In this document: piece by piece, positions 1 through 64,000 of the stretch
How the letters are laid out: every line of letters starts with the position of its first letter
How positions within the stretch are numbered: the stretch's first letter is position 1
DNA from: Eledone cirrhosa
Taxonomy: Eukaryota
NCBI GenBank assembly: GCA_964016885.1
Contig: OZ024740.1
Location: forward strand, 366,048,001 to 366,112,000
Length of the DNA: 64,000 nt
Direction of reading: 5' to 3'
Program-made: the position numbers and the translations under genes
The notes under the pieces: generated by a model
Database searches by the model: none
Told to the model about the DNA's origin: nothing
The model's input: only the letters and a program-made list of their open reading frames with translations

Positions 1-60
1 ATTTATAAATTTCTGGTTGGTTGGTTGGTTCCACAACCAGATAGTTGTTTATATATATAT

Positions 61-105
61 AGTCATAGTTCTTTCGTCACACACTCTGTGACCTCTTCAG
101 TGACT
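61..105 (-). ncRNA. Minimal type I hammerhead ribozyme motif (mirror copy)
   Basis: Exact reverse complement of 221-265. Confidence 0.8.
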
Positions 106-220
106 GGGGATTTCTTTCTTCGTTTCTGTGCCTTTCCTTTCTTCTATCCTACGCCATTTTTCAGAAAAATGGCGTAGGATAGAAGAAAGGAAAGGCACAG
201 AAACGAAGAAAGAAATCCCC

Positions 221-265
221 AGTCACTGAAGAGGTCACAGAGTGTGTGACGAAAGAACTATGACT
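221..265 (+). ncRNA. Minimal type I hammerhead ribozyme motif
   Basis: AGUCA-CUGAAGA-G-GUCACA-gagug-UGUGAC-GAAA-GaaC-UA^-UGACU. Intact core, 5-bp stem I, 6-bp stem II, vestigial stem III. Predicted cut after 260. Confidence 0.8.
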
Positions 266-480
266 ATATATATATAAACAACTATCTGGTTGTGGAACCA
301 ACCAACCAACCAGAAATTTATAAATTTGTAAATTTATAAATATATATTAAATTAAATTGAAGTGAAAGCAACTGGTGCGTGTGTTTCTTATTGGCAACAT
401 GACCCTCCCAAAGTATAACAATATCGGTTTCAACACACGATTTCAGATAAAGAATCTTGCTAAACAAATTCAGAAACGAA

Positions 481-2578
<2,098 letters not shown>

Positions 2579-2646
<68 letters not shown>
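2579..2646. repeat. (GA)n microsatellite
   Basis: Seen directly in the sequence. Confidence 0.97.
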
Positions 2647-2652
<6 letters not shown>

Positions 2653-4159
2653 AGGGTGAGAGAGAGATAAGTGGTGCTCCAAACATGTCTTTAGCTGTGG
2701 CACCACAAAACTTTAATCCAGAAAATGACAGAAAAGTTATAGAAAATAGGCAGTAGGAGATATTTGAACTTAATATTTCTTTTAAAACATATCACACACA
2801 AATACTCAAGATAATTCTATTTATTACCACATCAACACATATTCAGAATATTAAAAGAAAGAGATTAAGAATTTCCTGATTAAGTTTAACATTTAATTGT
2901 AAACATTTTCCTCGTGAATAAGCAGAACTCAAATAATAGTTATTATAAACCCACAGAAAAAATAACAACAAAAAAGAAACCAACAACCTCCAATAATACT
3001 TCCAGAGATCACACATGTATATATTTTGAATTGGTTAATGAGCCATACATGTGTGTATGTGTATGCATATATGTGTGTGTGTGTGTGCATGTGTGTTTGG
3101 TTATATGTTTATGTGTGTGTTAAATATGGTAAAAAAGAGAAGAGGAAAGAAAAGAAAAGATTTCCAAATGATTTTTGTACTGACTGACTGAGCAATTTAG
3201 TCAAGCAGAATATTTAAAGCTCATTAAGTTTCATGCTATTGTCATTAGCGTTCTGCTCTTCGGTAGCTGAGTGATAAAGAATTTAATGAAATTAACTGAA
3301 GAACGATCAGCTAGGGCCATCAATGCTGTGTTGATTGATGTGTGAAGTTTTACAGAGTGTTGTGAAGTGCAATAGGGAAACACGAAGAAGTATTTAAGTA
3401 AAGTCAATCAATGGCCCTCTCTACTTGAAAACCAGTTGACTGATCTAGTGATAATTTTCCAGAAGATGAGGAAATGTTATAAATCATAAGTGGAAATTAT
3501 AAAAGAAAATAAATTAGAATAGAGTGAAATGAAATAAAATTAACTAAATAAATTTGAAAATTAAATTAATATCATTGTAAAGTTGATTTTGAAATAAAAA
3601 AAAAAATCCTAAAAGTAATAAGATCAGAGTATTTTATCATAAAAGTGTTGTGGAAAACAACAAAAAAAAAATGAAAATTGATACTTTTTAAAAATATTGA
3701 CAACATAAAAAAAAAAAGATGATTAAAATATTATAAATGGCAAAACAAACTTTTATTAGCAGTCTTACATATGCCTCAAAGCAAATTGGTTAGAATTGCT
3801 ATATGTTAAATCAATATTTCTTTCCAAGTGATGATGCCAACATGTAGTTCTGTTAGTTGGGCCAGTAGCAATATGTATTTCATGTTATATTTAGTAGTAA
3901 TTGAATACTTAGAAAAGCACTTTGCTCACCACAACACACACAACACAAACATTAAAGGGAGATAATTATAGGGTGGAGGGGGGGGGGGGGGGTAGAAATC
4001 GATATATACATATGTATTTTTTTTTTTACATACATATTTTTTCTATTTTGGCTCAAAATAGTTCTAAGTTACCAAAGATGAGCTCAATATATCAACAAAT
4101 AGACAGAATGTTGCACTATTTCCCAATAGTTATTTTTTTGTGAAAATTATGACAAATAA

Positions 4160-4500
4160 TAACTATTTCTTTATTGGCCGCAAGGGCTTACATATAGGTG
4201 ACAATACAATAGGCAGGGACAGTGGGGGATTTACATATATAACGTGTAAAATATATAAATAACAATAACAAAATCACAATAGAGTTCCCCAATAGGGGGT
4301 AACCTCCCAGAGGCGACTCAGGTACCCCACCAATCCTGAACCACCCAACATTTTGAGGGCACCCAAAAAGGCTACCCCTCTCTTCCTCAAATTAACCAGC
4401 CTCCAGGCGCAAACTCAGAGCCGGCCCATTCATACGGGCTACTCTTGCCACATTAACCCACCTTTTAGCAAATGTACTTACACTCTTTCTAACCATTATA
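4160..4500 (-). mobile_element. Probable L1/Tx1-type LINE 3' remnant
   Basis: Minus strand reads ...FAKRWVNVARVARMNGPALSLRLEAG*, resembling an L1/Tx1 ORF2 C-terminus, followed by a 3'UTR ending near aataaag. Recognised from memory, not by search. Confidence 0.45.
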
Positions 4501-6189
4501 CCTTTCAAATATCATTTAGCTCTAGGTCGATAATGATCAAAAAGTTTCTGATCCTGACCATCCCATGTTTTGTTCAAACAGTGCATCTAAAACTATACTT
4601 TTTAAAAGGACAAGCCTTCTTGTTAGCTCATTCAAATGTTGTTGTTGTTAAGTAATTTGGGTCAGCAGTGCTTTAGCCAATCAAAGGCATTGAAGTAGTT
4701 GATTGATACTTTTCAAATCTTGTAGTACAGATATGCTGAATTTTTTATGAAATTGTTCAATGTTTTACTTGTGTGGCATAAAGTTTGTGTGTGATGGCTG
4801 ACCTAATGTTACTATTAACATTGCAGTTTCAGGTTTGTATTTGTATGTTTTGAATCTGGTGTCGGTAATAACATTTTGAGAATATTTTTGTAGTGATGTC
4901 AATATGTTTACAAATTTATAGCTGGTTTGACATGTTGTTGCAGAAACTGTGTGTGTGTGTTGGATCAGACATTTTGAATCGCTAGAAATTTATATATATA
5001 TTTTACAATGGCACAACATTACATTTTTTCAACTTTTTTATACTAAAGTGACTAAAACTGCCCCGTGTTCTTTATTACAAAACTGATTTAAAATATTTAT
5101 ATTTATCTAAAAACTTTCTATCATAATTTTATGTACGAAGCTTTGTTTAGTTATGTTTCGAACACCAAATAAATAATGAGAAATTAAGTTAAATTATTAA
5201 AACTCTCAAATTCTTGATTATTTTCAAATCTATTAAAAAAAATCATAGGCAGTATTTTTTCTTAGAAATACGGGTTAAGGAGTCCATTCAATCTCAGAAC
5301 ATGAGTTCTACATATTTCATTGACCTCAGTAGAATAACAATTGTTGATAATAAGCATTAGGTCATTGATTTGATGGAAGAAAAGAGAAATTAGATTGTTT
5401 ATCTTCAAAACCTTTCTCAACATTATTAGCTATATAAGTGATAAAATAGAAATTATCCAGTAATTGAAACAACTTTATAGACAGCTTGCCTGGAGCATAC
5501 TTCTTTACAGCAGAAATATAGCTAATAAAAATAATGGATTATTCATAGGTTTCAATGATGAGTATCCTGTTGTTTATCTAACTTGATGTTCTACTTAAAT
5601 TAATATGCAAGTGACTGAGTATTCCACAAACATGTGTATCCTGAATATAATTCTAAAGTAAAATCAACATGGCACAATATATGACAATGTCAATCCTTTG
5701 AACTGAGGGTAACATACAATTCATCTGACAGGCTTCTGCATCAACCCTAGTAGTTCACTATACTTCCTTTTAACAACACCTAAAGGTAAAGTTGGCTTTG
5801 CCAGGGGTTTGAACTCAGAATGTAAAGGGTCATAACTGAATATTGTAAGGTATTTTATCTGACACTTAGAAATATGCCAATCATTGCTTTAGGTTTCTAA
5901 TTTAGCAATTTAAGGAGGAGAGGAAGTTGATTATATCAACTATTGTATTTGAATGGTACTTAATTTTATTCACTCCCAGAGAGATGAAAGGTATATTGAC
6001 TTTGGTGAAATTTGAATGTAGAAAAGCAAAGAGCTACAATTAAATATCTAGTGTTCTAACAATTCTGAAAATATAATAACAATAATAATGTGAAAGGTAA
6101 AGGCGAAAAAGGAAGCTTGGTACCAGTGACATTGTAAGTCATTTTTTTCCAGTTCAGTGAACTGAAGCAACATAAAATAATGTGCCTTG

Positions 6190-6736
6190 CTCACTTCTTC
6201 CCTGAGGGCCTCAAGCTGAACACCGATGGCTACATCTGCGTTCTGAGCGAGGTAGTAAAGCCCTGGATCGACCAGGTAGCTGCAGGTAGGCCGTACGTGT
6301 GGCAGCAAGACTCAGCGCCCTGCCATACCAGCCGAAAGACCCAAGCCTGGCTGTCAGAGAACTTCGTCGACCACACTTCACCTGACATCTGGCCTCCGAG
6401 CTCGCCTGACTGCAACCCCCTCGACTTCTTTGTGTGGGGCGCAGTGGAACGAGACACCAACAGATCTAGCTGCAATACAACAGAGAATGTTCTGAAGACC
6501 AGGATCACAAGTGCCTTTAGGGGCCTAAGTCGGGGGACAGTGACGAAGGCCTGTAGCCGGTTCCGAGGCCGCCTTGAGGCCGTCATCAAAGCCAATGGCG
6601 GGTTTATCGAGTGAGATCGAAAGAACAAGTCATGAAGACAAACTGACCCAAGTTTGATAAATAAATCTTAAAAAATAAAACTAGTGTTATTTTTTCCTAG
6701 ACAGTAATCTTGCGAACAAATATCGTTCGCACCCTG
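6190..6736 (+). mobile_element. 5'-truncated Tc1/mariner transposon, DD37D (maT) family
   Basis: ORF 6180-6614 contains WQQDSAPCH...WPPSSPDCNPLDFFVWG, with 37 residues between the 2nd and 3rd catalytic Asp. Right end is ...cgcaccctg followed by TA. Confidence 0.93.
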
Positions 6737-6935
6737 TATACACACACACACACGAATATATATATATATATATATTCATGAATAAAGTCACACTCTTTTC
6801 AACAAAATGCTTGTGAAATTTATCTGTTGAACCTAGGAACTCTCAATTCAAAATACATAGTACATTGTAGATGTGTGTAAAATGGAGGTGATATATACAT
6901 GAGTATATATGGTGTGTATAATGAAGCAGAGTACT

Positions 6936-7117
6936 AATAATTGTTTCTACTTTTGGCACAAGGCCAGCAATTACCCAGTACATTACTGGTACTTTATTTT
7001 ATCGACCCTGTAAGGATGAAAAGCAAAGTTAACCTCGGCGGGATTTGAACTCAGATCATAAACGGACATAACTCCATGCTTCAAAGCATGGCGTTCTGCC
7101 CTCTACCAATACTGCCA
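6936..7117 (-). mobile_element. tRNA-derived SINE family 1 (short variant)
   Basis: A-box-like TGGCAGTATTGG, B box GAGTTCAAATCC, body gctttcatccttacagggtcgataaaataaagtacc, (ATT) tail. Many copies in the window. Confidence 0.9.
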
Positions 7118-8398
7118 ATATTTAATACTTTTTTTTTTTGTCTTTTAAATGCTCTTTCTTTTATTACTATATTTACCATTAGTTTCTAATTTAAGCACAA
7201 GGATAACATTTTGGTGGAAGGAAACGTCAATTAAACCAGATCCAATACTTGACAAGTACTTTATTTTATCAACCCCAGAAGGATGAAAGACAAAGTTGAC
7301 TTCAACAGGTTTTGAACTCAGAATGTAAAGAGCAGAAACAAATACCACAAAACACTTTGTTCAACACTGCTCTGCAATGTTAGATAATAAGAGATGTATA
7401 TGTAATCAGTAGAATAGAGGAAATGTCAAATTGCACAGTTAATTGATGAGGTTACACAGTTAAGATTCACAGTACATAAACTGTTACTAAGTTTTATTTA
7501 GTAACAGCAGTTACTGTTTTTACAAACGCAACTTCACGCCCAGGTCAGAGAATTTTTACAAACAACTCCACACCAGAGTCATACATTTTTTACAAACATG
7601 ACCTCACACACCAGTACATAGAATCTTCAAGTGTATTTCGCCAAAGTATGTTCCAAATGTACATATGAGAAGTTCTTGTCATAATGAGACATCCCTAGGT
7701 ATTTATTGGCAATATCCCAGTTGAAATATAATGTCAGAGAAAGAAATGCTTGAAGACCAAAATACATCTTGGTAGTAGCAACAGCCCTTCAATTAGTATT
7801 CAGTGAAAACATATTCTCATTTCATACACTTATTTTAAGAGACTCAGCAATGTTATTGCAAAACGTAGCACTACTACTTAGTATCTTAAAAACCAATGTT
7901 TGCTACATGAAAAAAAAAATTAGCATTACTGAAAGCATGTGAACATATATATGTATGTATATATACTGTGTCTGTATATATAGGTAGAGAGAGAGAGAGA
8001 GTATATAATGCATAGCACATTATTATAAAATTTGTTTATATAATAGTAATTAGTTTCAATTATAATTTTACTGTTGAAACACTAATTTAATAGAAAAAAT
8101 GCAATGTTTATAACATGAACTGCTAATATGATGTTAACTATCTGAACTGGCAAACAAATCTAAACAACTCACCAGGAAGTGCTTATGTTACTAAGGTACC
8201 TGTTTACTTTTTACAATACTAAACATCACATTAATAAAAACTACTGATATACAAAAAAAGAACACATAATAGTTATGCCTGACAAAATTCCAAAAAGTTC
8301 TAAGATTTTCTAAGATTTTTCTTTTCTTTTTGAAAATGTCTTGAGTCAAAAGTTGGAAATTATATATATGATAGTCAATATACTTTGGAAATTCCAGT

Positions 8399-8598
8399 TT
8401 AACCCTTTAGCATTTAAACCGGTTATATCCGGCCAGAATTCTCTAACCTCTTTCTGTTCAAACTGGCCACTCATACTGATGTTAAGGTATTGCTCTCAAA
8501 TTAAATAACATGAAAATCTCGTAGATTTGATATAATGTGAAATAATCATGTAAAATATAATAGTATATATAGAGTAATGTAAATGCTAAAGGGATAAA
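8399..8598. mobile_element. piggyBac-like MITE (~200 bp)
   Basis: TTAA-ccctttagcattta...taaatgctaaaggg-aTAA terminal inverted repeats. Homologues at 50770-50981, 53049-53693 and partially 24480-24605. Confidence 0.75.
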
Positions 8599-8784
8599 GT
8601 GTGATCTAACGGATTTTTTTTTAAAATGATTGATTAGAATGCTACAATTCTTAATAATAATAATGTTATTTATTAACTATAAAGTCTCCAAAGAGGGCAG
8701 TACAAAGGATAGGGCACAATACATGGCCCTAATAAAGATTCCTAGTCTTTGTGATGCATTTTTGGTAATGTGTATATACATATA

Positions 8785-9241
8785 TATAAAACAAGAAGTA
8801 TAAGTCAACAGGTGAAAATTAACTTGGTTTATTCATAATCACATATTTCGGTGATAACCATTATGCAACAGTTATGACCTCATCAGACAGCTAGAATAAA
8901 AAAAAAAAACAAAAAAAAAAAACAGACGTTACCGGTGCTTTGAGAAACCAACAACATTCAGCATGGAGAATATCAAAGAATCGAAATAACAGAAGTAAGC
9001 TTTATTTCATCTTTGTATTTTCAAATTCTAGCTGTCTGATGAGGTCATAGCTGTTGCATGATGGGTATCACCAAAATATATATAACAGCAACTATGAATA
9101 AACAAAGTTAATTTTAACCTGTTAACTTATACTTCTTGTTTATAAATATACTCTGGAGTAAACAGGCTCACCTGCACACTTCATCAAGTGCTCCACCCTG
9201 CATACTGAAGTGTCGGTGATTAACCAACACATACTTGATAA

Positions 9242-9248
<7 letters not shown>
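8785..9248. mobile_element. Fold-back hammerhead element, family B (diverged)
   Basis: Imperfect inverted arms ~8785-8897 and ~9025-9144, ~125-nt spacer, right extension to 9248, then (TA)n. Hammerhead motifs in both arms. Confidence 0.75.
9031..9089 (+). ncRNA. Type I hammerhead motif (one core substitution)
   Basis: GCUGU-CUGAUGA-GGU...ACC-aAAA-UAUAUA-UA^-ACAGC. The mirror copy at 8841-8891 (-) keeps GAAA but has lost the 3' strand of stem I. Confidence 0.7.
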
Positions 9249-9289
<41 letters not shown>

Positions 9290-9593
9290 GTCTGCCTGGC
9301 TTATACTCCCATAATTAGAGTTTTTTCACTTAAATTTGATATGTAATATTGCTTCTCTGATTGATATTTTATCTATATATTTTATCCATTCATTGAGATG
9401 TCAATTATGCTCCTGATTTGTTGAGCTGTGTCAGATGGTCTTTTGGCTGCGGTATTGTAAGCCTGTCATGTAGCCCCAATATTAAGAGATTGATATATAA
9501 GTGAGATGGACTAAAAATATTTTTGTCTGTCTGGCTTATACTCCTATATATAGTTTTTTCACTTAAATTTAATATGTAATATGTGTATATATA

Positions 9594-9771
9594 TAATTGC
9601 TTCTACTTTTGGTACAAGGCCAGCAAGTACCCAGTACATTACTGGTACTTTATTTTATCAACCCCGTAAGGATGAAAGGCAAAGTTAACCTCGGCACGAT
9701 TTGAACTCAGAATGGCAAGGGTTGTAACTATGCGTCAAAGCATGGTGTCTGACCCTATATCGATACTGCCA
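9594..9771 (-). mobile_element. SINE family 1 copy
   Basis: Similar to 6936-7117. Confidence 0.88.
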
Positions 9772-10029
9772 ATCAATATAGAGTTGCCATGAGAGATCAT
9801 CAGAGATGATTTATAGTGACTTTAGAGGCTTTAAATGGATATCAGTAATTAGTAGAGAGTGTAAGATGATGGCAGGATAGTTAGAGCTTGGACGTATGTG
9901 TAGCAACATTTGTTGCAATTCTTTACATTCTGAGTTCAAATCCAGTCGAGGTTAATTTAGTATTTCCTCCTAGGGTTAATAAAATAAAATATCAGTTTAG
10001 AGGTTGTTGTTGGACTTTCAATGGTTCCG

Positions 10030-10265
10030 ATGATGAGTGTGATTCAACTGACTCATGCACCGTTAACATTGTTCTCGGAGAGATTCAGGATGAAACAATG
10101 TGCAACATGACAGGCCACTTGAATACAACTACAACAGCTGAGTGAACTGGAGCTACGTGGAATAAAGTGTCTTGTTCATGAATACAATGCACCTCCCAGT
10201 TCGACAATCAAACTCATGACCTTAGGATTGTAAGCCAAACACCCTAACCACTAAACCATATGCCT
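10030..10265 (-). mobile_element. Diverged CORE-like tRNA SINE
   Basis: tRNA-like head (catatggtttagtggttagggtg) plus aacaagacactttattccac..gctccagttcactcagctg. Relatives at ~21050-21300, ~25420-25565 and ~59140-59405. Confidence 0.65.
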
Positions 10266-10790
10266 GGTATCAATATAATAAAATTTCCCCTTCCCCTTAA
10301 TTGCTGGCCATATGCCAATGCTAGAAAGAATTAATTAGTAGACAGTGTGACTTAAGACTCCTTGATATGTCTAATTACTGAGGTTTTGTATTGATGAAAG
10401 AGATAGGGTTACACCTTCATTGAAGGATGCTCTCAAGTTTGTGTATAACAATTCAGCATGTGTCTCCCTCGAAGTGTGTAGCTTGTATGTAGATGTGGAA
10501 GGTTTAATGAGAAGTGGAACATAAAATCATTGTGTTGTAATGCATATTGTTAGGAATAACAATAAGCAGGTCATTAAATGTACAGAAGATATCATCATTG
10601 TTTTATGTCGATTTCTCCTTGCTGGCATGGGTTGGACAGGACATCCTGAGGCAATGTTTTACAAGGTTAGTATAACATATCCTCCATGAGGATATGTTAT
10701 CTTATCTTATCTTATAATTTATCTTATAAATTATAAGATAAGATAGCTAATAAAAATTCACAACAAATTTAAAATAGGATATATATTTAC

Positions 10791-10835
10791 CGCGAATAGC
10801 CGAAATTCATTGTTCCTCGTTCTTCTAAAGCCCTC
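10791..10835 (-). CDS. 45-nt internal exon of unidentified host gene (phase 2-2; RALEERGTMNFGYS)
   Basis: Acceptor tactttttctctttccacag, donor GCG|gtaaat, CpG-containing unique sequence. Phase-compatible with exon 44009-44190. Confidence 0.7.
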
Positions 10836-13505
10836 CTGTGGAAAGAGAAAAAGTAAATATAAGACCATCTAATAAATAATTTATATATTACTTATGTATT
10901 AATGTGGAAAAAGTCACATCAACTGAGTCTGAAGAGAAAATAAGCTTTTATAATCAATCTATAGTAATTCAGTTGTTTACTGAAAATATTGGTGATTATC
11001 AGATAAAATCTGTATATTTTAGTATTGTTGTTTTCAAGCCATAACTCAACGTCACATGATAATACGGTCTATCACATCTTCATAATATGCTTCCGCAAGG
11101 AAGCTTCTATGTGGTCACTTGACCCGCTAGAAATAACAACCAAATCTCTCTAAAACTTGTGGGCTTTATGTAGCAGAATGCACTACTTTTCGGGACTGGG
11201 TGCTACTTTACTCAACAGAATGTATTGAGAATAATTTTTTGTGGCACCAACACTAGAGAGGTTACTTTGTCCTCTTTAAATTCAAAAGTGTTTTCTCTAT
11301 TCCATATAACCAATTTTTTTTTTTTTAAAGAAAATACAACCAAGTGTGAACAGAAATGATGAGACAACAGAGAAGGAAAGGAGAGAAAGCATGAATGTGT
11401 GTGTGGGAGGGGGCATAATGATAGAGTGGTAAGGAAGAGGGAGAGGGAGAGCAATAGAAGATAGGGTGATAAGCTATGTGTTTGTTGGTCTTTGATATGT
11501 TAATTTTGTGCATAGGCAACTGATTATATTGCATGAACCAGATCTGATAAATATAGAGCTGATTACTATGCATTAAAAATTTTCATTCATCTTTTGATAC
11601 AATAAAGGTCATATCACATCTACTCTAAACCTACCAATTCAATTAGTCAAAGGTTAGGTTTATATTACATCATCATCATCTTGCATGGGTCTTCAAAACT
11701 GATTTGCCAAATTCAAACAGTAATGGAAGATCAAGAAGTACAAGGTATCACTTTAGATCATTCTTCATAGATTCATATAATCTGTAGATTAAGCCATTTC
11801 CTAATATGATAGTGTTTGAAAAATGAACACCATCATGACAAGAAAGATAGGAATATAATCCTAGTCAAGAAGCAAATAAATTGGTGCAAAGAAGAGACTA
11901 GGTACAGAGAACAGCATACAGTTGATTACCAACAGTGATTTTAATAGACATAACTCGCTACTAACAAGAATTACTGTTTGAGTGTGTATATGTGCGTGAG
12001 CATACACACACATAAGGTAGAGAAAGAGACACACACACACACACATTCATATGTGATCTCAAAAGCCCAGGCTACAAATAACTTTGATGTTGTTCCCAAT
12101 ATTAGAATGAAAAAAGATAAGAAAAGAAAAAATACAACTAACTACGAATAGGTAGCTAAGAGGAAATTCTGTCAACTTTGTAGCATTCTTGATAGATGGA
12201 TTATAAATAGACAAAGTTATTGCAAATCTAAAGAGAAACCAGAACAGCAAGGAATACATAGCACACTGTTGTTGATTCAGAACCCATATGTTACTTGTAT
12301 CATTGGCTGGCACAGTAGCACGATATATGTTAATTGAGACACAACAGAGGACAGAGTTAAAAGTCACTCAATAACCAATATTTCTTTCTTCTCACTCTGT
12401 CTTCTTTTAGAAATTATTGCATGTTTAACAAAGCAGAGCTTTGCAAGTACAAATATCTGGAGATTTTTTAAAGCAATGAAAATATTCAACTGTTGCTTTA
12501 GTTACCATGAGAGAGTGAGAGAGTAGCAATTTGGCACAGAATGAGCAACTGCAACAATACACAATAACTAATAAACATATTTACTGTTCTCTTCTCAAAA
12601 ACATAACAGCTGATTGTTCACAATAATAATCATGTGTGTGTTGTCAAGGAGGTGGGTGTTAATCTTGTCATATATGCCTTCATCATCTTCAAAACCCATG
12701 ACATTGAAGCACTGCATCTTTAACCTTTTTATTACCATATTTCTAATGAAAAGCACTGCTAATGAGTTTCAAATAATTTTGAAAACAATCAAGAATTTGA
12801 ACAGATTAAATATAACTTTCTTCCTAAACTGGTGTTCAGAACATAACTTAAATGTTATTCCATAAAATCATGCTGCAAGATGGTTAGATAATATATACAT
12901 GTTAAAATGAGTAGATTTGTATCATAAAACCAGGTGGTTTCAGCAGGGTTGTTTTCAAAAAAGTTGAAGGGGAGGAAAGCGCTAGCAAGTTGGTCACAAT
13001 AATGAGCCAACAACTATCAAACACAAACACACATACTCGCACACACACACACAATTGTGATGGATTTCTGCAGTTACCCTTTATCAAATTTCACACCCTA
13101 AATTTTGGTTGACCCAAGATGATGGTGGAAGATGCTAGGCAAAAATGCCATGTAGTGGGGATTGAAATCTGAAAGCAAGTGGTTACAAAATGAATTTCTT
13201 ACTCAACTATGCCTGTGTTGAAATACACATATAATATTCTCAAAGAACAGAAATGGATTTAACTCGTCACACTAGTATGCATATCATCATCATCATTTTT
13301 ACATTGACTTTTCCATGCTGCCATTGGTTGGATGGGAATTTTTAAGAATATTTTATAACCATATGCCCTTCCTGACACTAACCCTTTTAGTTGCTTCTTA
13401 AAACACATAGGGATACAGTGTACCTATTCTAACATATGACATGATACATATATACATATAAATAAATAAAAATTTTATTAGTTTTAAACTAATAAGACCA
13501 TTATT

Positions 13506-13797
13506 CAGCAGAATTCTCGGTAATTGGGATTGTAGATTGTGACTATATTAGAGAGAGTCGGGGCCCAACGGCTGAGCTCTTGCCATTTTGACAGCTAATT
13601 CCAGATTGGTGATAAAATTACTTGCTGTGATGGGATACATCAATCACCTCAAGCCATGCCCTTGATGAGATGACTCTTTCACAGCAGGTAATTTTACCAC
13701 TTGTCTGGAATTAGCTGTCAAAACGGCAAGAGCTCAGCCGTCGGGCCCTGACTATCTCTAATATATATAACACACTCATATATATATATATATATAT
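13506..13797. mobile_element. Fold-back insertion, family C, with 14-bp TSD and (TA)n tail
   Basis: Arms ~13544-13630 and ~13679-13765. Direct repeat ataagaccattatt at 13492-13505 and 13798-13811. Confidence 0.8.
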
Positions 13798-15289
13798 ATA
13801 AGACCATTATTGATCCAATCAGTCTACTAACCTTCAGTAAATGCCAACCTGTACCCATGACTCATGCCAAACCAAACTTGTACTCCCCCTCCAAATCCTA
13901 CCAAACTTGGCTTATGTAACTGGACTGCAACAGCCATTGCTTCTCTTAATATATTACTGAATAACAATATTTACCTACTGACTTCTGTGACATTTCTTAA
14001 TTCATCCATCACTGCTACTGACTACCATTTGCCTCAAAACTATTATGAGCACTTACACAGTCTGTTTTGAACTTGCTTTCTTTTTTTCGATATTCTTTGA
14101 GACTCGGTCCAGTGGTACATTTAGGTTATATCCCTTTTCGAGAGAAAATAAACAATATGACCTTTTAGTCTTCTTCAAGTTCAGAATTCAGAACATTGAG
14201 TATCCCAGATGAGATGCATGATTTAATGGAGAGCCAGCAAACTAATGCTAGCTTGAAATACCAGACATTAAAAATCATAATATTCATTCATTCACAAATA
14301 TACACACACAACTTAAATATGTTTTCTATTAACAATTATTTCCAATTCAGTTAAAGATAAAAATAATTGTGGAAGATATTGATCATTTCAAAAGAAATGA
14401 AAGGTCCATTGATTTATTGAGATCAGCCAATCAATAAATTTCAACTTTACTAGGAAATATTTAGCAGCCAACCGAATATGCAACTCATAAAAGAAATAAG
14501 TCATCACTTAAGTAACATTTAGTAGGAGTAAGGTGGGAAGGTGTTTATGGGCATATTGAGTAGGGTCAGTGATTGATTGATTGATGATAAAAGTAAATTT
14601 CAATATGAATAAATTGGTGATAAAGCTTACTATTTATGTATTTAGCTAGACATACATAAATGAATATATATCATCATCATCATTGCAGCAGCATTTAACA
14701 ATTCGTTTTCCCAGCTCATAAAATAAGGGTTAGATATGTCATCAGAGACAGTGGATTTTATGGTGGCATGAAAACTAGAGAAGCTGTTATGTCCTTGGCA
14801 TACTTGAAGAATCTTCCTGACCCTTTGTTTGGCAGACTTTCTACCCTTTGTTTGCCCTTCCTGTAACTAACAACTTTACAGAAGTGTATTGGGTGATCGT
14901 TTATTGTGTGGTCTACCAACACTAGGGAGGTTGTCATGTCTATGTCAGAATCCTCTTGACTCTTTGTGAAGCAAGTTTTTTATGGTTGAATGCCCTTCTT
15001 ATCAACAACCACTTTACAGAGAGTATGTACATTATATATATATATTATTGCTACAATTTCTCAGAAGAAAGTGCAGTTATGATAGTCCTTGGCAGTATGA
15101 AGTAATTGATTGTCTCATAATCCAGATTTCATAGGCCTGTGATTGGATATTATATTACATAGTGTATCGAAATGTATCAGAATTATCAATAATTGTTAAT
15201 AAACAAAATATTGAACATGAAACTCTTTGCCTCAGTGATTTTTCCACAATCCTAGACTATATATATAACAAAACCAAGATGTGTGTATG

Positions 15290-16130
15290 AAATGACAATG
15301 GCTCACTTATCCCTACTGACACCAAAAGGAAAGATGCATGGAAGTGATATTATGAGAGGTTGTTGAATGAAAATTCATAGGTTAATGAGAGGTTGTTGAA
15401 TGAAAATTCATAGGTTAATGAGAGGGTCTACTCCAAGTTAACTCAACTGAGTGATTAGCCTTGAAAGTCGGCAGCAATATAGTAGATAAGGCAATAAAGG
15501 ATGTGAAGGTAAGGAAAGCAGCTAGAGTTTCACGGTTTACTACTGAGATATGTAAATTATTTGGTGGAGCGGTATACCAAAGTAAACCAAGTAGTACAGG
15601 AAGGTATCATACTCAATGGCTGTGTAGTAGCATCATTGTTAATTGCTATAAAGGTAAAAGAGATGCAGTAAAGAGCGACAACTACAGAGGCATCCGATTG
15701 CGCTGGATCAGGTTATGCAAGTTACAACAAAACTGATTAGGGACAGAATTTATCTTGACAAAATGCAGTCTGTCATAACCAAAAAGCATTACCAAAGCCA
15801 TCTTCTTAATGAGACAGCTAAACAGTTAGCTTGCAGTTAAGAACAAGCCCCTATACCTAGCATTCACCAACCCAGAAAAGACTTCTGATAGAATAACATG
15901 TTAGAATAACTGCAGAGTGCTTAGGAAGTTAGGGATAAATAAATGGATTGTGAGGACTGACTGTACAAGCCATGTACTGGGGTGTAGTCAGCAAAGTGAA
16001 GGTTAACAATGGGTACAGAGATAATTTATTATCTGGATAGGAGTCCTCATCCTTCTGTTTACTATAGTCCTTTAGGCCACAACAGAAGAATTCAAGACTG
16101 GCTACCCTTCAGAACACCTGTATGTGCCTA
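15290..16130 (+). mobile_element. Decayed RTE-clade LINE, reverse transcriptase region
   Basis: Broken peptides KDAWK*YYERLLNEN, IVDKAIKDVK, IIVNCYKGKRDAVKSDNYRGIRL and KPLYLAF, with many frameshifts. Internal 33-bp tandem duplication at ~15353-15424. Confidence 0.8.
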
Positions 16131-19100
16131 TGTTCATTTGTTTCTTTCTCCAGGGGTACTTTACCTGATTTTCTTTATTATTTATAATAATTGACTATTA
16201 ATTGGTCACTTGTGTGTGTCTCTCTGTGTGTGTGTGTGTGTCTGTGTGTGTGTGTGGGGGGGGGGGGGGCAATAATGTCAGCAAGAAAAAAAAAAAGACA
16301 ATATTCATAATAACCGCTAATATTTATAATTTGTGCACATGATATTGCATCTGCAACCAATGGTTTCATTAACAAAGCCTGCAGAAATTCAAGCAATAAC
16401 TTATCTTTCAGGCAAATGTGTATAAAAATAGCTGAATGGAAAAGAATGAGGATATAAAAAATATGAAAGAAGTGAAGCATAAGATTGAGATAACTAAGTT
16501 ATGTAAAACAATTTTTCTCCTGGAATTCTACTTTCTGTTGGAAGGAAATCAGAACAGAAAAGAAAGCAAGAAGAGAATAAAACAAACTGACACACATAAA
16601 TAAAAAAAGGAAATATTTGTGGTCAAAGAGTAAAAGTTAACTTAATGCTATAATAAAAACTGAAGTCAGCAGGTATATAAAAGTATTTGTTCATAATCAG
16701 AAGGTGAGTGTTTTATATATATATGTATAAAAAAATAAAAATATATAGCGTTTTTTTAACAAAAACAATATAAAAACACAGGTGGAGAAGTTAAAACAGC
16801 TCAAAATACAGTAATTTACTATAATAAACAGTACAAAAGGCCGTTTCATACTTCTTTGAAAGATTTTTTCAAACAAGCATGTCTACAAAATCCTATTGTG
16901 TTAAAAATAATAATTACTCATGAAGCAAATTATTCATTCATTAAAGTAATTACCAAATACGTTTTTACATTAAATATTGATTTACGACCGTTTCGTCCCC
17001 TTATTGGGACTTTTCAAAACCAGTTATTTATAAGTAAAAGTCTCATTATAAAACTCACCAAACCATCCAACAATCAGCAGTCAGAGAATTTGTTTACATT
17101 TGAAATTTAAAACGAAGCCATAATGTATGGAAAAAATATATGTTGTCTTACAACAGAACCACTCTAACACATCACTATAAAAACTTTTTTTTTCAAAATA
17201 AATAGCTGATAAATAGAAAAAGAGAAATATAATATTGATAAAAAATATTATAAAAGATAAAAATAAAAACATGTACATACACACACACACACACACACAC
17301 ATATACAAATTATATATACATACACACATGCACTCATAAATATATATACACACACACAAATACATACATACAGTACACACATACATATATTCATATATAC
17401 ACAAACAATAAAGACAACTGTGTATCTAATACTCACACATATATAGGTATGCACGAACATTAACTCAGATCATGAGCAGACTGTTTGTGAAACAATTGTA
17501 ACCAGGATTGATCAATAAATTTCTTAATGCAACACCTCCATTTTCTTCTTTATATATCATCATCATCAACGTTTAACGTCCGTGTTCCACGCTTGCATGG
17601 GTTTGGACGGGGGTAGTCCCACTTGAGGCAAGAGTGATTTTCTTGCTCGCATAGGACTGTCTTATATATATATATATATATAATCACTTAACAACCCAGC
17701 TAGCATTACTATTAATTTTGACTCGCATTATAAAATAAACTAAGGAGCACTAAAACTTAATGTGAATATTTTTAAATGAAAGGAAAATAATTATAGTTAA
17801 TTAATGCTAGATTTTTATAAAATTGAGGAAATTTTATAGGAGCTAATGTACCTCTCCTTTCCAACTCCACAACTTGGTTCTTGAGTGCTTTTGGCATAGA
17901 TCAGAGTTGAAGGGGCGTTCTCATTCCATTCATGTTTTACATTTAGATGTTTAACTTAGATATTGACCACAAAATACTGTCCATTCACTCCTGACTAACA
18001 TTTAAAAAATGTTTACACACCTTTATAATTATTACAAAGAAGAACAAACATGATATTGAACTTAAAAAAAATAAAGCTATAATTAAAACAAAATGTCAAT
18101 TGTTAATGCCTCATGTTCTCACAGTTGTAAAAACTAAATAAACATTTATAACACACGTCTGACAATGAACGTTTATGTAGTCAGGTTTGTCTTAAATGTA
18201 CAACAAACTTGTGAAATTATAAAAATGAAAACCACAGTCAACGCAGAGTGAGGGAGGGGGAGAGCGAAGAGGAGAGAGAGAGGTAGAGGGAAAATATGTA
18301 ACTAAAAGAAAGGAATGTGAGAGTATAGGAGAGAAAAATTGTGTGTGTATAACTTTGACTGATAGGTTTCGGCCAGTATTGGCCTAGGCCATGTCTAACT
18401 TAGAGAGAGAGAGCACGGGAGAGAGACAGAGAGTATGAGGGAGAAAGAGAGAGAAAGAGAGATCATGAGAAAGAGAGCGAGAGAGAAAAAGAGAAAGAGA
18501 CAAAGAGTAAGAGAGAGGGAAAGAGGGAGAGAGAAAGATCATGCAAGAATGCATTAGAGATTAACGGATAGTCGACTTTGGTAAAATCTAAGCACGGAAT
18601 ATTGATAGACATTGTATTATTATCATGTCCATGTATTATACCATGTAATACAGCCACAGCAGCAATGCACCTTCACCTCATCTACCAGCTGATGCTGTAT
18701 ATAACATTAGCAAGTGTAGTTTATTGTGATGACCTAAACTGAACAAGTTGGGTGTGTCCTGACAATGTCACAGCCTGCTAGCTTAGTATCTCCCCTCCCA
18801 TTATTCCATTCTAAGGAATGTAACACATTTTCTTGGAATGCTATGACAGTAGTGACATTCTTAACCTTCTTATCTTCTTCAATTGACACATAATCCAAGT
18901 GCAGAGATGATATATTCAAAAATTGATAAAAAAAAAAACAAAAGATTTACATTGTTATTTCTCTTTAATCCGATTTATTTATTTCTTTTGACCTAAGAGT
19001 AGAATTTCCAACTCCAACACACACCAAAGAAAGAGAAAGAAAACATATCATCTAAATATTACTATTCTTTAAAAAAAATACATTATATATATATATATAT

Positions 19101-19198
19101 ATATATATATACGTAGGTCCCGGGTTGAATCGGGGATAACCACAGTAAGTAAGGTACTCAATACATGGCAGAGTAAAAATTTTTTATTTTATAGAAGG

Positions 19199-19249
19199 AG
19201 CTTCTACAGGACTAGTACTGTTTCATTCAGATGAAATCTTCAGGAAGCT
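19199..19249 (-). ncRNA. Type I hammerhead ribozyme (mirror copy, host-gene sense strand)
   Basis: Exact reverse complement of 19246-19296. Confidence 0.85.
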
Positions 19250-19296
19250 TCCTGAAGATTTCATCTGAATGAAACAGTACTAGTCCTGTAGAAGCT
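19246..19296 (+). ncRNA. Type I hammerhead ribozyme
   Basis: AGCUUC-CUGAAGA-uUUC-aucu-GAAu-GAAA-CAG-uacuaguc-CUG-UA^-GAAGCU. Full core, 6-bp stem I, 4-bp stem III, GUA triplet, U.U at the base of stem II. Predicted cut after 19290. Confidence 0.85.
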
Positions 19297-20022
19297 CCTT
19301 CTATAAATATATATATATATATAGTATTTCATTCATTCATAAATCCATCATACTTGACATGCATTTATTTCCCAGTATCACCAAGGTAATCATCTTAGGT
19401 AGTTCTTGTATAAATTGCTTTGTATTCATGCCAGTTTTTAGAGTAGGTACACAGTATCCTTGTGTGTCGTGAGAAGTGACTAGAAGAGTTGGTATCAGGA
19501 AGAGAATTTGGCTGTAGAACACTGTCTAAAAGTATCCTGTCCAACCCATGCTAGTATGGAAACGTGGACATAAAAACAATAATGATGTATGTAGGGATGC
19601 ATCATCATAATTTTACATTTGTCTTTCTATGCTGGCATGTAGTGGACAAGACATTTTGAGACAGAGTCCTATGGCTAGATGCCTTCCCTGAGGTCAACAC
19701 TCACATTTTGCTATATATATCATCATCATCATCATTTTACGTCTGCTTTTCCCTGCTTACAAGGGTGGGACGGGTCTTATTCAGCACAGCATCTCTCCAC
19801 ATGTATATATATATATATACATACACAAACACACATATATCTAGGTATGTAGGAATTCTAAACAGTAAATAGCTGTAACAGTTGAGCGCTATAAATAATA
19901 ACTTAGAAAGTTGAGTAAATATGCTTAATGGTGGAAAAATGAAAACAGAAGCTGCTTCACTGGAGCAGCTGCAGGCCACTTTTTTCATCATTAAGCATAT
20001 TTTACCTGATCTTCTAAACTCG

Positions 20023-20230
20023 TATCAGTAGAGCGTCGGATACCCTGCTTCACAGCAGAGTTACGGCCCTTTACGTTCTGGGTTCAAATCTCGCTGAGGT
20101 TAACTTTGCCTTTCATCCTTACAGGGTCGATAAAATAAAGCACCAGTAAGTACTGGGGTCGATTTAATCGTCTCCCCCCCATGCCCCACTTCAAATTGCT
20201 GGCCTTGTGCCTAAAGTAAAACAATTATTT
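20023..20230 (+). mobile_element. SINE family 1 copy (long variant)
   Basis: B box ggttcaaatc, family body and tail. The tail overlaps the TSD of the adjacent fold-back insertion. Confidence 0.85.
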
Positions 20231-20234
20231 AGAG

Positions 20235-20900
20235 AGTATTGAAGTTTGCTTGAAGCATTGTGGAATAATAAATAAATATCTTTAAGTCGTTTGGAAGCCT
20301 CGACAATGCAAATGGGTAAATCTCCGGGTAACAAGATCCGGTGGTGGAGAGAGAGATGTAAGTGGGTGTACGTTGAGATGCGTGGTGTGTAAAGATGTGT
20401 AAATGTGTAGAAGAAAGAAGGGAAGAGTATAAAGCATAAAATAAAAATAACAACACAAGAGAGAGTTACCTTGGGAGAGATTTAATAGTCCCTATATATT
20501 TCGGATTCACATCCATCAACTGGGGGTTTTTTCCCGGGGTAAAGGTTGTCTGTCGGACAGGTGCGAAACGCGTCCTCCGAACAACAAACAGCGGAGGACG
20601 CGTTTCGCACCTGTCCGACAGACAACCTTTACCCTGGAAAAAAAAACCCCAGTTGATGGATGTGAATCCGAAATATATAGGGACTATTAAATCTCTCCCA
20701 AGGTAACTCTCTCTTGTGTTGTTATTTTTATTTTATGCTTTATACTCTTCCCTTCTTTCTTCTACACATTTACACATCTTTACACACCACGCATCTCAAC
20801 GTACACCCACTTACATCTCTCTCTCCACCACCGGATCCTGTTACCCGGAGATTTACCCATTTGCATTGTCGAGGCTTCCAAACGACTTAAAGATATTTAT
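20235..20900. mobile_element. Fold-back insertion, family E, with 12-bp TSD
   Basis: Near-identical ~308-bp arms 20272-20579 and 20592-20900, 12-nt loop, short left extension. Direct repeat aattatttagag at 20223-20234 and 20901-20912. Confidence 0.88.
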
Positions 20901-22587
20901 AATTATTTAGAGTGTTAGAGGATTCCTACATTTTCAAACAATCCAAATCGGCCATGCCTCAATAATTTACAAAAAGCTTGTATACATATATCTGTGTGTG
21001 TTTGTGTGTTTGGTTAAATTAAAGAGGGAAAGAGTATTTAGTATATGCTACACTGTACCAGGTGGTGTGTTATATCCTTGAGCAAGACACTTTATTCCAT
21101 ATTGCTCCAGTCCACTCAGTTGGTAAAAATGAGGTTTACTTGTAATTTAAGGGGTTGCCTTGTCACACATTGTGTCATGCTGAATCTTCCTGAGAATTAT
21201 ATTAATGGTGTACATGGTTGTGGAATGCCCAGTCACACAATTTTATGAGCAGGCAGTTCTGTTGATTGAATCAACAGAAGCACTAATTGTCAGAAACAAC
21301 AGGTCCAACAACACATTTTATTTGGTGATTCACCGTTATTACCGAGATTTTTGCTCAATGCAAACCGTCAGGAAACAACTGAATGTGAAGATATGGTAAC
21401 TGCCTTTCTTAACAACAACCACTGTACAGAGTGTACCAGCTGCATTTCATTGCGGTACCAGTACTAGGGAGGTTGTTGGTCATTGACTCAACTGAAGATT
21501 CCTCTTTTCTTTAAATGGAAAGAGGAGAGAAACATACCTTGTGCCAAGGCAGCTGTGATTAGGGAGCAAGAACCAGTCAAGTACTGGAGTTGACCCCCCC
21601 CCCCTTCACTTAGAATTGGCTATGTTGCACTGTGTGAAGTGATTATGAGGGCCGACATAGTGTCCCTTTCTTCACAAATGGAGAAAAGCTGAGTGAAGGG
21701 CAAGTGACCTCTTCTCATAGAAAAAATATGTTACTAGAACCATTCAACATTTTCTTAATGTACAACAGCAGCGGACAGAAATAAACAAAGAAAAAATAAT
21801 GATTTTTAATCTAGGTACAAGGCCAGTAATTTAGGGGAGGGGAAAGGTGATTGAATTAAACTCTGTACTTGACTGGTACTTTATTTTATCAACACCAGAA
21901 GTATGAAAGACAAAGATGACCTCAATGGGATTTGAACTCAGAATATAGAGGGCTGAAATTTTTTATGTGATGTAGTCATAGTGCTGTTTTATACTTCTCA
22001 AGAATGTCTTGTTTATGCAGTTTTATGTAGTACAGTATGTTAAGAGTTAAAATACAAATGTTTATAGTATCTTTATTAGTGGATAGATTATTGTGAAAAT
22101 CTGTAATATGAGACTAGAAAGTTCAATTTTTAATGTGATGCAGTCATGGTGGTGTTTTATACTTCTCAAGAATGTCCTACTAATGTGGTTTCATGCAGTA
22201 GAAGATATTAAAAGTTTGTTCATGGATAATTTTGGATTAGAGTAGATTTACTTATATCATATTTTGGCAATTAACAGTTGTAATTACATATTGATACCAT
22301 GTGAGTGGTGTTTCCCGACCACAGGACTCGGGCATTTAGATCCCATTGTGAGATTGGCTATTTTGCATTTGATTGTATTTATATTTAACCTTTGGATTGA
22401 AATAGATTTGTTTGTTAAGGCAAATGACAGTCACACATATCTTTCAGTGAGTCATAAATATACAATTACAAAACACAGCAATATGAACTTACCATTTTTT
22501 TTTTAGTTTCTTTTGAATATAATTTGTGGGTGTATAAAAGGAAGTATAGAAAAGTTTGTGATTCAAGTTGACCACATACTTAATATA

Positions 22588-22680
22588 CTGTATATACTCG
22601 AATATAAGCTGACCCCACCCCTATATTATGTCAGCGAAATGGGGAAAAAATCCAAAACCCATTTATAAACCAGGGCAACT
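22588..22680 (+). mobile_element. Possible Tc1/mariner-superfamily terminal fragment
   Basis: TA-ctgtatatactcgaatataagctgac resembles CCGTATATACTCG-type TIRs. No partner end found. Confidence 0.4.
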
Positions 22681-22912
22681 AATCAACATATTGTTTAGAT
22701 GGCATATTTTTTATACCGGATTCTATCCCATCCCTTCTACAGTTGCTAAACCATTTGGCAACTCATGAGTTGGAATGGCTATTTCATTGTGTCCTCCTCA
22801 CTATCCTCCTCAATGTTTTCTCTATTCTGTCTGAGATTCTTCATGCCAAAGAATGTTCTTCCACACTGTCCTGGCTAGTGTCATATGTTGCTGATATCTG
22901 CGACATCTGTCA

Positions 22913-22953
<41 letters not shown>

Positions 22954-24694
22954 AACCTGACTTGATTTTCAACTAATGTCAGTAACACAACACACTGTGA
23001 AGCTGTTTCATTGGTAATTCAACCCCTTTGCTTTCACTCATAATCATTAAAAAATAAACAAACGAAAAAACCTTAATCCTGTACAATTTATTGCCAATTA
23101 AACAGAAAGCTGAAGATTCTATTCTGCTGTTGTGTGATGTCAGTTACAGACCTAATAAAAAGGACTATGAAATGTAAAAGATATAAAGTTCATGTTCTCC
23201 ATGACCAATAGAGTTGCATGTCCAAAACTAAAAGATATCTATAATCCACTGATATTTCTGAACACTTATTACCACAATTTCATTCAATAATTTACTCTTA
23301 AGAACTATCTTATTTTTAGTTGAGAGACATATCCAAGAGCAACAAAATAGAGCAGAACAAATTTTATTATTAATTGATAAATAATTGTTTCATCTACGAT
23401 GAATGATCTGCATAACATTGAGTGCTTTAATTTATTGCATCGTCATTTACTAACCGGAATCACCAGTTTCACCCATTGGTAAACAACATTACATAAATGG
23501 TGTATGTGCGTGTGTATATATATATATATACCAGAGAGAGAGAAAGAAAGAGAGAAGACACACACATAAGTATATATATATGAAATATGTTAGAGAGGCT
23601 TGGCCTTATATTACAATATTTACAATGTTTTGGCTATTTTTTTTATTTTTTCATTTTCATCAAGAAAATGGAGGTTGCTCAATATTCAAACATATACAGA
23701 AAAGATTATTTTGATGAGGTATAAAGATCCTATTTGTTATTTTTCTAACATTCTTATCTTTCCTTAGGTCATAAGCAACATAAATAATAAAACAGCTTTA
23801 ACTTAGAAACAAACAGTTTATGGCACTTGGCTTCAATATTAACAGGTCAGAGTTGTTTTATTATTATTGCTTTTTTTTACTGACTGACTCACAGCTTAAA
23901 CTATACAGACCACCATTTCCTTAAGTAACAGTAATTCAATAACAATTTATATATATATGTGTGTGTGAATATATGTGTGTGTGTATATATATATATATAT
24001 GTATCTATACACACACACACACACACAAGTGTTAAATGATGATGATGATGGTATATATAATTTAGACAAAATTTTCTTTCTTGCCACTGAAGTTTCATGC
24101 CAGTTCATTCTTGTCTGAAAATAAGTCATGTGAAATTTGAGCAGCAAGAAAGAGAATCAGTTTTAAAAAAAGCAACATATATACTGTACATGTACTGAGT
24201 GCCCTCTTCCTTATTTGTTCACAAAAAGTAATATTGGAACATTTTATTTATATATATATATATATATATTATTCTCCATCTCTTCTCCTTGGCTAATCGA
24301 TATGTTTGGCCTTGTCTATATCTTTTCAGTTACAGATCATTGGTTAGTGGAAAATTTGATATTTTTTTTGAATAGTCGTTTAGACTATTGTCTTGTCTTA
24401 TGTCCATTTGTAAAATGTCCCTTGTGCATTAAAACCAGTTGTATTGGCCTAACTCACATATTATCGAATCTATGAAATTTTGATTTTTTTTTTTTTTAGA
24501 ACAATACCCTAACATTAATATGAGTAGCCAGTTACAGCCAGTTTGAACAGAAAGAGGTAAGAGAATTCTGGCCGGATATGGCCATTTTAAATGTTAAAGG
24601 GTTTAAGCACCAAAATAATGTGTCTCTAGCAGTCGACTGAGATGGGACTAATGTCTGTATTTGTTCATTTTCTTGTCTTTGCTCATATTTTATT

Positions 24695-24726
<32 letters not shown>

Positions 24727-25000
24727 GTTTTTTCAGCTGGTGTGTGCATCGAATGACAAAAAACAGGGATAAATGGCAAGATATGTACTGGAACTGGCCT
24801 ATCTAGCCCATGCTAGCATGGAAAAAAATCAGGCTCAAAATTATATGTTCATGTGTGCGTCAATCATGAACAATCAAAATTAACAAATTGAAATTTTCAA
24901 ATACTTAAAATAAAATAAAAACCTCACACACATATAAAATAATAATGAATAGATTTACAAACACAGATTAGCATAAATTGTCAACGAGATAAATGAATTG

Positions 25001-25055
<55 letters not shown>

Positions 25056-26189
25056 AAGAGAGAAAGAGAGAGAGAGAGAGCAGTAGAAAGAGAGTGAAGG
25101 AGAGAAGGGTAGAGAGAAGTAGAGAATGTGCGCCTGCACATGTGTAATAAGTTAACGCTTTTATTACCAAATTACCTGGCACTGCCCTGGATTTGATACA
25201 AACTGATCATTCTGAAATGTTTATCCTTATATCAAAACCTTCCATCAGCTTACTAATGCTTCAAAATTTTTGACTATTTTCAAAATTAATTTGAAATATA
25301 CACAATATATATCAGTTGATCGACAAGATCCCAGGCCTCATTTGCTTAATGAGTAGAGCGGAGCTCATCAAGTCGGACCGAAGAAACAATGTTTCCTATG
25401 GTCTTTCCAATTGCTAATACTATCAACTGGTCTCAAATCCAAGCAGAAGAAACAACGTAAAATAAAGTGCCTTGCTCGAGGACATAACGCATAGCCCAGT
25501 CCAGGAATCGAACTCACAACCTCATGATTGTGAATCCAATTCTCTAACCACTCAGCGACACACTTTCAAGCAATATATTTCATTAGTAAAATATAGTAAT
25601 GAAAAGGTTAAAAGCTTCTTTGAGCCCCAAGTACTATTTCAACTTACCTGATACTATAGATGCACTTCATTTCATCATCAGTGTTAATAAAATGCTGGGT
25701 GGCTTCCACTTTGGCACAGGATTGAAATGCTTTCTGCATTGTCATGGCAGCATGAAGTCGCAACGTTTCCTTCATTTGGTCATCATTAACATGTGCCATA
25801 ATTATCTAATTATATTGCTTGTTTAATTAATTCACTGTTGAAAGTTGTATTACAAAAGTAGGAGGAGGGAGACGGGTGATATGAGGAAATAAATAGGAGT
25901 TTGTAGGAAAAGCTACAACAATATGGTTCCTTTCACTTTCAGGAGTAATTGTGAATCACAATTATTTGCAGAAAGAAAATTTCATTGTAAAAATAAAAAA
26001 AAAAAGAAATTGTGTATATATATATAAAAAAAAAAAAATAAAAAAAAAAAAATCGAAATTGGTGGGAAATAAACAAAAATTTCGAAGATGATTATTTCTG
26101 TAAACAATATTAGCTAAAGAGTTTTCTTTGTATTTACTAGGTCTTTCATTATTTTTAAAATCTTAATATGAAAATCAGATTTGCAAAAT

Positions 26190-26372
26190 AATAATAATAA
26201 TTGTTTCTACTTTTGGCACAAGGCCAGCAATTACTCAGTGTATTACTGGTATTTTATTTTATCGACCCCATAAGGATGAAAGGCAAAGTTAACCTCGGTG
26301 GGATTTGAACTCAGAATGACAAGGGTCGTAACTATGCGTCAAAGCATGGCGTACAACCCTCTACCGATACTG
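26190..26372 (-). mobile_element. SINE family 1 copy
   Basis: Family similarity; sits in an (AAT)n context. Confidence 0.88.
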
Positions 26373-26686
26373 TAAAATAATAATAATAATAATTGGTAAA
26401 GAATTAAAAATGCAATTGATAATTGCTGTTTTTACACTTGAAAGTAAGCTTCTACCATATGAAATAACAGAAAATTGTGAAAGAAACCACAAAAGAAAAC
26501 CACAACAATTATAATTTATCTGCCACAGGGGTAATGGTACTGAAAGAACAGTCACAAATCTATCAAACAAACAAATATATATATAAAGAAATAAAGAAAT
26601 GAAACTAATGTTGGAACTACAAAATCAAAAGAAACTATTTGAAATATATTCAGTAGTCACAGAAATACATTTTAAATAAATTTTAA

Positions 26687-26687
<1 letters not shown>

Positions 26688-26752
<65 letters not shown>
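26688..26752. repeat. (AAT)n microsatellite
   Basis: Seen directly in the sequence. Confidence 0.97.
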
Positions 26753-27499
26753 CTATAGCAAAATTTATAATAATTTTTAAAAAATAATTAAATCAAATAT
26801 AAAAAATAATTTCCAAGAAACAAAAAAAACAACAAAAAGATAAACTAAAAAAATATTAAGAGACCCAAAAAACAAACAAACAAGAACAAAAAGTAGATGG
26901 AGGGGGAAGGGAGAGATAAAATTATGTTCTTAAATTTCAAAGATTAACATTATATAATTCACCACCAGCAGCAGGCCATGGAACAAGATGAAGCAGGAAG
27001 ATGATGACAAGGAGGAGGTGGAGGAGGAGGAAAAAGAAATTCCTGTCACAACAAAGTACAAAAGAAAATTGTGTGGTGGTGTCAGTGCACATGTGAATGG
27101 GAAAACTTGTACATATGCATATTAGTTCTGTCTACATCCATATCAGTGCATATTTATAAGAGATTTTTAACAAATCCAAAATTTGTTAACAAATATTGAT
27201 TGCTTCAGAGAGAAGTATTAATGAATGAATCAATTAATAATTAATTAATTGAGAGGAGGAGGAGGGTCTTAAAAACAAATCTTCATATATGTCTCAGGTA
27301 TTTTTCATGTGTTTGCATTTCTCTCCCACTATCCTTCTCACCATTTTTCTTTGATAACATGGTGTATTGTTAATGTCCTATTGTCTCTTGCCCTCCCCTA
27401 CTTATCTTTACAGCTTTTTTATTCATGTATGTTTTATTTATAGGCCCATCTCTCTCCAGTGTGTGTATGTGTGTTGTCAATCTCACTATCTTGCTTATG

Positions 27500-27770
27500 T
27501 ATGTGTGTGATTGTGTATGTCTGACTGTGTCTGTATGTCTGTGACTGTGTCTGTATGACTGTGTGACTGTGTCTATGTCTATGTGACTGTGTTTGTATGT
27601 TTATGTGATTGTGTCTGTATGTCTATGTGACTGTGTCTATGTGTCTATGTCTATGTGATTGTGTCTGTATGTCTATGTGATTGTGTCTGTATGTCTATGT
27701 GACTGTGTGCCTATCTGTGTGACTATGTGTATGTCACTATGTCTGTATGTCTATGTGACTATTTCTATGT
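27500..27770. repeat. ~22-bp minisatellite (tgtgtctgtatgtctatgtgaY)n
   Basis: Roughly a dozen degenerate tandem units. Confidence 0.85.
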
Positions 27771-28934
27771 ATATCTATAGATATCTATATATATGTTTAT
27801 ATATGCCTGTATCTATGCATACATCCATGTTTGTACATCTATGAGCATCTACATATGTCTGCATGTTTATGTTGTGCACATTTATGTGTGCATGTGTGTT
27901 TATGGTGTGTCTATGTTTATACTATGTTTGTGTGTGTGTACATTTATGTTGAGTATGTCTATGTAGTATTCATCTATCTATGAGTGTGGTGATGTAAATT
28001 AAAACATCTGTTTTATTCATTGATGTGGCAGAGTGAAAGGAAAAAAACATCTAATATAGATAGCTTTCTAAAACAAACAATAATGAAGTTTAAAGAAAAG
28101 ATAAACTAAGAAAGGTTTTAATGGATTGGGGTGGTAATGAGAAATAAAAATAATGGATAAATTGAAGGAAAAAGTGATAAGAGAAAAAAAATGACAGTAA
28201 AACAGACAGAATTAGAGATATATAAAAGAGAGAATGTGCTAGAAAAGGATTCAGATAATATAGATTGATAAATAGAAGCCAGAAATGAGTTAAAGAGATT
28301 GAAAACATTGAATAAGACAACTAGCTAGATCTTAAATAGTAAAATGTGACAACAGATTGAAAGTAATGAAATAGATTATTAGAATGAAGAATTAACATAA
28401 TACAAATGAAGTAGACGTCATGGTTAAAAATGAAGGGGGGGGGGGGGGAAACACACACACAAAAAAACAAACAAAAATTTTTACTGCGCATAACAATCTT
28501 CCCCTATTCCAATGAAGGACTCACGTCCGATACAGTAAAACATGCTTTTACCTTTTCCCACAAGCATGAAACTAATATCACTGTGTAATTGTGTGCCACC
28601 TATTTAAATCATGAATTATATATGCGGTATATATGCGAGTTTTTGTGTAAGTAAATAGATCTCGGTTGCTCTAGTTTTACTGATAGATGTTCAGGTGTCC
28701 AATCAGCTGGACAACCAACCTGCTTATTGAATTAGTGTAAGAGACTAAGTATTCCACAACTGTGTATGTACTCTTCAGGTATGAACTCATCACAACACAT
28801 TGGGTAAAAACCAATCTGTTGGGCTTTTAAGCAGTTTCTGACAACTCAAATTTAGTAAAAAACTGGGTTGACTGAAGGTTATAGTAAAAGACACTTGGTT
28901 AAGGTATCACACCGTGAGATTTAACTTGAAACTC

Positions 28935-29135
28935 TGTGTGTGAGAGAGAGAGAGAAAGAGAGTGTGAGTGTGTGTGTGAGTGTGTGTGTGAGTGTGTGTG
29001 TGAGTGTGTGAGTGTGTGTGTGAGTGTGTGTGAGTGTGTGTGAGTGTGTGTGAGTGTGTGAGAGTGTGAGAGTGTGAGAGTGTGTGTGTGTGTGTGTGTG
29101 TGTCTGTGTCTGTGTCTGTGTGTGTGTCTGTGTCT

Positions 29136-29197
<62 letters not shown>

Positions 29198-29200
29198 GTG
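28935..29200. repeat. Compound (GT)/(GA)/(GTCT) microsatellite
   Basis: Seen directly in the sequence. Confidence 0.95.
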
Positions 29201-31242
29201 TTAGTTTAATTGGAATGGCTAACACACACACAAAAAATAATTAACAAAACAGAATTTGATATGCCTTAATAGTTTTAACAGTGATGGAAAAGAGTTAAGA
29301 GATACTATGAATTATATAGTAAGACAGTAGAATCTGAAGAAACTATAATGTTTTAATATATAAGTAATTTCAGAATAAAAAGAACATCAAGAATTAAATG
29401 TATGTGTGGCAGGGATGTAAACCCTATTATAGAGAATCATAATATTCAACCTATGCTAGCATGGAGAAACAGATGAAAAGGGTTGATGATGATGAATAAC
29501 AAAATAATTTTGTTACAAAGTATAATCAAAACCTACCTTTTAATATATTACAAAAACAAAGTAACTTTTTTCTTCATTACCATCAATAGGTGGATATCGA
29601 TTTTAATATAATAATAATGAAAATTATTGTATACAGTGCTCAAGTGCACTAAAACTCATCAAAGGTGCATGTATAGTACATAGAATAATGTACAAATGTC
29701 AGTTAAGTGAATAGAGTATCATCATCAGTTAATGCCCGTTCTTCAGGCTAGCAAGGGCTGTATACTTATAAAAAGTTACCAATTTCAATAAATATATAAT
29801 ACCAGTTCTACTACTACTATGTATAACAGCAACAACAATAATATTACTAACAAAAAAAAAAAAAAAATCAGCTATGTAATTCTTGGTATAAATCTTGTCT
29901 GACAACAAACCCAAAATGACACTGAACAATACTGATTAACCAACACTAGAACATGAGAGATTTATTTGATCCAGCATTACTATACATTTGCAATAATGAT
30001 GCTTAATAAAGGCAGAGTTAAAAGAAAGGAAAATATTTCAAAATCAATTTAGTTTTGATTTACTAAAAACCTGAATTCATTAAAACTGCAATCAATATCA
30101 TCATCATCATCATTTTACGTCCGCTTTTCCCTGCTTGCAAGATAATGTATTGTTTACTTTTCAAATGTTTCTTTCTAAAGAATCACAGCATATTGAATCA
30201 CAGCATATGGAAAAGTTGCCACTTTGGCATTAATAAATATATTGTGAAAGACAGATGCAAAGCTCAGATTCGATACAGATTCTACAGCATAAGGATGATT
30301 ATTTAGTGAATAAAGAGAAGCACCACCAGAACTTAAAATTCACACCACATACAAAAAAAAAAGATGAAAAAAGATGAAAAAAAAAAAAATTTAAACTGAA
30401 ATCACAGGAAACATCAGACAAGTTAACTTATGTAATGGTTTCTTAAAAATAAAACTAATTATATAGAACTTAGTCTGAATGGAAAAGAAATTAGCTAAAG
30501 AACACACACACAAAAACAAAAATCAAAGAACAATACATCCTTGCACTGTATCTAAATGGTAAAACAGACCAGCGTTTTGTTGAAATTGCAGATGCTTAAA
30601 TCCCATAAATATATTTATAATCAACAATTATATGTAGAATATATAAATATATAGATCTTTAAAGAGAAAAGTTTCTCTCCACTTCTTAAGAGCTTAAGCT
30701 AATAGCTTGATATCAATTCTTGAGATGAAAGTAACAAATCCTGTATCTGGTTTTGTTTCAGTTATGTTTGGTATCTCCAGAAATATTATTAATATGTATG
30801 TATAAGAAGGTAATCCGTTAGAAATTAATATAATCCTGATTAACGGTTGTAATCCAGTAGAACTCAACAAATGCTTGGAAAGGCAAGTGCTAAAAACATG
30901 ACCAAGCAACCAGGCTATATATTTGATAGTATCAAAGAGCTGGCAGGGAATGGGGGTGGATAAAGGAGAAAATGGAGAAAGGAAGAATGGGAGGGATGGT
31001 GAGATTAAAGAAATATATAATGATAGCAGCCAAGGGAACAGGGAGAGCATAGGTGATTAAAGAAGTTGACAAGACAGAGAGAGAGAGAAGAGGAATAGGT
31101 TGTTCTCTTTCTTTCCTTATATCTCTCTTGTTTTTAAGGGGTATTAGACACCTCTCATTCTCAGTCATGGCTTACTAGCTCTATACAAACATTTAAATTG
31201 ATTAAATAAACAAATAAATAAATAAAGATTATAGAAATATAC

Positions 31243-31266
31243 CTTTCCTGTCTCCATGTCATCTTC
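31243..31266 (-). other. Candidate 24-nt microexon, or 3' end of an alternative first exon
   Basis: tttgacag|GAAGATGACATGGAGACAGGAAAG|gtatat. Frame-preserving in phase 2 (KMTWRQER). Weak pyrimidine tract. Confidence 0.35.
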
Positions 31267-32113
31267 CTGTCAAATGACCCTGCCCTCCCACAACAGCACC
31301 ATGATTTACGAAAAGTGATCAAGTTCATCACAGGCAGACAAAAGTTTGAGATTCCATTGTTAGGGTAGGGTTAAACAATGAGAGAAGGAAAATGAAAGTG
31401 TTATCAGAGCCACTGAGAGATATTGGCAACCTCACTTCCACTGGGACACTGAGCACATAATAATCCATTCAGATAGATGACAATCGTTATCACTATAATT
31501 ACTATTCATGATCCCAGAGAGGGACAGGTAGCCATAGCACTCTAATTGTAAAGTGATCCACTAACAGTGGAGTGCTCAAATTGCAACACAAGGCAAGGTG
31601 ACAACATTTTTTTTTTTAAATGTTATTTTTTATAAAATTAAAAAAACCACAATGATTTCTCTTAATTAAATAACACTCAAATTTCATCACTTTTCTGGGT
31701 TTGTTCTAGATTAATTTAGCTGCAGAAAATTTTTTTTTTCTCTTAATAAAATCATCTTTAGGAACACACATACACAGCTCACATCACCCCACTATTTCTT
31801 TCTCACATACCTGCCTTTACATACAAACACCAGCTTGAATTTCTGTACACACTCTATTAACATACTAAACTCAATCCATGCATAAGTGGGTACACATGCA
31901 CAGATATCAATCCACACACATGTGTGTGGGTTGATGCATGTGCATGTGTGTGTAATGAAAGTCTAACCCATGCTAGCGTGGAAGATGGTGATGATGATAA
32001 TGAAAGTCAGTCGTATAAAGACTGGGGAGACCATAAATCAGAGAGGTACTCTATGCATGGGAAGGAGCAGAGTGGGTATAAAGGAAGGTTTAAACCACTA
32101 GGTTTATGCCTTC

Positions 32114-32167
<54 letters not shown>

Positions 32168-32888
32168 GAGGTTTTCAAATATTAATAATTTTCGATTCGT
32201 TTGCAATTATGCAAACAGCCTCTTTAAGGCTTGTGAATAGAATGACTGCCGTTCTTGCTCTTGTGTTGGCATATAAACAGAACAGCAGGCATTAATGTTT
32301 CTGGGTGATTATATATATTGTTATACTTTGGGAGGGTCATGTTGCCAATAAGAAACACACGCACCAGTTGCTTTCACTTCAATTTATTATAATAAATTTA
32401 TAAATTTAGGAATTTATAAATTTCTGGTTGGTTGGTTGGTTCCACAACCAGATAGTTGTTTATATATTGTCAAAGTTCTTTCGTCACACATTCTGTGACC
32501 TCTTCAGTGACTGGGGATTCTTTTCTTTGTTTTTGTGCCTTTCCTTTGTTCTGTCCTACGCCATTTTGTTTCTGTGTGTGTGTTGTGTGCTCAGTCTGCG
32601 CATGCGCCACATCCGGGTGTCTGTGTGTGTTTATATTTGTTTATTTATTTGTTTATTTACATGTTACCGGTTGGTTGTTTGTTCTATGTGCATGTGTGTT
32701 TTCATTTTGTCCTTAATTGTAAGTTGTGATGTTGCTGTTCCACTCATATTTTCTATTTAATTTTGGTTGTAATTCTTTTATGTTTATTGCCTCTGTGATT
32801 TGTCTAAACATTGCGTCTTTTCTGTGTGTAGATTCTATTTTTATTTCTATGTTCTCTAATTTACCCTTATGTTCTATTTTAGCATGTT

Positions 32889-33089
32889 AGTAAAGAATCA
32901 TCTGTACTCTACCAACATGCTAAAATAGAACATAAGGGTAAATTAGAGAACATAGAAATAAAAATAGAATCTACACACAGAAAAGACGCAATGTTTAGAC
33001 AAATCACAGAGGCAATAAACATAAAAGAATTACAACCAAAATTAAATAGAAAATATGAGTGGAACAGCAACATCACAACTTACAATTAA
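32889..33089 (+). pseudogene. C-terminal fragment of Penelope-like GIY-YIG endonuclease
   Basis: Manual translation: SKESSVLYQHAKIEHKGKLENIEIKIESTHRKDAMFRQITEAINIKELQPKLNRKYEWNSNITTYN*. Fits the PLE pattern S-x-L-x-x-H...R-x-x-x-E-A-x-x-I...P-x-L-N. Confidence 0.85.
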
Positions 33090-33269
33090 GGACAAAATGA
33101 AAACACACACACACAGAACAAACAACCAACCAGTAACATGTAAATAAACAAATAAATAAATGAACATAAACACACACAGACACCCGGATGTGGTGCATGC
33201 GCAGACTGAGCACACAACACACACACAGAAACAAAATGGCGTAGGACAGAACAAAGAAAAGAATCCCCA

Positions 33270-33312
33270 GTCACTGAAGAGGTCACAGAATGTGTGACGA
33301 AAGAACTTTGAC
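33270..33312 (+). ncRNA. Minimal type I hammerhead motif (mirror copy at 32469-32511, minus strand)
   Basis: GUCA-CUGAAGA-G-GUCACA-gaaug-UGUGAC-GAAA-GaaC-UU^-UGAC. Confidence 0.78.
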
Positions 33313-33520
33313 AATATATAAACAACTATCTGGTTGTGGAACCAACCAACCAACCAGAAATTTATAAATTCCTAAATTTATAAATTTATTATAATAAATT
33401 GAAGTGAAAGCAACTGGTGCGTGTGTTTCTTATTGGCAACATGACCCTCCCAAAGTATAACAATATCGGTTTCAACACACGTTTTCAGATAAAGAATCTT
33501 GCTAAACAAATTCAGAAACG

Positions 33521-33578
<58 letters not shown>

Positions 33579-34619
33579 ACTGGCTATTATAAAAAAAAAA
33601 AAACAGGCTTTCATTGCAAGTGATCACAATAATCAGATTCCACTTTATATCAAAATCAAAGTTGATGCCTTATGTGTAAACAGACATACACACACACACA
33701 TCTCACGAAGCTGTCTCTCTCACACACACATTTATATATATGTGAACAAAATATATGTAAAAATTGATAACTATTAATATATATATTTAGATAAATGGTG
33801 TACAATCAAATTTATTTACAATATATATGGAAACACTAACTTTTTACTGATTCCTCTGTGTGTGTATTTGTGTGTTGTGTATATATGTTTACAGGCATGT
33901 ATGTATTAAAATGTGATTGTTTATGAGTGTATGAGTATGTGTTTTTTATGTGGAGACAAGATTGTATGTGTATGTGCGTGTGGATGTGTGCATATGTGTG
34001 TTTATTTTGATTCATTCTCCAAACATACAAACTTACTGTCAAACAATCACCATTCAACCCACCTGCCTTCACACAACAAAAAGAAAACAAAAACATCATT
34101 ATACCCTCCCACCCACTGAAAGCCATTATGGTTTTAAATTGCAGCTTTATTATTATATTCAGTTAACAACCACTTCAGAAGTTATCAGTAATACAAGTAG
34201 ACAGATACAGGAAAATGGGTAGAGGAGAAGAGGGGTGAATTTAAAGACACCATCAATGGTAGTCTAAGTTATGATGAAGAGAAGGGAGGGAGGACTAAGT
34301 GGTGGGGTAGAAGGAATCACAGGGGGGAGAGGAAGACGGGGAGAGGGAGGTAGTGAATGTTTTGGAATGAATAGCAGATTAATTCAATTTGAAATTTCAT
34401 AATAAGAAACCTCTAGACAGACACTACAGAACTTGTAACCTCAGCCAGTTCTTTCTTTCTTCCTCATTCCTACCAAAAATCTACCTGTATAGTTTAGGAT
34501 GCAGAATCCACTCTAAAATCAAACTGTTATGGTTGGCTTGGGGATGTAGACTAAAAAAAAAAAACAATAAGAAAAGATACAACAACAAATTAAATCCTGC
34601 ATACTCAGAGTTGTTATTA

Positions 34620-36206
34620 ATAACTGTTTCTAATTCATACATAAAGTCAAAAAAATGTTTTTCTTTTTTGGGGAGGAGGAGGGGGGGGGGGGGGTAAATC
34701 GACACCAGTGCATTACTGGTACTTTATTTTATCAAGCCTGTAAGGACGAAAGGCAAATTTAACCTTGGCAAGATTTTAACTCAGAATGTAAAGGGATGTG
34801 TATATGTCACAAAACATCAGACAATCTACTGACAATAATAATTGTTTCTACTATTGGCACAAGGCCAGCAATTATCCAGTACATTACTGGTACTTTATTT
34901 TATCGACCCCGTAAGGATGAAAGGCAAAGTTAACCTCGGCGGGATTTGAACTCAGAATGGCAAGAGCCGTAACTATGCCTCAAAGCATGGCGTCCGACCC
35001 TCTACCGATACTGCCAAAATAATGGTTTCTTATATAGTCACAAGGCCAGCAATTTTGGGGGAGGGGAAAGTTGATTAAATCGACCCCAGTGCATTACTGA
35101 TACTTTATTTTATCGACCCCGTAAGGATGAAAGGCAAAGTTAACCTCGGCGGGATTTGAACTCAGAATGGCAAGGGCCGTAACTATGCCTCAAAGCATGG
35201 CGTCCGACCCTCTACCGATACTGCCAAAATAATGGTTTCTTATATAGTCACAAGGCCAGCAATTTTGGGGGAGGGGAAAGTTGATTAAATCGACCCCAGT
35301 GCATTACTGATACTTTATTTTATCGACCCCGTAAGGATGAAAGGCAAAGTTAACCTCGGCGGGATTTGAACTCAGATCATAAAGGGCCGTAACTCTAAGC
35401 TGCAAAGCATGGTGTCCGACCCTCTACCGATACTGCCAATCCACCGCCCTACTGATGATAATAATAATAATGGTTTCTGATTTAGGCACAATGCCAATAA
35501 ATTTTTGGGGAAAGTCGATTAAACTGACCCCAGTGCATTGCTGGTGCTTTATTTTATATACTATAGGCATAAGGCCAGCAATTTGGTGGGTGGGGAAAGT
35601 TACTGAGATTTGGGACATTAACAAATGCACCAGCTCCCTGAGTGAACAGTTTTCTTAAATTTTACATTATGCCTTTTAGTACAAAACATGTTTTTATATA
35701 GGTATTGGGTTAAAGCTTAGTACAAAACTGATCAAGAACCACAGGTCTAGAGAAATGTTAAAAAAGGTAAAAATTGATTTTCTTTATGAAAAAAAAAAAA
35801 ATTGCACAAGGCCAGCAATTTGGGAGAAGGTGAAAGTTGATTATATCAACCCCAGTACTTAATTGATACTTTATTTTATCAACCCTGGAAGGATGAAAGG
35901 CAAAGTTAACCTTGGAGGGATTTGAAGTCCCAGTGAAAATAGCTGGAACAAATACCGCAAAAGAATTTTGTTCAGCCCTCTACCAATTCAGCCAATCCAC
36001 CACCAAACAGAGAAGTGGAAGGCAAAGTTAATTGTTTCTACTATTGGCACAAGGCCAGAAATTACCCAGTACATTACTGGTACTTTATTTTATCGACCCC
36101 GTAAGGATGAAAGGCAAAGTTAATCCTCAGCGGGATTTGAACTCAGAATGGCAAGGGCCGTAACTATGCGTCAAAGCATGGCGTCCGAACCTCTACCGAT
36201 ACTGCC
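34620..36206 (-). mobile_element. Cluster of ~7 co-oriented SINE family 1 copies, including a 210-bp-period tandem array
   Basis: Near-identical sequence restarts at 34891, 35101 and 35311. Further copies at ~34620, ~35470, ~35805 and ~36030. Confidence 0.9.
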
Positions 36207-37650
36207 ATGCTGACAAGCAAGATTCAAACAGAGCAAATAGGTATCAAATTAGATGTAATAAAACTTAGCTTTCTGCTAACTGAACCTTTGCCACCATGAT
36301 TTTTATATCTCCCATAAACACAAATTTCCAGAATCAGATGTTCATGTCTTACCTCAAGGGAGAAACAATGTAAATGAGGTAGAATGGATACAATTGAGAA
36401 TATAATCTATGTCATAAATCACATATATACAAATATACTATTAAAAACAATTTAATAGAAAAAGAAAAAAATAGTTTGAGAAGAAAGAATGGAATGTAAA
36501 ATAAGAAAATAGAAAATAAAACAGAAAAGGAAGGGAAAGGCAAAGGCTCTAGTGTCAAAGAAGAATGGTGTAGGTGAGGAGCTCTGGGCCTAAGGTGCAG
36601 CAGTAATTGGGCTGCACCCCACAGACAAGACTGCAAAAGCCAGTTCTCCCTTATAACAAGTTTATGAGGCTATGTATTTACACATAGCAACAATTCTTCA
36701 GTTTTTATATCTAAACCACCACTAAAAGTAAAATTAATCTCAAAGTCAAGTATCAAATTTTTTAATAATTTCCAACTGAACATTTACTCCTCAATAACCA
36801 TTGCCATCACCACTTCAATGATCACTGAATACACTAAGTTTAGTAAACTTTCTCACATTCCAATTTACAGATATACATTTAGCTAAATAATTAAACAGAA
36901 ACCTGAATTTGAAAAAATATACATATTTTCAATTATTAATTATTTTACCATACAAGTACATATATACTTTTATGATGAGCCAAAAGGGACGCTGTAAGTT
37001 GTCATTTGACCTACTAAAAACAGCAGGCAAAATGTCTCTCAATTCACATGCCCTAACCCTTTGATACCACACTGAAACTACTGTTTTAGTGTTCATATTA
37101 ATCGAAAATTTTATCTTTCCATCATAATTTTATTGAAGAATCTTTGTTAAGTTAATGCCCCAAACAACGGCTTAATGACAAGGTTAGTTATATTACTAAA
37201 TCCTTGCAAATTAATCATGATTTTCAAGTATTTTGAAAAATAAGTGGCAATATCCTTCATTGGAAATATAAGAAAGGAAAAGTTAAATGAAGAATACATT
37301 TGACAATGTAATCAAAGATATACAAAAAGGCAGGATGGTTAGTCGGAAAACCTTTGAATAATCGATTGTGGTTGATCAGAACCGACCTGAGGCTAAACAA
37401 GAACAACAACATACTTATTTCAGAATTTTGTAGCTAGAGAAATTTCAGCAGCTCTGCAAGGATTCATAACACTTTATTTCAAACAGAAAGTTGGTCTAAA
37501 GTTTAACTCTGCTGCTGGTAAAATAAAGACTTCAAACAACTGGAACTCAGTTTCTTTACATGTGTATGTGTAATCACACATGTACATAGGTATAGATATT
37601 TATATATATATATACACACACATATATATACACATACTTACACACACACA

Positions 37651-37693
<43 letters not shown>

Positions 37694-38144
37694 AACACAC
37701 ACACACACACTGATTTGCATGCAGGCATCAAACAGCCAAAGTTTCGTTTGTAGAAAGAAACTTCTTGTTGCCAACAGAGGCAGTAGCTCTCTGAACTGTT
37801 TCCATCATATCATTTCAAAATAACCTCAACCACTGCTAATTAGGTCACCTAGGTAACAGAAACTATCAACTACTGCTATGGAGCTAACCAGGGATTGGAG
37901 AAAATGTTTTACACTAGGGCTCTTACAACTAACTACCTCTGGGCATCTGCCACATACAAAGTCTACCTAGAATCTCACTACATCTCTTGTGTACTCATAC
38001 TTTTCATTACTTAGTGTTTATCATAGTGTCCTGACCTACTACTTTTCTACATACTGAGCACAGCCACTTCCCTGACAGGATCAGCGCCCTATATTCTTTC
38101 CAATTTAGTATGACTTTTAGGTCTAGGTTCTGTTTCCACACACA

Positions 38145-38278
<134 letters not shown>

Positions 38279-38541
38279 TGTGTGTGTGTGGGGGGGGGGG
38301 GGGGCGTGCGTGCGTAAAAGGTTAACAAAAATAACAAAACAAAGTGGCACGGTACATGGAAGAAATATATTAGTTTAACGCTTGAAATAGCAGGAAGAGA
38401 GTCTTAACGTTTCGGACACTAGTTCTTCATTAGAAATAAAAGATAAACAGAAAGAAAAGATTGATGAGAGGAAGGAACGGGGGAAAATGAGAAAAAAAAA
38501 TTGTGTGTATATATATATATATATATATATACACATAGTTT

Positions 38542-38737
<196 letters not shown>

Positions 38738-40369
38738 CACACACACACACACATATATACAGACAGACAGACATACAGACAAACATTTGTATATTCATGT
38801 GTATGGAGTGTACTTTGAATTCTCAGTTTAACACTTTTAAACTAAATTTACATTTAGAATAAAGATGAAGGTCAGTGTAAAGGACTCCAGCAGCCCGAGA
38901 CTTAAAAATATCAATTTCATTGATCCTGTGATTGATAGTTTGACAGGATGCATGTAGTAACCACAAATATTACTTCCAGCTATCGTGGACATGAAAGGAT
39001 CAGATTCTGTTTGTGTATGCGTGATAGTGGTGTACTAGTGCATGTGAGCGAGTGCATGCATGCGAGTGAGTGCGTACATGTGTGAGAGTGAGTAGGTGCA
39101 CACACATGTGTCATCAGGGTGTGTGCATGTGTATTATCATCATCATGCCCACCTAACATGTTTGCGCGAGTTAGATGGGTTGTCACATACAGAGGCTAAA
39201 ACAGTCAGGTGACTACATCCTGCTCGTATGCTCTGTTTACAGCTGGATATTCTTCCTCGTGTAACGGTTGCATTTTATACTGACTACGGCACTACCATCT
39301 TACACTGTGGACAGGGTGTATTTTTGTTGGGGCATTAGCACAACCACCTTACAGGGTGGACTGGGTACTTTTTGTTGTGACACCTGCACTACCACTAAAA
39401 AGAGTGTGCTGGCTGCATTTTATTGTGCCATTACAACACTAAAATGCATGGTACGTTCTTGGTCAGTTGAAGTATGTAAAAAAAAAAAATGTGTACTTAT
39501 CAAGCAATGGTCTTATGGAAAGGGAAAATAATATACATTCTAGTCACATTGGAAGAACAGAAAATATTTCAAACTCAAACATTTGGCAGTTGTGAATGAC
39601 AAGAAAAATATTCTAGAAATCTCTGGTGGAAATATTTTTAGAAATCTTTTAAAAGTGAAGTTTCAGTTTTAATGATTTGTAGTGATATAATGGATATATG
39701 GCTAGAGATAACTGAAAGGTTAAAGTAGACCATTAACCTATTGATCAAGAGCTAGAAATGAGAAGTCAAATATTTTACTGCTACTTTCTCTACTTAACTA
39801 GCCCTATACCGTGGTGTAGCACTTAATACAAGGCATGTTACCTAGCTACTTAAGAGATGCAATAAAGCAGATTGAAAAATGCTGTGCTATTATGGAAAAG
39901 CAGACAAATATATCGCTGCCTTTATAATCAATGTTTTTCATGTTAAAAGGAAGTTTTGGTAGTCTAGTCTAATGTAATGTATGAAGCCTGGCTTTCTATT
40001 GTCTGAACAATATCCACTATCCTACTCTGATAATAATGTTACCATGGGCAAAATAAAGCAACACAAAACCCCCCAAAAAAACCCCCAAAAAATAAAAAAC
40101 AATCCTGGTTCGACGTAGTTGCTTCACAGGTTCAGTATAGCAGTTAAATGTCCCTCAAAAGTGATGTACATCACCTGTACATGGAAGCACGACTGGCTGT
40201 ACAGTAGGCAGTAGTTATAGAATGATGTCCACTTAGAGGTTTACAGGCAAATCATCCAAATGAATGTGTAATATAGGCACACATTGGTATTATGCTGTCC
40301 AAAATAGAAGAAAAATAAACTGCTTCCACAGACTCATTTTTTAACTAGAGAACATGTTTTATGCTTTTA

Positions 40370-40712
40370 AATGAAGTATGCATGAACAACAAAGCATGGA
40401 TGAGCTAAGAGAAAAATTGGATAGAAGAGGAATCAGATGTAGTGGGTAGGAAAGAAGACAGCTAGTATGGACATGTGACATGTATGGATGATGATCGTTG
40501 GGAGAAGTGCCAAGAAATCTCAATTAAAGGAAACTGCATTAGAGGCAAGACCAAAAAAGACCTGCACAGAAGTTGTGTGAGCTGATCTCAAATTGCTGAA
40601 GCTCACAGAGATGAGGAAGGACTGCAATGAGTGGGAGGATGGTGGAAAAAAACCATCCAACTCATATAAACATGGAAAAGCAGGCATAAAAGAACAACAT
40701 TAATGATGATGA
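40370..40712 (+). mobile_element. RTE LINE 3' remnant
   Basis: SMDELREKLDRRGIRCS-like peptide, homologous to 58630-58935, with (GAT) tail. Confidence 0.75.
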
Positions 40713-40748
40713 CCACAGATTAAATACACCATCGGCACAGTTGGCTAC

Positions 40749-40907
40749 CTGCAGGTGTGAGCCTCGTGAGTTGGCATGGCTCTTCCAGCACGTCTCCCTC
40801 ACCACCTTCTCTATTCTGTCCACTGGGGCCCATAATAGTGAGAGATGAGGAGAGCGGGAGAGACGGAGGCAGTGACAGTGTCGAGTTTGGTTCTTTTGTG
40901 TTCGGAC
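40749..40907 (-). other. Candidate exon (159 nt) of the host gene
   Basis: GC-richer unique sequence bounded by accag| and CAG|gtagcc. Open in two frames, but has a stop in the phase-2 frame of the flanking exons. Weak acceptor. Confidence 0.35.
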
Positions 40908-41370
40908 CTGGTGTATATATGTCTATATAGACTATAATCAGTTACTTGCTTTATAGTTTGTTTTTCTTCAAGTCGATATCACAAGGGCTATTAAATAGCA
41001 ACACTGTTTATAAAAGAAATTTCAAGTTGAGAAGATAGAGAAACTGTTCATGTTCTTGATCACAAATTGATAACATCATTATTATTTAACATTTGATAGA
41101 CATATCTTAGTTATCCATAAACAAAAAAAGATGCCGAGATGGAATTTGTTCAGAAAGAGATAAAGTATGAATGACATCAGTTCTTTAGAAATTTCTAATA
41201 TCTGTTGCAAATAAACATTAGAGTAGATTTGAAACCTAACTTTTTTAGATAGTAATAAATGATTTTACAACAGCTGATAAGAAACCCCAATGAGGAACTA
41301 GTAACCTCTACTGCACCTCCCTTTATTTTCCTTCTCAATATTCTGATCATGTACAAGTTTCTACCCTTAA

Positions 41371-41639
41371 CCTCTTCAGTGCCATAGACAAGATAACTCC
41401 TAACACGTATTCATTCCATTACCAAGGATGAGATAACTCACCCTAACATGTTTGAACTAATTTCCAAGAGTTCATAACTTCAAAAATAGATCGAGTTGCT
41501 AGTTTATTAATGCAACATTTGTCAATCATTCAGATATGGGTTGTTAATAAATGTTTGTTTAGAAAAAAAGTGATTTTACTGAGGAAAAAAACTGGTACAG
41601 CAACTGTGGGTGAGTAAAATATACATGGCAGTCAACAGG
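41371..41639. mobile_element. piggyBac-like MITE, second family
   Basis: TTAA on both sides (41367-70 and 41640-43). TIRs cctcttcagtgccat / atggcagtcaacagg match at 12 of 15 positions. Confidence 0.6.
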
Positions 41640-41938
41640 TTAATAAACCCATTTTCTTAGTGGATTGATCAAATCAGTAACTATCTTGTAACAGTATTCA
41701 AGCATTACAATTTTTTCCTAATAGAAAACAAAACTGTATAATCCTTAAAGCCCTTACATAACAATTACTGCACTTTTAAAAATATGTAATTTGTGAAACA
41801 AACAGGTAGCATCTTCAACATACATCCTCATTTTATGGCAACAGCAACATACTGTACCTACCATTTTGTGTTTTACTGAACTGAACAACTCTTGTCAATG
41901 CAGACTAACACTATCTGATTTAGTAATCTAATCATATC

Positions 41939-41971
41939 ACTTACCTGAGAAAAAAACAAATAAGAGACAGA

Positions 41972-41977
<6 letters not shown>
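41939..41977 (-). promoter_or_regulatory. Candidate recursive splice site (zero-length exon)
   Basis: Minus strand tatttctctgtctcttatttgtttttttctcAG|GTAAGT; junction at 41945/41944. Confidence 0.55.
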
Positions 41978-42024
<47 letters not shown>

Positions 42025-42054
42025 ATTATATATACATACACACACATATACATA

Positions 42055-43199
42055 CAGGGTTGCTCATTTTTTTTAGGACATTTGAATGAATTTATAAAAA
42101 AGGTATAAGTCATGAAAGAAGAGCTTTAAAGGAGAAAAAATTGGCATGAATAATCTTGAAACTCTTTTTGATGCATGTACTCAATGAATCTGTCGTTAGC
42201 ATTAATGACCGCTTCAATACGAGGCCTGAAAAATTGACACACCTAAATCAGATGGTCTTTATTTAGATATAGTGCAAGTTATGGCAGATTTCAGAGATTT
42301 TATAGTGTTATGGGGGTATTGGTTGACTTCCTTCTTAAATATGCCCCATACTTTAGTAAAGTATGGGGCATATTTAAGAACAGGTTCATGTCTAAAGAGC
42401 TAGGAGGGTGACATGACTGTGGAGATCGTAACTCATCCATTCTTGGGTCGTCTTGGCCTTATGAGATGGCACAAAGTCTTGTGGGTATGTATACAGCTTT
42501 CCTTTACTCATATCCTCTATTCAATGCTTCACAACCCTCTCCAACACCTTATATTCAACAGGAATTACCCCTTAAGCCCCAAGGAAAGAACCATTAGAGT
42601 TGCCAGAAACTTTCCATGCATGACCATTGGAATGTTTTTAGAATTTCTGCTTAGCCATCTGCCATTCTTTGATTGACCTTTTGGTCCTGATCAAAGATTT
42701 TCTCATTAGGAAAATACCAGGCACTTGATGTTTCAACTTGCTCAACAGGCACTTTGTGCAGATCAGACAGTTATGTTTTGGTTTTGCAGACATTAAATGT
42801 TCTCTCCACATCACATATGACTTTCATCAAAGATCCTCATGCACAATTTTTCCGATAGTGTGCTTGGAAACCTTGAGCTCCTTAGCAATGGCACTGTTTG
42901 ATTTTCTGAAATTCTGATTGATAAGCACCATTCGTACAAATTTGGGTGTTCTGATTACGTTTGGCTACTGCTGAATCCCTGTCAGCAGCTTCCAGTTCAT
43001 TGCAAACTTTGACAATAAATGACTGTGCAACTTTCAGGAAGCAAACAATCTCTAAATCCCTATGATCTACCTTAAAGGCAACAATTACAGCATGCCTTTT
43101 CATCTACTGAGTTAGCTTGATATCAATCATCATTTATCTGAAACGAAATGATAAGTTAAGCTATTATAAGACGTGTCCTCAAAGAACTGAGCAACCCCC

Positions 43200-43201
<2 letters not shown>
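42055..43201 (-). mobile_element. Decayed near-full-length maT-like Tc1/mariner transposon
   Basis: TIRs cagggttgctca..aggaca / tgtcct..tgagcaaccccctg. N-terminal MKRHAVIVAFKVDHRDLEIVCFLKVA, catalytic QDFVPSHKAKTTQEW, and C-terminal FRPRIEAVINANDRFIE* resembling ORF 6180-6614. Confidence 0.85.
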
Positions 43202-43231
<30 letters not shown>

Positions 43232-43572
43232 AATATATATATATATACAGAGAGAGAGAGAGAGAGAGAGAAACATGCCAAAACATTTAGGGAAATATAG
43301 AAAATATTAAAAAAACAATGAAAATTCATATAAAATCAAAACAACTGTAGAAATGAACAAAATGAAAAAAAATAAAGATTAAATTTCAAAACTATGTTTA
43401 AGATAAGTGTTATTGCATTTGTTAATTATTGTTTCTTATTTTTTATCTACAGCAGCTAAGATGCAAGGCAAAAATGTGAACACTATGTATGTATGCATTT
43501 ATTTGTATATATACACACACAGACACACACACACACACGCAGACACACACACACAGACACACACACACACAG

Positions 43573-43631
<59 letters not shown>

Positions 43632-44008
43632 TACATATACATGTATGACTATACTTTGCACACTAGCAAGGTTAATTTTTCTAAATAGAAGATCACGATA
43701 GAGAGAGTAATAATTAAGTATTAAAAGCAATTAGAGAGCAAGAAAAAATTAGATAAATAAAATTACCAAATTAAGATGCAAAAGAAAAAGACTATAGTAG
43801 TAATTTTGTAAGCCAGAATGTGTAGAAAAACAAGTCATTATTAGTGCAGACAAGGAAAATTAGAAAAATGTGGAGCAAGATAAAACTGCACCACAACTAT
43901 ATCAGCCACCATCTACAATATTAAGCAGCTTTGAATAGATTTATTTGAAGCAGAAATTAGCAGCCTTGACTGTGAGCGAACGAGCGGTCAAATCCAATGT
44001 GTACTCAC

Positions 44009-44190
44009 ATGCAGGAATCCAACAGATGTGAGCTCATTTTAGAATCATCTGGTGAGTCCTCAAGGACATCACTGTGAATAGAGGAGACGGCTCCAGGAGA
44101 GTCATGTAATGCTGGATTACGCCAGCTGTGGGAATCTCCGATAATACTAGAAGTGCTATTCATGGTTGGAGTGCCACTACTTAACCTACA
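44009..44190 (-). CDS. 182-nt coding exon of unidentified gene (Ser/Asp-rich; phase 0-2)
   Basis: Acceptor ctgtttttgtttcag, donor CAT|gtgagt. Open frame CRLSSGTPTMNSTSSIIGDSHSWRNPALHDSPGAVSSIHSDVLEDSPDDSKMSSHLLDSC. Confidence 0.78.
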
Positions 44191-44534
44191 CTGAAACAAA
44201 AACAGCGAAGATAACAAAATGGTTAGTTCATTTGGCACCATGCATATAAGCAACATGCATGTTAAAACTTCTTGATGTAGGTATATATATACGTATGCAT
44301 GTATATGCATGTAAGTAAGTTTATATGGATACATGTATGTGTATGTGAGTGTAAAGTGATTATCTCAGCACCAAATAATAGTTCATATTTCATTAGCCAT
44401 TTCTACAAACAATAAGTTGCTGTTACTTTAATTACAGCATTATCCCAGTAATATGGAAAACAGAGGGTCTATGTCTTATATGTGACAACTTCAAGAATTC
44501 TATCATTAATTCCTACATTCAACAGAATATTCCA

Positions 44535-44980
44535 ATAATAATAATGATTTCTAATCTAGGCACAAGTCATTCAATTTGTGAGGAGGTTAAAGTTGATTAT
44601 ATCGATTCCAGTATTTGACTGGTACTTTATTTTATCAACACAAGAAGGACGAAAGGTAAAGTTGATCTTGGCAGCATTTGAACATAGAATGTAAAGAGTT
44701 GTAACTATATGCTGCAAAGCATATTGTCCGACGCTCTACCAATACTGCCAATACCTTCATAATAATTGTTTCTACTTTAGGCACAAGGCCAGTAATTTGA
44801 AGGGGAGGGGAAAGTCAATTAAATCGACGCCAGCGTATCACTGGTGTTTTATTTTATTGATCCCATAAGGATGAAAGGCAAAGCTAATCTCGGCAGGATT
44901 TGAACTCAAAAGTAAAGGGCCATGACTATGCCGCAAAGCATATTGTCCAACACTCTACTGATACTGCCACTCCACCACCT
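44535..44980 (-). mobile_element. Two tandem SINE family 1 copies
   Basis: Family similarity; another copy lies at 45538-45761. Confidence 0.85.
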
Positions 44981-44999
44981 TAATAATAATAACAACAAC

Positions 45000-45212
45000 A
45001 TGCAAAACAAAGATCTAGAAACTGAGATAAACAGAATGTGGCACCTTAAAACCCAAGCTATTCTGGTAGAGAGAGGAGCTCTAATTGTCATAAAGAAAGG
45101 TGTTAAACAAAAGTTTCTAGAAAACATACCTGGTAAATCTAGCATCTATGAAATCCAAAAGATAATTCTAACAAGTACCACCGACATACTTTGTAAATTT
45201 TTGTCTTTGTAA
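45000..45212 (+). mobile_element. R4/Dong-like non-LTR retrotransposon C-terminal remnant
   Basis: KDLETEINRMWHLKTQAILVERGAL...IPG...IYEIQKIILTSTTDILCKFLSL* resembles the region after the restriction-like endonuclease. Abuts (TAA)n. Confidence 0.75.
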
Positions 45213-45984
45213 TATATGTCAACACATACTTTTCTGATTAATTTTTATAGTAACTTTAATTGATATTTATTACTATTCAAATCTCCTTAATGCAAAATTA
45301 ATTCACATCTTTTACACCTCTTAATATTTCTTACCTCCTCCTATTCCTAACTTACTGTATGTATTTTCTCAATTTGTTTTTTTTTAAAATTTATTTACTT
45401 ACTTTTGTGATGTGACTTGTTAAGTGAATGTGAGGACAGAACAATAAAATAAACTGTCAAAACCAATTATACCGGCCCTAAGAATCTGGTTGATACTTTG
45501 GTAGTCGTTGCATTTAATGCAAAATCAAAGGAAAATATAATAATGGTTTCTACTATAGGCACCAACGCCAACAATTTTGGGATTGAGGAAAGTCGATTAA
45601 ATCGACCCCAGTGCATTACTGGTGCTTTATTTTATTGACCCCATAAGGATGAAAGGCAAAGCTAACCTTGGTGGGATTTGAACTCAGAACATAAGGGGAT
45701 GTAACTATATGCTGCAAAGCATGTTGCCTGACTCTCTACTGATACTGCCAATCCACTGCCCTCACCATGTAACTAATAATAGTAATGAGATTAGCGCATG
45801 TTTTTTCTCAAGAGTATTAGTAATTTAAATAGGAAAATAGTTTTAACAAGAAATATTTAAATGAAGACGCAGCGTATTGCTAGGTTATTACTGTGTGGTT
45901 TCTTACCGTTAACTTTGGTTGCAGAGGTGCTTGTTAATGTTACTATACATCATACAAGATGGAATATAAAATGTAACCTCTACT

Positions 45985-46370
45985 GTGATAGGAAAGGCAC
46001 CCAGCTGAAGAAAATCTACCAAACAAAGTGTCAGGATGATTCTTCCACATGATAAACAAACCAAGTACAGTTTGTAAGGTGATTGGTGACAGGGAGGGCA
46101 TCCTGCTATAGAAAACCTACCAAACAAAGGGTCAAGAAAATTCTTCAAAGGCATGACAACCTCCCTAGTGATAGTTCCATGATAAAATGCATTTGGGAGT
46201 GTATAGGAATATAAATGAGTGTGGATCCCCAGCCTGTCCGAACACTCAGTAGAGCATAAGAATATGTGTAAGCAAGATGCAGGCTCTCGGTCTATCTGAG
46301 TACTGACTTGGTCTGTGATGACCCTTGCTAGCAGGGAGAAAATGAACATTAAATGATGGCAATGATGATA
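45985..46370 (+). mobile_element. Modular RTE-tailed non-autonomous repeat (diverged)
   Basis: Repeated gtgacagg.agggcatcc.gct.tagaaaacct.ccaaacaaa modules plus a cttgctagcaggga..atgatg tail. Relatives at ~14670-15030 (-), ~57210-57740 (-) and ~61845-62115 (+). Confidence 0.6.
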
Positions 46371-46686
46371 TGTGAAAAAACTGAAATTTGAACAACAGAC
46401 TCAGCACTATACAGTGCTCAAAATAATAAATAGAAGAAAAAAGAAGAAGAAATACTGAATCACATTTCTTTATCAGTTTGCTCCTGTAATGATGTTTTAT
46501 TGAGCTGATATCATTGAAAATGACTTTACTACTCGGCAAAAGAAAAAAAAAATACTGTTAATGTTTTTTATTTATATAATTCATTTATATAGTACAAATT
46601 GTGTTTTATTTTAGTCTAGTGAAAATATAATCTCCAACTAATATCATTGTTATTTCTATCTTAATCAGATGTCACTTCATGTAGAG

Positions 46687-47013
46687 CAGGGTTACCAATC
46701 TTTTTGTGTCATCAGTCATTGCTCACTTTCACAGGAAAATATTTTCCACTACACACTTGTATAGTTAATATTCAAAAGCATACCAAAAATGTTTGGTTAA
46801 AGTTTGTTATTGTTTCTTTATTCCCATTTGCCTCCTGTTTTGTTTTTTATATAGATTCTTTGAATATTTTTTGGGTTAGTATATGTTGAAATACATTCTT
46901 AATACTCAAAATCTTGTATCGGCCACCAATATTTCCAATCACCCACCATTTTCTGTTTAGTTGCTCATTGTCCACCCAACAGTGGGTGATATCGCACAGG
47001 TTGGGAAACCTTG
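46687..47013. mobile_element. hAT (Charlie-like) MITE
   Basis: TIRs cagggttaccaa / ttgggaaaccttg. 8-bp flanks atgtagag / atctagag (7 of 8 match), fitting the NTCTAGAN target preference. Confidence 0.75.
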
Positions 47014-47556
47014 ATCTAGAGTTTGTACTGTCTTGAAACCTAATCTTTTCCCAAATGTTTTCTTTCCTCTACTCCTACCATAGCAGTTTTCACCACTTTA
47101 TGTTTGTTGCTGTTTAAGACCCATCCTCATAAGTAAAGTAACTGTGCCCTCCTCCTCCTCCTGTTCCACAGTTAAATATCTCATATGCATGACAGACTCA
47201 CATTACCTGTCTGTACTAACACAGACAATACTTCTATACATAATATCATTAGCAGCTGATGTATTTGATAAGGTTATATCTGTATATATACAAAATAGAC
47301 TGTAAATGTGCATATAAATTTACACATTTTTATAGTTAAATATTTCCTTGTGCTTGTTTTGATGATATATACACACCTGATGAAGGACCCAACTAGGTCA
47401 GAAAATCGATTAAAGATGTTTATTTTTTTCATTGAGACATATTTGGCATGTTTATGTGTGTCAATATTCTTAAATTGTGTAAACATATATACACACATTT
47501 ATGCAGACTCAGTACCTATATTCTCTATATATATATATACAGATATAACTTTATCA

Positions 47557-48120
47557 TCTATATATATAAAACTGAGGATGTGTGTCTGAGTTTGAATCCC
47601 TAAAACTTGAGAAGTACCCAACCGATTTTTTTCAAACTTTACATGTGTATTACTTATGTTTCAACTTTTTTTCAGCTTTTTGTGGGTTTTTTGAGGCATT
47701 ACGTCAGACCGATTTCCTTGAAATTGTAACTATGTATTAGTCAGTCTCTTCTTCGTACCGTGAGCAAAGAAAATCCAACTTTTTTATGGCCTAGGGCCTG
47801 CATTAGGTGAAAAACTTCACTTTTTCAGCTTTTTAGAGCTCTTTTGAGGCGTTATGTCTAGCTGATTTTCCCGAAATTTCAAGGCATATTATGCACATAA
47901 AAAAAAATTCATTTTCTTGATCCCCTAGGGCCTACATTAGGTGAAAACCTGCATTTTTCCTGCTTCATCGAGGAAAATCTTAAAGATTATCCAGCCATAG
48001 GAGTATTCGGTTTATTTTCTTTACATACTGTCTTGGCATGCAGTTTTTCCACGATTAGGTCTGTTGGCGGCCTGCGTTCCAAAATACCTTATCCTGTGCA
48101 ACTCCGGGTACCACTGCTAG
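47557..48120 (+). mobile_element. Non-autonomous Helitron-like element
   Basis: A|TCTATATATATAAAA 5' end, CTAG|T 3' end, decayed subterminal hairpin (cctgtgcaactccggg), internal ~140-bp sub-repeats (cctagggcct.cattaggtgaaaa). Confidence 0.7.
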
Positions 48121-48222
48121 TACAATATATTTTACCTTCTAAAGGAGTATTTATTAATATAATTGTACATTTACTTAGTGCATTGATATATATAACTGTG
48201 TATAGACATACATAAGTATGTA

Positions 48223-48568
48223 CGGAGGCACATGGCTTTGTGGTTAGAGCATTGGGCTTGCAATCGAAAGGTTGTGAGTTCAATTCTCAGACAGAGTGAT
48301 GTGTTGTTTCCTTGAGCAAGACACTTTATTTCACATTGCTCCAGTTTACTCAGCTGTAGAAATGAGATGGAGGTGCCACGGCAAAAAAGCACCCAGCCCA
48401 CACTGTAAAGTGGATGTGTAGGCGCCACGGAAAAAAAGCACCCAGCACTCACTGTAAATGAGGTTGATGTTAGGAAGGGCATCCAGCTGTAGAAACCAAG
48501 CCAGAATCAGTTCCCGTCCCACCCTTGCAAGCAGGGAAAAGCGGACGTAAAATGATGATGATGATGAA
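48223..48568 (+). mobile_element. Full-length CORE-like tRNA SINE with RTE-type (GAT)n tail
   Basis: A box tggctttgtgg, B box gagttcaattc, CORE-like ccttgagcaagacacttta, duplicated aaaagcacccagc.c.cactgtaaa, and a tail shared with the RTE remnants. Confidence 0.85.
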
Positions 48569-48779
48569 TAACATTCCAAGGAGTTACAAATGCTATGGAC
48601 ACATCTTCACCAGTTAAATACAAAACAAAATATACCAATGTAAATATACATCATTATCATAATCCCACTGAGGTTAACTTTGCCTTTCATCCTTACGGGG
48701 TCGATAAAATAAAGTACCAGTAATACACTGGGTAATTGCTGGCCTTGTGCCAAAAGTAGAAACAATTATCATAGTCATT

Positions 48780-49380
48780 AATTTATGCTTGCTTCTCTTT
48801 TGTCAAGTCCAACATCATGAGACCAGACCACACTAATTCCTCTCACGTTTTTTAAATCTTCTTCATGCTCCTTCAGCTAAATTATTTTCTACATTTTTCT
48901 CATCCAGCTGACACCCTTCATATGCAATGTCCATTCATTGCAGCACAGGCTCCCGGTTTCTAGAATAGGTTCAGATAATTCTAAAACTAGCTCACATCTG
49001 TTGCATCCCAGTTTTTAGAATAGGTTCATGTCATTAAAAGGAAGGGTGTTAAAGGCTGTTAAACATCTCAAACCATCCTGTCCATCCCTTGCTAGCATAA
49101 AAAGGTAGATATGATGATGAGGATGGTAACTGACTGATTTCTTTAATGCCCAGTTTTTCTCTGAGCCATTGTACGGTGACATTGCACTGATAGTCGAGAA
49201 TGCTTGCTTCATTTCTTTTTAATTTACACATATCCTCCCACATCCACTACTACTCATATTTCACTACTATTCAACAAACAATGCCCTTCATACGTTATCA
49301 TCATGCAATCTACCCTTCACTGAGAAAAGAAAAACCCTTTACTGCTGATAGAGGTAATAGCTCCCTGGCTATTTTCTACC
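48780..49380 (-). mobile_element. Decayed RTE LINE fragments
   Basis: Minus strand LREKLGIKEI, NEASIL and ctattacctctatcagcag (LLPLS) motifs homologous to 58200-58935. Confidence 0.55.
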
Positions 49381-50044
49381 CCGTCCTCACTGACTACTTA
49401 CTATACAGGTATAAACATGTTTATTTAGGCACATATATGTGCAAATAGATACAAATGGACACATAACTGAAACCACACAAATGATCAAATACAAACAAAC
49501 ACATTAAGTAAAGAAGCTATAAAAGCAAAATACATTTTTTAAAATTTGATGTATTCAAAGGCATCACCAACTATTAAAAGAGAGAAAGAAAAAAACAAAT
49601 ACATTTTCTTTTAATACAAATTTCTTTATAATCATTTCAAGATAACTTTCTATCAAATTTGTGCAGCATTACAAATGCTGAAGATATAAATGCCATCACA
49701 GACTAATGCCCATACAACAAACATGCTTCCATCTAACAGAGAATAAGAAGCTTACTGGAGAGGATATTTACACAGTATTTTAAATGAATTCCCAAATCTC
49801 TACATCTCACAAGGAATTATCACCAGAGTAGTTTTTGCAATTCATTAAAGTAATCTGACTGTTAAAAGATTTGGTTATGATGGATTATATGCTTGCTGTA
49901 AACAGTTTCTGTTATATCAACTTTCAAATGGAGAAAATGATTTTGATTATCCACATAGAATACAACTAGAATATTGGCCGTTAAGGTCATAATAAGACCA
50001 GAGCTTGCTGAGAATTGCCTCCAATATTTGCCAAAACAGTTAAA

Positions 50045-50220
50045 ATTGTTTCTATTTTTGGCACAAGGCCAGCAATTACCCAGTACATTACTGGTACTTT
50101 ATTTTATCGACCCCATAAGGATGAAAGGCAAAGTTAACCTCGGCGGAATTTGAACTCAGATCATAAAAGGACGTAACTCTATGCTTCAAAGCATGGTGTC
50201 CGACTCTACCAATACTGCCA
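50045..50220 (-). mobile_element. SINE family 1 copy
   Basis: Family similarity. Confidence 0.88.
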
Positions 50221-50769
50221 ATTAGCTATTGATTAATAACATTTTCCCTTTAATTTATGATTAGCACTAACATTTTTGTGAGCAATCAAGAAATTGAAGG
50301 GATGTAGAGAAATTACTCAGACATTAAGTTGATGTCTGGCACTAACAATTCTGCCAATTTAAATGCTAAAGGGTAGATATCTCTCACTAATGCTGCAGAT
50401 CATGAACACAAGTTAAATGCATGTACATACTGACATTAGTTGTCATAAAATTCTTAAAATTATGTAAATAGCTCATTACCATCACCAGTGTGATCAACAT
50501 TAGTATCATCAGCATCAGTGTTGTCCTCATCAATAGAAACAGTGGTAGCATCAACATATGTCCACCTTTTCTTATGTTCCAAACAAAGTAATTTGATATC
50601 AAGTGTCCATGGATTTTCCCTTACTATACATGACAAATAGACCCAAGTCGACACAACCCATATTTCCAATGAATTTTAGAGAAAAGGAAAACAAATCAAA
50701 ACAAAAACTACTCAACTAATAAAAAAAATAAAATGGATGTGTGAATACAGTACTGGACAACCAGCTTAA

Positions 50770-50981
50770 TGCTTTAGCATTTAAACCGGCTGTATTCGGC
50801 CAGAATTCTCTCACCTCTTTCTGTTCAAACCTGCCATAACTGGCCACTCATACTGATGTTAAGATATTGTTCTCAAAATAAATAATATCAAAATTTCATA
50901 GATTCAATATTATGTAAAGTAAAGCCTTTACTGCAAAAATACAATAGTAAATATAGAGTAATGCAAATGTTAAAGGGTTAA
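50770..50981. mobile_element. piggyBac-like MITE copy
   Basis: Homologue of 8399-8598; ends aaaggg-TTAA. Confidence 0.75.
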
Positions 50982-51594
50982 ATAAGGACATGAAAAAATT
51001 ACAAAGATAAGAGAAAAAGTTCACAACATAAGTCTGGAGAGTAAAACAATTTAAGTAATTTGATCATTAGTAATTGTTCATTCTCTATTTGTATAAATCA
51101 ATGAGGCAGTGAATTAGCAGTCTGACAGAACATCGGATAAAAACGCTTTGTGGTATTTGCTCTGACTTTCTGCACTCTGAGGTCAAATTCGGCTTTCATC
51201 CATTCGAGGTAAAAAAAAAAAAAAAAAAGAACTAATCCAGTACTACAGTCTATATTTCTTCTTCACTTCCTGTATATCACTCTCTTTCTCCTTATCTGGA
51301 AGTAATTGGCTCTGCTTAGACCTGGAGTGGGCTGTGCCAGGTTTAAGATGCCTAAGATATGCTGCATGTCACTATGGCGACTATGACTCAATCAGGAGCT
51401 ATAGGTCCTATATTCATAGAGCAACACATTCCCCAACATTTTATTGTCCCTGTAGACATAAACCTACATATTTTAAAGCTGGATATATTAGTTAATAATA
51501 TCCAATGGCCTGAAAAGATCATGAGAGCTACAGGCTCACAGACACCCTATCAAAAAAAGAAAATACTGAATTACTATTATCAGATTCCATCCCA

Positions 51595-51940
51595 CTAATG
51601 TCAATTTTGCCTTTCATTATTCCAGAGACAATGAAATAAAGTAACTGTTAAGTTCTGAGGGTCATGTAATTAACTAACCTTACCGCCTAATTGCTGGCCT
51701 TGTGATTCAAATAGAAACCATTATTATTTGGCAGTATCGGTAGACCGTCGTCAGACAACATGCTTTGCAGCATATAGTTATGGCCCTTTACATTCTGAGT
51801 TCAAATCCCACTGAGGTTAACTTTGCCTTTCATCCTTATGAGATTGATAAAATAAAGTACTAGTAATACAGATTTAATCAACTTTTCACCTTCTTCCAAA
51901 TTACTGGTCTTGTGTCGATAATAGAAAGAATTATTATTAT
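51595..51940 (+). mobile_element. Two tandem SINE family 1 copies
   Basis: Family similarity. Confidence 0.8.
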
Positions 51941-53077
51941 TACAGTAACAGACAATCCAAGGATTCCTTTAAGTAATTTTTTTCAAGCAAAATACGAGTA
52001 CATCAAATAAAGAAATTAAGAGTTAGTTTCAATGGTCACTGTTATACATCCATTGATATTTGTTCACAATTTGACAAATACAAGAAAGCTAGAATGTTTA
52101 TTTTCAATTAGCAGAGGCAGAGTGAAAGAACAAAGGAACCAAGAAAGGAGACAAAATATTTTGAGACAAGTAATTAGAAACTTCAAATTAATAGAGAGCA
52201 TTAAACTTGTCGCAGTGTAAACTTTTGGTATTCTTCGTCCCTGTACCACCTCAATACATACAACTGTCAGAACAGAGTGGACCCACTGCAGGAGTGAACA
52301 GCTATTTCAACACGTCACCTACATTCGGGGAAATGCTTTCTCAATTCTATTGGGACCATAAGGCAGCTAGTGACTAGGGTTCTGCATGCCAGAGTGTTCT
52401 CCCACACAGTCTGGGCTTGTATCATTGGGATAACAGTGGTGTAGGTTTCTGATATCTATGGCATCAGTTGGCGCACATACACATATATTTCATACACAGC
52501 ATATTTGTTAAATAGAACAGTAGAAGAGATAAAACTTGAAATGAAATAAAGAAAACTATTGCTAAGAATGTGCTTATCCAAAGAATAAGTCTTTAGTGAT
52601 GCAAGGATGATGAAAACATACACACATGCAAAACAGTTCTTATGTATCAGTTCATTTTATCACAATCTTACAATAATAATTGTTTCTAACATAGACACAA
52701 GGTCAGCAATGCAGTGGAGAGGAAAGTCAATTAAATTAACCCCAGTAACTGACTGGTACTTTATTAATCCCAGAAGGATGAAAGGCAAAGTTGGCTTCAG
52801 CACGATTTGAACCCAGAAAGTAAGGAGCTGTAACTAAATACTCCAAAACATTTTGCCCATGACTAACAATTCTGCCAATTAACTGCCCTTCAAAAGTCAC
52901 TGTAATAATAACAATAATAGTTTCTAATTGAGGCACAAGGCTAGCAATTTCGGGGGAAAGTGAGTTAAGTACATGAATCCCAGCACTTGACTGCAAAGTT
53001 GATATTAGCGGGATTGGAATCAGAATGTAAAGGGCTGGAACAAATACTTTAACCCTTTAGCATTTACATTACTCTAT

Positions 53078-53514
53078 ATCATCATCACCATTTTACGTCC
53101 GTTCTTCCACGCTAACATGGGTTAGACGGGTTGTCCTGTTGTGGGCATTGTCCGGTCAGCTGACCTTGTCTTGCTCATACGGGAACTGATTCTGGCTTGA
53201 TTTCTACAGCTGGATGCCCTTCCTAATACCAGTCTCATTTACAGTGAGTGCTGGGTGCTTTTTTTCCGTGGTGCCTACACGTCTACTTTACAGTGTGGGC
53301 TGGCTGCTTTTTTTGCCGTGGCACCTCCACGACCACTTTGCAGTGGAATGATAGGGACTCCAGTCCTATCATCTCATTTCTACAGCTGAGTAAACTAGAG
53401 CAATGTCAAATAAAGTGTCTCGCTCAAGGAAACAACACATCACTGTCTGAGAAATGAACTCACAACCTTTTGATTGCAAGGCCCATGCTCTAACCACTAA
53501 GCCATGTGCCTCCA
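53078..53514 (-). mobile_element. CORE-like SINE nested inside MITE 53049-53693
   Basis: Reverse complement of the 48223-48568 family. The flanks rejoin to give the MITE seen at 50770-50981. Confidence 0.85.

Positions 53515-64000: not shown

What the first reader, a model, noticed from the sequence alone, without database searches (positions are those of the whole stretch)
19188..19307. Perfect 120-bp palindrome made almost entirely of two back-to-back intact hammerheads
Seen: the palindrome centre (AAGCTT) lies inside the 5' strand of stem I, so the + and - ribozymes overlap at their 5' ends. Core CUGAAGA/GAAA/GUA is complete and the stem III loop contains a self-complementary ACUAGU. Known: self-complementary stem III regions allow dimeric hammerhead cleavage. 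Inference: the best candidate here for an active ribozyme; identical arms suggest a recent insertion.
Basis: partly seen in the sequence, partly recalled or inferred. Interest (0 to 1): 0.8.

Follow-up and report, generated by a model that had tools for sequence, protein, structure and literature searches.

The report
Penelope retroelement palindrome marking transcription start
This palindrome is one of at least 129 same-centre insertions of a young Penelope-like jumping gene; its centre sits where the element's RNA likely begins, so it is likely a footprint of how the element copies itself rather than a working ribozyme.

Summary
The perfect 120-bp palindrome and both hammerhead cores are real. 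It is not a unique locus. It is part of a 196-bp insertion in (TA)n, with a tail on one side only, made by a young Hydra-clade Penelope-like element (RT plus GIY-YIG-type endonuclease, read from motifs). The genome holds 2,232 exact cores and 129 exact centres. The centre is a wall: 42 of 90 sampled insertions stop at -1..+2 of hammerhead stem I, 5 in the 37 nt upstream, and 1 at the cleavage site. The parent has TATAAATA at -29 (sister family -30), and junctions carry an excess G at -1. So +1 is likely a capped transcription start, and the copied RNA was uncut. In the sister family both arms share one source (23 of 23 pairs) and only one carries the tail. Likely mechanism: both target strands prime at the element's two internal RT start sites, and the two cDNAs join at the RNA 5' end. 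This copy lacks the promoter, and read-through RNA is predicted to form a 58-bp hairpin, so it is a poor ribozyme candidate. No usable RNA data. No related earlier scan finding.

The parts
19084..19111 (.). (TA)14 target microsatellite, tail side
   Evidence: 85 of 90 sampled tail ends run into TATA/TACA
19112..19175 (-). PLE 'tail'; its end is inferred RT start site 1; in tandem copies it runs on into the ORF
   Evidence: L145-L147; 1,444 exact tail ends
19176..19198 (-). 3' flank of the hammerhead and A-rich linker; inferred RT start site 2, where tail-less arms meet (TA)n
19199..19249 (-). Type I hammerhead of the tail-bearing arm; +1 = 19249; predicted cut 19205/19204
19246..19249 (.). Head-to-head junction: 4-nt AGCT overlap at +1 of both arms; inferred RNA 5' end (TATA at -29 in the parent, absent here)
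19246..19296 (+). Type I hammerhead of the tail-less arm; +1 = 19246; predicted cut 19290/19291
19297..19307 (+). End of the tail-less arm in the A-rich linker
19308..19323 (.). (TA)8 target microsatellite, tail-less side; no target-site duplication can be told apart

Best explanation
The palindrome is a short head-to-head insertion of a young Hydra-clade Penelope-like retrotransposon in a (TA)n tract, likely made when the element's protein reverse-transcribed the uncut, capped 5' end of its RNA twice and the two cDNAs were joined where the RNA begins. Shown: family, parent ORF, one-sided tail, pile-up of arm ends at the first base of hammerhead stem I, conserved TATA box 29-30 nt upstream, common source of both arms. 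Inferred: (1) a TATA/Inr promoter in the element's 3' end starts a capped RNA at that base; (2) the endonuclease nicks both strands of (TA)n; (3) one strand primes at the tail end, the other at the A-rich linker; (4) both cDNAs run off at the cap, often with an extra base, and are joined by microhomology (AGCT here) or short templated inserts. The copy has no promoter of its own; if read through it would form a long dsRNA hairpin, not a ribozyme.
For: Parent: copies with the same hammerhead and tail carry open frames of 754 and 823 aa with Hydra motifs. Wall: 42 of 90 insertions at -1..+2, 13 at +3..+10, 5 at -38..-2, 1 at the cut site, 16 long. Sister family (74% aa), whose +1 sequence AGAT is not palindromic, shows the same wall: 23 of 59 arms at -1..+2, 14 at +3..+9, 3 at -17..-4, 19 parent-type. 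TATAAATA at -29 and -30 and CCC|AG are kept while the spacer diverges. G at -1 in 27 of 47 informative family-A ends vs 15% background; the parent has C. 60 of 90 have an inverted arm and 0 of 60 carry a tail; sister pairs 23 of 23 have one tail and concordant marker, p about 0.003. The tail-less arm reaches further 5' in 23 pairs vs 13, which simple snap-back cannot give. In vitro a Poseidon PLE extends both strands, starts RT at two internal sites that define the tail, and uses uncut RNA (PMC11167929).
Against: No 5'-end RNA data: the start site and cap are inferred from DNA only. The G excess is partly explained by inserts templated from nearby sequence (13 of 54 hand-counted G cases), and the small sister sample shows no excess (3 of 9). 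Family-A arms share only 3 variants against 47 differences (0.54 expected if independent). Post-insertion deletions at palindrome centres could also make the tail-less arm longer. Concordance shows one source locus, not one molecule. Pfam found no RT or GIY-YIG hit on the four parent ORF pieces given; the domains were read by eye against published Hydra proteins. No tree was built.
Confidence: 0.7

Rival explanations
1. Same element and same start site, but one cDNA primed at the tail runs off the RNA 5' end, snaps back and copies itself to the A-rich linker; centres are later revised by deletion.
For: Explains one tail per pair and concordant arms. Self-priming was proposed for PLE junction palindromes, there on an antisense template (PMC3846280 passages).
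Against: The second arm cannot be longer than the first, yet the tail-less arm is longer in 23 of 57 pairs. Long direct copies also end at the linker without a tail, so the linker is an independent start site, as in PMC11167929.
Confidence: 0.2
2. The wall is set by hammerhead structure or splicing, not by a promoter: the cDNA's own stem I closes at +1 and ends synthesis, or CAG| is a 3' splice site as in D. virilis Penelope.
For: The wall coincides with stem I's first base in both families. An intron end maps to the 5' end of helix I in D. virilis (PMC4209133). CAG is conserved.
Against: Arms keep the AG (53 ends at +1/+2 vs 5 at +3). Junction inserts match local sequence and no common upstream exon appears in 13 inserts examined. 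It does not explain the conserved TATA spacing. In a third family 6 of 30 short ends lie about 50-80 nt upstream of its hammerhead (the anchor could not show ends nearer the hammerhead).
Confidence: 0.15
3. A non-autonomous master palindrome (MITE- or SINE-like) is copied as a unit.
For: 129 loci share the exact centre; 40 of 40 scored hits are identical over 120 bp.
Against: Only 6 of 90 tail-anchored copies have that exact overlap; junctions and tail-less ends vary copy by copy. AGCT microhomology makes this junction recur. The sister family, without a palindromic +1, shows varied junctions. No promoter in the unit.
Confidence: 0.07
4. One reading: this locus yields an active (dimeric) hammerhead.
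For: Complete core; one compensatory stem I change and variable loop II among subfamilies; U.U at the stem II base matches 14 of 25 published Hydra hammerheads.
Against: Hairpin about 79 kcal/mol more stable; no promoter; even the isolated 51-mer prefers another fold by 3 kcal/mol in ViennaRNA. A Poseidon hammerhead cut only with protein present.
Confidence: 0.05
5. Assembly or library fold-back artefact.
For: Perfect palindromes are a known long-read artefact (own knowledge).
Against: Asymmetric flanks and one-sided tail, arms diverged by about 1.5% across the family, fixed biological centre; short-read contigs from another sample cross the centre (records 7 and 15).
Confidence: 0.01

Closest known systems
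Hydra-clade Penelope-like elements (Craig et al. 2021, PMC8557442; includes Hydra-1_Obim)
   Same: RT with C-terminal endonuclease, DKT, CxCX5C linker, CxxC and CxH motifs, (TA)n target, 3' type I hammerhead often with U.U at the stem II base, pLTR tandems, inverted 5'-truncated copies, one-sided tail.
   Different: A different family from Hydra-1_Obim (other hammerhead and protein). RWR for RWK. Unit about 3.8 kb with a long microsatellite-rich 3' UTR. Loop III is 8 nt (1-3 nt in the published table). About half of sampled insertions stop at one base; I found no such report in the passages read.
Poseidon PLE of Anolis, in vitro (Frangieh et al. 2024, PMC11167929)
   Same: Two internal RT start sites bounding the tail, both target strands extended, AT-rich target, uncut RNA as template.
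   Different: Other clade. The paper does not treat inverted insertions or the RNA 5' end; here the genome suggests each start site is used once per insertion.
Adineta vaga Penelope elements (Arkhipova et al. 2013, PMC3846280)
   Same: Head-to-head inverted pLTRs with junction palindromes, tail on one side, putative TATA plus Inr in the pLTR.
   Different: Few copies, no endpoint statistics; explained there by self-priming on an antisense template, whereas the data here point to a sense RNA's 5' end.
PLE min-hammerheads and non-LTR retrozymes (Cervera and de la Pena 2014, PMC4209133; bioRxiv 10.64898/2026.07.22.740005)
   Same: PLE-derived type I hammerheads, palindromic loop III, opposite-strand pairs 100-700 bp apart noted in Schistosoma.
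   Different: Here stem III has 4 bp and needs no dimer on paper; the unit is an overlapping inverted pair, not a tandem array.

Membership tests
Hydra-clade PLE | Single ORF, RT with C-terminal GIY-YIG-type endonuclease | tested here: met
   Open frames of 754 and 823 aa with YRDDG and YIGMT motifs beside the same hammerhead, read by eye against published proteins; Pfam gave no hit on four parent pieces
Hydra-clade PLE | DKG modified to DKT | tested here: met
   SDKTKN in L141, L142
Hydra-clade PLE | N-terminal RWK motif | tested here: inconclusive
   RWR, a conservative variant
Hydra-clade PLE | CxCX5C linker; CCHH absent; CxxC and CxH around the conserved E and N | tested here: met
   CNCPDKTTC, CDLC, CMH; no CxxC before YIG
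Hydra-clade PLE | Insertion into (TA)n | tested here: met
   85 of 90 tail ends
Hydra-clade PLE | Canonical hammerhead near the 3' end | tested here: met
Hydra-clade PLE | Generally under 3 kb (a tendency, not a diagnostic) | tested here: not met
   Hammerhead-to-hammerhead 3.8 kb in L146, about 5 kb in the sister family
Hydra-clade PLE | Placement in the RT phylogeny | not tested
   Reference proteins not available as tool sequences
Type I hammerhead ribozyme | CUGANGA / GAAA / NUH core with three stems | tested here: met
   one compensatory change, not significant on 3 rows (171 of 500 shuffles)
Type I hammerhead ribozyme | G10.1-C11.1 pair | tested here: not met
   U.U instead, as in 14 of 25 published Hydra families
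Type I hammerhead ribozyme | Self-cleavage | not testable with these tools
   Indirect only: 1 of 90 insertions ends at the cut site
Non-LTR retrozyme | Head-to-tail tandem units each with a hammerhead | tested here: not met
   Single inverted pair at this locus
MITE / DNA transposon | Fixed terminal inverted repeats at both ends | tested here: not met
   One-sided tail, variable tail-less end and centre

The most novel reading that the evidence does not exclude
Penelope-like elements build their hallmark inverted repeats by twin internal priming: the two nicked target strands use the element's two RT start sites on capped sense RNA from one source, both cDNAs run off the cap and are end-joined. 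In this family the promoter fires exactly at the hammerhead's first base, so thousands of tiny palindromes record the start site, the cap and an uncut ribozyme.
Probability: 0.5. Interest if true: 0.65.

Novelty: new member of a known kind. Interest (0 to 1): 0.45.

Why it matters
How PLEs make inverted pLTRs and what their hammerheads do are stated as open in the papers read (PMC8557442, PMC11167929, PMC3846280). These two families give large in-genome samples that make a specific model testable with an existing in vitro system, and they argue that templates are copied uncut. The inserts are also a predicted source of hundreds of perfect dsRNA hairpins. As a ribozyme locus it is ordinary.

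Tried and rejected
Rfam: no hammerhead model hit; miRNA hits reflect the hairpin only. Pfam: no relevant hit on the parent ORF pieces. Expression: no RNA holder listed. In one run only guessed to be RNA, contig depth fell about 100-fold just upstream of +1; contigs cannot show starts, so this is not used as evidence. Raw reads available were RAD-seq DNA. Idea that the hotspot comes from the AGCT palindrome itself: rejected by the sister family. Idea that cleavage defines insertion ends: rejected (1 of 90). Sister cap-G test: 3 of 9, no excess; (2,620 matches) was not tallied because many rows are explained by arm overlap. Earlier scan notes: one unrelated hit, two blanks. Lunse et al. 2017 on dimeric PLE hammerheads was not held; known only from a review's passages. 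bioRxiv supplements were not seen; other supplements of the cited papers, apart from Craig et al., were not opened.

Full report
Observation. 19188-19307 is a perfect 120-bp palindrome. Rfam has no hammerhead hit.

It is a repeat. A search of the own genome (3.0 Gb) gave 525 candidates; all 40 scored were identical over 120 bp, on 14 contigs. All 16 loci examined (15 fetched plus the window) have the same layout: (TA)n, a tail on one side only, the palindrome, (TA)n. Exact counts: 2,232 hammerhead cores, 1,444 tail ends, 587 cores with parent sequence upstream, 129 exact centres; reversed-pattern controls were 0.

Parent. Longer copies extend through a microsatellite-rich 3' UTR into an ORF. 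L141 and L142 hold open frames of 754 and 823 aa with DKT, RWR, YRDDG, CxCX5C, YIG, CxxC and CxH. These are the Hydra-clade features in Craig et al. 2021 (PMC8557442; I read passages, section 11, supplement search hits and supplement part 2). Head-to-tail pLTRs, where the tail runs into the ORF, are seen in L145-L147. Pfam recognised none of four parent pieces. The family differs from their Hydra-1_Obim. That the host is an octopus-like mollusc is my guess from composition and comes from no call.

The centre is a wall. I sampled 90 of the first 100 tail hits listed on contig C1 (of 1,444). Left out: 5 in loci already held as long or tandem copies, 3 in one cluster and the last 2, so long copies are slightly under-counted. 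The 5'-most point reached by either arm was -1..+2 in 42, +3..+10 in 13, +11..+42 in 11, the cut site in 1, tail only in 2, -38..-2 in 5 (one set by hand) and further upstream in 16, whose true ends were not mapped (+1 = first base of stem I). 60 of 90 have an inverted arm, 0 of 60 with a tail, and only 6 have the exact AGCT overlap. A sister family (74% aa identity; 4,001 cores) has non-palindromic AGAT at +1 and the same wall: of 59 arms, 23 end at -1..+2, 14 at +3..+9, 3 at -17..-4, and 19 are parent-type.

Why there. Both parents keep TATAAATA at -29 or -30 and CCC|AG at +1 while the spacer differs. That is the usual TATA-to-initiator spacing of RNA polymerase II (own knowledge). At family-A ends not covered by the other arm, -1 is G in 27 of 47 (background 15%, parent C), and +1 is replaced in 18 of 47, by T in 13. 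By hand, 54 of the first 100 of 261 genome-wide ends with a replaced +1 have G at -1, 13 of them explained by the other arm. This fits copying of a cap (known for L1, recalled) but is not proof; the sister sample shows 3 of 9. A splice-site reading is weaker: arms keep the AG and 13 junction inserts match local sequence, with no shared exon.

How two arms arise. In the sister family 23 of 23 inverted pairs agree at a biallelic marker (20 A/A, 3 T/T; p about 0.003) and each has exactly one tail. Family-A pairs share 3 variants against 0.54 expected, beside 47 differences in 2,673 bases, 8 of them from one misaligned pair. The tail-less arm reaches further 5' in 23 pairs, the tail arm in 13, equal in 21; 3 pairs were excluded. 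Frangieh et al. 2024 (PMC11167929; main text read) show a Poseidon protein extending both target strands from two internal RNA sites that bound the tail, using uncut RNA, with a hammerhead that cuts only when protein is present. Twin priming at those two sites, run-off at the cap and end-joining fits all of the above (inference). Arkhipova et al. 2013 (PMC3846280; passages) describe the same architecture and a putative TATA/Inr but propose self-priming on an antisense template.

The ribozyme. It looks genuine: one compensatory stem I change and loop II variation with the stems kept (not significant on 3 rows), and the U.U at the stem II base recurs in 14 of 25 published Hydra families. This locus is a poor candidate. 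The TATA is replaced by the inverted arm, and the read-through hairpin (-117 kcal/mol) is far below the hammerhead fold (-39); the isolated 51-mer also prefers another fold by 3 kcal/mol, in a model without tertiary contacts. PLE hammerheads cut weakly in vitro (PMC4209133; parts 1-2 of 4 read). Promoter-bearing parent copies are the ones to test.

Novelty. Architecture, clade and hammerhead are known. Searches found no paper mapping PLE inversion centres to a TATA-defined start or showing one start site per strand; the library lacks most subscription journals. For bioRxiv 10.64898/2026.07.22.740005 I read part 1 of 5; for PMC6765202 and PMC2377424, passages. Verdict: new member of a known kind, interest 0.45, resting on the mechanistic footprint and not on the ribozyme.

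Noticed in passing
window 1-325 and 32392-33389: Inverted pairs of a third hammerhead-bearing family (cores at 226, 100, 33274, 32507; 16,467 motif hits). The 1-325 centre lies just upstream of a YY1-like motif (label recalled), about 60 nt before the hammerhead; 6 of 30 sampled copies end within 30 nt upstream of that motif.
   Followed up: partly
window 20272-20900: 261-bp arms, 99% complementary, around a 107-nt spacer with nested small palindromes; no hammerhead core matched my pattern. Probably another inverted retroelement end; unidentified.
   Followed up: no
G000:C1:83679791-83691708 and L085 (C1:118475152-118477635): About 1.07-kb tandem arrays containing these hammerheads (12 units of the sister family; 3 units of this family), retrozyme- or satellite-like.
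   Followed up: no
L015, L018, L025 flanks: Further hammerhead subfamilies with other loop II sequences but the same three stem II pairs and CTAG in loop III, often in the same (TA)n tracts.
   Followed up: partly
flanks of L023, L035, L093, L157: Another short repeat beside (TA)n shares an 11-nt motif with this element's tail; it may belong to a related family or to the parent's UTR.
   Followed up: no
window 6138-6614 (+) and 58571-58933 (+): Fragments resembling a Tc1/mariner transposase and a LINE RT C-terminus (labels recalled).
   Followed up: no
window 34876-35439 and 44538-44969: Tandem 210-222 bp units that look SINE-derived (label recalled).
   Followed up: no
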